This document shows positions 1 through 64,000 of a DNA stretch of 64,000 nt, piece after piece. Source of the DNA: a virus. Every line of letters begins with the position of its first letter. Position 1 is the stretch's first letter. Position numbers and translations under genes: made by a program. The stretch covers positions 64,001 to 128,000 of the IMG/VR virus record IMGVR_UViG_3300027777_000023. The stretch is one strand, 5' to 3'. The notes under the pieces are model-generated. The model made no database searches and had not been told where the DNA came from. It saw only the letters and a program-made list of their open reading frames with translations.

Positions 1-1857
1 GACGGCATGAAGGCTGTCGCATTCTTTGACTCGCGCTTGTCGAAAGGTCTCGAGACAGGGATCAAGATGTTTACTAATTATGAGCCATACTATACAGCCT
101 TAAACAGAAAGCTGAAAGAGCACAAGCTCAGTAAGAGTGAGATGAGCAAGCTCAAGTTTCTAGAACCTGAGGTCTACTATCATTACTGTGCTGGTGACGC
201 AGTAAGTCACAGAGAAGCCTGCTTGCAAATGATGCACGCGTTCCCTGAGAATCTAAAAGACCATTACTATAAGACATATCTGCCACTGACTCACTATCTC
301 ACAGATATGGAGTTCACGGGTATACCTATCGATAAAAATGTGCTAGCAGACATTACCGATAAGTACACAGTCAAGTATGAAGAGCTAAAACAGGAGCTGA
401 TAGTGTTCTTGCGCGATCGCTTTGGTATTGAAGATTTTAATCCCAACAGCGCACCGCAAAAAAAGAGTCTTTTATTCGAGACTCTTCAGGTCACACCAGC
501 CTACTACACGAAAAGCGGCAAGTCTCCTAAAGCAAAAGCATGGTATGACAAACAAAAACCTCAAACGCAGAAGCTGTATGAGCCGAGCACAAACTCAAAG
601 TCAGTATCGACAATAAAGTTCCAGCTAGAGGAGCTTATAGAAAAGGATAAAACAGAGCTACCTGAGAACCGGAGAAATCCTGAACCTCTGGAGGCTGCAC
701 ACAAAGCACTAGGTCTATTACTTTCAGTAAGTCGCCTAGGTGTGTTTGCGACAAAGTTTCTGAGTAGAAAGGGTGTTGCCATTGATCCTGAGAGTGAACT
801 CGATGATGAGGATGAACCGCTCAAACAAAGCTACTGGGCAGCGATCAGTAATGATGGTAGAGTACATGCAAGCTTCTTTGAGTGTCTCAAGAACTTTAGG
901 GCCAGTAGTAGTCCGAACGTACAGAATCCTGCTTCAAAGGTTTTGGTACACATCCCAGATATTTTTGTTCCTGGATACAACAAACTAGACAAAGATCAGC
1001 AAAAAGAGGTAGAGCACCTGCTACCAAAAAACATCAGAAACATATTCTATTCAGGCGATCCTGACTATTACTTTGTTGAGAGTGACGTGCTAGGCGCAGA
1101 TATTTATATCATGGCTCTGTTGTCCGGCGACCCAGACTTTATTCAAGATTTTCGACAGGGTGGTTTTCACCAAACGAAAATGCGTGAATATTTTCAGGAT
1201 CCTGCGCTCACAAAAAAAGATGTGTCAAAGTATACTATATCAAAAGGTATTACTTTTCGTGTAAGTTATACTGCCGGATTAAAATTTGCTGCGGTACCTA
1301 TTCAGGCTGACATCTATGCCGAGAGCGGTCTCAGTGTGAAGCTAAGCACTATCGACTATGCACTAGGAACCTGGAATAGGTATAAAAGCTACATGGCGTT
1401 CAGGGACAGGTGTACCTCAGAGGTGCAGGAAAAGCAGCAAATCACCAACGCCAGAGGACAAATATTGAAGTATGAGGAAACAGATAATTTTGGTATTCTT
1501 GCTGGCTGGATGAATGAGAGTCTCGCCTATCCTGTGGCGAGCGAGCTTGCAAACTATATGTGGGATGCATCAGTGAATCTAAAGAAACTCCTCAAAAAGG
1601 AAGGACTTTGGATGCGTTATATATATCCCGTAAACACTGTGCACGATGCAGGATATTGGATTGTACACAAAGACCTATGTAAAGATAACTATATCGCAGA
1701 GGTGATCAAATACGCCATGTGTCATCAGACGAAAATTGCTACCGGAGACAATGTTGGCTGCGAAATCGTAGTATCAGATTGTTGGAAAGGTAAGAAAATA
1801 TTCGAGAAGGAAACAATGTGGTCTTTTGATCAGAAACAATGGATTTGGAAAGAATAG
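1..1857 (+). CDS. polA: Phage DNA polymerase, family A (5'-truncated by window edge)
   Basis: Frame open from position 1. Pol A motifs are divergent but recognisable: motif A (YFVESDVLGADIYIMALLSGD), motif B (ISKGITFRVSY), motif C (NTVHDA), plus the GRVHASF/SSSPNVQN region. Confidence 0.9.
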   Translation, partial: DGMKAVAFFDSRLSKGLETGIKMFTNYEPYYTALNRKLKEHKLSKSEMSKLKFLEPEVYYHYCAGDAVSHREACLQMMHAFPENLKDHYYKTYLPLTHYLTDMEFTGIPIDKNVLADITDKYTVKYEELKQELIVFLRDRFGIEDFNPNSAPQKKSLLFETLQVTPAYYTKSGKSPKAKAWYDKQKPQTQKLYEPSTNSKSVSTIKFQLEELIEKDKTELPENRRNPEPLEAAHKALGLLLSVSRLGVFATKFLSRKGVAIDPESELDDEDEPLKQSYWAAISNDGRVHASFFECLKNFRASSSPNVQNPASKVLVHIPDIFVPGYNKLDKDQQKEVEHLLPKNIRNIFYSGDPDYYFVESDVLGADIYIMALLSGDPDFIQDFRQGGFHQTKMREYFQDPALTKKDVSKYTISKGITFRVSYTAGLKFAAVPIQADIYAESGLSVKLSTIDYALGTWNRYKSYMAFRDRCTSEVQEKQQITNARGQILKYEETDNFGILAGWMNESLAYPVASELANYMWDASVNLKKLLKKEGLWMRYIYPVNTVHDAGYWIVHKDLCKDNYIAEVIKYAMCHQTKIATGDNVGCEIVVSDCWKGKKIFEKETMWSFDQKQWIWKE

Positions 1858-1858
1858 T

Positions 1859-2365
1859 ATGAGGACAGTCAGAGTATCAAATAAATATGACGTAAAAATA
1901 GATGAAGAAGATTACGAGAAGTTCTCTCCTGAGAAGTATACCTGGAATGTTCAGTTAAGGCGTGGTGGGCAAATCTATCGTGTGAGAGCAAATTACCGGA
2001 AAGCTCAGCAGGTAAAAGGTGGGAAGCATGCATTACTTCACAGATTGATTATGGGCGTCACCAACCCGAAAGTCGTAGTGGACCATATTAACCATGACCC
2101 GTTGGATAATCGAAAAGCTAATCTTAGGCTTTGCACATCAGCAGAAAACACGAGAAATTCTCGAACCTCAAAAAGCAAATCAGGCCTCAAGGGGGTACGA
2201 TTAAAACGCAAAAAATGGGAAGCGCGTATCACACACAACAAAAAACAAATATACATTGGTGCATTTGCAACACCACAAGCAGCAGCAGAGGCCTATGACA
2301 AAAAGGCAATAGAGTTGTTCGGGGAGTTTGCCTGCACTAATAAGATGTTAGGTAGACTAGAATGA
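1859..2365 (+). CDS. HNH endonuclease with C-terminal AP2 DNA-binding domain (free-standing homing endonuclease type)
   Basis: VVDHINHDPLDNRKANLRLCTSAEN (HNH_3 type) followed by SGLKGV..KWEARI..YIGAF..AAAEAYDKKAIELFGEFA (AP2). Start moved to the ATG at 1859, just after the polA stop. Confidence 0.9.
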   Translation: MRTVRVSNKYDVKIDEEDYEKFSPEKYTWNVQLRRGGQIYRVRANYRKAQQVKGGKHALLHRLIMGVTNPKVVVDHINHDPLDNRKANLRLCTSAENTRNSRTSKSKSGLKGVRLKRKKWEARITHNKKQIYIGAFATPQAAAEAYDKKAIELFGEFACTNKMLGRLE

Positions 2366-3081
2366 CGACCACAATTAAATTAACAAACAACAGTAAAGTA
2401 CGATTTCATAAAGCACACTACAACACTTTCAGCCTCACGCAAGGTCTTCCCGAGCATGGAGGATCTTGTCCGGGGGCTACCTGTGGAGAAGGTGGGTGTG
2501 TAGACGTTTGCTATGACTGCAATTTACGTAAGCTGTACAAGGCATATGCTGCGGTAGAGGACAAAAATTTTGATCTTGTTAAAGGTAAAACAAGAGAAGA
2601 ACTATATCCAATACTGAGCAATACCGTAATTGCCTGGAAGTTGACCCAGGGCAGTAAGAAACCCTATTTCAGGCTACACACCGGAGGAGACATGTATGAT
2701 GAGGAATACGCTTATGCGTGGGCCGCCACTATAGAAGAAAACCCAGATGTTCGTTTCTGGGCGTATACAAGATCATTGTTTGCTGTACCTATACTTGCCG
2801 AGCTAGATAACCTTACATTGTTCCTTAGCTGCGATCCTGTAAACAAGGACAGTGTGCTAAAGATGTATGAGAAATACAAACATCGTCCCAACGTAGCTGT
2901 TGCATGGATGGGAAATGATCCGTTAGAGTTAAATGACAGAGATATGCTGGTCTGTCCTGAAGTAACAAAAAAACTGAAAAATACCAAAGATATTGGTGCA
3001 TGCGCCAGATGCAGAGCATGCATAGATAGACCATTGAAGACTGGGAAGATACGACATATACAGTTCCCAATTCACCGTTAG
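2362..3081 (+). CDS. Gp88-like Cys-rich phage protein (radical-SAM-like)
   Basis: NTFSL..G..SCPGATCGEGGCVDVCY, YFRLHTGGDMY, FWAYTRS and C-terminal CARCRAC match the phage Gp88-like pattern as recalled. Confidence 0.65.
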   Translation: MTTTIKLTNNSKVRFHKAHYNTFSLTQGLPEHGGSCPGATCGEGGCVDVCYDCNLRKLYKAYAAVEDKNFDLVKGKTREELYPILSNTVIAWKLTQGSKKPYFRLHTGGDMYDEEYAYAWAATIEENPDVRFWAYTRSLFAVPILAELDNLTLFLSCDPVNKDSVLKMYEKYKHRPNVAVAWMGNDPLELNDRDMLVCPEVTKKLKNTKDIGACARCRACIDRPLKTGKIRHIQFPIHR

Positions 3082-3141
3082 AAATAAGTGTTCCCCCAGG
3101 AACAAAAGTAGAGTAAAATTAAACTAATAAAACAACACAAT

Positions 3142-3471
3142 ATGACCACTGAAAACAACAACTCCGCAGAAATCATCAACACAGCAGCAACAATCGCAAC
3201 TAACATGAACAAGTACACAGTAGAAATCGCAGACAACACCGGACACAGCACTTTCGCAGATCTCGACATCGAGACGGCGACCGAAAACATTCTCGCTAAT
3301 GCTGAGAAGAAAGCTCATTGGGTTTACATCAACGGCGAAAAGTTTGAGTTTGAAGGTAGCAATCATCGCAGCAAGGCAAACGTGCAAAAGCTTCAGCAGC
3401 AGCTGCAGGCTGTGGAAGATCCTAATATTCTTCTCACCGGCGTGCTTCGCGGCGGCGCAGCGCAGGAATAG
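3142..3471 (+). CDS. Ubiquitin-like (beta-grasp, ThiS/MoaD/Ubl) protein with C-terminal LRGG and a 4-aa extension
   Basis: Predicted beta-beta-alpha-beta-alpha-beta pattern (KYTVEIAD/HSTF/DIETATENIL/WVYING/NILLTG). Ends LRGG-AAQE (GG codons 3451-3456). JAB and ThiF genes lie downstream. Confidence 0.75.
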   Translation: MTTENNNSAEIINTAATIATNMNKYTVEIADNTGHSTFADLDIETATENILANAEKKAHWVYINGEKFEFEGSNHRSKANVQKLQQQLQAVEDPNILLTGVLRGGAAQE

Positions 3472-3537
3472 TTCTCATTCACCAGGCGTGAAAAGAGCAA
3501 CGGGTTCGTTCTAGTCTAGAGCGCGCCCAGCAAAACT

Positions 3538-3575
3538 AGCCCCTAGGGATTAACCTCTCTAGGGGCTTTTTATTT
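3538..3575 (+). terminator. Rho-independent terminator after the Ubl gene
   Basis: AGCCCCTAG (3538-3546) / CTAGGGGCT (3559-3567) stem followed by TTTTATTT. Confidence 0.8.
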
Positions 3576-3590
3576 ATATTTATTCTCTAT

Positions 3591-5771
3591 ATGAACTTTA
3601 ATTTACCTACATTTAAAAAAATCACAAAAGAGTTTGCAGAAGCAGCAAAACACGTAAAAAGCGCAGACGTCTCACTTGAAGTGAACAGACGACGCTATAA
3701 TGGTTGGGCAACGCCCGCAGCAGCCGCTGAAGAAGAGTACACATTAGCTTTGATGGATCTGCGGTTTAAGAACATCGATGCAATGTATCGGTACTGCAAG
3801 CACAAGAGTATTCCTCTCGACGGTTTGAATTGCGAGACATCAGCGTCTTTTGTTTTGAGTATATGTTCGCAGACTGTGCATGAAAGAAATCTTTGCCAGA
3901 TTTCCAGTGAGGACGCCAAAGAGTTTAAGTCGCTGAAATTACTGCCAGATAACACACCGCTTGAGCATCGACCCGTTCTGATAAAACGTACTCCATCAGA
4001 GACTACAGTAGGAAACTATACCTATCGTTTTTTAACAGGCTCAAAGAATAGTTGGAGCAGCAGCATCGATATTATTGGTCGGAATGATGAGCCATTGTAT
4101 GACTATCTGGACAAGGGGTTTTATGTTAAGTCTCTGGTTATCGCTAAAGGTACTACGAAGACGAATAGGGTTATTGTGTCGGACGTCTACGACGTAAATA
4201 CTGCGCATGTATTTGCTATGTGCAGCATCCATCCAATCCTAGCAGATATGCTCAGGCAAGGGAGCTTTATCAGCAGCTATGATGCAGAAATGCTTCGATT
4301 AAAGATGCTGAAAAAGATGCCTGAAGGTAAGAAGAAAGATTACCTGAAGGTCGCTGCAGCTATCGACACAGACTATCGCAACAATACAACATTGATTGTG
4401 GTGGGTAAGTTGATAGCTGGTGAGGCAGATAAAACCACAATCAACAATGTCACGTTCACAAAGAACTCTGCAACGTATGAAAATGTGAGCATTGAAGCTG
4501 AGGGGTTGCTTGATCTGGTGTACAGTTCAACTTCGTTCAACTTCAACAGTGAGTTCGATATCTATACTATTGTTGACCTGTATGGCAAGCACATCAGAGG
4601 TACACTAAAGCAGGATAAAGAGCCTGTGGAGACAAAGGCCGAAGGTGGACTAATTCTTGATGAGCATGTTGCTGAGTTGGAAGATCCACTGGCTGATGAG
4701 GAAGAAGACAATACTAAGAAGAAGCAGATGCCTGCATTCAAGGTGAACGGTATTGAGATCACACCCAGCATTAGCACTACCGGGCAACGCTATCTTAATG
4801 ACGTACGCATCAACAAGGAAGAAATAGATCAGGCCATCTATAGGGCAAGTTGCCACAAGACAGCGCATGACTATAAACTATTCCTGAAGTCAATCAGCCG
4901 TATGAGTATCAAATATCATGATATTATTGCGAACGGGTTGAAGGTAAAGATTCATGACTCGATGACACGGGACGAGATGCAAACTGTGGAACCTGGCCCA
5001 GCAGCCCCTGCACTCAAGTTCCATGTAGATCCAGCGGACAAGTATATCAAGATCTCTGTCACAGACGATCGCGGTGTACGAGTGAGCCTTGGCAGGCTTA
5101 TCGGTAAAATCAGGAACATCAATAAGAAAGCAAACGGTAAGCAGTATTACGATAAAGGCGCATATCACCCAAAATGGCGGAATCATGAATGGGCTCGTGA
5201 AATGCTGATCACTGCCTTGGTTGAATCCTGTACGTTTAAGACAAAAGTGTCTGAGACAGTTGTTGACGATCAAGGGGCTGAACAGATCAAAACTTCTGAG
5301 AGAACAGATGTATTGATTACCAGGGAAGACATCGTGGCCCTGATGGGTGTTGTTAATGAGCGCAAGAAAGCTGCTTTGGAAAGGTCCAAGCAATTTCTTG
5401 AAACAGCTGTAAAGATCACAGGAGCAGAACAGATCACGTTCATGGACAAGCCTGCATACAAGGTCAAGGGATCCTTGAGAGAATATGCTGTAGTTATTGA
5501 AACAGCAAAAGTGTACGACTATGAAACAAAACAGTATCGCTGTATTGTAAACAGTCAGCACTATGCAGGCACAGGCTATGACGACATCGCTGCAAGGTTG
5601 TTGGCACTGAAAAACGACAGCATGATGCAAAATGAGATTGGCACACTAGCAGGTGCAGCGCAGCCTGCTGCAGAGAACATACATAACGACTATGCGCCGT
5701 TGCGTGAAGTAGCTGTAAACCTAGAAGAAGTTGCATACAGCAAAGCAATCGAAAAAGCACTAGCGAGTTAA
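3591..5771 (+). CDS. 726-aa uncharacterised protein in the Ubl operon; C-terminal domain possibly E2/UBC-like
   Basis: Long intact ORF between the Ubl and JAB genes. The C-terminus has a helix, four short strands, YRCIV and the helix DDIAARLLALKND. Function is not established. Confidence 0.85.
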   Translation: MNFNLPTFKKITKEFAEAAKHVKSADVSLEVNRRRYNGWATPAAAAEEEYTLALMDLRFKNIDAMYRYCKHKSIPLDGLNCETSASFVLSICSQTVHERNLCQISSEDAKEFKSLKLLPDNTPLEHRPVLIKRTPSETTVGNYTYRFLTGSKNSWSSSIDIIGRNDEPLYDYLDKGFYVKSLVIAKGTTKTNRVIVSDVYDVNTAHVFAMCSIHPILADMLRQGSFISSYDAEMLRLKMLKKMPEGKKKDYLKVAAAIDTDYRNNTTLIVVGKLIAGEADKTTINNVTFTKNSATYENVSIEAEGLLDLVYSSTSFNFNSEFDIYTIVDLYGKHIRGTLKQDKEPVETKAEGGLILDEHVAELEDPLADEEEDNTKKKQMPAFKVNGIEITPSISTTGQRYLNDVRINKEEIDQAIYRASCHKTAHDYKLFLKSISRMSIKYHDIIANGLKVKIHDSMTRDEMQTVEPGPAAPALKFHVDPADKYIKISVTDDRGVRVSLGRLIGKIRNINKKANGKQYYDKGAYHPKWRNHEWAREMLITALVESCTFKTKVSETVVDDQGAEQIKTSERTDVLITREDIVALMGVVNERKKAALERSKQFLETAVKITGAEQITFMDKPAYKVKGSLREYAVVIETAKVYDYETKQYRCIVNSQHYAGTGYDDIAARLLALKNDSMMQNEIGTLAGAAQPAAENIHNDYAPLREVAVNLEEVAYSKAIEKALAS

Positions 5772-5773
5772 CC

Positions 5774-6199
5774 ATGAATTACATGAGCAAGGCCCTTGCC
5801 TCTGAGCTGCTTAAAGCTTCAGAGATCTGCAAGCATCGTGTAGAGGAAGAAGGCGGACTCATTCTCAATCGTGATGATGAGTTCGTCTTCGTTCCTGTAC
5901 AAAACATATACAAGGGAACACCAACAGCAGCCGGATTGTATGAGACAGAACAATCTGACTTTACTGGCAAGGTGTTCCCTTTGTTGAAGGAGGGCTATAA
6001 GTTCTATGCGAGCTTTCATACCCATCCTTCATTCAGTCCTAACCCTAGCGGACTAGACCTAAACGTCTTGTTCCAGGGATTTAAACATAACTACATCTAC
6101 GCACCAAGACCCGAAACCTTCAGCTATACAACCTGGGGAGTTGAGGACTCACAATTCACACAATACTTCAATCGTAACACACTATATGCCGTTCAATAA
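5774..6199 (+). CDS. JAB/MPN+ (JAMM) metalloisopeptidase
   Basis: Complete JAMM motif: E (EEGGLIL) ... H-T-H-x7-S-x2-D (HTHPSFSPNPSGLD). Confidence 0.92.
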   Translation: MNYMSKALASELLKASEICKHRVEEEGGLILNRDDEFVFVPVQNIYKGTPTAAGLYETEQSDFTGKVFPLLKEGYKFYASFHTHPSFSPNPSGLDLNVLFQGFKHNYIYAPRPETFSYTTWGVEDSQFTQYFNRNTLYAVQ

Positions 6200-6791
6200 A
6201 ATCGCAATCGTCGGAGCAGGCGGAATCGGAAGCAACCTGCTAGCAATCTTGTTTGACTATGGCTTCAATCGCAAGCAGTTCGACTATGCTAGTCTAGATA
6301 TTGATATTTGGGATAATGATGATGTATCAATCTCGAATCTTCTCCACCAGAACTTCAAGCTTGATGACATCGGTAAGTACAAGGTAGAAGTATTAGAAGA
6401 CAAGTATGCCGTTAATGGTGTCAAGAAGCGCATGACTGAGAAAGAGTTTAAAAAGTACGATCTCATATTCAGTTGTGTTGACAGTATGACGTTCCGTAAG
6501 GCATTGTATGAATATGGCTGGAAGAATGACTGGGCAAAGAGCAAAGACAAGTTCTGGATTGACGGTAGGTGCACAAGCAGGCAAGGTGCATTGTTTAATT
6601 CAGAGCTTCCCAAAGATCAATTGTTGCCCTACATTGATGACTCGGTGGAAGAAGGCGGCTGCTTGCTAGCATATGAGAAAGAACAAAATATTAGTCATAC
6701 GTTGCCAACAATTGTAGCAGGTATGATGGTGCAGACGTTCCTCAACAAGCTCAGAGGACAAAGAACGTTTAAAATGATCTTTATGGTCTAA
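6186..6791 (+). CDS. ThiF/MoeB/E1-like adenylyltransferase
   Basis: IAIVGAGGIGS, WDNDDVSISNLLHQ, KYKVEVL, FSCVDSMTFR, WIDGR and candidate catalytic Cys in EEGGCL. The ATG at 6186 overlaps the JAB stop. Confidence 0.92.
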   Translation: MPFNKIAIVGAGGIGSNLLAILFDYGFNRKQFDYASLDIDIWDNDDVSISNLLHQNFKLDDIGKYKVEVLEDKYAVNGVKKRMTEKEFKKYDLIFSCVDSMTFRKALYEYGWKNDWAKSKDKFWIDGRCTSRQGALFNSELPKDQLLPYIDDSVEEGGCLLAYEKEQNISHTLPTIVAGMMVQTFLNKLRGQRTFKMIFMV

Positions 6792-6794
6792 TAA

Positions 6795-7133
6795 ATGACA
6801 AACGAAAATCTATTTAAAAGGAAGCTTCGTAAAAAAACAGAGCATATAGCGAAAAACAAAGATGAAAATCAGCAGAAAGAAATTGCTGAAAAACATCTTG
6901 AAGAGACACTAGCCAAGCTGTGCGTGCAGTTGGATATAAGATTAGAAGAATGGGACATCAATAAGAAACTCTTCGAAGCTGTAGTCAAAAGTCGCAAAAT
7001 TGTAGGTAAGCGCGCCCAGCAAATCTGTGAGATGTATGACACATCCTATAGACTAGTAAAAAAGCTGGGATTAAAGGTAAGTTCAAAATATCGGTGGTTC
7101 ACAAACATTAACGAAATAACACAACAAAACTAA
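6795..7133 (+). CDS. Hypothetical basic protein
   Basis: Tightly packed ORF, 112 aa, no recognised motif. Confidence 0.7.
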   Translation: MTNENLFKRKLRKKTEHIAKNKDENQQKEIAEKHLEETLAKLCVQLDIRLEEWDINKKLFEAVVKSRKIVGKRAQQICEMYDTSYRLVKKLGLKVSSKYRWFTNINEITQQN

Positions 7134-7136
7134 ATT

Positions 7137-8171
7137 ATGGCCGTAATCAAACCCTCATTAAAATTCGAAGGCAGTGAGCTAAACATCTCTGCAAATCCAA
7201 CACCCTATATCAAGGAAGGCGTACGCAAAGCTATCTTTAATAAAAATACAAACCCAGATGGAGCATATCTCTATTTCTTGCCAGCCTACAAAGCCGACAA
7301 TGCCGGTAATGGTATCTGGTACAAGCGTGTCGTAATTCGCGACAACTTTGGCACAAACTTCAAGGAAAAGTATTTTGTTGCTGACCGTGGGCAGGACCCT
7401 GCAGAATATTTTGCAAACAATCATCGTTTGCTTTATCCAGAAGAAGCCAAGGTCGGCAAGCAAGACGTGAACGGTAAGCAATTTCCAAAGTACCCCAACT
7501 ATGGTCGTGCTACTGAGCGTGTGTTGTACAACGTGGCTTTTGCTCAAAACCTTGGGCTAGGTGCGCACCTATTGGATCTGCCTTTGCGTAACGGTGCAGA
7601 CCAGCTGATGAGCTGGCTAGATGGTCGTGATATCTCAGGCAACCGCCGCAATCCTATCAACGACCCTGAGCGCTGCGTTCCTGTGTTTGTAAAGCTGAAA
7701 CAAGACGCTGGCGCAAATCCTTGGGTAATTCAGGTTGAGAATAATCAACCAGTTGTGTTGCCTGAGCAATTAGCAGACAGCGATTATCTATATAACCTCG
7801 ACGAAATTCTTGTTCACAAGACAAAGGAAGAAATCATCAGCAAGCTTCGTGAGATGTTCTCTGTAGACATCTTTGACGACTGCATGAACGGTTATCCGGG
7901 ATTAACTCAAAAACCAGTACAGGGGTTTAAAGCAAAGCCTGCGTTAAAACAAGTAGACTATGATAACGATGATATTCCTGATATTGACTTTACACGTCCA
8001 ACTGTTCCTGTTCCAACAGCAGTACCTGCCTTGAATATTCCTAAAGCCACACTCACAGCACCAACAGCTGCGTTTAATGCTCCACCTGTAGCAGACCTTG
8101 GAAGCTTGCCGCCAAACCCTATGTCAGGCAAGATGAGCCGCGAAGAAGCACTGCGGTTCATTCAGCAATAA
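7137..8171 (+). CDS. Probable single-stranded DNA-binding protein (gp32-like)
   Basis: YLYFLPA..WYKRVVI pattern, low-complexity acidic/Pro tail, and position immediately upstream of RecA. Confidence 0.5.
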   Translation: MAVIKPSLKFEGSELNISANPTPYIKEGVRKAIFNKNTNPDGAYLYFLPAYKADNAGNGIWYKRVVIRDNFGTNFKEKYFVADRGQDPAEYFANNHRLLYPEEAKVGKQDVNGKQFPKYPNYGRATERVLYNVAFAQNLGLGAHLLDLPLRNGADQLMSWLDGRDISGNRRNPINDPERCVPVFVKLKQDAGANPWVIQVENNQPVVLPEQLADSDYLYNLDEILVHKTKEEIISKLREMFSVDIFDDCMNGYPGLTQKPVQGFKAKPALKQVDYDNDDIPDIDFTRPTVPVPTAVPALNIPKATLTAPTAAFNAPPVADLGSLPPNPMSGKMSREEALRFIQQ

Positions 8172-8178
8172 ATAAAAT

Positions 8179-9390
8179 ATGGATTTTGAATCATACATTA
8201 ACTCAATCAAAAAAGGATTCGGTAAGACGTTTAAAACCGAAGCAGTAAACCTCGATCTTAATACTGCCGACAAGGAGCTTCCTCCTACCGGTATTACTCT
8301 GGACAATCCACTTATGGAGTATGCATTCGACCGGCGCTTTATGGCGTATGGTCGTTGCTATCTTCTTTACGGCAAGAAAGGTTGTAGTAAAACTACACTA
8401 CTGTTTGATCTGGCCAAGACGTTCCAGAAAGCTGGTGGTAAGATGTTCTGGATCGAGACAGAGAATGCTCCAGACTTCAGATATATGGAACTGCAGGGTG
8501 TGGACCCTACAGGTGTCATCTATCACAATCCAAAATCGTTGGAAGAAGCCTTAACACTGTGCAAGATTACAATTGAAAACTACGCTAAGTTCTCAGATGG
8601 TAAGACCCCCATTATGGTGGCTCTTGATAGTATTGCTGGCGCTAGCACTGACTATGAGAGGGACCAGGACGTCATCGGCCAGACAAAGGTCGGCGAGCAT
8701 GCAAAGCTCATGAGCGCATTCTACCGGAATATTATTCCTTATCTAGAGTGCGAGAACATGGTGTTCGTGGCCACAAATCAGCTAAAGGAACAGATCGGCG
8801 GTATGACTGGGTTTGGTCAAGAAAAGCCTGAGGCACTGATTGGTGGTGAGGCGCAGAGATTCAACAGTACATATCAATTCAAAGTAGCCCGCATCAGGGA
8901 TAACCTTGAAGAAGATCACATGGGTGTGAAGCGCAAGTCTGGTAGTACTCATACCTTGACAGTAAAGCGTAATAAGCTTGGGCGTGAGGGTAACAGTCAG
9001 AAGGTCGAGTTCGATGTCCATATCAATGGAGGTATTGACTGGTACTCTCCGTTGGTGCGTATGTTGGGTGAGGGTTATACATCATTAGTTGGTAAGACTG
9101 GTGGCTGGTACACCTGGAAGACACCTGATACAGAGTTCGTTCTCGATATCGAAGGACAGCCTACAGCTGGTATAATCGACACTGAGAAGAAGTTCAGGGA
9201 GCAAGATCTGGCGCTGCTTATCAAAAATAGTATGGGAGCTAAAGAGATGGTACGTCAGGCCTTTGGTATTCCTGACATGCCTGCACCTGAGATTGAGCAA
9301 GAGATCGTGAAAACAAATAAAACCAAACGCAAGAGGACCTCTGAGTTGGAAGAGGAAGTGGTTGCGAAATATTCTCATGGTGAAGAATAG
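8179..9390 (+). CDS. recA: RecA/UvsX recombinase
   Basis: Walker A LYGKKGCSKTT, WIETE, Walker B VALDSIA, FVATNQLKEQIG, GGEAQRF, KRNKLG. Confidence 0.92.
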   Translation: MDFESYINSIKKGFGKTFKTEAVNLDLNTADKELPPTGITLDNPLMEYAFDRRFMAYGRCYLLYGKKGCSKTTLLFDLAKTFQKAGGKMFWIETENAPDFRYMELQGVDPTGVIYHNPKSLEEALTLCKITIENYAKFSDGKTPIMVALDSIAGASTDYERDQDVIGQTKVGEHAKLMSAFYRNIIPYLECENMVFVATNQLKEQIGGMTGFGQEKPEALIGGEAQRFNSTYQFKVARIRDNLEEDHMGVKRKSGSTHTLTVKRNKLGREGNSQKVEFDVHINGGIDWYSPLVRMLGEGYTSLVGKTGGWYTWKTPDTEFVLDIEGQPTAGIIDTEKKFREQDLALLIKNSMGAKEMVRQAFGIPDMPAPEIEQEIVKTNKTKRKRTSELEEEVVAKYSHGEE

Positions 9391-9401
9391 CCACTAAAAA
9401 G

Positions 9402-9584
9402 ATGGATTATCTGCAAAAACTAGCAGAAATAGAAAAGCTGATCGTTAAGATGGACCTACCGGTCTATCGTAAAACGGTTAAACATAACGACGATGCTCGA
9501 TGGCTAAAAAATAATCTCAGTGTGAGAAACGCAAAGCATAAAAACTATGCTGAGGTTATGCTATTACTTGAGAGCATTGTGTAA
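9402..9584 (+). CDS. Small hypothetical protein
   Basis: 60-aa ORF packed between recA and a terminator. Confidence 0.6.
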   Translation: MDYLQKLAEIEKLIVKMDLPVYRKTVKHNDDARWLKNNLSVRNAKHKNYAEVMLLLESIV

Positions 9585-9594
9585 CCATAGAGTT

Positions 9595-9627
9595 GCCGCC
9601 CTGGGACCTTTCCTGGGGCGGCTTTTA
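9595..9627 (+). terminator. Putative Rho-independent terminator
   Basis: GCCGCCC (9595-9601) / GGGCGGC (9616-9622) stem with inner pairing, followed by TTTTA. Confidence 0.65.
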
Positions 9628-9629
9628 TC

Positions 9630-10142
9630 ATGACATATATAGGATTTGACAATGGAGTAACATCTGAAGGAATTGGTGTGGTAACACACGAGCAAAAAGC
9701 TTTCTTGTATAAGCTGCCAGTAAAGAAAGAACTGAGCTATACAAAAGAAGCGAAGTATATCAGTCGAGTAGACTATCCAAGCTTATTGGATTTGTTTATA
9801 CGATTGAGAGCAGAGGCTATAGACAATGGTGGTGTTGTACATGTAGGGTTAGAACGCCCTATGGTAAACAGTGCTAGGTTTAATGCGTCCATGAGTGCTG
9901 TGCGTTGCCTGGAAGCGACATTGATAGCTCTCGAAGAGGTAGGTTTCAGTTATCAGTATATTGATAGCAAGGAATGGCAGAAAGAGCTATTACCAAAAGG
10001 TATCAAAGGTAGTGCTGAGCTAAAGAAGGCTAGCCTTGATGTAGGGAAAAGGTTGTTCCCCACACTAACTATCAAGAAAGATGCTGATGGGCTATTGATC
10101 GCTGAGTATCTGCGCAGGAAAAACACAGCGAAGAAAGGATAA
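9630..10142 (+). CDS. ruvC: RuvC-like Holliday junction resolvase
   Basis: YIGFDNG (catalytic D), GLERP (E), DADGLLIAEY (D..D). Confidence 0.8.
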   Translation: MTYIGFDNGVTSEGIGVVTHEQKAFLYKLPVKKELSYTKEAKYISRVDYPSLLDLFIRLRAEAIDNGGVVHVGLERPMVNSARFNASMSAVRCLEATLIALEEVGFSYQYIDSKEWQKELLPKGIKGSAELKKASLDVGKRLFPTLTIKKDADGLLIAEYLRRKNTAKKG

Positions 10143-10148
10143 TCGATA

Positions 10149-10913
10149 ATGGTAAAGCAGTTCGATTTTCTTTCAGGATACACGCAGGCAACTAAATCCT
10201 CAAATCCAGAGCAGATGCTGTTTTGGGATGATGATTATAATATAGTAAAACCAGTTCGTGGCGGTATTGTGTATGAAGAAGTCAATAACTTCTTCAATAA
10301 GCTAAACTACAAACGAGTGCCAAGGTATGTGGAGTACTGGGAACAACTCACACCAAAGAATGACTCTGAGGTTTTTCAAAGGTGGCTGTTCGCTTTCATG
10401 AGTGTTCACACATCATGGAAATCCAATATTGCTGGATACTTGGCAATTAAAGACTGGTGGAAATGGGTGAATAAATGGGACGACCTACTAAAGTTGCTAG
10501 AAATTAGCAAAGTAGGTATGCAGAACAACAGAGTCAAATTCATTTCCGAGTTCGGACACAAATTCTGGGAAGATCCTTCAAAGTATAAAAAGCAAGAAGA
10601 TGAATCCTGGCAATCCCTCAGAAACAGACTCAAGCACCTCACATTAGGCTTGGGCCCCGCAAAGACTAGCTTTGCGCTAGAAATGTGCTACCCAACCACA
10701 GCCAAGCTGTGTTGCCTGGATACCCATATGTTCCAGGTTTATGGTCTCGAGCAAACCAAAGATGCAAAGCATTATGGTGAGATCGAGAGTCACTGGGTAG
10801 AAATGAGCAATATGTGGAATATTCCGGCATATATTGCTCGATGCTTGTACTGGGATGTAAAACAAGGATACATGGACAGCCGCTATTGGAGTCATGTATT
10901 CGAAAAGCAGTAA
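10149..10913 (+). CDS. HhH-superfamily DNA glycosylase/AP lyase (Ogg-like)
   Basis: HhH-like LGLGPAKTSFAL with Lys, followed by CLDTHM (catalytic Asp), in an all-helical context. Confidence 0.7.
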   Translation: MVKQFDFLSGYTQATKSSNPEQMLFWDDDYNIVKPVRGGIVYEEVNNFFNKLNYKRVPRYVEYWEQLTPKNDSEVFQRWLFAFMSVHTSWKSNIAGYLAIKDWWKWVNKWDDLLKLLEISKVGMQNNRVKFISEFGHKFWEDPSKYKKQEDESWQSLRNRLKHLTLGLGPAKTSFALEMCYPTTAKLCCLDTHMFQVYGLEQTKDAKHYGEIESHWVEMSNMWNIPAYIARCLYWDVKQGYMDSRYWSHVFEKQ

Positions 10914-10934
10914 ACAACAAAACCAAAAAACAGT

Positions 10935-11636
10935 ATGAAGAACAATAACAACTCCAGCAAGAACATCAACCTCAACGAAACCCACGAAGAACAAGTTATG
11001 CGAGTACTTCGCGAAATGGTCGACGCTGGCGAAATCAATACAAAGATCGTCGGCGGTGTAGAGTATTTTGGTCTTACTGCAGAAGCTGCATTGGACGAAA
11101 AGACTCGGCGTAGCGCCATTACTAAGAAAGCTTGGGCTACTCGCAAACGTACAGTACAAGCTAAAGCAGGAAAAACTAGCCAAAAAACAACAACAGTAAA
11201 GCACAAGGAACACAAGAACATGACAACAGTAAACCTCAAACGTATCGCAGCAGCACAAAAAGCAGTAGCAACCCGTAAACTTAATATGCAGAATAAAACG
11301 ACCAACAGCCCCACTAACACCACAATAACACTCGCAGCAAAGCGTAGTGCTGCAGCTCACAAGGCTGTAGCTACTCGCCGCCGCAACCAGACACTCAAGG
11401 TTACAGGCTGCACGAAGAACGTGACCACAACCTGCCAAGCAGCCCTCAAAACAAAGCGTGTGGAAGCTGCCCATAAAGCTGTGGCTACCCGCCGAGCCAA
11501 CGCACTCAAGGCAAAGCGCAGCGCTGCAGCTCGCAAGGCAGCTGTTACCTGCAAACTCAAAGCACGTAAAGCCAAGCTTAGTATGACAGCCTATAAAGCC
11601 GCAGCAACTCGTAAGCTTAATCGCGCTAGTCGATAA
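10935..11636 (+). CDS. Highly basic Lys/Arg/Ala repeat protein (histone H1-like) with N-terminal winged-helix-like segment
   Basis: Six copies of an AxKAxATRK/R motif. The N-terminus QVMRVLREMVDAGEINTKIVGGVEYFGL resembles a wHTH end. Confidence 0.75.
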   Translation: MKNNNNSSKNINLNETHEEQVMRVLREMVDAGEINTKIVGGVEYFGLTAEAALDEKTRRSAITKKAWATRKRTVQAKAGKTSQKTTTVKHKEHKNMTTVNLKRIAAAQKAVATRKLNMQNKTTNSPTNTTITLAAKRSAAAHKAVATRRRNQTLKVTGCTKNVTTTCQAALKTKRVEAAHKAVATRRANALKAKRSAAARKAAVTCKLKARKAKLSMTAYKAAATRKLNRASR

Positions 11637-11705
11637 CAGTATAGCGTTAAGTTGCTAGACTGCCAGTGTAGCCCGCCATAGAGAAGGTAAAAAATACTTT
11701 ACTTT

Positions 11706-11972
11706 ATGGCGGGCTTGCTGAATAATTTACCTATGAATGAAGACGATTGGTTTGACGACGAAGACGAGGAACAATCATTAGCTCCGCAGCAACTTGAAAT
11801 GCAAAAGTTGCTGCGTCAACTAGAACTTAAATCCAAAAACATGTTTCGTTATCTCATCACTGAAGGGTTTATTGAGAAAACCGACCGCCCTGACGAGTAC
11901 AAGTATACTCCAGAGGGCTTTGTGCTGGCACAGCAACAGTACAAGAAGATGCGGGAAGAAGGCTTGCTGTAA
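11706..11972 (+). CDS. Small hypothetical protein
   Basis: 88 aa with acidic N-terminus and a wHTH-like LITEGFIEK..YKYTPEG segment. Confidence 0.65.
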   Translation: MAGLLNNLPMNEDDWFDDEDEEQSLAPQQLEMQKLLRQLELKSKNMFRYLITEGFIEKTDRPDEYKYTPEGFVLAQQQYKKMREEGLL

Positions 11973-11988
11973 AACAAAAAACAAATAA

Positions 11989-12060
11989 GCCAGCATAGCT
12001 CAGTGGTAGAGCAACGGTTTTGTAAACCGTCGGTCGTCGGTTCAATCCCGACTGCTGGCT
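11989..12060 (+). tRNA. trnT: tRNA-Thr(UGU), CCA not encoded
   Basis: GCCAGCA/TGCTGGC acceptor stem, D arm AGCTCAGTGGTAGAGC, anticodon arm ACGGT-TTTGTAA-ACCGT, T loop GGTTCAATCC. Confidence 0.97.
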
Positions 12061-12069
12061 CACTTTTAT

Positions 12070-12990
12070 ATGGACGACGACGTTGAAATTCTAAAGGGTA
12101 CGGTAGCGTTACTGTATGACAAGGCCGGAATGAGAGCTTTCAGGGTTAAATGTGATGTGGGTACATTTGTGGTTGTCGACTACGTGTGCGACCCACTAGA
12201 CAGAGAAGTATACTGGGAGCGAGATACAAAACTAGTACGTCCTGGATGTGATGAGTATGACATGCCTAGCGCACTGATACGCGGTTATGTAAATACGATA
12301 CATAATAAGCTAAAGCCATCTCAACGAGAGAAATGGCCTAAATTAAAGTAAAATTAAATTACCTGTATGGGTAAAAAGCCAAACTCGAAAGAACGTGAGG
12401 CATCAAACTATATAGTGTTTCTGGTATTGTGTTTATTGATCACACTACTAGCACTTGATGCTTATCTCATAGTTAGATTATTTTAATACGTGAGAACGCA
12501 CCATAGATACTTATCAAGTTTTAACAAAATTATAATATGCTCAAACAAAATGCCTATCACATTATTATGTTCTATGATAGTCACGATAAATGGAACTATA
12601 GAGACGACCATCATAGAGTGGTTAAATTTAACGAACAAAACGAAGCTGAGAAAAAGGTTGAGCAGATCTTGAAGCAGGACAACTCTATCGTCGCAGCCGA
12701 CGTTATACTGGTCACTGAGTATGCGGTAAAACATATAACAAGAAATAATGACAACGCCGACAACACAAGAAAAGATTAAACAATACGAAAATTTCCTGCA
12801 CAACATCAATCTAATGATGGTTTGCTCTAGTAGCGAAGGGATTAAGAAGCTATTAAAGAACGTAGACAACTGGAGTTATGCTCATAGAGCAGGAAACGGT
12901 GAAATGAGTGAAGAAGATCAGCAAGAGTATATAAACAGGGCATTCTGGAAGCTGAATGACCTTGACCTTACCAGACACACCTTAAACTAG
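12070..12990 (+). CDS. Run of small hypothetical ORFs (12070-12351, 12537-12779, 12748-12990, plus a short membrane ORF near 12367-12485)
   Basis: Co-oriented, closely packed ORFs with no recognised motifs. Confidence 0.6.
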
Positions 12991-13010
12991 AAAACTAATA
13001 GAATAACATT

Positions 13011-13463
13011 ATGGGATTAGACATGTACCTAGAAGCCGAGTGTTACATCTCGGAGTATGACGAGCAAAACAACGAACTCATTAAAGCTATCGAGCAAACC
13101 GCACCGTTGGGATTAGCTGAATTCAAACCTAAAAGCATTACGTTTGAATTAGCGTATTGGCGCAAAGCTAACGCTATTCACGGCTGGTTTGTAAAGAATG
13201 TGCAGGGCGGTAAAGACGACTGTCAGGCTAGTTATGTTTCAAAAGAGCAGCTCAAAGAACTCAAAGAAACATGTGAAAAAGTATTAGATAACCTAGAGCT
13301 GGCTCCTGAGTTGTTACCTACAACACCAGGTTTCTTCTTTGGAAATTATGAATATGACGAATGGTTTGAAAGCGATCTTGATAAAACCGTAAAGATTTTA
13401 GACAAGATTTTGACAGCACCATTAGCGCGCAAGTGGTACATTCAATACAGAGCATCCTGGTAG
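13011..13463 (+). CDS. Conserved phage hypothetical protein
   Basis: MGLDMYL..LAYWRKANAIHGWFV..GFFFG..YRASW is a pattern I recall from many phage proteins; function unknown. Confidence 0.75.
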   Translation: MGLDMYLEAECYISEYDEQNNELIKAIEQTAPLGLAEFKPKSITFELAYWRKANAIHGWFVKNVQGGKDDCQASYVSKEQLKELKETCEKVLDNLELAPELLPTTPGFFFGNYEYDEWFESDLDKTVKILDKILTAPLARKWYIQYRASW

Positions 13464-13464
13464 T

Positions 13465-15123
13465 ATGGAACCTGAAATATTAAAATTTACTCCTGAAGAA
13501 GAATTTGCTTTTTATTGGAGTGGATTAATTGCTAGTGGCTGTCTGGAAACCATAGACGAGTATATGGAGCAATCTATTATACGCTATGGTCGAATTCTTG
13601 TGGCTGACAGCCTAAAAAAGAACATTGATACCGGTGACCATATATGATTCCAGAACTAGGTAAATACTACTACGTAGACTATAAAGACAACACAAATCCC
13701 AAAGGCTCGTACTGTGGGATTGCCCGCTGTGTTAACAAGTACGAATATGATGAAGCAGGCAACAAACTAAATCCTGTGATGTACGAGTTCGAGCATCCTC
13801 AGGGCGACAAGAACGTATTGAGTTTGTTTGTAGATAAAGAAATATTATTGAAAGCAACATAAAATGTACACGTTTGAATCAAAGAGGGATCAGCTGTATT
13901 TCAGAAATAGAGAAGAGCTTCGTAAAGCAATAGAACTAGCTGGCGGAAATGGCGACTTCGTTATCTCAAAAACGGCTGAGGAACTATTGGATACTCTGGC
14001 TAAAAACAGCATAGAGTTAGAGGCGCACTATATCGGAGAAAAAAACAATGAAAATTAAAACTCCAACTCTCAAAGATAAGGCTGAAGTATTAACCTACAG
14101 AAAATTTATCAAAGCTGTAGGTGGTTTCATCTTACAGCAAAAAAGAAAAAATAATTAATATGAACAAAGAATACTTCATTCGCACAGTAACAGAAAAAGG
14201 CAAACTAAAGACTCCTAAGTATGTAAGCGGAGAGCCAGTAGCCTTTTGGAGAACATTCAAATCAGAAGCGGAAGCACTTGAGTTTGCTAAAGAGTATGAT
14301 TTGGATAACTTCGTAATCTTAACAAAGTACGTACAAACAAAAGAAATTACACAGAGATTTGATTAAAATGAGAACAACCTATCCTGAAGATTACACAGGC
14401 CCAAAAGCCGGCGGATCAGACGATAAAGAATGGTTGAGTATAACAGAGTATCAAGCATTCTGCTGGGTGAAAGATGGTACTTGGTATTATTCTGATTTCG
14501 ATTGTTGGTTATCGGCTAGAGCCACACAGCACGTTCAGCTAGGTAGAGATTCTCTTCTAGACAGCCTTAGAGGAGAAGTTGACAAAATTATGACTGCTAT
14601 GATACAAGACACAGAACAGAAAACAACAGTATGCTAGAAATAGATAAACTAAAGGCTGAGGCAATTCACTACAAAGAGCTGTGTTTTAAATTGTACACTG
14701 CACTCAACACAGTTGTTGATAGAAAGACTGTTGAAGGTTTTGACAATTGTACCACAATGCGGGCCAAAGCCGGCGACTCTGATCTCATCTGCAAAGCACT
14801 ATTAGCTTACGAATACAACAAACTAAAGTAATATGTTAATAACACTAAGAGACGAAGGTACTTGTCCTGTGTGTGAAGGTGCATGCGTTGTGCCTGGACC
14901 AAAGTACGTGGGAAAGGCGGATTCAGGCACAAGACCATGCACTAACTGTGGTGGACAATATATGTTCGGTACACCTAGAGGTAAGGTGCACCTACGGTAC
15001 CACGATGGAGTGCCTTGTACACATTCCTACAAGGCAGCCACGAGGCAGTCCATATATCGCACCATACATACGTCTGAGTGCGAACATTGCGGAGACACAT
15101 GGACATCAGATAGCGGAGATTAA
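13465..15123 (+). CDS. Array of small hypothetical ORFs (13465-13647, 13644-13862, 13864-14058, 14160-14366, 14359-14637, 14631-14831, 14833-15123; the last is Cys-rich, Zn-finger-like)
   Basis: Abutting or overlapping starts and stops typical of phage early regions. The last ORF has CPVC, CTNC and CEHC. Confidence 0.65.
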
Positions 15124-15185
15124 ACAAATAAACAAAGTACTATTCAACAGTAAAGAAGAAATTAAAAGAACAACCGTAGAAGAAT

Positions 15186-15644
15186 ATGAAACTAACTAAA
15201 GAAAACCCAGCAATTGCACTTAACAAAGAAATCTTTAAAGCTTTTTGCGAAAAGCACAACATCAGTAAGATAACGCTAGACTATGATGGTTGCGGAGATA
15301 GTGGACAGTTTGAAGGATATCAGGCCTACAACAAAGAAGAAGCGCAGGTTGATTTGCCTCGTGAAGATTGCAATGTGTTCTCGAGTTATCAGAGGTGCGA
15401 TCTGCATGAAAATGGTACTGACGTTAAAAAAGTATGGTGGACTTATACAGAGCCTGAAGAAAAAAAGGCTAACAGCGAAGAATTGGTCGAGACCCTAGGC
15501 TATATGGCACTAGAAGATTATTACGGTGGCTGGGAAATCAATAGCGGTAGTTATGGCACAGTTACATTGATGGCTGACGGTAAAGGCCATATCGAGCACT
15601 ATGAAAGAATTGAAGAAGTGAACAGCAGCGAAGCTGAATTCTAA
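15186..15644 (+). CDS. DUF6878-like protein
   Basis: ITLDYDGCGDSGQFE and GWEINSGSYGTV; family name is from recall. Confidence 0.6.
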   Translation: MKLTKENPAIALNKEIFKAFCEKHNISKITLDYDGCGDSGQFEGYQAYNKEEAQVDLPREDCNVFSSYQRCDLHENGTDVKKVWWTYTEPEEKKANSEELVETLGYMALEDYYGGWEINSGSYGTVTLMADGKGHIEHYERIEEVNSSEAEF

Positions 15645-15645
15645 A

Positions 15646-15990
15646 ATGGCAAATCCATATCATCACGCAGTAAGCTCTGTTAAAAAGTGGGGCGGTTGTG
15701 CGGAGGATTATATAACTATCCATAGTTGGTTTGACGAGTCAAAGAGTCATTTTGCCGATTTCAGACACAGAGCGTTAAGGCATCACTCTGAAGGTATATT
15801 TCAGTGTGAGCAAAAGTTCGGTAATACTATAACCACTAGCACAGGGAAAGTGATCCCTGTGCGGTGGATCGGTGAACAGCACGTCAAAGAAGATTTGGGA
15901 AGAATCCCAAGCATTCAAGACTGGTTTCAGTATATAGTTCCACAATCGTGGATGGGTAGAACAGAGAAAATTGAAAAAGACCTAGAGTAA
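15646..15990 (+). CDS. DUF6915-like His-rich protein
   Basis: MANPYHHAVSSVKKWGG..EDY..IHSWFDESK..DFRHRALRHHSEGIF..GEQHVKEDLG; family name is from recall. Confidence 0.65.
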   Translation: MANPYHHAVSSVKKWGGCAEDYITIHSWFDESKSHFADFRHRALRHHSEGIFQCEQKFGNTITTSTGKVIPVRWIGEQHVKEDLGRIPSIQDWFQYIVPQSWMGRTEKIEKDLE

Positions 15991-15991
15991 T

Positions 15992-17048
15992 ATGAATAAA
16001 GATCTACAGACAGCGTTCAGCTATGTACTAGCTTCAAGAAAGTATGGGAATGTTTATATTAAAAAAGACGATCACGTATTATTTGCTCGCTACATTGTAG
16101 AGCTTCCATATGTTGGTGATATAGGTGCCGTGGTGGCTTCAACAAAGCCCTTTGGTAGAAGTAAGACAAAGAGCAAATGCTATCTACATTGGGAGGATCA
16201 TCCTCACAAGCCTGAAAGAAACGGTAAACCTGTCAGCTCGTTGCTCATCAAAGTAACACTAGAAAACCTCAACAACATTAATATTTATGAACTTTAAGGA
16301 TCAAATTGACAAGTTGCAGAAACTATTCACCGACGCATTCATCCTATGGGATGTTGATGTGAAGATGAAGAATATCGATGAAGAAGAATACTCGTGTGCA
16401 GTATTCTTCAATGTCTGGGGCAATGATATTCTGCTCGAGCTAGAGTATGAACCATACCTGAAAGCCTGGAGATTAACTGACGACGATGCAGTATTTACTG
16501 TCAGCTCCTATGAAGAAGTCTGGATGGTTGTTGCTACTCAAATGCAAACGGTCATTTCAGAACAAGAACGCAAGATCAGTAGACTCGAACACATCATAAA
16601 GAACCTAACAAAAGTATGAGCGAAACCATTCAAGACAAATCAAAAGCATTCACCATTGAGTGGGGCTACTATCAACAACTATTGAGTACTATTGAAGAGC
16701 TCAGAAAAGACCTAAAGTACTTTGCTGAGGTAGACGACATCAACCATCGCCTTATGGACGATCGTCTTCGATTAAAAGATGAGATTGCAGAATTACGAGG
16801 ATCGCCTTGCGAACATTGCGGGCATTAGCATGAACTATTACGAAAATATACACCAAAGCATAATTGACCACCTTGGTGTGGATGTGGGTAAATCTGCTGG
16901 GCTGCAGATCGACAACGCGCACACAGGTTCTCCTGAGTACCATGTCACAGACCTACATACAGGAGAAGAAAGTAAGTACATAACACACAACGGCGCATAC
17001 CTTGCAATGGCAGGTATCGTTAAAAGACATAAACTAAACAAACGATGA
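15992..17048 (+). CDS. Small hypothetical ORFs (15992-16297, 16287-16619, 16616-16828, ~16830-17048)
   Basis: Overlapping co-oriented ORFs with no recognised motifs. Confidence 0.6.
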
Positions 17049-17485
17049 GTACACCAGTAAAATATCTAATCCAGGCCAAATATAGCGACAACTCAACGTT
17101 CGCGTATAAAACATACTTCTACGATTCTTTTGAAAATGCTTGGAAAAAAGCTGAAGAATTAAATGGTATTGGTAATGACGAGTACAGTATACCCTGCACA
17201 TTCTCGGTAGTAACAGTAACACCTGGGGGTAATGAATGTTTTAATCCTGTGGAACCTTTGGAACCTTTGGAACCTTTAGATAATGTAAATCATCCAAAAC
17301 ACTATAATACAATTGAAGGTATCGAATGTCTCGATGTCGCAGAAAACTTCAACTTCAATCTAGGGAACGCCATTAAATATATCTGGCGCAGCTCTTTCAA
17401 AGGTAAACAATTGGAAGATTTGAAGAAGGCTGCGTTCTATGTAAATCGTGAAATAGAGAGGATTAAACATGAGACGAAAAACTGA
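17045..17485 (+). CDS. DUF3310 domain protein (T7 gp1.7-related family)
   Basis: DNVNHPKHYN..IECLDV..FNLGNAIKYIWR..KGKQLEDLKKA.FY..REI. Confidence 0.85.
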   Translation: MSTPVKYLIQAKYSDNSTFAYKTYFYDSFENAWKKAEELNGIGNDEYSIPCTFSVVTVTPGGNECFNPVEPLEPLEPLDNVNHPKHYNTIEGIECLDVAENFNFNLGNAIKYIWRSSFKGKQLEDLKKAAFYVNREIERIKHETKN

Positions 17486-18105
17486 AGTAATTGCAGAAGA
17501 TCTATATAACGAAGCTAATCGAATCAGTGCTCTATTGAGTGAGGCGGCGCGACGATTAGATGTACTCAGCAGGCTAGAAGCTGCAGGTGCAGAGATATCC
17601 ACTAAGTTAGAGTCCGACGAAGACAGCTTGTCGTTAGTAGAGCAAATTACAAAGCTCACTACTGAATGGCAGGCCTTGATATATGCTCAGGGGCATCACA
17701 AAGATAAGGATTGTCACTGGAGCATAGAAACAAGATGGTCTTATGGAGATTCTCCTAGGTATGTTGTACAGCATTACGGATATATTCGACCGTACGAGAT
17801 AAATGTAAAATACAGCACATATCCTGAGGCGGTAAGAGGATTGAAACTAGCGCTTGAAGAAGCCATCAGAGACCTAAAAAATGAGTAGAACTACGTGTGT
17901 GCATTTTGTGCCTATAGAGGAAGAGTGCAGTCAGTGTAATGAAAAACATACGCACTCGAAGATTCAAATACTTGAACAACGGTTAAAGGCTGTGCAGAAC
18001 ATGCTGAACAACCGAGACAACGAGTTGAGCAACGCTCGCGAAGAAATAGCTGATCTGACTAGACGACTAACCACAATAACGAACCTATATGGGAGCAACA
18101 TTTAA
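17469..18105 (+). CDS. Two hypothetical coiled-coil ORFs (17469-17888, 17881-18105)
   Basis: Overlapping ORFs with heptad-like helices. Confidence 0.6.
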
Positions 18106-18484
18106 AACCATAGAAATAACTAAAGAATTCCTTGATGCGAACAATGACGCGTACTTTGTCTACGGAGACAATGCGCAGCATCAAGGTTTGGGTGGTGCCG
18201 CCAAACTCAGGCACCACCCTAGGGCTATCGGGTTCGTAACCAAGAAAGCCCCAACACACGAGCAGACAGCATGCTTTAAGGTAGAAGAGTACACAAAGCC
18301 GTTCTTCGATCAATTAAAGCAACTGGAAACACACATAAAGAACAACCCTAAAGGAATCTTCTATATATCAAAGATAGGTTCCGGGTTTGCTAATAAACAT
18401 CACATCTGGGAAAAACTAATAAAGCACAACCTGATTGCAGAATTGGAAAACTACGATAATGTGGTGTTCTGTTGGGAAGAATAA
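18089..18484 (+). CDS. Macro-domain-like small protein
   Basis: YFVYGDN..QGLGGAA..R..PRAIGFVTK..FYISKIGSGFA resembles the Gly-rich loops of macro-like phage proteins. Confidence 0.5.
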   Translation: MGATFKTIEITKEFLDANNDAYFVYGDNAQHQGLGGAAKLRHHPRAIGFVTKKAPTHEQTACFKVEEYTKPFFDQLKQLETHIKNNPKGIFYISKIGSGFANKHHIWEKLIKHNLIAELENYDNVVFCWEE

Positions 18485-18490
18485 ACAATT

Positions 18491-19516
18491 ATGTCTAAAT
18501 TAGCAACAATAGCAAAAATACTAGCGCTAGAAGCTATTCCTGACGCAGACCGTATTGAGCGAGCTACAGTGCTTGGTTGGTCGGTGGTAGTAAGAAAAGG
18601 CTTACACGAGGTAGGTGATCTGGTTGTGATGATATTCCCAGATACACTAGTACCTAAACAGTACCTAGACCCGACTTACGAGGGAGATGAAAAGGTTCGG
18701 CTTAAGACTATAAAGATGAAAGGTCAGTACAGTGCAGGCCTAGTTATTCCACTAGCCGATTGGGCTACGCCCCCCGGTAAATATAGTGAGGGTGATGATG
18801 TGGCTGAACTTCTCGGTGTAGAGAAATATGAAACACCTATCCCTGCAAGTATCGGTGGAGATGCGTTGGGGGTATTTCCAACAGCGATCGTAAGCAAGAC
18901 AGATGAGGATAATTACAGGACTAACCCTCAAGCAATCGAAGAACTAGGTGAAGAGCGATTTAAAGATACTTCGTTTGTAGCTACGCTAAAGTGTGACGGC
19001 AGTAGCGGAACATTCTTTCTTAAAGAAGGGTTGTTTCGAGTATGCAGTCGTAACCTAGAGCTACGTGAAACTGAAGGTAATGCTTTCTGGCAGGTGGCAC
19101 GAAAGTACAGACTAGAGGAAGTTATGCGTGAGCAAGACGTAGAATATGCTATTCAAGGCGAGGTGTGTGGTCCTGGAATACAAGGAAATCCTATGAAGCT
19201 TAAATCGCTTTCATTATTTGTATTCCTGATCAAAGATCTAAGCACAGACAAATGGCTACCTTGGGAAGACACTGTAGAGTTCTGCAATGCGCACAACATT
19301 CCGCTTGTGGAAGAACTATTCAAGATAGCTCACTATCACGATCTGCCCAGATGGGATGAGCTACAAGCAATCGCAAACAATACTAAATACGATAACGGTA
19401 AAACAAACGCTGAAGGCTTGGTGTTGCGCACAACCACACCAATGCACTCAAAAGTACTAGGTAAAGCCTGGTGGAGTCTGAAGATCATGAACGAACCCTA
19501 CGACGTAAAGAAATAA
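18491..19516 (+). CDS. ATP-dependent RNA ligase, DRB0094 family
   Basis: N-terminal LATIAKILALEAIPDADRIE..GWSVVVRKG OB module, motif I TLKCDGSS, QGEVCGPGIQGN, EGLVLR, SLKIMN. Confidence 0.9.
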   Translation: MSKLATIAKILALEAIPDADRIERATVLGWSVVVRKGLHEVGDLVVMIFPDTLVPKQYLDPTYEGDEKVRLKTIKMKGQYSAGLVIPLADWATPPGKYSEGDDVAELLGVEKYETPIPASIGGDALGVFPTAIVSKTDEDNYRTNPQAIEELGEERFKDTSFVATLKCDGSSGTFFLKEGLFRVCSRNLELRETEGNAFWQVARKYRLEEVMREQDVEYAIQGEVCGPGIQGNPMKLKSLSLFVFLIKDLSTDKWLPWEDTVEFCNAHNIPLVEELFKIAHYHDLPRWDELQAIANNTKYDNGKTNAEGLVLRTTTPMHSKVLGKAWWSLKIMNEPYDVKK

Positions 19517-19518
19517 AT

Positions 19519-20933
19519 ATGGAAGCAACACAACAAACAAATATCTCGCTGTATAAAGAAGAAGACTGCGCAGGCTGGTCACCCAAGATGTGCACAGTGC
19601 CTGTTTGGGGAGTTACGGCTTTGCTTGGCGTCATAGCAGCTTATTCATTAGCAACCATACCAGTGATGTGGGCACAGAATAAGCTGATTATGCGAATGCA
19701 AAAAATGGAGCTAATCATGGTGGACGCAAAAATAGCGACCTATAAAGATGACGGTAAATTTGTGGTGCTGTGGAAAGGTTCACATGTCATGGACAGTCAG
19801 CTAAAAACAGAACATGAGTGAAGAATCAAAAGATACACTAGCACTGATTGCCGGCTGCATGCTGGCTGGTTGGTTAATTTGGATTAGACGATACAATGAA
19901 AAAACTATATAAAGCAACGTTCCATGCAGTCATCTATGCAACTGAAGAAAAGGCATGGGAGGTGGCCGATAACATGGAAACTAACGGCGTGATGCTGGAT
20001 AGAGATGATCTTCCAGAAATCACTACGATCGAAGAAGTACCTAGTGGTTGGTGTTACGCGGATAATTATCCTGTGACTGGTTGTGCTCGTATAGGTTTTC
20101 ATCAAGCAGAACTATACGACGACACCATCGAAGAACTTCTGGAGCGCAGCAAGATTCCAATACCAGTAACCTCCGCAGAAAGTATCCTAGAGCTTAAAAA
20201 CGAAATAGCTGAACTGAAGAAAACAGTAGAGGCACTAGCTAAAAAGATTAAAAGGTAAAATGAAAAAGAAGCTGTTTCTTAAAAAAGATCCAGAGTATCT
20301 AACAGTACTCACAGATGAAATGAAGGAGGATGTATCTCGCATTCGAGAGATACTAGATGTTCATGGCTATGAAGCAGCTGAAGCTACAATAGTCAAAGCA
20401 TGGGAAAAAGCGTCAGACGATCGTCTTTGTATGAGTTGGCTACCCACAGATCATATGAAGGACGATCTAGTATTCACCGCAATAATGGACTACTTAACAG
20501 AATGAATAATATATTCTTCACAAAGAAAGGTTGCACCGAGAAAGCCGATGTAGACCGTATCTGGCCAACAAAGCACTTTAGTACGACTCCGAGGGAGTTC
20601 TTTGCGGCGGCTGGATTGACCGACTTGTTCGTAACGATAGATCCTGTGATGGTAAACAAGAGTTATTTCCTGTTTAATATAACTGTACAGTCCGTCGCAA
20701 ACATAAAATACAATGAGTTTGTTGGTGGGCACGTATATGCGTACTCACCTGCCTTGCTTAGTGCACACTACGAAAGCAAACGGCTAGGGCTGCAGTCCTG
20801 GCACGACCCAGTCAAACATACAGGATTCAAAGTCGACCAGCAAGAGTACTGGCACAACATGCACGATATGCTAGAGCTCGTGCGTGAGGCTGTTGCAAAG
20901 TGTGATACCTATTTCCCTAAACAAACACCATGA
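19519..20933 (+). CDS. Hypothetical ORFs (19519-19821 with one TM segment, 19896-20258, 20260-20505, 20502-20933)
   Basis: Co-oriented packed ORFs with no recognised motifs. Confidence 0.6.
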
Positions 20934-21328
20934 AGCACCTACTAGTAAACGCAATAGTAACACCAGACGGTACAATGCTAGAGTCAACGCACAGGCATGA
21001 TTACCAGGAGCATAAAGATGCTAACGGAGAAACATACATACTAGATGGAGGAATAAACTATATAAGACGCAGCCTAAATCAGATTCCCGCAAAGGATGCT
21101 TCGGTATACTCTGATGATCCTCATGAGATTATTCGTGAGGCGTTTCGCTGGGGTACACGAGGCCCTGGAAGATTAGAACCATTAAAGTGGAAAATCCTAG
21201 CTACACTTGAAGATGACCACATAGAGGCAATACTTGCTACGCAGCTACAACTGCCTGAGTACATCAGAAAAGTATTTAAAAACGAGCAGGTCTACAGAAA
21301 GAACGAGCATGAAAAAGACAACCAGTAG
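20930..21328 (+). CDS. Conserved phage hypothetical protein
   Basis: LESTHRHDY..H.D.NG..Y.LDGG..YIRR pattern recalled from many large phages. Confidence 0.7.
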   Translation: MKHLLVNAIVTPDGTMLESTHRHDYQEHKDANGETYILDGGINYIRRSLNQIPAKDASVYSDDPHEIIREAFRWGTRGPGRLEPLKWKILATLEDDHIEAILATQLQLPEYIRKVFKNEQVYRKNEHEKDNQ

Positions 21329-21400
21329 ACGAGTAAAAACTGTCAAGTCAGGTAATGTAACGATTCGTAAAACAGTAACGATAACAAAAACAGTCAAACG

Positions 21401-22528
21401 ATGAACCTACCAAAACTATACAAGCGTACCGTAACAAGAGCCATCCAAGAATGGCAGATCTTTTTCGCAGATGGCGAATACTATACTGTCAGTGGTCAAA
21501 CAGACGGTAAGAAAGTAACTAGCACCCCTACAGTCTGCAAAGGCAAGAACCTAGGCAAAAAGAACGAGACCACTAATGAGGAGCAGGCTGAGCTAGAGGC
21601 AAAGGCTAAGTGGCAGAAGAAAAAGGATGAAGGGTATATCGAAAACATCGAGGCCGTTGATGGTGCGATGGATTTTCGATTTAATCCCATGCTGGCAAAA
21701 GACTATGCAAACTACGAGGACAAGATCGCTTTTCCTGTATATAGTCAGCCTAAATTGGATGGTCTCAGATGCGTGATTACTAGGGAAGGCACGTTCAGCC
21801 GGCAGTGGAAGCCTTTCGTCACATTAGATTATGTGCAAGATGTCTTGCGAGCTGTGTTTGATCAAAACCCAGGATTGCTTGCATTTGACGGTGAGATGTA
21901 TTCTCACGAGCTCAAAGATCGCTTTGAGGAAATTGTGAGTATTGTAAAGCAGCCAAAGGCTACAGCTGAAGATCTGGAAAAGTGTAAAAACAATATTCAG
22001 TATCATGTGTACGACGCTGTGTTTGAGGAAGCCCATAGCTTTAGTGCGCGTATAAACGCAGTAACTATGCTACTGCGTGAATTGGACAGCCCATATATCA
22101 AGCTTGTGGAAACAGACCGCATCCGAAATCAAGACGATCTTGATGCGATGTATCAGCAGTATATGCAAGAAGGCTATGAGGGTCAAATGATTCGCACACC
22201 TCTGTCATTGTATCAGCATAATCGAACCAAAGATCTATTAAAGCGTAAGGATTTCCACGACGCTGAGTACGAGATCATAGGCTATAAAGAAGGCAAAGGC
22301 AGTCGTGAAGGCTGTATTATATTGCGGCTCGGTATGGCTGACGGCACTGAATTTGATTCTGTGCCTGTTGGCGGTGTAGAATATCTGCAAAGATTGTGGC
22401 TTCGTCGAGAAGACCTGCTGGGCTTGCGGGCAACTGTCAAGTACCAGAACCTCAGCAATGACGGCATTCCAAGGTTCAACAACACAGTAAAGATCAGAAA
22501 CCATAAACTAGAGGAAATGGTATTCTAA
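21401..22528 (+). CDS. ATP-dependent DNA ligase
   Basis: PMLAKDY, motif I QPKLDGLRC, FDGEMY, YHVYD, EGYEGQMIR, LLKRK and C-terminal OB fold. Confidence 0.95.
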   Translation: MNLPKLYKRTVTRAIQEWQIFFADGEYYTVSGQTDGKKVTSTPTVCKGKNLGKKNETTNEEQAELEAKAKWQKKKDEGYIENIEAVDGAMDFRFNPMLAKDYANYEDKIAFPVYSQPKLDGLRCVITREGTFSRQWKPFVTLDYVQDVLRAVFDQNPGLLAFDGEMYSHELKDRFEEIVSIVKQPKATAEDLEKCKNNIQYHVYDAVFEEAHSFSARINAVTMLLRELDSPYIKLVETDRIRNQDDLDAMYQQYMQEGYEGQMIRTPLSLYQHNRTKDLLKRKDFHDAEYEIIGYKEGKGSREGCIILRLGMADGTEFDSVPVGGVEYLQRLWLRREDLLGLRATVKYQNLSNDGIPRFNNTVKIRNHKLEEMVF

Positions 22529-23366
22529 TGAAAACATTAAGAGACAAGATAGATGACTGGGTAGATGAATTCTATCCAGATAACACTATATTAATTGCTG
22601 ACGGATTCGAAGAAGCTTTCGTGGGCGTAGCTGTCCAATTCAATACGCCAATAGCAATATTTGACAGACAAAAGTGTATCAAAATACTTATGCAAGATAT
22701 GAGTGAAGATGAAGCGTATGAGTATTTTGAGTTCAACGTTAGTGGAGCATATGTTGGTGAAAACACACCAGCATTCATAGAGTTCTTTCCCAATGAATCT
22801 TAGAATATTCTTCGTCATAGCCGAATACTCTGATAAGGTGTTCGGTGTCGTAGCTCAAAACAACACATTGCTATATTCAAAGCAGGTGCATGATCGCTAC
22901 GACTTTGCTGACGGCATCAAAGCTGTAAGATCCGTAGAGTCTGAGGAGAGTATTATACATCAAGCGTTCTGCAAAAAATATCCAGAACTAGCTAGTCAAC
23001 TGATTGATAAGCATCCAGAAATAGCAAAAACCAAACAAACAAACCAATAAAACTATGAAAAAAGTTACACTTGAGCAAGCGCACGAATTACTAGAAAATA
23101 CTTCCGCAGTTATCTGGGGAGAAGAAGGCAACCTATCATATCCTCTTGTCAATGATCTTGAAGGAGACGAAGATAATTGCTTTTTTGAATTAATCCTGGA
23201 CGATGAAGAGATGCGGTTTAATGAAGGAGATAATCAAACAGTCGTACTAGACGGATTTAGTATGGTACTTGTTGATGAGTATGGTGAAAATCAGTCAATC
23301 ACTTTGCTTGTACCTATGGACGTAGAAGATCCTTTTGTAGAAAAATTGAATGACGAAGAAGAATAA
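22528..23366 (+). CDS. Three small acidic hypothetical ORFs (22528-22803, 22793-23050, 23055-23366)
   Basis: The first carries the common phage pattern ADGFEEAFVG..EEA.EYFEFNVSGAYVGENTP. Confidence 0.65.
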
Positions 23367-23445
23367 TCTTAAAGTGTCAGTATGATTTTGTTAAGGTTTT
23401 AAAAAAATACGAAGAAAAATTTCTAAAATATAGAAAGGAGTGACC

Positions 23446-24339
23446 ATGAAAAAGAATCAAATTAAAGAGCCCAATACAAATAATAAAATTATTGTTTGTC
23501 GCGGGCTCCCGTGACCGGCTAGCGGAAAATCGACATGGGCCAAAGACTTTATTGACCGTAATCCTGGGTGGTTGCGAGTCAACAAAGACGATCTCAGGGC
23601 AATGCTTCACAACAGTAAGTGGAGCAAAGATAATGAAAAGCAGGTATTGCTTGTGCGTGACAGCATGATTATCGGAGCATTGAGTAGAGGGTATGGTGTG
23701 ATTGTTGATGATACGAATTTCGCTAGTCAGCACATCACAAATATTCAACTTATTGCTGAGGATTATAAAGCAGACTTTGAGGTAAAAGACTTTGATGTCT
23801 CGCTTGAAGAATGCTTGAAGCGTAATAGTGAGCGAATGCCTAGGGTCCCGGATCGAGTGATCCTAGATATGTATAATAAATATGTGTTGCCTAACAAACC
23901 TAAAGTCAAAAATAATAAAGATCTACCACCGTGTATTGTATGTGATCTTGACGGCACGCTCGCAATTCATGTAGATCGTGGTCCGTTCGAGTTTGAGAAA
24001 TGCTACTCTGACGAGGTAAATGAGAGTGTGCTGGGCTGTATAGACGCAATGACTAAACGAGGATTCAAGCTAATCTTCGTTAGTGGACGTCCAGATAGCT
24101 GTCGAGACGAGACAGTGCGTTGGTTGAATGATAAGTGTTGGCTCGGTTCTGGATACATATTGTACATGCGAGCTACAGGCGACAACAGAAAAGATAGCAT
24201 AGTGAAGGAGGAGATTTATAAAAATGATATTCTTCCTGAATACTATGTAGAGTTTGTGCTAGACGACAGGCAACAGGTCGTCGATGCATTGCGGGAAATG
24301 GGATTACAAGTATGGCAAGTTGCACGCGGAGATTTTTAA
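23446..24339 (+). pseudogene. pseT: PseT-like polynucleotide kinase/3'-phosphatase with an in-frame TGA inside the kinase P-loop
   Basis: Reads KIIVCRGLP-TGA-PASGKSTWAK (TGA at 23512-23514), in frame with RVNKDDLR. The C-terminal HAD domain is intact (CDLDGTLA, FVSGR, KDSIVKEE, FVLDDRQQVV). Confidence 0.85.
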
Positions 24340-24342
24340 AAC

Positions 24343-24627
24343 ATGAATAAATTTACAACAGAACAAATTGAAAAAATTAAAGAAGTGCATACGGAAATAG
24401 CTGACTTGCAAAAAACGCAAGATAAGCTATTTGATCGACTGATAAAAGATTTAGAGTTCGAAGACTATGCTGAAGCATGGCAAAACGACGCTGATTGCTA
24501 TATATTCAAGGACGATAACCCTGCAAACTGGTTGTTTGACACAATATTCAATACTGCCTTTGACGAGCTATGTGACTCGATTAAAAGCATTGAAGAGCAT
24601 TGGGGTATGTACAATCAACGAGATTAG
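24343..24627 (+). CDS. Hypothetical acidic protein
   Basis: 94-aa ORF between PNK and the RNA ligase. Confidence 0.65.
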   Translation: MNKFTTEQIEKIKEVHTEIADLQKTQDKLFDRLIKDLEFEDYAEAWQNDADCYIFKDDNPANWLFDTIFNTAFDELCDSIKSIEEHWGMYNQRD

Positions 24628-24683
24628 ATATGACTGGTTGCTGCGGTTCCTTCAATAGGGGCCGCAGCACCAACAACAACCCT

Positions 24684-25772
24684 ATGAAACAATTCATGTA
24701 CTTACTCGACAATGGTTTCGTCGTGAGGGAAAGAGAGATAGGTGGTGAGATGTGCTATCTTGTATTTCCATCTTCTTTGGGTGTTAAATGGACCAAGAAT
24801 AATTTGATATACAGAAGCAGTATCTGGACCGCAGATATGAAACCTGTGTCGCTGGGGTTCAAGAAATTCTTTAATTTTGGGGAAGCGCCTGAACTTGTGA
24901 GAGACCCTCGAAGCAGCGATATCTTGCTTGGTGGATCTGTGGTAGAAAAGATCGACGGTTCTTGTCTCATTGTGAGTAGGTTTAAGGGGCAGTTAATCTG
25001 TAGGACCAGAGGCACCTTTGATGCTAGGGAAAAACCTACAGGAAATGAGTTAGACTATCTGGAAAAGAAATATCCAAAAGCTTTCCAAAACGATGACCTG
25101 GCGAGTGAGCAATGCAGTTACGTATACGAGTGGACGACTAGTGCAAATCGTATTGTTGTGGATTATGGAGAGGAGCCAAACATACGATTAATTGCTAGAA
25201 TCTCCCATGAAGACTATCGCTACTCTTATCAGACCGTCCTGGATGGGATAGCTCAGGATATTGCTGTAAGTAGGCCGTACAGGTTGCTCGCTCCTGGTGT
25301 GAGTATGATAAAGACTCAACTAGAAAAGATGCGTCTCAGTGAAGGATACTGTGTGTACTTCAACGATGATCAGGACATCAAGAAAATGAAATGCGACTGG
25401 TATCTGAAAGCTCACAGATTCAGGAGCAACTGTTCATTACCATACATACTAGATTTATTTCTAGAGCAAGATTGTCCAGATATAACCTCATTTGTCGAAG
25501 CGCTTGAAAAAGAGTATGACTTTGAATGCGCTCCTGAAGTCAGGTCGTACGCATCGTCGGTATGTAGAGCCTATGCAGATGTGCAGGTACTCATACTCAG
25601 AGTCAAAGACTTCACAGGCACACTAGACGGCAAAAACAACAGAAAAGCTGCAGCAGAGGCTATATTAGCAGAATACAAGGACTCAGGATTGACAGGGGTA
25701 GCGTTTAATTGCTTGGACGGAAGACAAACAACAAAACATCAACTCAAACAATTGATACTTCAACAACTATGA
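24684..25772 (+). CDS. rnlA: T4 Rnl1-like RNA ligase
   Basis: SLGFKKFFNFGE, motif I EKIDGSCLI, YVYEW, SEGYCV, KMKCDWY. Start moved to the ATG at 24684. Confidence 0.85.
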   Translation: MKQFMYLLDNGFVVREREIGGEMCYLVFPSSLGVKWTKNNLIYRSSIWTADMKPVSLGFKKFFNFGEAPELVRDPRSSDILLGGSVVEKIDGSCLIVSRFKGQLICRTRGTFDAREKPTGNELDYLEKKYPKAFQNDDLASEQCSYVYEWTTSANRIVVDYGEEPNIRLIARISHEDYRYSYQTVLDGIAQDIAVSRPYRLLAPGVSMIKTQLEKMRLSEGYCVYFNDDQDIKKMKCDWYLKAHRFRSNCSLPYILDLFLEQDCPDITSFVEALEKEYDFECAPEVRSYASSVCRAYADVQVLILRVKDFTGTLDGKNNRKAAAEAILAEYKDSGLTGVAFNCLDGRQTTKHQLKQLILQQL

Positions 25773-26303
25773 GTGTAGACGATAAATCAGCATTACTAAT
25801 CACTTTTGGTCTTTTCTCTTTAGTGATTTTGACGGTAGAAACATTAAAAGCATTTGATAAACAACATGACGAAAGAACAAATAGGGATTTACAGAGCGCT
25901 AGCAAAGCACTTCAAGATCAAGCCGGAGATCGTTAAAAACATTGTTGAACGTTACCTCATTGATGTGGGCGGTGAACATCCAGCAATAACAATTGAGTTG
26001 CCGTTTGGTAAGTCATTTAGAGTAGGAGCATCAAAGCATTCTGTAGTAGTGGCAGATATGCTTTTCTACAAAAAGTTTAAAAAGTCTGAGCTCTACGGAG
26101 ATGCAGTCAACTTGTTCGAGAATGAGGAGGTCGACTTTGTGGTTTTCTATTCAGGTAGTGCTCTGATGCTGGTGCAGCCTGAAACGTATTATGATGGTTA
26201 CGGTGGTGTGTTCGTGAAAGATCCTAGCGGCCATCCTTCATTTGTGATTGAGCCCGTCGCGCACCATCTCAATTATAATTATCCACAAGATCCTGTGGAT
26301 TAA
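25769..26303 (+). CDS. Hypothetical ORFs (25769-25936 membrane-type, 25866-26303)
   Basis: Overlapping ORFs with no recognised motifs. Confidence 0.55.
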
Positions 26304-26320
26304 ATATTTGTGTGTTATTG

Positions 26321-26337
26321 TGGTATAATATATTGAG
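26321..26337 (+). promoter_or_regulatory. Extended -10 promoter TGGTATAAT-ATATTGAG
   Basis: The same string TGGTATAATATATTGAGG recurs at 36665, and each copy is followed by a short leader hairpin. Confidence 0.7.
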
Positions 26338-26370
26338 GCAGCGATTAACTGCTGAATCTTATTATTAACC

Positions 26371-27706
26371 ATGACAACAACAGAAAATACAACAGTGTTT
26401 TCTCAGGCAGTGATGCTTGAGTACGAGCGTAGAGTCCGTTCCGGTGAGAAGGATGTAGAAATTTTCACGCCGGAAGGACGAGGCGCTTTTGTGGCCAGTG
26501 AAGAGGAAGTCGTTACAGCCATCGACGATCTCCTAGAACTGGTTTCAGTTATCGGAGACAACTGGACGGAGGAGTGTACTTATACCGGCAAAGATCATTT
26601 GTCGGTAGATGTATATCGGGCAAAGTTGCCTGATAATTATTGTGCCAGGGTGTGCTACATCCAAATGCAGCATATACCTGAGCCTCACTTCAGGAGAGGT
26701 GAAGTTCTTCCGCAAGTGGATAAAACTGGGCAGCTGTATATGGCTGCTCCTAGGATTATGCCGGTATGGACCTCCAGGAGTATGGTTTCATACTTTGGTG
26801 GGAAGAGGTTTGAAACCTCTGAGCAAGTGATAACTGATAATTATCACTACTTAACATTCAAGATCCGTAAAGACGGTTCGTTGAAGAGTTGGGCACCTGG
26901 TGTTGATAAAGATACCGGTTTGTGCAAAACACTGAGTCAGCAATACGTGTTCGTTGGAGTTTAAATTATGAAAACAATACTCACTGTCGGTATAACCTCA
27001 CTAGCCGCTGCCGGTATAGTGTCCTGTGTCATAGATAATTCGACCCTACATATGGTATATGTGGGGTTGAGCACCAGCCTGCTCACAGCTACAGCTGTGG
27101 GTGGGATAATCCAACATTTTAGACAAGAATCAGTGGACTTTAGAGAGGTCTACAGAGAAAAGTATAGAATGCAGAAAGAGAAGATAAACAGCTTGGAAGA
27201 GACCGTTATACAGTTACAGAAAGAAATCTATGCCACAAAACCCACAACGCAATCCTCGCCAGAATCCAGAGTTAGCGTTGTATGGGAACAAGCAAGTTAA
27301 AGCTTTTGTAGCTGTAGGCGCTGTTCTTGATGGACTAGCTGCAGAGTACAGCAGCAACAAAGAGTATTACAAAGACTTTATCAGATTCAATTTCTTTAAC
27401 GGGATTGAGTCTGAGAAGTCTGAGTGCAGGGTGCAGTTCTTCGATACCCCCAAACAGGAACGACCTCGACTTAGTAAACTCTATAGACAGTTCGGCAATA
27501 TAGGTAATACGGCCATATATAAAAGATTGAACGTACCGGTCACAAACGCCTCATCTCAATCTCCACTAGAGATAAAGTGGGCATTTGAGTACCATAAAAA
27601 GTACGGACATTGGAAGTACTATGGTGGCTGTTATGTTAGCGATCGAGATATACTACGACCGCTAAATGAAACTGAGGTTGAAAAGTTCCTAGAATTATTC
27701 GACTAA
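26371..27706 (+). CDS. Three hypothetical ORFs (26371-26964, 26968-27300 two-TM plus coiled coil, 27230-27706)
   Basis: A transcription unit bounded by the 26321 promoter and the 27722 terminator. Confidence 0.65.
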
Positions 27707-27721
27707 GCTAAAATAAAAATT

Positions 27722-27757
27722 GGGAAGACCTTTCGGGGTTTTCCCTTTTTTTTAGCT
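27722..27757 (+). terminator. Rho-independent terminator with TTTTTTTTAGCT tail
   Basis: GGGAAGACCT-TTCG-GGGTTTTCCC stem followed by a T8 tract. Confidence 0.9.
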
Positions 27758-27781
27758 GTCAGTACTGATATACTGGAGCAT

Positions 27782-28078
27782 ATGAATAACCCACAAAATA
27801 AAGACGGTTTCACTCTCCCTGAGAGTTTTTTATTGCAGCTGGAAGAATATACTCGTGGGTACATTCTATTCGTTTGTAACGAAAAGGGTGAACTGTACGC
27901 TCATGAAACATTTGATAATCCTGTGATCAAACTAGGATTAACTAATTTCGCAGAGATGCATGTAAACGCCGCGCAAGAATATATGCATAATGTGGCTATC
28001 ATGGCTGAAGAGGAGCATCAGGGAGCGGACGATGGCCCTTCAGATGAGAATATAAACGAAGATGAGCCTGATTTCTAG
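27782..28078 (+). CDS. Hypothetical acidic protein, probably leaderless
   Basis: TGA-TATACT (27766-27774) lies 7 nt before the ATG. Confidence 0.65.
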   Translation: MNNPQNKDGFTLPESFLLQLEEYTRGYILFVCNEKGELYAHETFDNPVIKLGLTNFAEMHVNAAQEYMHNVAIMAEEEHQGADDGPSDENINEDEPDF

Positions 28079-28698
28079 GAGCAGCTGGCTACCAAAGAAG
28101 CTTCTGCATCTCTTCTTTCCAAGAGACCGTCAAGTCCTTTACCTTCCCAGATACGCTTCATGCTGCGTAGTTGTGCAGCAATTTTAGAATACTGCTTGTC
28201 GGGCACAAGCATCTTTATCACACGCATTTCTCTTCGTGAATCTCCTCGCATAGCTGTTCCTCTATTGAATACCAGAGACACGATGGCCCCATAGGCGTCC
28301 TCATGGAGATCCGCCAACCCAGGGAAAGCTTTCTCTGCAAGTTTTGAGAATTTCGGCCAAGTCAAAGTTTCAAATATATGCTCTGCTTGCTCCCAAGACA
28401 CTGTGATACCCGCTGCGCGCAGCTTTATAGTGTATTGCTTGCCTGCAGCGCCTGTTTTACCTGAAGCTCCCTGGATTAATTCAATTTGTTCGCTAGGTAG
28501 AAATGAAAATATTTGTGCAAGCTCTGCAGGTGTGTAATAACCACAATCGACACCAATAGCGATAGTCGGTCCACTTGCGCCTTTAGGCCATGTAAATTTA
28601 GATAGATATTTTTCATAGTATTTTTGACCGCCACCTACCTCATAATTAAGAAGGAGTGCTAATGTTTTTGCTGAAGGTTTACTCGAGTTCATAATCAT
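28075..28698 (-). CDS. Endolysin, lysozyme-like (GH24/pesticin-type) fold
   Basis: NYEVGGG..WP.GASGPTIAIGVDCG, AIVSLVFNRG, GLLERRDAEASL. Confidence 0.8.
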   Translation of the reverse strand: MIMNSSKPSAKTLALLLNYEVGGGQKYYEKYLSKFTWPKGASGPTIAIGVDCGYYTPAELAQIFSFLPSEQIELIQGASGKTGAAGKQYTIKLRAAGITVSWEQAEHIFETLTWPKFSKLAEKAFPGLADLHEDAYGAIVSLVFNRGTAMRGDSRREMRVIKMLVPDKQYSKIAAQLRSMKRIWEGKGLDGLLERRDAEASLVASCS

Positions 28699-29131
28699 CC
28701 TCCTTTGAATTGGTATGAATCACCGTTACTTCCTCAGTAATATTTGCGGTATAGTTTGTGTTATTGTTAACAGTTGATTCAGCTGTTGTTCCTTGTAGTG
28801 ATGCACTAGAGCTGCTGTTGTACTTCAAGTCTACCAATGCCTGTCCGCCAAGATAGCAAGCCATGATGGTGGCAAAGACCTCCATAGTCTTGGTGAACAT
28901 TGTGGTGTATGAAGATATTGCAGTAGGACTCTCAACCATAAGAAACAAAGCAGCAACACTTCCAACGTAGAAGATCGCGAGAATAACAAAACCAGATATA
29001 GCCAAGAAGAATTTCTTGGAAGCAAGATGGTTTGTACTGGCTAGTTGTTCAACTTGCTCAGGAGGTGTGTTGGGAGGAGCCACACCCTGCTGCAGGAAAG
29101 ATGCTGCGGTTTTTAGGACATTAGTTAACAT
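28679..29131 (-). CDS. Two-TM membrane protein (holin candidate)
   Basis: SKKFFLAISGFVILAIFYVGSVAALF and VFATIMACYLGGQAL hydrophobic segments; directly upstream of the endolysin. Confidence 0.6.
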   Translation of the reverse strand: MLTNVLKTAASFLQQGVAPPNTPPEQVEQLASTNHLASKKFFLAISGFVILAIFYVGSVAALFLMVESPTAISSYTTMFTKTMEVFATIMACYLGGQALVDLKYNSSSSASLQGTTAESTVNNNTNYTANITEEVTVIHTNSKEDDYELE

Positions 29132-29136
29132 AGAAT

Positions 29137-29658
29137 TTAAAATAGTAGATATACTGCTAAATATCCTACACCAAAAGCGCCGGCAGGTCCAGCTACCGTA
29201 ATCAATGGCGCCCAGGCACCCACAACCACAGACAAGGAAGAAACCAGAGTCACGCCAAACCTAAAGTATAAAAGGACCATTGCAACTCCGACAAAATAAC
29301 AAGCAAGTGATTTAAGTCTGTAATACTTTTTTAAATCTGCCGCTGCCTTGGCTTTTAATTGAGTTATCTTTTCAGCTAAACCTGCAACTTGCTCTCTGGT
29401 GGCTAAAGTTTCATGATAATAGCTATCTTTCTGACTTTGCTGCTCTAGTCCCCAGGCTTCCATATTCCGCAGGCTAACCTCAATAGTTACACGGTCGTCT
29501 CTGAGATTGTTTGCGGTTTTATCTGCGTCTGAAATGTCTTTTCTAAGTGCAGTAATTTCAACTTTAAGTTTTTGTTTGATGGTTGCATTCAAGTTCTCAC
29601 CAAATGCAGACGCAGCAAACAAAAACACCAGTAGAAAAGAAGTGAAGTAGTGTTTCAT
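29137..29658 (-). CDS. Signal peptide + coiled coil + C-terminal TM protein (spanin-like candidate)
   Basis: MKHYFTSFLLVFLFAASAFG signal, a long helix and a hydrophobic C-terminus. Confidence 0.55.
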   Translation of the reverse strand: MKHYFTSFLLVFLFAASAFGENLNATIKQKLKVEITALRKDISDADKTANNLRDDRVTIEVSLRNMEAWGLEQQSQKDSYYHETLATREQVAGLAEKITQLKAKAAADLKKYYRLKSLACYFVGVAMVLLYFRFGVTLVSSLSVVVGAWAPLITVAGPAGAFGVGYLAVYLLF

Positions 29659-29873
29659 TACGGTGTTGTGGATAAGCTATCGACAAGAATTTCAATTCTT
29701 TCGATTCTTGTCGCTGCTGCTTTTAAAGATTTTTCAATACTTGAGATATTAGCTCCCAGCGAACCTGTATTTATAGTCGGAGGTTTTGAGGTCGATGGTG
29801 GAGGCAATGGCGGTCTAGATGTAGCGCAGCCAATCAACACTAAAAATAAAGACAAAACAGCGAGCTTACTCAT
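29658..29873 (-). CDS. Small lipoprotein (o-spanin-like candidate)
   Basis: Lipobox LVLIG-C followed by a Pro-rich segment and a short coiled coil. Confidence 0.6.
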   Translation of the reverse strand: MSKLAVLSLFLVLIGCATSRPPLPPPSTSKPPTINTGSLGANISSIEKSLKAAATRIERIEILVDSLSTTP

Positions 29874-29875
29874 AA

Positions 29876-30289
29876 TTACATTTGATCAAGCTGTGCCTGC
29901 ACTTTTTGAATTCGTTCTAATAGCAGATTTATAGTTTGCTCAGAACGTTTATCTATAGCCAAATCTTCTTCAAGACGCGCACTATCTTTTATCTGCTGGC
30001 GGTTGGCTGCCATAAGAATGAATGGAGCCTGAAGAGCGGCCACACAAGAAAGAACAAGATTAAGTAGGATATATGGATATGGGTCTACAGGAGCAAGCAA
30101 ACCCCAAGTATTAACAGCAATCCAAACAACTATAATAGAAACACACACAATGATAGCCCACCAACTACCACCAAATTTAGCTATGCGATCAGCTAGCTTG
30201 TCTCCGAATGATAGGTTTTCGTCAGGACTCATAAAATTATTTGGTTGGAAAAGATTTCGCCGGTTCGTATCGTTGTTGCTGTTTATCAA
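29876..30289 (-). CDS. DUF1003 membrane protein
   Basis: DKLADRIAKFGGSW..DPYPYILLNLVLSCVAALQAPFILMAANRQ..KD. Confidence 0.85.
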   Translation of the reverse strand: MINSNNDTNRRNLFQPNNFMSPDENLSFGDKLADRIAKFGGSWWAIIVCVSIIVVWIAVNTWGLLAPVDPYPYILLNLVLSCVAALQAPFILMAANRQQIKDSARLEEDLAIDKRSEQTINLLLERIQKVQAQLDQM

Positions 30290-30782
30290 TATACATAAGA
30301 ACTCTATTCAAATCATCCCGCAGAGCATCTTGTTTACTATGCATTGCACTCACAAACCAGATGGCTCCCATAAGCTGAATAAAGATAGCCAAGGCAGTGC
30401 TTGTAAACAATCTTGTGAATAGCTGCTTCGTTGAGTTGTAACTATGCGCTGCTTGTCTTAAAAAGTCTAGATCTCTTGATATTGCCGAGAAATCTGCCTT
30501 TACAGCCTCTATCGTACCCCGCAACCCATTTCTACCGTCAACCCCAATACTGATATGCATTGCGTCTGTCACCTTTTCACGAGTTTCTTTAACAACACGG
30601 TCTAGTGCCTCATGCTGGGTTTTCCCTACCTCCACTATAGAGTCCATTCTCAATTTAAGATTAGTTAATTCTAAATCTAAAAGCCTTTTATACATATCTA
30701 AGTCAGCTTTTAAACAAATTAATTTGTGCTGCTCAGATATATTAGAATCTTCCGGGCTTGTTAAATTGTCGTCTTCCAACAT
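30237..30782 (-). CDS. Coiled-coil protein with one TM segment
   Basis: Heptad helices and the hydrophobic segment ALAIFIQLMGAIWFVS. Confidence 0.6.
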   Translation of the reverse strand: MLEDDNLTSPEDSNISEQHKLICLKADLDMYKRLLDLELTNLKLRMDSIVEVGKTQHEALDRVVKETREKVTDAMHISIGVDGRNGLRGTIEAVKADFSAISRDLDFLRQAAHSYNSTKQLFTRLFTSTALAIFIQLMGAIWFVSAMHSKQDALRDDLNRVLMYIDKQQQRYEPAKSFPTK

Positions 30783-30825
30783 AAGTCAAAGTGAGAATGG
30801 TTACTCTAGAGTATAAACTAACGGA

Positions 30826-31182
30826 CTATGATTGTCGCTTAATAATATCTATTTTTTGCTCCGGCTCACTGAGCTCTTCATCAGACACATAATAATTTAA
30901 CTCTCTAGCGTCGTATGTGGCTTCCTCTTGCTTGTCCAGAGGTTCTACCTGCTTTTTGCTGCCCTTGAACACAGAGCGTACAGAATCGTTATAGACCTTA
31001 TCAACGATCAATAACTCGCTCGTGCCTACTTCACCAAGATATATCCCTTTTCTGGGTACAGGAAGAGCATGCTCCACACAAGTCCATCGACTTTCAGGAA
31101 CACCCAGTGAAGCTAAGGCTTCTACGCGTTCCTGGGGAATTACTTTACCACTAACGATACATTTATAGATTTTATTAGTCAT
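30826..31182 (-). CDS. DksA/TraR-type Zn-finger-like protein
   Basis: KCIVSGKVIPQERVEAL..WTCVEH resembles the TraR/DksA C4 finger (partly degenerate). Confidence 0.55.
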   Translation of the reverse strand: MTNKIYKCIVSGKVIPQERVEALASLGVPESRWTCVEHALPVPRKGIYLGEVGTSELLIVDKVYNDSVRSVFKGSKKQVEPLDKQEEATYDARELNYYVSDEELSEPEQKIDIIKRQS

Positions 31183-31183
31183 T

Positions 31184-32953
31184 TTACTGTTGTTGAGGTT
31201 GTGCTGCTTGTTGTTTTGCTCCTGACAATCCCTGAGATTTAGATTGGGATGTCATTTGTTCGAGCTGTGCCTTTACCTGGGCGTATAACTCCTGGTCTTG
31301 TCCTTTAATTTGTTGTAGTTGTTCTCTGCGCTGTGCTCCGTCTAGAGGGAATAACTGCTGTGCGAGCTGCTGGGCCTTTTCCAGAGCGTCTTGAGGTGTA
31401 CCACCACCACCACCTCCACCAGGCTGCCCTGGTTGACCGCCTTGCTGCTGTCCCTGAAGCATCTGCATGAGATTCTGCTGCGTAGCCTGAGCAATCTGAT
31501 CTTTTTCTTTTTCTTCTTCTTGAATTTCCTGAGTAACGCGATCTTCGTGCATCTTTTTGCGTACCTGATCTTCGTAGTCGAAGTTGTATAGTTTGAGAAG
31601 CTCGCTTCTTGCGATAGAGTTTGCTGAAACTAACTGACCGATTACAGATTTGCGTTCCATATCGTCAGAGAACGTAATCGGAATTAACGATATCTTGGCT
31701 TTAGGCAATCCCATGATGTTACCCACAACCGTACCTACATGTGTAAGTAATTTGTTGTAGTTTGCTGGAATAACACTCCAAGCATTTTCAAACATACGAA
31801 GCATTGGTCCGGCGGCCTGTTGTTGAAAGGTCATTTCAAACATTTCCACAGGTACATCTAATGCATTAAGAATCATTTTTTTAGCGTACTCCATCATTTC
31901 TGTGGGTGCTAGCTTTGTACCTTCACCACCAAGTTGCTGATAATTCAACGGAAACGCGAACTTATGATACGAGCCTGGATCTCTTCTATGCTCTTCAATC
32001 ATATCATCTACAGCTCCACTCCACACACCACCGTTTTGATTCAATAGTGGGTTGGCTGCAGGATTACTGCCGTCGCCCATAGAAATAACCCTGAAAGGTG
32101 CGATATCCTCGAAGCAGATAACTTCATTATATCTTTTTAGGGTCTGCAACATAAACAGATCTTCAAAGATAAACATACTAGGAGGAATAGCCTTACCATC
32201 TGTGCGTATTGTGCTGGGAGTATCCAACTTCAAATGCACAAAGTTTTTTGTGTTAAACGAGAGCATTGTCTTATTAAAAACACAGTCGTAAACAACCTGG
32301 GGAGTTTTCTTGCTATAGAACTTATTGTTCTTTGTGGTTACCTTTTTACCGTACTGTTGAGGGATATCCCAAAAGTACTCACTTTCACCAGTTGTTTCTT
32401 CGTGACGTATTCTGATTTCTTTAGCGGGCCAATGAACCACATGAATTTTATCAACGTCATTAGCAGGCTTATCAATACACCTGTGCTCACCCTTATAACT
32501 GCATTTAAGGCAGCTCATGTAATACTTGCCTTTGTTGAACTCGTAATTCTGCAGTTTATCGATATTCGACGATTTGAAACAGACCGGGCAGCTTAGATAT
32601 CTATAGAACCCTTGATTTACTGTTATAAACTCATTACCATAGGCTAGTAAATTTAACCCAGCTTTTGCACATACACCCTTCCAATTAAGCTTATCAAAGA
32701 TCTCAGTATATTGCTTTTTTGCTTCCTCGTCATCACATTCAATAGACAACGAAGTGATAAAGTAGTTCGCAATTCTGTTCAGTGCCTGCTTATAAAAACC
32801 GTTTCTATAGAGAAAATGCTCTGCCCAAAGAAGCATGCCCTCAATGTTCATCGGCAAATACTGAAGCGGAATGTTATAAAATGGATTAGAATAACGGTCT
32901 CGACCATTATCACCGATTTTAAAATAGCTTTGGGGATCTTCTGCAGTAGTCAT
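31184..32953 (-). CDS. Probable portal protein with Zn-ribbon insertion and Gln-rich tail
   Basis: Size 589 aa; YKQALNRIANYFIT..GLNLLAYGNEF pattern seen in large-phage portals; CPVC..CLKC insertion. The portal call is an inference. Confidence 0.5.
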   Translation of the reverse strand: MTTAEDPQSYFKIGDNGRDRYSNPFYNIPLQYLPMNIEGMLLWAEHFLYRNGFYKQALNRIANYFITSLSIECDDEEAKKQYTEIFDKLNWKGVCAKAGLNLLAYGNEFITVNQGFYRYLSCPVCFKSSNIDKLQNYEFNKGKYYMSCLKCSYKGEHRCIDKPANDVDKIHVVHWPAKEIRIRHEETTGESEYFWDIPQQYGKKVTTKNNKFYSKKTPQVVYDCVFNKTMLSFNTKNFVHLKLDTPSTIRTDGKAIPPSMFIFEDLFMLQTLKRYNEVICFEDIAPFRVISMGDGSNPAANPLLNQNGGVWSGAVDDMIEEHRRDPGSYHKFAFPLNYQQLGGEGTKLAPTEMMEYAKKMILNALDVPVEMFEMTFQQQAAGPMLRMFENAWSVIPANYNKLLTHVGTVVGNIMGLPKAKISLIPITFSDDMERKSVIGQLVSANSIARSELLKLYNFDYEDQVRKKMHEDRVTQEIQEEEKEKDQIAQATQQNLMQMLQGQQQGGQPGQPGGGGGGGTPQDALEKAQQLAQQLFPLDGAQRREQLQQIKGQDQELYAQVKAQLEQMTSQSKSQGLSGAKQQAAQPQQQ

Positions 32954-32954
32954 A

Positions 32955-33116
32955 TTAGTTTTCTTCTGTTAGCTCTTTGACTGCTTTTGGATTGCCTAGT
33001 TTGTGTTTGTTTTGCTCATCAGCAACCAAGAAACCGTCAGCGTCGTAATACTCAGCTTTTTTAGTGTTGTTGAAGTCACTGAGCGACTCTTCAGTCAACA
33101 TTCCGTTTTTTTCCAT
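32955..33116 (-). CDS. 53-aa hypothetical protein (not in ORF track)
   Basis: Hand-translated MEKNGMLTEESLSDFNNTKKAEYYDADGFLVADEQNKHKLGNPKAVKELTEEN fills the gap between two minus-strand genes. Confidence 0.6.
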   Translation of the reverse strand: MEKNGMLTEESLSDFNNTKKAEYYDADGFLVADEQNKHKLGNPKAVKELTEEN

Positions 33117-33120
33117 AAAT

Positions 33121-33783
33121 TTATTCTTGATTTTCTTCTGGTACTTTAAATAAAATCATAAACTTTTTACTATTGACTGGCGAGTCAAAAGTAACTCCAG
33201 GATAGTATACTTCGACTCGTTCTCGTTGTGGTGTATGCAGTATCAACGTTTCACCCACCTTAGGCTCGAAAACGACAGAGTCCTCATCTTTGAAGATTAG
33301 CATATATGCTAGCTCGTGCTGTACCAAGTGCTCTACCTTAGCCTTCATTTTTCCAAATGAATTTTCAAACTGTATAGAATACTGAACTTCCTCAATTTCA
33401 GGTTGAGTTTGCGCTGCAGGGGTTGAATCGAGATACGTATTCATAGATACCTGCTTGACCTTGTTTTTCTTGCTCACTGTCTTCTTGTTTGTTTTTGTGT
33501 CTGTCTGGCTCGTTGTTCTGAGTAGTTTGCCACCACTACGCAACGCTGACTTTGTGAGCTCGTCTCCTTGTGCCTCTAGCTCACCAGCATCTCCATATAT
33601 AGAAACACCGTTGCTAAGTATCTTGGAGCCTGTGGCTGAGTAAACTGATTTAGCTGGGTCACTGCTACCGATAACCAGATCACCTGTCTTAAAAATACCA
33701 GAGTCCTGGTGCGCTTTGTGTGTATTGTCCATAATAATTTTATTGATTTTGTCTTTATATGCAGCTTGAGGTATAGTATACAT
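33121..33783 (-). CDS. Hypothetical protein (start may be the internal Met near 33732)
   Basis: Intact ORF heading the minus-strand block. Confidence 0.65.
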   Translation of the reverse strand: MYTIPQAAYKDKINKIIMDNTHKAHQDSGIFKTGDLVIGSSDPAKSVYSATGSKILSNGVSIYGDAGELEAQGDELTKSALRSGGKLLRTTSQTDTKTNKKTVSKKNKVKQVSMNTYLDSTPAAQTQPEIEEVQYSIQFENSFGKMKAKVEHLVQHELAYMLIFKDEDSVVFEPKVGETLILHTPQRERVEVYYPGVTFDSPVNSKKFMILFKVPEENQE

Positions 33784-33810
33784 ACCTGATAGTAACTAAT
33801 CTACAACTCT

Positions 33811-34497
33811 ATGCCAAAAAGTATTCAACTCTATAAGCAGAGCACAATTCCTGTTCCTGGGATTTCTTCAATGAAACTCGTTGTCGAGGCTCGTAACAAT
33901 CAAGAAATGACCGACAAGATTTTTGTGTATCAACGTATAAAAAATTTCGCATTGGGTGATTTTGAGGATACTTTTGTGGCTGTATGTACTCCCACACAAC
34001 TAGAAGATTTTGGTGAAAATTCTCCATCTGAGGGTTCGTCATACTATAGGTCTAATCGTGTTGAGCTTGTGGGAAGAACACCGGAAATGCTGCAAACTGT
34101 TTTTGAGTCTCTGCTTTTTGAGGTGAAGAAATTAGTTGTTGATCTTACTGATATGGATAGTTTGACGCAAGCTGAAATTTACAACATCAGTGCAATCGGT
34201 CCTGTGACCACTGCCGCGACAGAACCATCCGTTAATAATATATCCGCCGAGGCCACTAGTTTGTCACTCTTTTTTTCACGTCCTTCGGATGATGGTGGGT
34301 CTGCAGTACGGAACTATCAATATAGTCTTAATAATGGTGATGTGTGGATTACCAGGACGCCAACAAGTAACGCAAGTCCGTTAAGAATTACAGGGCTCGC
34401 CCCAGAAACCGCATACACGGTAATAATTCGCGCAATTACTTCATTTGGTTATGGTAGGCAGTCAAGTCCACAAGCAGCAACAACATTGGCTTTGTAA
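33811..34497 (+). CDS. Protein with C-terminal fibronectin type III domain
   Basis: PSDDGGSAVRNYQYS..W..LRITGLAPETAYTVIIRAITSFGYG. Confidence 0.8.
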   Translation: MPKSIQLYKQSTIPVPGISSMKLVVEARNNQEMTDKIFVYQRIKNFALGDFEDTFVAVCTPTQLEDFGENSPSEGSSYYRSNRVELVGRTPEMLQTVFESLLFEVKKLVVDLTDMDSLTQAEIYNISAIGPVTTAATEPSVNNISAEATSLSLFFSRPSDDGGSAVRNYQYSLNNGDVWITRTPTSNASPLRITGLAPETAYTVIIRAITSFGYGRQSSPQAATTLAL

Positions 34498-34584
34498 AAA
34501 GTTTACGAAAGTGCAAATTTTCCCTGTAAAAATTGTCTCGAGAAGGTATATATATCTAGTACGGGAAGATCTCTAAACTCAAAT

Positions 34585-34619
34585 CCGTACAATTTCAAAA
34601 AGTGGCTGAAATTGTACGG
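34585..34619. repeat. Perfect 13-bp inverted repeat in an AT-rich intergenic region
   Basis: CCGTACAATTTCA (34585-34597) / TGAAATTGTACGG (34607-34619). Confidence 0.9.
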
Positions 34620-34703
34620 GTATTGTACAAGTTATAAATAACTTAACTTAAAAGAGTTACAAAGATTTTCAAGTAAAAGACAAGTAACAAGGAAAAATTA
34701 AAA

Positions 34704-36197
34704 ATGACCAGATCACACATTATTCAGCAGTGCGTAAAGCTAAAGCAGCAGAAAAAGGGCATTGTCCCGTTTTTGAAAAAGCACGGGTATTCAGATAGAG
34801 AGATTGAAAATTTTAAAGTAGAGCTCCGGGGTGACCAGATTGAAGAGCTTCCTCGTAGGAACGTGCTCAATGACGATGTATTGGGTAAGACTGAATGGAA
34901 GAGTGACCTGAAGTTTACAGAGAAGTATGTATACAACAAAGAAACAGATAAGTACGTAATCTATCTAAAAGCTGCCAACGGTAACATCGTACTGAGTGGT
35001 GACATTGTCCGCAGTCTTGTAGAAAACTATTCCAATTGGTACGGTAAAGAACACAGCATCAACGAGATTTGCAGAAATTACAAAATCCCGCGCAACTATT
35101 TTAACGAACTAAAAGACATCCTGGGCATTACCCACGACTCAGAACCCATTACAAACGAAGAACTTCTTGAGCGTGATGTAGATGAGATTACTGAAGATCT
35201 ACTGCAAAAAAAGAAGTTTCAGCTATATCAGCAGTTCCAGAAACGTAGCTGGGAACAAACGCAAGATGCAGCAGACAAGTGGTTCAAGATGCAGGTGGGT
35301 GTGTATGACCCCTTCACAGAGTTTCTCAACAACTGGGAACCTCCGGTATATTTACCCATCAGGTATTCTGGACCAGCTAAAAGCAAATCCTCAGGCAAGA
35401 CCCTACTTGTAGGCCTATCCGACATTCACTTTGGTGCCAAGACTAATGCTCGCGAGTCTTATAGAGGTAAAGGCTATAGCACTGAAGAAGCTGTTGAATG
35501 TCTCCAGACATATAGTGAGAATATTAAAGACCTGGTGGAAGAAAGATGCTATACTTTCGACTCCTGCCTAATTGCGTCTCTTGGCGACATCCTGCATACA
35601 ACTGGTGCTGGATTTACAACCAAAGGCACTATGCTTGTACACGACTGTATCAAAGAAGAACAGTTTAACTTTGCTTTCGACAGTATAGTACGGTTCATCT
35701 CAGACATGCTCTCATTGTTTCCTAGAGTCGATGTGAAGAGCGTTAAAGGTAACCACAACGACTTTGGTGATTATGTACTGTTCAAGGCTATCGGTGCTTA
35801 CTTCAGATCTGAGCCAAGAATCTCATTTGATAACTTCCAAACAGACCACGGCCTGTTCAAAGTAAACAAATGCTTGTTTATTATCTCGCATGGCTACAGC
35901 GCTGAATACAAGGGTCGTCTTCCTGCTGCAGGTAAGGCTCGTGAAAGCTATATCACAAACTTGTTCTTGTCTAAACCTGAAGAACTCATCGGCGTTAATC
36001 AAAAAGTTCTTCTTACCGCAGATCAGCACCATCTAGAGATGCGCGAGTATGCCGAATTCGAGCATTATATGCTCAGCACAGCCGTTCGTGGTGACAAACA
36101 CTCTGAAGCTATGGGAATGAACAATAAGGCCCGGCAAAGCTGCTTTGTGATCGGTAATGAAGGTATCAAAGAAATCTTGTATTGCTACAGTAAGTAA
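34704..36197 (+). CDS. Calcineurin-like metallophosphoesterase with N-terminal extension
   Basis: LSDIHFG, LGDILH, KGNHND, ISHG, DQHH. Confidence 0.85.
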   Translation: MTRSHIIQQCVKLKQQKKGIVPFLKKHGYSDREIENFKVELRGDQIEELPRRNVLNDDVLGKTEWKSDLKFTEKYVYNKETDKYVIYLKAANGNIVLSGDIVRSLVENYSNWYGKEHSINEICRNYKIPRNYFNELKDILGITHDSEPITNEELLERDVDEITEDLLQKKKFQLYQQFQKRSWEQTQDAADKWFKMQVGVYDPFTEFLNNWEPPVYLPIRYSGPAKSKSSGKTLLVGLSDIHFGAKTNARESYRGKGYSTEEAVECLQTYSENIKDLVEERCYTFDSCLIASLGDILHTTGAGFTTKGTMLVHDCIKEEQFNFAFDSIVRFISDMLSLFPRVDVKSVKGNHNDFGDYVLFKAIGAYFRSEPRISFDNFQTDHGLFKVNKCLFIISHGYSAEYKGRLPAAGKARESYITNLFLSKPEELIGVNQKVLLTADQHHLEMREYAEFEHYMLSTAVRGDKHSEAMGMNNKARQSCFVIGNEGIKEILYCYSK

Positions 36198-36198
36198 C

Positions 36199-36642
36199 AT
36201 GAAAATTTATAGCACACTTCTAGCTTCATTATTTGCTTCAAGTTTACTGTTTGCTGGGGCCGCCGCCGATAAATCAAAATCGGTGGTGCCTGGCTATGGA
36301 TTAAAGCTTGGATTAGAAAGCTATCTCACCAGCACCACTGGTGTGTTATCTCCAGCACAGATCATTAACACGCCGATAGGCTCAATGATAAAGATCTATC
36401 GAACTGATGGTTTCTGCTATCAAGGACAGGTAACACAGATCGAAGAAACTGATGAACATTTCAAAATATATGGCACGATAACTAATGTACCCAACACAGG
36501 ATTTGGGTTTGCTCTAGCTAAAGGAGGAATATTTGCTGGAGCTGTTGTTGAAAGAAATGATTCAAAGGTGTACACAGTAGAATTTAGTGAGTTGCACAAA
36601 GGTTATGTGTTTGTGCGTTCAACAAAACACGAAAGAATCTAG
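36199..36642 (+). CDS. Secreted hypothetical protein
   Basis: Signal-like MKIYSTLLASLFASSLLFAGAAA; start moved to 36199. Confidence 0.65.
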   Translation: MKIYSTLLASLFASSLLFAGAAADKSKSVVPGYGLKLGLESYLTSTTGVLSPAQIINTPIGSMIKIYRTDGFCYQGQVTQIEETDEHFKIYGTITNVPNTGFGFALAKGGIFAGAVVERNDSKVYTVEFSELHKGYVFVRSTKHERI

Positions 36643-36664
36643 GTGATATTTTTAGGGTTATTTT

Positions 36665-36682
36665 TGGTATAATATATTGAGG
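36665..36682 (+). promoter_or_regulatory. Extended -10 promoter TGGTATAATATATTGAGG
   Basis: Identical to the element at 26321. Confidence 0.7.
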
Positions 36683-36715
36683 GAGCTACAACTAGCTTTC
36701 ACAACTAACCCTAAT

Positions 36716-37190
36716 ATGAAAACAAAAGAACAAGCCGTCCTTAAACCACATGATTCCCAACCCACCCAAAAAACGCAAGCAATTGCGTACTGGTGTGTAG
36801 TGATTATAGATCTACTAACTATCAAGTACGCAAGTACTAACTTTTGGGAAAGTATATTACTGCTGTGCCTTGGAGGCACAAGTGCAGTGCTCATGCTGCA
36901 GTCGGCGTCAATTTGGAGAAAAGAATGACCATATGATCTCAGCAAAGTATTATACGAAAGACCATCACAAGGACAGGCGGAAAGCCGTAAGAATGGGAGG
37001 GATGTTCAAATTCCCTTCCAACAGTTCTAGGGAGGAAACACTAAAACAGCTGGAGATAGCCAGTGCGCTAATTAACAGCCTGTTTGATGACGATACCATC
37101 ACCAGAGAAATTCGATTTATCTGGACAATAGATGGGGTCGAATTAAAGACTGAATACAGTCTGCCAGAATCGTTGGAGTTATTTAGATAA
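36716..37190 (+). CDS. Two small hypothetical ORFs (36716-36928 membrane-type, 36933-37190)
   Basis: Downstream of the 36665 promoter and upstream of tRNA-Arg. Confidence 0.55.
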
Positions 37191-37197
37191 ATTAAAT

Positions 37198-37274
37198 GCA
37201 CCTGTAGCTCAGTCGGATAGAGCAACGGATTTCTAATCCGTCGGTCGTTGGTTCGAATCCAACCAGGTGCACCA
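37198..37274 (+). tRNA. trnR: tRNA-Arg(UCU) with encoded CCA
   Basis: GCACCTG/CAGGTGC acceptor stem, anticodon arm ACGGA-TTTCTAA-TCCGT, T loop GGTTCGAATCC, 3' ACCA. Confidence 0.97.
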
Positions 37275-37285
37275 ATTTAAAATTT

Positions 37286-37957
37286 ATGGATAACCACGAA
37301 ATGGTCATCCAGAGCACAGAGAAGCGTGAGTCACATAAAAGGATTAACGCTTTTTTTATGCCTTGGATAGACTTCTATTTCGGTAAGGGAGCTACAATAG
37401 CGACCATGCCGGCCCAGTCAGGAATACAGGAAACAGAGCTACTCAATCACATCGAGCATCTTGAATCCTGCAAAAAGAAAGCTGGTCGAATAAAGTTTCT
37501 AACTTTCGACCGAGAGTTATCCGCAAAAGAAACAAACATACATTGCCACCACAACGGCAGAGTATGGCAGCATCATATAGATGATGTTTTTGCGGGATTG
37601 TTAAAATACTCGTCGCTAGATAATCATGCGGTGTGGTTCGACCTTACTGGAGGTCTTTCAGACAAGAATCTGGAAGGCGTCTCTAAGTGTGTGGCCAAGC
37701 TCTTCAAACCGGGCAGTCTGTTGTTCATGACTTTCCAGATACATGCCGTAAGGTGTTTATCAAGGAATGAAACGTTGCAGACATATCAGAGCACAGCAAA
37801 CACCCCAACGGGTAATGTTGTGCACACCGAAACGTTGATTGAACACGCAGTGAAAAGACAAACAGGCAAAAGCCTCGTCAGGCTAATGCCTACGTACACA
37901 TACAAACGGGACGAAAGTCCCACCACTTGGGGAGTATTCGGTTATATAGTAAAATAA
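37286..37957 (+). CDS. Hypothetical protein, possibly a degenerate class I SAM-methyltransferase fold
   Basis: TIATMPA..FLTFDRE..AVWFDLTG..GSLLFMTF strand order is Rossmann-like; weak support. Confidence 0.4.
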   Translation: MDNHEMVIQSTEKRESHKRINAFFMPWIDFYFGKGATIATMPAQSGIQETELLNHIEHLESCKKKAGRIKFLTFDRELSAKETNIHCHHNGRVWQHHIDDVFAGLLKYSSLDNHAVWFDLTGGLSDKNLEGVSKCVAKLFKPGSLLFMTFQIHAVRCLSRNETLQTYQSTANTPTGNVVHTETLIEHAVKRQTGKSLVRLMPTYTYKRDESPTTWGVFGYIVK

Positions 37958-37960
37958 GTT

Positions 37961-38801
37961 ATGAATAATATATTCAAAGTAATGGGTGTCGGGATTCCAA
38001 ATCATCAGATGGAGAAACCGGGAGACTATCTGGGAGCGTCAATGCTTCAAGAGCAACTCGAAAAGTATTCAGCGTTGCTAAAACAGCTCAGCGAGGAGAT
38101 GGGTATCTTCAGGGACGCTGAGCAGCGGGCTCGAGCAGCAAAACTTGTTGTAGCGAGTAAATTCACAGCAGTTGAAAGGCTGCTGAATCAAACTCAAGCA
38201 GCCGTAGCTATCTTGAGTGGGGAGGAACCACCAGCAGCAATACCAACACCTGCCGCAAAGGTGCAAGTGGTGTATAAAGAAGGAACACAAAAACGCTTTG
38301 CGCGAAGAGGTCCCATGGACGTGTCACAGGCGGTGCAGGATCTGGGTGGGTCCGCGCGCACCACCGAGATACTGAATAGGATGGCGACCAACATGGGTTG
38401 CTCATGGACATGTGCCCGCAATGTGTTCTACACCTACAAGTCGACAGTGCTATTATCTTGTAATGGTGTAGGTGACAACTCGTCGGTAGGCTGGAAACTA
38501 AAGGAGGAATATGCGAACAATTAACATAGCAAGTATGCTAATAATAGTGACAGTCGTCGCTAGCCTTGGTCTATCCTCAAATAAGCCTGCTGTTGTTAAT
38601 GGCCGAACTCAATCGTCAACCGTGGGGTATTGCCCGGCTGAGGCGGTTGCAACGGTTGACGATACCAAAAGCGATCGGTGGGACAGTGAATATATTCACT
38701 GTAAGATATGCTGGCAAGGAGCGTTATTACCCGATAGTACAGGGGTAGTCCGCTGCTCCTATTGCGGAAAGCCGCAAAAGAAAGAAATTGCAGCAAACTA
38801 G
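37961..38801 (+). CDS. Coiled-coil/HTH-like protein (37961-38524) and small membrane-anchored CxxC..CxxC protein (38511-38801)
   Basis: Heptads plus a GGSARTTEIL helix; N-terminal hydrophobic segment with CKIC/CSYC. Confidence 0.6.
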
Positions 38802-38829
38802 CTGTTCCCCTCCCCCACCCCTGAACAGA

Positions 38830-38876
38830 AAGAAGCCATTCGCCTAGAGATAGGTTGGGTGGCTTCTTTTTTAGCT
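38830..38876 (+). terminator. Rho-independent terminator with T-tract-AGCT tail
   Basis: AAGAAGCCA / TGGCTTCTT stem, then TTTTAGCT. Confidence 0.85.
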
Positions 38877-38945
38877 ATCAGGTACCCCCCCTCCCCTCCC
38901 CCAGGGTATAAATAGGTAGGTGTGTGGTATAATACTTTGAATCAG
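38867..38945 (+). repeat. Terminator-tail/C-tract/promoter cassette, copy 1
   Basis: TTTTTTAGCTATCAGGTAC-C7-T-C4-T-C5 ... TATAAATAG-N9-TGGTATAAT-ACTTTGAATCAG; related copies at ~39410-39500, ~39885-39960 and ~45400-45480. Confidence 0.9.
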
Positions 38946-39416
38946 AGTTGTGTAGATATAGCGTAAAACCTATATTTATATTAACCGGCAATGATTCGCT
39001 GCGTATTCCCCGGCACGAGGATACAGCTAGGGTTAAGCTAGATCTCTGTATGTACAAGCAGAGAAGCCCGGTCGGTCGTCCCTGCCAGACACATAACAAT
39101 GGTTCCACTCGTGGCAGGAGAGTGAAACCAAAACCCTCACCCATGGGTGGGTCACCTATTAGGTGACCCAAGGGTCGCGCCAAGTTGACAAGCCAGGGTC
39201 TTCAATTACAGTTTAATCAGCTATAGCAAACCTCGAGGCGGCGAGAGAGGCTATAGTATGATCTGTAATTATGAAAAGTAGCTGAAAGGCTCACCTAGCT
39301 AAAGATGGACAAGATACATCTAAAAACCCGGATTAAGGGCTAACAATCCTTATGGGCTAAAATCTTCAACCGATAAATGGTCGGCAATGGAGTAAAAGCG
39401 TTAACGCGCTTTTTTT
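38941..39416 (+). ncRNA. Candidate large structured non-coding RNA (~475 nt)
   Basis: Has its own promoter (-10 at 38928-38933) and terminator (39394-39416), about ten complementary stems, a 7-nt loop-loop complementarity, and no convincing ORF. Confidence 0.7.
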
Positions 39417-39500
39417 AGCTATCGGGTACCCCCCCTGTATAAATAGTAGTTTGAGTGGTATAATACTTTGAATCAGCGGCCAGTAACTGCTGATAGTTTT
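39410..39500 (+). repeat. Terminator-tail/C-tract/promoter cassette, copy 2
   Basis: 39456-39500 is identical over 45 bp to 45436-45480 (TGGTATAATACTTTGAATCAGCGGCCAGTAACTGCTGATAGTTTT). Confidence 0.9.
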
Positions 39501-39508
39501 TGTTTGTT

Positions 39509-39835
39509 ATGAAAAAATTCAGAGACATCATGGTTCTTAAACAAGTCAAAGAAGTAGTCTGCCACCTCGGCCGGCCATTGGGCAAGGCGTATTCACTCGA
39601 ATATACCCCCCACGGGGTAGTGTTGAGGCGCAGTGATGACTTGGTCTGGCGCTCAGAAGAGAGCCAGATCGAGAAAGTCAAGGAAGCGCTGCAGTCACCA
39701 CAAGGTCTCAAGGTTGAGATCTTGGTGGATGGCTGCGATGAACCAGTTTACACCCCTCCCGACTGGAGTTGGTGTCAGGCGGAGCTGGAGGAGGCAGACC
39801 TTGTAGAGCTGGATCACATGCCTAGTGCATGGTGA
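39509..39835 (+). CDS. Hypothetical protein, single-gene cassette
   Basis: ATG at 39509 after the leader hairpin; terminator at 39856-39895. Confidence 0.65.
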   Translation: MKKFRDIMVLKQVKEVVCHLGRPLGKAYSLEYTPHGVVLRRSDDLVWRSEESQIEKVKEALQSPQGLKVEILVDGCDEPVYTPPDWSWCQAELEEADLVELDHMPSAW

Positions 39836-39855
39836 TAGCTCATTGCAGGGAGGCG

Positions 39856-39895
39856 GCAGTATTGGGTTCAATCCCCAGTACTGCTTTTTTTAGCT
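39856..39895 (+). terminator. Rho-independent terminator with T-tract-AGCT tail
   Basis: GCAGTATTGGG (39856-39866) / CCCAGTACTGC (39874-39884) followed by T7-AGCT. Confidence 0.85.
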
Positions 39896-39957
39896 ATCAG
39901 GTACCCCCCTCCCCTCCCCCCATGGTTAAACCAGCTATATAGTGGGATAATACTTTG

Positions 39958-40740
39958 ATGAGCAAAAAAGTGCTATCATCGATTAAGCCTGTTTGTCAGG
40001 TGACCTCCGGAGTCGAATCCGGAAAAGCAGTAGCAGTATCGGCCTTCAAAGCCGAAATGTTGGTGGCCTTGAAAAAGGTCACCAAGGTAGAGTGGGCGGG
40101 ACTCGCAGCTGGGGTCATGATGATGACGCTCATCGGGATGATGGGCTATGGGGCCGGAAAGGCCCTGGAAGAGCAGCAGAAGGCTCTCCAGAGCCTGTCA
40201 GTTAGGTTGGATGAGGCGGCTGATATAGGCGTCTCCCTGAAAGGGGAGATAGCCGCCCTGCGCCTCACGTTGGTGGCGGTGGAGACAGCTGAAGAGCTCC
40301 ACACCAGACGCGAAGAGCTCCAAACCAGACGCCTTGACGGGCTAAGTCTGATGGCAGGCGATGGGGCAAAGAAGGTCGCCGCCCTTGAAGGAGCGGTAGA
40401 CTCCAACGCCAAAAATACGGCGGTAGAGCTCGCAACCATTAGGAATGGAGTTGCGGGCGCAGCCGAAGTTGGGCGGGCAGGGCTTCTGGTAAGCAGTCAA
40501 ATGGGGTGCTTGATAGGTTCAAGCATGCTGGGCGAGAAGGTGCGGGAGGTGGCCAAGGCCATGGCTCCAATGGTGGAGCCTGTGTCTTGGTACAACCCGA
40601 CGGCGGAGGTGATAGCACCCACAGCACCCATAGCAGAGGTGCCAGCACCCATGCCAGCACCCATGGCAGAGGTGCCGCCACCTGAATCCTGGACAGCCAG
40701 GATGCGCAGTCGACTGGCGGCGACCCTTCTCGCCAAATGA
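39958..40740 (+). CDS. Membrane-anchored coiled-coil protein with Pro/Ala tail; visibly GC-richer than flanks; probably leaderless
   Basis: TM segment WAGLAAGVMMMTLIGMMGYGAG; TGG-GATAAT ends 6 nt before the ATG. Confidence 0.65.
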   Translation: MSKKVLSSIKPVCQVTSGVESGKAVAVSAFKAEMLVALKKVTKVEWAGLAAGVMMMTLIGMMGYGAGKALEEQQKALQSLSVRLDEAADIGVSLKGEIAALRLTLVAVETAEELHTRREELQTRRLDGLSLMAGDGAKKVAALEGAVDSNAKNTAVELATIRNGVAGAAEVGRAGLLVSSQMGCLIGSSMLGEKVREVAKAMAPMVEPVSWYNPTAEVIAPTAPIAEVPAPMPAPMAEVPPPESWTARMRSRLAATLLAK

Positions 40741-40753
40741 CAGCACTAGTCAT

Positions 40754-40855
40754 GATCCTACTGGTAATCGCCAGTAGGATCTTGGGCTGGATATTTGGGT
40801 TTTGAGAGATCCCCTACCACTGTAAAAGGTGGTAGGGGAAATCTTTTTTTTAGCT
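40754..40855 (+). terminator. Tandem hairpins ending in a terminator with T-tract-AGCT tail
   Basis: GATCCTACTGG/CCAGTAGGATC (40754-40781), then CCCCTACCAC/GTGGTAGGGG (40811-40838) and T8-AGCT. Confidence 0.85.
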
Positions 40856-40893
40856 GTTCACAAGTATCCCTGTAATCTATAATACTAGTTACT

Positions 40894-41961
40894 ATGAAGA
40901 AAGAAGCAAGCAACGCAGCCATATTTGAAAAGAAGATTCTAGACCTTGTAAAGAACAGAAAGATGCTCAACTTTGGAGCAAGCCATGCGCTAGCTGGTGC
41001 AGGTATGGGAGCACTAGGTGGTGGTGCAATAGGTGCACTAGAATCAATAAACGAACCCAAAGAAGAAGGAGCGCCTTCTCACTTGCTTGATAAGGTTCTA
41101 AGATATGGCACAATTGGTGCAGCTGCAGGTGGCGGACTAGGAGCAAGCCGTGGAGCTGGAATAGCTAAAAAATTAAAGAGCGAACAGCTAGGTCAAGTAA
41201 AGAACCTGTTGAGAGAAGGTATCAATCCTGAGTTGTTGCACAATACACTTCAAAGCGGTGGACATCTTGGTGATCTTCATGTGATGGACTATTTAAACAA
41301 AGCAACGGGAACACCTGATAAGCTGTATGGTGGGGCCATGAGAGCCACTGGATTTGGAGAAGGACTAGGTAGTAGCGCAATACCAGGTGAGCTAGATCAG
41401 ATAGGCTTGCATCAGGCTCAAAAGGGCCTCAATGAAGCTGATGCTTTAAAGAGAAAAGAAAGTAGACAAAAGATCTGGGAAGGTATTACCGGCGGAGTTG
41501 ATAATATGGGTGAAGGAGTGGGTGAAGGAATGCGTGCTGTGGGTAGCGGAATAGGTGCAGGACTACATAATGTGAGAGAGCATATGAGCGTGCGCAATAT
41601 TTCTAAAGAATTGAAAGAAGCTACGAAGAAACATAACGCAATTTTTAAAATATTTAAAAAGAACCCTAATGATCCATTAGCTAGACAGGCTTTTGAAGAA
41701 GCTAAAATGGAGATGGACAGTCTGGTGAGACAAAAGGCTAACATGGTAGAGCATTTTAATGCTGAATTGCCTGAAATGAGGAGCAAGGCCACAGAAAATA
41801 TCCTTAATGAGTCTAAACGCATGTCCACAGACAAGGCCGAGCTCGCAAAAAATAAATTACTTGAAAGATTGGATGCAGATATACGTGCTGCAGCTATGAG
41901 AGGCGACGCAAGAACACTTGCCGCGTTGAAAAGGCACAAAACTATGCTTCTTAAACACTAG
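40894..41961 (+). CDS. Gly-zipper-containing protein, likely virion internal/membrane-interacting
   Basis: GAGMGALGGGAIGA and GAAAGGGLGA glycine zippers; begins MKKEA (K-x-A). Confidence 0.6.
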   Translation: MKKEASNAAIFEKKILDLVKNRKMLNFGASHALAGAGMGALGGGAIGALESINEPKEEGAPSHLLDKVLRYGTIGAAAGGGLGASRGAGIAKKLKSEQLGQVKNLLREGINPELLHNTLQSGGHLGDLHVMDYLNKATGTPDKLYGGAMRATGFGEGLGSSAIPGELDQIGLHQAQKGLNEADALKRKESRQKIWEGITGGVDNMGEGVGEGMRAVGSGIGAGLHNVREHMSVRNISKELKEATKKHNAIFKIFKKNPNDPLARQAFEEAKMEMDSLVRQKANMVEHFNAELPEMRSKATENILNESKRMSTDKAELAKNKLLERLDADIRAAAMRGDARTLAALKRHKTMLLKH

Positions 41962-41966
41962 GTTTT

Positions 41967-44900
41967 ATGTTTAATTTTGTACAATTAGCTAAAAAACTAC
42001 AAAAAAACGTCAAAAAAGCAGAGAACAAAGAAAAATTAGTCACGTTTCTGCATAAATATGCGTTGGTTGTACAGAATTCAGACAAAAATCAGCCCACAAC
42101 GCAGAAACCAGACACAGTTGGAGTTGTTTCAGGTCAAACTCTAGGTGCCTTAGCGTCGCAAGTAGGTGAGTCACCAACACCAAAAGCAATGACCACACAG
42201 ATTACAGCACCAAAAGCTGTAAAGATGCCTTCTACTACGGAGAAACCTATTATGGCAGGCATTCTTGCCGAGGATCATCCAGGCGAAACACAATCAATCA
42301 ATGGCAATAGAGCTGTAGCTGGGGCTGATGCGCCCTCAAAGATGACTGCCTTCCCTAAAGTGATGGGTGAGGTAGCCGATACCGCAGCTCAGTCTACAGT
42401 GGAACTTTCTAGTCTACCCCCTGATCTTCTACACATGAGCAGGATGACTAACCCATTTGACGGAAACGCAAAATTATATGCAGGTGGCAAACTACGCTCA
42501 ACACCAACACCACCACCACAGGTTTTAACTCCTAGTCCTTCCCCAGTAAATAGCGCACAGAACCCAAGTAGACCTAAATTATCGCCAGGGTTAGAAGGAT
42601 ATGTGACTCCACAATATACTGCTAGCGGTATAGACACAGTTAAAAATGACCGTTTTGATAGTCGTTCATATATTGCTACTAGAGAATCTAACGGTGGAGA
42701 AAGCCCATATAATATGGAAAATTTTAAGGGGGTAATAACACCAAGGGCTGTTTTAAATAATACATATGGTGATCAACTAGATAAAAATGTAGCTGAGGCT
42801 AGTGCGTATAATAAGAAAAACAATCCACATAACGAAATAGAAAAAAATATAGATAAACCTGTGCATCTTTTCGAGTCTGACAAAGATGTAACCTCATATA
42901 GTCCAGCGTTTGCATCTAATTCTGCATCTCCAAGAAACGAGGGCATTATAAATATAAACCCTATAAGGAAGGATCGTGACGCATTTACATTGCAAAAAAA
43001 TCACATGGCGCAAATATCCCCAAACAATAAAAGCCTTAGTACTACGACTGATCCGGAGATGGTGCAAAATCCGTGGAATTCGTTAAGACATGAGGCAGCG
43101 CATGCAATGTATCCTGCTCAAAATCTTATACGTATGGAGGACAAAGATAGTGCATTGTCTAACAATGCACTTCGCAGCGCTCTAAATACCCAGAACCCAG
43201 AAATAGTTAAAACAATGCCTGCACATACCGAGGTCATGACTAGAGGATATTTTGCCGATGCGGGTGAAAGGGCTACAGGGATCAGTACAGCTCAGCAAGA
43301 CATGTTCAGACTTACAGGTAACAGGGCTAAAACTCCTGAACAGTTTCAGGCATTTATAAACAAATACTTAAGTTCTCCAAACATTGAAAAATCTATGCAA
43401 GAGTTGAGCCCCAACACTCGCAGATATATTAGATTTCATGTGGGTATGCCAGAAGAACAAAAGTGGAAATTCATGCAATCGGATGCGCACGTCGCCCCAG
43501 GCTTTGTACAGAACCAACAACAGCCGATGGGTCAAAAAATAGCTTCCTGTAGAAGCACTGGTGTATTCGACTGTGACGGTAATGAATACGTGAACGGTGA
43601 CGATGTTGAATTGTTAGGCAAACTAGGCTTTATTTTAGCTATTAGTGAGTATGGTAAGTTAGAAAAGACAAGTGAGGTATATGATCAGTATAGCTATATA
43701 GAAAAGATTGCAGGAATACCTAAGGCTGTGGTTAAAGCCGTAGATAAAGGTGATGCCTTCAGTGGTGAGTTCTTAAAGGATATGGATTACGACGTCCCAA
43801 AGGGTTATGAGATGAAAGGTGATCTATGTTGTCCTGTTGAGAAGAAGGCAGATGACGCGGCGCCTTCCAATACAACATGGTCTTCAGAATTATTAAATGA
43901 ACTAACGTCGAGAATAGCTAAAGACCAAAGTTTTCGATCAGGTAATGCAATATCAACCAATAACACAGTATCTGGTCAAGATATAGATAAAAGTAATATT
44001 GCTTGGCTGAAACCTCACTTAGATAAATTTGGATTACCGACAGGTCAACCAGGTAAAGATGTGGCATTACTTGTGCAGCATGCAGATTTTGATCCCGACT
44101 TTCAAGAAACTGTATTGCAGAAAATGCGCACACATAATCAAAGTAATCCTGGAAGCTACGGTGGTGAAACTGTTGCGCACTTGGATGACAGAATTAACGT
44201 TAATAGAGGACGTCCACAGATGTATGGCAGTCAAGGAGGAGAAATTTTTGAGAATGGAAAATGGACCTGGAAACCTAAAGAAATTTTTGAGTCTCACAAC
44301 CTAGAAAATCGAAGGAAAGAAATGGGGCTCATACCACATAAAGAATACACTGATCTTATAAATAAGCATTTTGTAAGCAAGTTACCTTTACCTGCACAAC
44401 AACCACCAACGCAAAATACACTCACACCAAACACAACACCAAATCTATCCACAAAGATTCAACCAACACCCATAGGAGTAAATCAAGATGTGTCGAATAT
44501 ATATGGAGCTGGTGATACTCCATATGGTGAGAAGCCTGTTAAAAATCCTTTTCCTGGAATAGCTGGGGATGTTGGTGTTAACGTTCTTGAGTTTCTTGCA
44601 GCTAGGGGAGCCCGCAGAGCTCAGAATAATAATATAGAAGCCGCTTTGAGTAAAGGTGTGCTTGGTGGTCCCTATGGGCCTCCTGTACCTCCAGGATCTG
44701 GTGGTACGCCAATTCCTGGATCATCTTTAATAGGTAAAGCTCGAATGTGGGGAAATGTCGCTAATGGTGTACCTCTGTTTGGTGCAGGAACTCAGTTACA
44801 GGGAGCAAACGATAGACGTAAAGATGGAGATTATACTGGAATGCTTATAGATGGTGTTGGAGCACTAGGTAGTGCCGCACAGCTTCATCCTTTGACTAAA

Positions 44901-45401
44901 GGTATAGGACTAGGGGTTAGCACAGCTAGCACTGGCGTGAACATAGCTAGAGACGTGCATAGATATAATAACCGGCCTGTAGAGTTTAGTAGAAATCCTG
45001 AGAATGTAAAACTTAACGCTCCAGAAAATCCTGTACAGATTCCTCAAACACTAGCTAAAGCTGGGAATGTAAGCAAAGAAGCTAAAGGCAGATGCTGGGA
45101 AGGCTATAAGCCTGTTAAAGGTAAAAAGCCTTATAGTGCGGATAGCTGTGAGCCGGTAGCTAAAGAAATAGAGAAAGAGGCAGGTATGCCAGATTGGTTA
45201 AGAAGAGCTATACGCAATAACGATAAATCTACGTTGAGTAGTGCAGGTAAGGCCGGGGCAAGAGCACGAGCAAAGAATCTGGCAGCTAAGAAAAGTAAAG
45301 ATGAATTAAGACGCATGCTTGATATGGGTGCTGAAGCGGTGCCCAAGATTATTCATCCACCTAGCGCATATAATGTACAACCTCCCTTGCCAGGGATCTA
45401 G
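41967..45401 (+). CDS. 1144-aa modular protein: HExxH module, DUF6624-like domain, Gly-zipper, CWEGY motif
   Basis: RHEAAH (43089-43103); DQSFR..LLVQHAD..AHLDDRINVNRGRPQMYGSQ..RRKEMGL (~43880-44370); GRCWEGYKPVKGKKPYSADSC; modules separated by K-x-A motifs. Confidence 0.7.
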   Translation: MFNFVQLAKKLQKNVKKAENKEKLVTFLHKYALVVQNSDKNQPTTQKPDTVGVVSGQTLGALASQVGESPTPKAMTTQITAPKAVKMPSTTEKPIMAGILAEDHPGETQSINGNRAVAGADAPSKMTAFPKVMGEVADTAAQSTVELSSLPPDLLHMSRMTNPFDGNAKLYAGGKLRSTPTPPPQVLTPSPSPVNSAQNPSRPKLSPGLEGYVTPQYTASGIDTVKNDRFDSRSYIATRESNGGESPYNMENFKGVITPRAVLNNTYGDQLDKNVAEASAYNKKNNPHNEIEKNIDKPVHLFESDKDVTSYSPAFASNSASPRNEGIININPIRKDRDAFTLQKNHMAQISPNNKSLSTTTDPEMVQNPWNSLRHEAAHAMYPAQNLIRMEDKDSALSNNALRSALNTQNPEIVKTMPAHTEVMTRGYFADAGERATGISTAQQDMFRLTGNRAKTPEQFQAFINKYLSSPNIEKSMQELSPNTRRYIRFHVGMPEEQKWKFMQSDAHVAPGFVQNQQQPMGQKIASCRSTGVFDCDGNEYVNGDDVELLGKLGFILAISEYGKLEKTSEVYDQYSYIEKIAGIPKAVVKAVDKGDAFSGEFLKDMDYDVPKGYEMKGDLCCPVEKKADDAAPSNTTWSSELLNELTSRIAKDQSFRSGNAISTNNTVSGQDIDKSNIAWLKPHLDKFGLPTGQPGKDVALLVQHADFDPDFQETVLQKMRTHNQSNPGSYGGETVAHLDDRINVNRGRPQMYGSQGGEIFENGKWTWKPKEIFESHNLENRRKEMGLIPHKEYTDLINKHFVSKLPLPAQQPPTQNTLTPNTTPNLSTKIQPTPIGVNQDVSNIYGAGDTPYGEKPVKNPFPGIAGDVGVNVLEFLAARGARRAQNNNIEAALSKGVLGGPYGPPVPPGSGGTPIPGSSLIGKARMWGNVANGVPLFGAGTQLQGANDRRKDGDYTGMLIDGVGALGSAAQLHPLTKGIGLGVSTASTGVNIARDVHRYNNRPVEFSRNPENVKLNAPENPVQIPQTLAKAGNVSKEAKGRCWEGYKPVKGKKPYSADSCEPVAKEIEKEAGMPDWLRRAIRNNDKSTLSSAGKAGARARAKNLAAKKSKDELRRMLDMGAEAVPKIIHPPSAYNVQPPLPGI

Positions 45402-45480
45402 TACCCCCCCCCACCCATATAAATAGTGATCTAGATGGTATAATACTTTGAATCAGCGGCCAGTAACTGCTGATAGTTTT
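45400..45480 (+). repeat. C-tract/promoter cassette, copy 4
   Basis: GTAC-C9 ... TATAAATAG (45418-45426)-N9-TGGTATAAT (45436-45444) plus the leader identical to copy 2. Confidence 0.9.
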
Positions 45481-45492
45481 AGTTTATTTATT

Positions 45493-45708
45493 ATGATCCA
45501 GGAGCTTTTGGTAGAAATGTTGAAAGAAAGAGACAAACTGACCTATCTGGGAGCTAAATTGGCGCCCGAAAGGCAGACGCACTACAGAAGAGAAGCTGAT
45601 AGGCTTTTTAGGGTGCTGGGGGCGTGCAACCCCTTTACAGTTGACCCGAAGAAAGAGCTCCTTGCCTACAACGAGCTCATGGAAAAGGTCAGTGAAGCTG
45701 ACTTGTAG
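45493..45708 (+). CDS. Small hypothetical protein, single-gene cassette
   Basis: ATG at 45493 after the cassette leader; terminator at ~45713-45755 ending T7-AGCT. Confidence 0.6.
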   Translation: MIQELLVEMLKERDKLTYLGAKLAPERQTHYRREADRLFRVLGACNPFTVDPKKELLAYNELMEKVSEADL

Positions 45709-45790
45709 TTCAAAAGCGTGTTCCCTTTGAGGGAAGTAAACCGCTTTTTTTAGCTATCAGAGATCGGTAGAATAAAGTATAATATTATCC

Positions 45791-46132
45791 ATGGATAACA
45801 ACACGCTGAAAGAGTTTGGCATCGACGTGGGCCTACTAGTTAGTGGGTTGTTTGGCGCTATACTGCTTACAAGTAAAGGTAGTGCTATGAATCTTACTCG
45901 TACGATTAGCAGTCTTGTTGGTGGGGCAGCTAGCGCTAACTATATCACACCTATTGTAGTTACTGTAACAAAGCTCGACGATTCGCGCTATCATTACGGC
46001 ATAGCTTTCCTACTAGGTTTTCTTGGTTTAAAAGGTATTGAGTATTTCAGTCGTAAAATACTTCCTGATGAAGCACCGCCTGAGGTTGTGCCCGCCAAAC
46101 CAAAAAGAATTCTAAAAAAGAGAACAACATGA
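45791..46132 (+). CDS. Three-TM membrane protein (holin-like), leaderless
   Basis: Hydrophobic helices GLLVSGLFGAILL, LVGGAASANYITP, YGIAFLLGFLGL; TATAAT lies 7 nt before the ATG. Confidence 0.65.
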   Translation: MDNNTLKEFGIDVGLLVSGLFGAILLTSKGSAMNLTRTISSLVGGAASANYITPIVVTVTKLDDSRYHYGIAFLLGFLGLKGIEYFSRKILPDEAPPEVVPAKPKRILKKRTT

Positions 46133-46500
46133 TCTCCCCACAACTTGTAGCCATTAACGCAATTGCTAACTGCACCACAGCCATATCAGCTTTGGGTTTA
46201 CTCATTCATATATTCGGAGATCCAGATAATGAGATCTGGAACAATAGAATCAAGGCATGGCTGGCCAAGGCAGGTTTAAGTATTATGACGTGTGGAGCAG
46301 TAAGTAATGCTATAACTTTATCTGATCCACCACCCACAGAAATTATATTAAATTGTGGCATAGCTATAACATTGTTTTGGTTGAGTTGGTGGCAGTGGGA
46401 GTTGTTCAAATCAATGCAGCAAAAGTTCAAGCAGGTTGAAAAGAAGGTTCCAGTTAAAAAGCCTCGCAAGAAAAAACCAAAAGTAAAGCCAGCTGTATGA
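46129..46500 (+). CDS. Three-TM membrane protein with basic C-tail (holin-like)
   Basis: Three hydrophobic segments and a KKPRKKKPK tail. Confidence 0.6.
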   Translation: MISPQLVAINAIANCTTAISALGLLIHIFGDPDNEIWNNRIKAWLAKAGLSIMTCGAVSNAITLSDPPPTEIILNCGIAITLFWLSWWQWELFKSMQQKFKQVEKKVPVKKPRKKKPKVKPAV

Positions 46501-47549
46501 CACCAGACAAACTAAAGTTCGGATGCCCTCGAGCTCCAGAGGATCCAAGAGATCATCTATACAAAGCATCTGCGGTATCGTCGTCTTTAGCAGCAAATAT
46601 AGATTTAAGGCCGTTTTGCCCACCCATCAGAAACCAGGGCGACCTTGGCGCATGCACAGCTTTTGGTGCAACAGCTCTTGTAGACTTTGTGCGTAAGAAG
46701 CAGGGATTAACTGTATGGACACCCAGTCCATTGTTCACATATTATAGTACAAGACTAATGGAGGGAACTGTGGATTCTGATAGTGGTGCATATGTTCGTG
46801 ATGCTTTAAAGTCTACTGTAAACGATGGGGTAGCCCTTGAACGTGAATGGCCCTATCTCATTGATAAATTTAACGTTCGGCCTAGTGAGGATGTGTGGGC
46901 TAATGCGACAAAGCATCAGACGTTAGAATATTTAAAACTTAATGATACAGATAAAGCTGCAGTACTGGGCTGTCTTAACGATGGTTATCCTTTTATATTT
47001 GGAATACGATTATACACATCGTTTACAAACAGTCTTGATACAATGTTTGGCGGCAGTGTGCATGAACCCAACAGAGCTAAAGAAAAGCTTTTAGGTGGGC
47101 ATTGCATGATGTGTGTTGGGTATCAGAAACGAGATGATGAGAGTGAGTATGCTATTGTTATGAATAGCTGGGGCAGTGGTTGGGGAGATGCCGGTTACTG
47201 CTATATTCCATTAAATTATTTATTGAGCTCCGATAGCTATGACTTTTGGACAGTTAGAACGGTCGAAGTATGTGATGAGGATATTGCTGATCCCGTTGCA
47301 CCAGCACCAGCTCCAATTCCAGTACCTGAACCACCAGCACCAGAGCCAGAACCTGTGCCTCCCACTCCAGAGCCACCTGCTCCTATTGTTCCACCTGCTC
47401 CACCAGTTCCTGAGCCGGTTCCTGTTGTCCCTATTGTTCCTGATGTACCTTCGGATATTGTTGATGTGCAAAAGCAAATGGATCGCAATACAGTGATAGC
47501 TGTTTTATTGTTTGTGATAGTGTTGACATTGTTCTTTCTTATCAAGTAA
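46497..47549 (+). CDS. Papain-family (C1A) cysteine protease with Pro-rich linker and C-terminal TM anchor
   Basis: IRNQGDLGACTAF (Q, C), LGGHCMMCVGY (H), IVMNSWGSGWGDAGY (N); PAPEPEP linker; VIAVLLFVIVLTLFFLIK end. Confidence 0.92.
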   Translation: MTPDKLKFGCPRAPEDPRDHLYKASAVSSSLAANIDLRPFCPPIRNQGDLGACTAFGATALVDFVRKKQGLTVWTPSPLFTYYSTRLMEGTVDSDSGAYVRDALKSTVNDGVALEREWPYLIDKFNVRPSEDVWANATKHQTLEYLKLNDTDKAAVLGCLNDGYPFIFGIRLYTSFTNSLDTMFGGSVHEPNRAKEKLLGGHCMMCVGYQKRDDESEYAIVMNSWGSGWGDAGYCYIPLNYLLSSDSYDFWTVRTVEVCDEDIADPVAPAPAPIPVPEPPAPEPEPVPPTPEPPAPIVPPAPPVPEPVPVVPIVPDVPSDIVDVQKQMDRNTVIAVLLFVIVLTLFFLIK

Positions 47550-47586
47550 ACTGTAGAGTAAGTTCGTTAACCCCAAAAATAAAAAT

Positions 47587-48951
47587 ATGAGCGACTGCGG
47601 CAATCATTCTAATTCCTTTCACACGCGTCGAGAATTTCTTACAGACTTTGGAGCAGGACTTGGTGGGTTATCTCTCGCTGCATTATTTAACATAGATTCA
47701 GCTACAGCAGAAGCTGCATCACCGTTAATAGCAAAACCGTCTCATTTCCCAGTAAAAGCAAAAGCTATTATTCAGTTGTTTGCGAGTGGGGCCCCGTCCA
47801 GTGTTGATACATTTGACTATAAACCCGAACTTCAAAAGAATGATGGAGTAGAGATTGGCAATGGAAGGTTATTGGGTTCTCCTTTTAATTTTCCAAAATT
47901 TGGAAAATCGGGCTTAGAAATTTCTGAAGTGTGGTCTAAACTAGGGCAGCATGCAGATGATATGGCAATCATCAATTCTATGTTTGCAGAGATACCTGAT
48001 CATGGTATTGCAGCAAAGATGTTTAATACAGGTTCTGCTCAACTACCTAAACCAAGTCTTGGTAGTTGGATGGTATACGGTCTTGGTTCTTTAAATCAGA
48101 ATATGCCTGGATTTATTTCATTAAACGGAAACGCTGATTGGAGACAATGTGCGTTTCTTCCAGGGATGTATCAAGGATGCAACGTGCAGTATCGATCTAC
48201 AATCAAAGCTGAAGAAATTTTAGCAAATATTCGCAGTGAGTTTTCTACTCAAGAGCGTCAACGCCGTCAGATTGATTTTGCAAAAGTATTAAATGCCAAT
48301 CATATGGCTCAATTGCAGAGAGATGTTCAACTTGAATCTCGTATTGAAGCGTTTGAAACAGCGTTTAAGATGCAGACAGAAGCTACTGATGCGTTTGACA
48401 TTAAGAAAGAACCTCAAGCTATACATGAGCTGTATGGTGCAGGTGAGGAGGCAGCAAAGATGATTGTTGCACGCAGACTAGTTGAAAGAGGGGTTCGTTT
48501 TGTTCAAGTGCAGGTTGGTGGGTATGATCATCATACAGACATTAAGGGCAGCATGACAAGAACAGCTGAAAGATACGACAAACCATTCTCTGCTCTATTA
48601 ACTGATCTTAAACAAAAGGGGTTGCTTGAATCCACTCTTGTTATTTGGGGTGGTGAGTTTGGTAGAACCGTGACAGCAGGAGGAGGTGCAGGTTTACCAG
48701 GCAGAGACCACAACGGTAAAGCATTCTCTGTCTGGATGGCTGGGGGCGGTGTCAAGGGTGGTCAGCGTTACGGTGAAACAGATGAAACAGGCGGTAAAGT
48801 GGTTAAAGACGCGGTACACATGCACGACTTCCATGCTACTATATTAGCTTTAATGGGATTTGATCACACCAAACTGACTTATAACTACAATGGTAGAGAT
48901 TTTCGTCTAACAGATAACTTTGGTAATGTAATTAAAGATATTATTGCGTAA
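47587..48951 (+). CDS. DUF1501 domain protein with twin-arginine-type signal
   Basis: TRREFL..GLGGLSLAALF, SGAPSSVDTFDYKP, PKPSLGSWMVYGLGS, RRLVERGVRFVQV, WGGEFGRT, GRDH, HMHDFHATIL. Confidence 0.92.
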   Translation: MSDCGNHSNSFHTRREFLTDFGAGLGGLSLAALFNIDSATAEAASPLIAKPSHFPVKAKAIIQLFASGAPSSVDTFDYKPELQKNDGVEIGNGRLLGSPFNFPKFGKSGLEISEVWSKLGQHADDMAIINSMFAEIPDHGIAAKMFNTGSAQLPKPSLGSWMVYGLGSLNQNMPGFISLNGNADWRQCAFLPGMYQGCNVQYRSTIKAEEILANIRSEFSTQERQRRQIDFAKVLNANHMAQLQRDVQLESRIEAFETAFKMQTEATDAFDIKKEPQAIHELYGAGEEAAKMIVARRLVERGVRFVQVQVGGYDHHTDIKGSMTRTAERYDKPFSALLTDLKQKGLLESTLVIWGGEFGRTVTAGGGAGLPGRDHNGKAFSVWMAGGGVKGGQRYGETDETGGKVVKDAVHMHDFHATILALMGFDHTKLTYNYNGRDFRLTDNFGNVIKDIIA

Positions 48952-48955
48952 TCAT

Positions 48956-51928
48956 ATGAAAAAAAGTTTGGTTTTTCTTGCGTTGTTTACCGCATCCTGC
49001 AGTAATATCTTTGCAAAACAAGACTTTACATCTGAACAGTTAGATTTTTTTGAAGCAAAAGTACGACCGCTTTTAAACGAGAAGTGTTTAGAATGTCATT
49101 CTAATGAAAAAGGAAAAGTTAAAGGTGGGCTTTCTTTAGACTCGAGACAAGAGATTCTCAAGGGAGGTGAAAATGGAGATGTCTTTAATAAAGACAGTGT
49201 ATCAAAGAGCTCTTTGCTAAAAGCCATTAACTGGAACGGTGACCTTCAAATGCCGGAAAAAAAGAAACTCTCTGACGAACAGATATCTATTTTTACACAA
49301 TGGTTTGAGATGGGTATTCCCGACACAAGACAGGTGGGAGATAAAGCTTTTAAAAACACTAAGAAAAAAAATTATTGGTCTTTTCAGCCTGTTGTTAAGC
49401 CTAAGATACCTTTAGTAAAAAATGAGAGTTGGTGCTACAACACTGTTGATAGATTTGTATTAGCTAAACTTGAAGACAAAAAAATTATACCAGCTGTAAC
49501 GGCACGTAAAGAAACTTTAATCCGTAGAGCTTATTTTGATCTCATAGGTATACCTCCAACACCCAGACAAACAGCAGAGTTTGTTGTAGATGAATCAAGC
49601 AATGCATTTGAAAAGGTTGTTGATAAACTATTGGCTGACCCTGGATATGGAGAGCGTTGGGGTAGACATTGGCTTGATACTGCCAGATATTCAGATACAA
49701 CAGGCGAGCCTAATAATAATGTTAAAGATTATAGATATTCTTATGCTTGGTCTTATAGGGATTGGGTTATTAATTCATTTAATAATGACATGCCCTATGA
49801 TCAATTCTTAAAGAATCAATTGGCGGCCGATAAAATACCAAATAATAATGTTGCCAATCTAGCGGCATTAGGTTTTCTGACTATAGGTCAGAGATTCAAT
49901 AATATGGATGATGTTATCAATGACCGTATCGATGTTGTTGGTAGAGGTATGCTGGGGCTAACACTAGCGTGCGCCCGTTGTCACGACCATAAATTTGACC
50001 CAATTACTTCAGAAGATTACTATGCGTTACGAGGTATATTTTTAAGCTGTAATGAGCCAAGTGAAGGACCTATTATTGCGGGCGATTCAAATTCTCCTAA
50101 GTATATCGAATTCACTAATAAGATGAAAGAATATGAACAAAAGTCTTATCAAGCTTATTATACTATAGTGAGAGAACATGGAAATAAAATCAGAAAGAAC
50201 GCCCAAGCTATGGCTGAGTTTATAATGGTTCTTGGGAAAAACCCTACCGTTGAACAAAGAGAAAAAGCATCTGAAATTGCTAAGAAAAATAAGTTGGATG
50301 AACGAGAAATTGCAGACAATTTTGGCAGAAAATTTAAACCAAATGATCCGTTGCTTGGGCCGTTTGCAAAAATGCATAACGATAAACTTACTATTGAAGA
50401 AGTGATAAACGACAAAAAACAAAAACTCTCTCCTGTAGTTTTTGAATTTTTAAAGAAGCAACAAACATCCCCAACAACTGATATAGAAATTGCAAGATTA
50501 GTTGGCAGTTTTTTTGAAGAAATTGAAACAAAGGCAGCTTCGGTTTTTGCTCAAATAATGAACCCTGAAACAAAATTAGAAGACGCTAATTTCAATAAAG
50601 ATCTAGCAGATGTAATTGTTTTCCCGTTTGAGTTAAATTTAATGTCAGATCTTTCAATAGAGAAGCTTAAACAAATTGCTGAGAAATTTCCCATGCAACA
50701 ACAAGGTGAATTAAGAAACAAAGCTTTTTTAAATCAAATTAATGAATTAAAGTTAACTTTTAAAGGCGGTCCAGTAAGAGCAATGATTATTGAAGATAAG
50801 CCTAAACCTGTAGACTCACCACTGTTTGTTAGAGGTAATGCACCAAAGGCTGGAGAAAAAATAAAAATAGTGCCAAGAAAGTTTATTGAAGTTTTAAACA
50901 CTAACAACCTATCTGAATTTAGTAAGAGTGAAAGTGGCCGCTTAGAACTAGCAGAAGCTGTTGCAAGTAAAAATAACCCTCTTACGGCTCGAGTGATAGT
51001 AAATAGAGTGTGGATGTATCATTTTGGAGAAGGATTAGTGAGAACACCGGATGACTTAGGCAATCAATCAGGTATACCAACCCACCCTGAACTGTTAGAC
51101 TTTCTTGCTAATTGGTTTATGGAAGATTATGGGGCAAAGAAACCAGCCTGGTCGTTGAAAGCTTTACATAAAGCGATAATGCTCTCAAAGACATATCAGC
51201 AAAGTAGCAACACCATTTCTAAAATTCAATTAGATGAATATAGCAAGTTAGACCCGGGTAATAGCCTACTCTGGCATGCTAATGTACGTAGATTGGATTT
51301 TGAATCTTACAGAGATTCGTTGTTGAGTATGGGTAAAGTACTACAGAGAGATGTTGTAGGTGGGCCTTCTTTTAATGTACTTGAAGAGCCTTTTATATTT
51401 AGACGAACAGCATATGCGTATATAGACAGAGCAAATATGCCTGATGTAATGATGCAGTTTGATATGTCAAACCCAACTGAGCCAAACACGAAGAGAACCA
51501 GCACCATTGTACCGCAGCAAGCATTGTTTTTAATGAATAGCCCGCTTGTCGCAAACATCGTACAAAACATCTCACACAGACAGGAAATGGTGGATGCTAT
51601 TAAACTTGAAAAAAATACTGATAAAGGTATTATAACCGCATTTAGAATTGTATTACAACGAACACCAACGCTTTCTGAACGAACGTTTGCGTTAAACTTC
51701 TTATTAAAAGAAAGTAAAGAGCAAGAAAATGTAAAAACTGCTATGAATCCTCTAGCTAAAGAAGCTCAGAAAAAGGCTGAAGATAAATACAAACAAGCTC
51801 TAAACAATAATAATTCTCGTAAAGCCATTGTAAACGAAGGCCAGGTAACAGAGCGTGCCGCTTTTTCACCATGGGAAGTTTTAATACAATCTTTAATATT
51901 TACAAATGAAGCAGCGTATGTAAATTAA
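48956..51928 (+). CDS. Planctomycete cytochrome c (PSCyt1) + DUF1549 + DUF1553/PSD1 protein
   Basis: Signal peptide; FFEAKVRPLL..KCLECH (CxxCH); LIRRAYFDLIGIPPT, GYGERWGRHWLDTARY; CARCHDHKFDPI (second CxxCH); GRLELA..NPLTARVIVNRVWMYHFGEGLV..PTHPELLDFLA; PQQALFLMNS. Confidence 0.93.
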   Translation: MKKSLVFLALFTASCSNIFAKQDFTSEQLDFFEAKVRPLLNEKCLECHSNEKGKVKGGLSLDSRQEILKGGENGDVFNKDSVSKSSLLKAINWNGDLQMPEKKKLSDEQISIFTQWFEMGIPDTRQVGDKAFKNTKKKNYWSFQPVVKPKIPLVKNESWCYNTVDRFVLAKLEDKKIIPAVTARKETLIRRAYFDLIGIPPTPRQTAEFVVDESSNAFEKVVDKLLADPGYGERWGRHWLDTARYSDTTGEPNNNVKDYRYSYAWSYRDWVINSFNNDMPYDQFLKNQLAADKIPNNNVANLAALGFLTIGQRFNNMDDVINDRIDVVGRGMLGLTLACARCHDHKFDPITSEDYYALRGIFLSCNEPSEGPIIAGDSNSPKYIEFTNKMKEYEQKSYQAYYTIVREHGNKIRKNAQAMAEFIMVLGKNPTVEQREKASEIAKKNKLDEREIADNFGRKFKPNDPLLGPFAKMHNDKLTIEEVINDKKQKLSPVVFEFLKKQQTSPTTDIEIARLVGSFFEEIETKAASVFAQIMNPETKLEDANFNKDLADVIVFPFELNLMSDLSIEKLKQIAEKFPMQQQGELRNKAFLNQINELKLTFKGGPVRAMIIEDKPKPVDSPLFVRGNAPKAGEKIKIVPRKFIEVLNTNNLSEFSKSESGRLELAEAVASKNNPLTARVIVNRVWMYHFGEGLVRTPDDLGNQSGIPTHPELLDFLANWFMEDYGAKKPAWSLKALHKAIMLSKTYQQSSNTISKIQLDEYSKLDPGNSLLWHANVRRLDFESYRDSLLSMGKVLQRDVVGGPSFNVLEEPFIFRRTAYAYIDRANMPDVMMQFDMSNPTEPNTKRTSTIVPQQALFLMNSPLVANIVQNISHRQEMVDAIKLEKNTDKGIITAFRIVLQRTPTLSERTFALNFLLKESKEQENVKTAMNPLAKEAQKKAEDKYKQALNNNNSRKAIVNEGQVTERAAFSPWEVLIQSLIFTNEAAYVN

Positions 51929-51929
51929 G

Positions 51930-52376
51930 ATGAAGCGACAGATTTACGAATGCTCTCTTTGTGGCAGAATATGGACTAGGCTCACTTTGAGGATGGAGCA
52001 GGGTAAGACTTGCAATAAAAAGTGTGCGAGTATAAAGGGTTATCTCTGCGGCGATCGTAAAGAGACAGGCATCGAACTAAAGCTGCAGGAGATATTGAGT
52101 GAAATGGGTATAGAGTATACTACTCAAAAACCTTTGTTGGGGGTCACTGTAGCAGACATATTCATTGAACCTAACGTGGCCGTATTCGCTGACGGCACAT
52201 ACTGGCATAGCGGTGCAGCTAAAGAATACAAGGATGCGGAGAAAACAAAAACACTCAAACGCGGTGGGTACGTGGTACTGCGTTTAGAAGAAAAAGAGAT
52301 AAACAAAGATGTTGATAAGATTAAATTAAAATTGCTTGAGGCTTATGGAAAGCGTAGAATAAAGAAAGAATTATGA
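51930..52376 (+). CDS. Vsr/DUF559-like endonuclease with N-terminal Zn-finger
   Basis: CSLC..CNKKC; ETGIELKL..QKPL..VADIFI..AVFADGTYWH..GGYVVLRL. Confidence 0.8.
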   Translation: MKRQIYECSLCGRIWTRLTLRMEQGKTCNKKCASIKGYLCGDRKETGIELKLQEILSEMGIEYTTQKPLLGVTVADIFIEPNVAVFADGTYWHSGAAKEYKDAEKTKTLKRGGYVVLRLEEKEINKDVDKIKLKLLEAYGKRRIKKEL

Positions 52377-53263
52377 ATACAGAGCAGGCATACATCAACG
52401 GGTTTGTTAAGAGAGCATCGCAATACGGCTTCAACCAGGATGAGGCTCTTTATATACTAAAGAGGGCAAACACTCAGGGGATAAAAAATCCCATTAAACC
52501 TGACCCTATGTGGGAATCTGGTAAAGCTCCCACCACAACCCAAACCGCCGCAGCTCCCAAGATTACTGCAGCTAAGCAGAATAATGCCGTGCAGCCCTCT
52601 GCAGATCCAGCGCCAACATCAATGCCTTCCAGAGCATCCATGATGACACAAACACCTGAAACCGTTGCTCAAAATCGAGAAATAGCTAATATTCCGTTGA
52701 GTGGTATGACACCAAAAAATCAATGGGAATCGCAGTTGCATAAGATCATGGCACAAAAACCTGTATTTAATGTTGGGGATAATGAAAACAACTTTCGTGG
52801 CGGTATCCGACCTGATAGCACTATCGATGATTTAGCAGCAAAAAACGCACCTTACCCTATAGAAATGGCTGGAGATCACATGAACAATTTAGTGAGGGCT
52901 TTAATGAGCGACGGCACGCCAGCGAAATATATGCACCATTTCCCTGATAGTCCACAAAATGGTGAAACACCACGTAGTGCTTTTCTTCCTTATACTATTC
53001 AGGGTATAAAGGCTAATGATCCTCGAGGAATAAAAATTGATCACGTTAATGAAATTCATAATCACCTAAAAAAATATGATCCAACTTGGGGACCTGATTT
53101 TAGGATACCTGTCGAAAAGCATGATATGCCTGAAGAAGAATCTGATTTACACACGCCTTGGTTAAATTATGCCGGTAGAAAAGCCCAGTTTGAAAAGCTA
53201 TTTGCTGATCGTATAAATAACATGAACGATCCCACAGCAAATCTAACAACAAATTTACAATAA
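52373..53263 (+). CDS. Putative internal head protein with N-terminal EQAYINGFVKRA tag
   Basis: MNTEQAYINGFVKRASQYGFNQDEALYILKRA followed by a unique cargo region. Confidence 0.65.
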   Translation: MNTEQAYINGFVKRASQYGFNQDEALYILKRANTQGIKNPIKPDPMWESGKAPTTTQTAAAPKITAAKQNNAVQPSADPAPTSMPSRASMMTQTPETVAQNREIANIPLSGMTPKNQWESQLHKIMAQKPVFNVGDNENNFRGGIRPDSTIDDLAAKNAPYPIEMAGDHMNNLVRALMSDGTPAKYMHHFPDSPQNGETPRSAFLPYTIQGIKANDPRGIKIDHVNEIHNHLKKYDPTWGPDFRIPVEKHDMPEEESDLHTPWLNYAGRKAQFEKLFADRINNMNDPTANLTTNLQ

Positions 53264-53264
53264 T

Positions 53265-53558
53265 ATGAATACAGAGCAGGCATACATCAACGGGTTTGTT
53301 AAGAGAGCATCGCAGTACGGTTATACAAGAGAAGCAGCATTCAAGTTGGCTGGTATAGCTGAAGACACTGGACTAGACATGAAAGATCTGGGTCTTGGTG
53401 GTAATGAGTTTAGTGCCAAACCTTCACCAGCAGGAATCAAGATCAATGAGCAGAATCCACCACCAGTACCTGCCCCAACTGCACAACCAAACAAAGGGTT
53501 TTTGAGTCAATTGTTCAGTCGTCCAGCACCAATACCTATCGCACATACAGCTAAATAA
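53265..53558 (+). CDS. Putative internal head protein with N-terminal EQAYINGFVKRA tag
   Basis: The first ~50 nt are identical to the 52373 gene; then YTREAAFKLA. Confidence 0.65.
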   Translation: MNTEQAYINGFVKRASQYGYTREAAFKLAGIAEDTGLDMKDLGLGGNEFSAKPSPAGIKINEQNPPPVPAPTAQPNKGFLSQLFSRPAPIPIAHTAK

Positions 53559-53560
53559 TT

Positions 53561-53929
53561 ATGGCTACCGCAACAACAGTAACAGAAATGAACTCTGGGA
53601 AACACCCAGAAGGAAGTAAGAGATCTTCTCATTGGTCTACCACACGTAAACATCATCTAGAGAAGCACGCTGAGTGTGCTCTTTGTGGTGGTACGAAGAA
53701 ACTAAACGTACATCACATCAAGCCTTTTCATGTACATCCTGAGCTAGAGTTAGAGCCATCTAATCTAATTACTCTTTGCGAAGACAAAGGAAATGGGGTA
53801 TACTGTCATTTATTCTTTGGTCACCTAGGCAACTACAAAAGCATCAATCCGAACGTTGTTGAGGATGTGCTGTTGTGGAAAGAAAAGCTAAGCAATAAAC
53901 CAAAAGACGCAAAAGATTTAGAACAATAA
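53561..53929 (+). CDS. HNH endonuclease
   Basis: CALCGG..LNVHHIKPFH..ELEPSNLITLCE..CHLFFGH. Confidence 0.85.
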   Translation: MATATTVTEMNSGKHPEGSKRSSHWSTTRKHHLEKHAECALCGGTKKLNVHHIKPFHVHPELELEPSNLITLCEDKGNGVYCHLFFGHLGNYKSINPNVVEDVLLWKEKLSNKPKDAKDLEQ

Positions 53930-53930
53930 T

Positions 53931-54170
53931 ATGAACGTAGAACAACAAGCATACATCGAAGGATTCGTAAAGAGAGCAAGTGAATATAGATTTAGCCGTA
54001 ATGAGGCTATTGAACTATTAAAAACATCTGCCGAGAAAGCTCCATACAACGGAGTTAAGACTTTGGGTGAGCTGTGGAATGAGTTTAGATCTGGTAAACC
54101 CACTATGGCTACTAAGCTTCCTGTATCCGTAGGCACTCCTTCAATCAATCCTAACCTAGTCGTTAAATAA
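53931..54170 (+). CDS. Putative internal head protein with QQAYIEGFVKRA tag
   Basis: MNVEQQAYIEGFVKRASEYRFSRNEAIELLKTSA. Confidence 0.65.
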   Translation: MNVEQQAYIEGFVKRASEYRFSRNEAIELLKTSAEKAPYNGVKTLGELWNEFRSGKPTMATKLPVSVGTPSINPNLVVK

Positions 54171-54171
54171 T

Positions 54172-54555
54172 ATGAACACACAACAACAAGCATACATCGA
54201 AGGATTCGTTAAAAGAGCATCACAATACGGCTTCAACTATAATGAAGCTATTGAACTATTGAAGCAGGCAGCATTAACTGCAGATCAGCACAAATTAGAT
54301 GTGAACCATAATGGGAAGATTGAGGCGAGCGATCTTAAGGCTTTGCGCAATCGTAAAAAGACTGTAAAGACTGCTGGACCTGTACCTGAAATGGATACTC
54401 AGCCTGGCGGTATGACTGCCTCTCGAGCAGCAAATAACCCGGTACGCAATACAGCTCAGGCTCCTGCTCCTGGAGTATCTGCCGCCAGCAAAGCTGATTC
54501 ATTAAAATATAGACTTCCAATTCCCACGGGCGGAACAACAGAACCAAGGAAGTAA
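54172..54555 (+). CDS. Putative internal head protein with tag and EF-hand-like motif
   Basis: QQAYIEGFVKRASQYGFNYNEAIELLKQA; KLDVNHNGKIEASDL. Confidence 0.65.
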   Translation: MNTQQQAYIEGFVKRASQYGFNYNEAIELLKQAALTADQHKLDVNHNGKIEASDLKALRNRKKTVKTAGPVPEMDTQPGGMTASRAANNPVRNTAQAPAPGVSAASKADSLKYRLPIPTGGTTEPRK

Positions 54556-54559
54556 TCTT

Positions 54560-55327
54560 ATGCCTGCCCGTTCAGAAGCTCAACAAAGATTGATGGGGAT
54601 GGCTCTTTCTGCAAAACGCGGCAAGGGTCATTACGGTGGTAAAGTTAAAGAAATTGCAAATAGTATGACTCTAAAACAACTACATGATTTTGCTGCTACA
54701 AAGCATGAAGGACTGCCTGAAAAGAAAGCTTTTGTAGAAGGCTTTGTTAAAAGAGCAAATGAATACGGCTTCAATCAGAATGAGGCTATTGAACTATTAA
54801 AAGAGGCTGAGTCTAGCTGGCTGGGCAGATATATGGCAGCTAAAACAGTTCCTCAGAGCATTGCAATGAATAAAGCTGTGATTATGAATGAAATTGACCC
54901 TACCGGAGAATTTCAAGAAAAAAACCTATTCATGACGCCTGAAACATTTAAAAAGCAGAGAGAGCTTGCATACGGACATTTGAGAAATACTTTAAAAAGA
55001 TCAACTGCAGCTGGTACAGGTAAAAACTTTCTTTTGGGTGCCGGGCTCGGCGGATTAGTGGGAGCGGTACAGGGCGGGGTGTTAGGAGAAGAACTTCACC
55101 ACGATCCACTCACAGGTGCAGGTATAGGAGGATTAGCCGGAGGTCTAACCTTGGGCGGTATAATGGCACTAGAAAACCTTGCAGGAAGATTGAAAAATAA
55201 AGTAATTACTGACGAAGATATTGCAAAAATGCGTGAGCAGCAAAAGCACAATTCGATAACATCTGAATTTATGCCATTTAGAGAGATGATTGACGCGCAT
55301 AGGGCAGGAAAGCCTCGAGAACAGTAA
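54560..55327 (+). CDS. DUF3008-like N-terminus + internal tag + Gly-zipper protein
   Basis: MPARSEAQQRLMGMALSAKRG..SMTLKQLHDFAATKHEGLPEKK; AFVEGFVKRANEYGFNQNEAIELLKEA; GAGLGGLVGAVQGG. Confidence 0.65.
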   Translation: MPARSEAQQRLMGMALSAKRGKGHYGGKVKEIANSMTLKQLHDFAATKHEGLPEKKAFVEGFVKRANEYGFNQNEAIELLKEAESSWLGRYMAAKTVPQSIAMNKAVIMNEIDPTGEFQEKNLFMTPETFKKQRELAYGHLRNTLKRSTAAGTGKNFLLGAGLGGLVGAVQGGVLGEELHHDPLTGAGIGGLAGGLTLGGIMALENLAGRLKNKVITDEDIAKMREQQKHNSITSEFMPFREMIDAHRAGKPREQ

Positions 55328-55333
55328 AACTAA

Positions 55334-56056
55334 ATGAACAAAGCTCAACAACAGCGGGCACTGCAGTATAAGATCTGCATATCAAAGCTAGCTGCTATTG
55401 ATGTGAAGAGCTTTGAGCATCCACCCATAGTTCAGAACACTCCGGTGGATAACATACTGTCTCTCGTACTAGGAAAGAATTATATTCCGCGTCCTCAGCA
55501 TGGTGAAGACGTCGTGGATGCAATGAATCGTGGTAGTAGAGAACTGGATTCTCATGATCTGCAGGCGGACGCTATACTAAATAATCCCGTAACAAAGCGC
55601 CTAGGTTTAGGTGGTACGACTGGTAAGCTAATGGCAGAGTCTCTAAGCTATAGTCCTGAATTAAGGAGCAAGCTATCTCCGTTGTTTGGTGGTGACCCAG
55701 CCCAAGCAGCTAAACATCTACATAGAGGTTTATATAACGCTGGTGCTTTTGGTCCATTATCGTCCGGTAACGCTAAAGACATTATGGGATCGATAAATGA
55801 TAATTTCTATAAGTCTGGAGAAATGGGTAGAGCAATAGCAGCTAAGATAGCTAGAGAAAGACTCATTGGTGGTATGGGAGACAACAAACCTGACAGTGCT
55901 TTTCCTAGAAAAGAACTAGCAAAAGGTAAAAAGCATGAGAGTGAGCACACAGACAACAAGTCTATTGCAAAAGAAATAGCAAAAGACCATCTCAGTGAAA
56001 GATCAGATTATTATACCGCACTAGACAAAAGCAAGCTAGGACATTTTAAGTATTAA
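55334..56056 (+). CDS. Protein with C-terminal DUF5661-like domain
   Basis: ELAKGKKHESEHTDNKSIAKEIAKDHLSERSDYYTAL; family name is from recall. Confidence 0.65.
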   Translation: MNKAQQQRALQYKICISKLAAIDVKSFEHPPIVQNTPVDNILSLVLGKNYIPRPQHGEDVVDAMNRGSRELDSHDLQADAILNNPVTKRLGLGGTTGKLMAESLSYSPELRSKLSPLFGGDPAQAAKHLHRGLYNAGAFGPLSSGNAKDIMGSINDNFYKSGEMGRAIAAKIARERLIGGMGDNKPDSAFPRKELAKGKKHESEHTDNKSIAKEIAKDHLSERSDYYTALDKSKLGHFKY

Positions 56057-56059
56057 AAG

Positions 56060-58233
<2,174 letters not shown>

Positions 58234-58259
58234 CCAAATCAAACACAAAATAAAATAAT

Positions 58260-63449
<5,190 letters not shown>

Positions 63450-63453
63450 TAGT

Positions 63454-63501
63454 TAAAAAAAAGAAACCTTGGGAGGGAGTATCGGTTTGGTACTCCCTCC
63501 C
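63454..63501. terminator. Strong hairpin with upstream A-tract (minus-strand or bidirectional terminator)
   Basis: GGGAGGGAGTA (63471-63481) / TACTCCCTCCC (63491-63501); A8 tract on the left. Confidence 0.7.
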
Positions 63502-63599
63502 TATTCAAATTAATGAGACCGAAAAATCTTTGTTCGATCGGTTCAATTATTTAAAATAATTGTTGATTAGGGTGAGTCTAGTATACATACTAATTGGAT

Positions 63600-64000
63600 A
63601 TGAAGAATATCCACTGTTTAGCAGTACCCCATACCATAACTAATTCAGATTACGTAGCTTGCGCTTTTACACAAAAGGTAAAAAAGTTTCTCACCATGTT
63701 CAAAGACAGTAGTGAGTACCGCACCATTCACTATGGTCACAAAGACTCTGATACTGATGCTCACGAGCAGGTAGACATCACCGACAATCAAACGCTCATT
63801 GACGCGTACGGCGACTATAACTGGCGCTCACAGCAATTCAAGCATTCAAGAGACGATGTAGCTCACAAGACTTTCAATGCAAAGGCACCTATTGAGATAG
63901 CTAAAAGAAAGAAGCGTGGGGATCTTGTACTAGCCTTTTGGGGCGGTACGCAAGAAGCATGTCACACAGCTAACGCAAATAACGATCTTATTGTTGTAGA
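63600..64000 (+). CDS. Probable GT-B glycosyltransferase, N-terminal part (runs off window; not in ORF track)
   Basis: Hand translation MKNIHCLAVPHTITNSDYVACAFTQKVKKFLTM..TIHYGHKDS..GDLVLAFWG matches a phage glycosyltransferase N-terminus as recalled. Putative promoter TTGATT-17-CATACT (63563-63591). Confidence 0.6.
   Translation, partial: MKNIHCLAVPHTITNSDYVACAFTQKVKKFLTMFKDSSEYRTIHYGHKDSDTDAHEQVDITDNQTLIDAYGDYNWRSQQFKHSRDDVAHKTFNAKAPIEIAKRKKRGDLVLAFWGGTQEACHTANANNDLIVV

Follow-up and report, generated by a model that had tools for sequence, protein, structure and literature searches.

Does the 476-nt stretch at positions 38941-39416 of the window (the whole 64,000-nucleotide piece of viral DNA analysed here) carry an RNA gene, and if so, is it the single ornate, roughly 475-nt RNA of the GOLLD/ROOL/OLE class that the initial annotation had proposed? 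The virus record to which the window belongs, that of a large freshwater phage, is 189.6 kb long and 97% complete with a repeated end. Besides tRNAs, a tmRNA and a group I intron, it encodes DNA polymerase A, RecA, RNA ligases, DNA ligases and DUF1501/PSCyt genes. The clade of this phage is frequent in IMG/VR (38 and 56 loci) and only distantly related to isolated phages, with a portal protein 22-25% identical to those of Vibrio D69 and Salmonella phage Arash. Because the bacterial relatives of the DUF1501/PSCyt genes belong mostly to Planctomycetes and Acidobacteria (~42% identity), a PVC host (Planctomycetes/Verrucomicrobia) is probable.

Several features of these genomes are recorded here in their own right. 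Window positions 47587-51928 hold a gene pair of Planctomycetes type, DUF1501 plus PSCyt1/DUF1549/DUF1553, and a 78% identical copy occurs on a contig assigned to a Bacteriovoracaceae MAG (L191), probably a misbinned phage contig. Two RNA ligases, a polynucleotide kinase-phosphatase and a DNA ligase cluster at 18491-25772; they make up an RNA-repair set, in keeping with pressure from host defences that cut RNA. Two long ORFs at 56101-63449 are built from 9-nt collagen-like repeats. Outside the window (G000 31899-32312, L189 8330-8539) lies a tmRNA whose tag has 31 residues, with a group I intron (Rfam RF00028, 68.7 bits) directly 3' of it. The tRNA-Gly that ARAGORN calls at 40627-40702 (minus strand), inside the 3' end of an opposite-strand ORF and with no Rfam match, is probably spurious.

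Evaluating the plus-strand sequence around the locus, we found all the parts of a self-contained transcription unit, which bears out the dedicated promoter and terminator described in the initial annotation. The terminator of the upstream gene, with its U-run signature and a C-tract (38840-38902), marks the left boundary as a PeSL-like terminator/promoter junction, and is followed by a promoter (38903-38940) whose extended -10 element at 38925-38933 is one of 9 similar elements in the genome, with a predicted transcription start at about 38940-41. Next come a leader of generic cassette type (38941-38993), consisting of a hairpin (38947-38985) and an ATG at 38991 that opens merely 16 codons, then the cargo, and finally an intrinsic terminator (39394-39416; stem 39394-39413 plus U-run) with the right boundary directly after it (39408-39434). 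The same succession of terminator, C-tract and promoter repeats at 39408, at 39883 and near 45400-45760 (45743). A tRNA-Arg at 37198-37274 lies 1.7 kb away and is separated from the unit by the terminator at 38840-75, so it is not co-transcribed.

The closest relative of this phage, L119 (97% exonuclease identity), lacks the unit and has other, ORF-bearing cassettes at the site. A 92% identical promoter there drives an ORF of ~104 aa, at least 7 such promoters in the corresponding region drive small ORFs, and dozens of sister cassettes consist of an ORF and a plain terminator with no structured 3' element. The L119 cassette at 18520 was considered as a homolog and rejected, as it shares the promoter but has an ORF as cargo. 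From sequence comparison, we interpret the unit as one promoter-leader-cargo-terminator cassette within a swappable array, and its patchy distribution suggests exchange by recombination at the junctions. As separate observations on these arrays, the mRNAs of small cassette ORFs (L119 12600-15000; window 39500-40740) fold with unusual stability (z -2.7 to -5.0), and their leaders are A/C-rich with no evident Shine-Dalgarno. Several cassette terminators (window 39855-39885; L119 12995-13025 and ~18940-18975; L328 12795-12762, minus strand) carry in their loop a tRNA T-loop-like heptamer and look like the T-arm of the tRNAs encoded by the phage (repeat family D16); they are possibly tRNA-derived terminators or recombination points.

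Turning to the fold of the unit, we recovered every stem of the initial annotation exactly where it had been placed. Pair probabilities were high for the stems 38950-61/38970-81 and 39043-49/39058-64 (0.96 each), for 39149-57/39161-69 (0.98) and for the rod at 39204-39270 (0.90-0.98), and lower for the GAAA hairpin at 39280-91 (0.69) and the long-range helix 39025-31/39294-300 (0.52). The 7-nt loop complement 39081-87/39112-18 is also present, and a fold with both 7-mers in hairpin loops costs just 1.3 kcal/mol. The unit as a whole has an MFE z of -4.5, but control values ran from -2.1 to -5.0 in ten protein-coding cassette or neighbouring ORFs, drawn from this phage and from its closest relative, and in two further ORFs, so folding energy alone is no evidence of a non-coding RNA. 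We read the individual motifs against their frequencies per 476 nt in dinucleotide shuffles and genome tiles, respectively, for motifs that were defined after the fact: 1% and 2.3% for the loop-loop 7-mer complement, 0% and 1.8% for a perfect 10-bp hairpin, 9% and 11% for a palindromic 6-mer in a loop, and 10% and 9% for a 12-nt palindrome (which here overlaps the 10-bp hairpin at 39148-49). With palindromes in about 10% of controls and strong folding common among cassette ORFs, the 'ornate multimer' is unsupported by these features.

Is the unit instead a small gene? Its 72-codon ORF begins at a TTG inside the leader hairpin, has no homolog that we could find and scores poorly for codon use (-0.14, by codon scores that discriminated poorly). 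It is also missing from the homologous unit described below, and so the unit is very probably non-coding, as the initial annotation held.

Among related phage loci, we found one homolog, at L131:5279-5756 (IMGVR 3300009151_000461; E 2e-43). It occupies another genomic site, which lies downstream of the portal module and in L328 is filled by an unrelated cassette. Both units are built alike (478 nt in L131, 476 nt in the window), with the same kind of promoter and leader (the window leader is weakly similar to that of L131, 2/300 shuffles) and the same terminator. Homology is limited to the 3' ~225 nt (39192-39416; local score 291 vs 22 for shuffles), and the middle segments score no better than chance (18 vs 19). 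In the window, the middle segment (39040-39199, plus strand) is folded and not conserved, holding the hairpin with the palindromic loop, the candidate intramolecular kissing loop 39081-87/39112-18 and the 10-bp hairpin at 39148-70, and neither nhmmer nor covariance model R2 found a homolog of it in 1.8-3.1 Mb of related phage DNA. In L131, its place is taken by a 62-codon ORF behind a typical cassette leader (L131 5334-5522), called by gene finders; this 62-aa ORFan had no sequence homologs in two large searches and is confidently predicted to adopt a fold like that of small unnamed viral proteins (pLDDT 0.79, TM 0.82). The conserved part starts 15 nt after the stop of this ORF in L131 and 25 nt after the stop of the 72-codon ORF in the window. 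An inversion of the 5' segment between the two phages was considered and is not established, because 2.3% of genomic controls exceed the reverse-strand similarity and two orientations were tried.

The conserved part, as compared between the two copies by folding and covariation, is a plus-strand RNA module of six helices (P1-P6, 39192-39392) that runs directly into the terminator. P1 (39192-96/39295-99) closes a three-way junction with two arms, the bulged 67-nt rod P2 (39204-39270) and the hairpin P3 (39278-94), and three further hairpins follow on its 3' side, P4 (39303-21), P5 (39327-56) and P6 (39364-92). P2, P4, P6 and the terminator fold independently in both copies (49 shared pairs), and P3 does so in full-length folds. 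An invariant pairing of the 4-nt rod bulge 39212-15 with the loop segment 39334-37, extendable to 7 bp (39212-18/39331-37), is a pseudoknot in candidate status only, because it never varies. Two elements singled out in the initial annotation look different with both copies in view: the GAAA tetraloop is present in the window and reads GAAU in L131, and the long-range AGCTAGG/CCTAGCT helix exists in the window, while in the homolog a local partner for the 3' strand 39295-99 is seen, the segment immediately 5' of the rod. The long-range helix 39025-31/39294-300 may replace P1 in the window copy, where P1 has a mismatch.

Conservation of the module exceeds that of coding sequence. The window and L131 copies show 84% identity across 220 nt and share an exact run of 65 nt; identity is 66-80% in the remaining aligned stretches, most of them core genes, and no other exact run in 20 kb is longer than 27 nt. 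All three plus-strand frames of the module are broken by stops. Within a consensus of 65 pairs, six are double-compensatory, two carry single compatible changes and one is broken (the C-A mismatch in P1 of the window copy), a result reached by 9 of 500 column shuffles, which with two rows is not a probability. We also scattered the 34 substitutions at random over the structure taken from one sequence's own fold. In this permutation test, double changes numbered 6 and 4 (for each sequence's own fold) against a null of 0.7-1.0 (P 0.0002-0.005), and broken pairs were scarcer than expected (P 0.0003-0.004). Because there are only two distinct sequences, the covariation rests on six pairs. Genes of both phages are recorded in one metagenome sample (3300010885), so the 65-nt exact run, and part of the identity, may reflect recent exchange rather than selection. 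Two U-G wobbles and a better folding z on the plus strand (-3.75 vs -2.38 on the minus strand) favour a plus-strand RNA over a DNA hairpin. The covariation that the initial annotation named as a check appears in one homolog and is confined to the 3' module; this conserved, covarying module is the decisive evidence for an RNA, one that the initial annotation had no means of seeing, and we consider it highly probable that it is a structured RNA under selection.

How widespread is the module? No 13-mer of it is repeated elsewhere in the phage genome, and blastn against phage and plasmid collections returned chance matches only. Motif scans of IMG/VR, metagenomes and genomes recovered, among the matches listed, only the contig of L131 and otherwise chance matches, and covariance model R1 found no further copy in 58 records of related phages, in related whole genomes totalling 1.5 Mb or in 302 genomes of PVC bacteria (a weak match in L149/L150 was rejected, being antisense within a 1273-aa ORF). 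The module is either rare or has remote members beyond the reach of a two-sequence model. We found no description of an RNA bearing it in the literature searched.

What might such a module do? We propose that, as an accessory cassette of a large lytic phage, the unit would be transcribed early in infection by a host-type polymerase, an extended -10 promoter of host type giving a ~476-nt transcript that ends at the intrinsic terminator, and that its functional part would be the 3' ~225 nt folded into the module. By recombination at the repeated terminator/promoter junctions, the module would move between phages and sites, and it can sit behind differing cargo on its upstream side, as with the small ORF of L131 and the folded non-coding segment of the window. 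Our best guess, tentatively held, is a role in trans as a protein-binding RNA, a decoy or scaffold by which the phage would occupy, early in infection, an RNA-binding protein that serves the host in defence or regulation. Protein binding in trans is favoured because the junctions, loops and rod stems keep their exact sequence, as expected of a recognised surface, because no antisense target of the module was found in the phage genome, and because cassettes of the PeSL kind carry host-adaptation functions. It is further favoured because sister cassettes do without a 3' element of this kind and because there is no ORF in the window copy for the module to serve. Against it stands the L131 copy, whose position in the 3' UTR of an ORF fits a role in cis equally well.

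That role in cis is the main rival, one that we hold unlikely without thinking it far-fetched: the module would be a 3'-end element that stabilises, localises or processes its own transcript, possibly as a ribozyme of unknown kind, and the 5' half in the window would then be either what is left of a lost ORF or a further RNA cargo. The module is indeed fused to the terminator and placed behind other cargo in both copies, at the short distances from a stop codon given above, and in L131 that ORF has a typical cassette leader and a confidently predicted fold; yet a plain terminator serves the dozens of sister cassettes, and no credible ORF exists in the window copy. A ribozyme in particular finds no match among the known models (hammerhead, HDV/theta, twister, pistol, hatchet; cmscan at E<=10, both copies). 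An HDV-like reading failed on inspection, with no G at L3 position 6, no GG after P1 and a P1 that conflicts with the leader hairpin. As for a new class of phage RNA, a portable ~225-nt module with a biochemical activity of its own (a new ribozyme, or a decoy against a PVC RNA-sensing defence), plugged behind interchangeable 5' cargo (an mRNA or a second RNA domain with a kissing loop) and spread by cassettes, we regard this compound proposal as improbable.

Lower still we place the proposal of the initial annotation, an ornate RNA like GOLLD, ROOL or OLE that would form RNA-only oligomers through kissing and palindromic loops, with conserved 3' and variable 5' domains. The near-equal length of the two units, the proximity of the tRNA-Arg in a phage genome and a loop-loop complement rare by chance (1-2%) speak for it, as does GOLLD itself, in which the 3' region is conserved and the 5' region less so (PMC12286853). 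The loops meant to oligomerise, however, all lie in the 5' half that the sole homolog replaces with its 62-codon ORF, whereas kissing and palindromic bridges are conserved in ROOL and GOLLD (PMC12286853), and the conserved ~225 nt has one multistem junction, against six of them, plus three pseudoknots, in ROOL (PMC5737381).

There is likewise only a slim chance that the unit has no RNA function at all. It would then be either a gene for a small ORF or neutral DNA that was copied recently from one co-occurring phage to another, and its hairpins would reflect the generally high folding of these cassettes. Cassette ORFs do fold with z down to -5, one homolog emerged from all searches, and the two phages share a sample. 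But the 34 substitutions between the copies avoid or compensate pairs (P<=0.005), and the closed frames and the poor credentials of the 72-codon ORF stand against a small gene.

Weakest of all, and very improbable, is the reading that the tRNA/tmRNA cluster of the phage is served here by a degenerate RNase P RNA, or by a tRNA-binding module derived from the S-domain, for although by-eye look-alikes of CR-I (~39061-71), J12/13-P13 (39271-95) and CR-V (39322-36) occur in the right order with a long helix, a UGAAA linker and a small hairpin as in type A, the genome has tRNAs, a tmRNA and a group I intron, and diverged RNase P RNAs can fall below model thresholds (PMC8172020), RF00010 gave no match at E<=10, an HMM built from 20 RNase P RNAs, most of them from PVC bacteria and Acidobacteria, scored both copies within shuffles (24/500 and 76/500), the P4 helix with its bulged U reaches on inspection at most 4 contiguous pairs in either copy and is mismatched at the catalytic end, the CR-I-like half is not conserved, ~80 conserved nt including extra hairpins lie 3' of the CR-V-like motif, and a T-loop reading would require unpaired a base that covaries as a Watson-Crick pair (column 19/85).

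To our knowledge, phages of Planctomycetes and Verrucomicrobia have barely been described, and we know of few functions for phage RNA genes beyond tRNA and tmRNA. Against this background, a compact module supported by covariation, better conserved than core genes and carried in cassettes of accessory genes suggests that such cassettes carry RNA effectors besides small proteins. A length of ~225 nt and the existence of two natural variants make it easy to transcribe, to probe and to employ as bait; having two sequences limits its weight, and its expression and function are predicted.

Comparing the unit with known RNA families, we found nothing relevant in Rfam for either copy at gathering and E<=10 thresholds, GOLLD and ROOL included, which upholds the novelty claimed in the initial annotation and leaves its class assignment without a match. 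The GOLLD model (RF02032), a covariance model of the conserved 3' domain, had no match at E<=10. Like the unit, GOLLD is phage-encoded, lies near tRNA genes and has a conserved 3' and a variable 5' part, and the unit shares that location in a phage near a tRNA gene (tRNA-Arg, 37198-37274). Unlike it, the GOLLD model spans 416 positions with many members above 800 nt (the conserved part here is ~225 nt), and in the present unit the 5' part can be an ORF and the intermolecular loops are not conserved, being absent from the sole homolog in a comparison of two sequences. ROOL (RF03087) likewise had no cmscan match at E<=10, and a targeted search, run with no positive control, was also empty. ROOL and OLE resemble the unit as phage-borne multi-hairpin RNAs of similar size (476 vs ~581 nt for ROOL); unlike theirs, the conserved topology here is far simpler, with one junction and one candidate pseudoknot, and the kissing loops are not conserved. 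On present evidence, the unit is not a member of the GOLLD/ROOL class.

What omega RNA/HEARO and retron or DGR ncRNAs have in common with the unit is a conserved ~200-nt scaffold behind a variable 5' part, or else a long rod with bulges. They differ in that IscB, TnpB and reverse transcriptase (PF14239, PF07282, PF00078) were not found in the 97% complete phage genome and Rfam gave no match, though a host-encoded partner is possible. No convincing match of the module to host-type rRNA or 6S RNA was seen either. The module belongs to none of the RNA families tested, and is new and rare.

The closest likeness is to the arrangement rather than the RNA. In T4-like phages, PeSL-bounded regions carry adaptive genes (PMC4122927, PMC2839356), and there, as in the window, single accessory units are enclosed by recurring terminator/promoter junctions and vary from one close relative to the next (PMC2839356, PMC4122927), with near-identical promoters driving different cargo, as between the window and L119. 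We see repeated junctions flanking single variable units, and cargo that differs between relatives at the same junctions (L119 vs window; L328 vs L131), in a phage that, unlike the hosts of the described PeSL cassettes, is not T4-like. What we observe here is the cassette anatomy, its patchy presence, two different genomic sites, conservation above that of coding genes and compensatory changes. Judged on its sequence, the locus is a real, new and rare structured RNA module in a putatively mobile phage cassette, and whereas PeSL cargo as described is protein-coding, this PeSL-like cassette appears to carry a structured RNA as its cargo.
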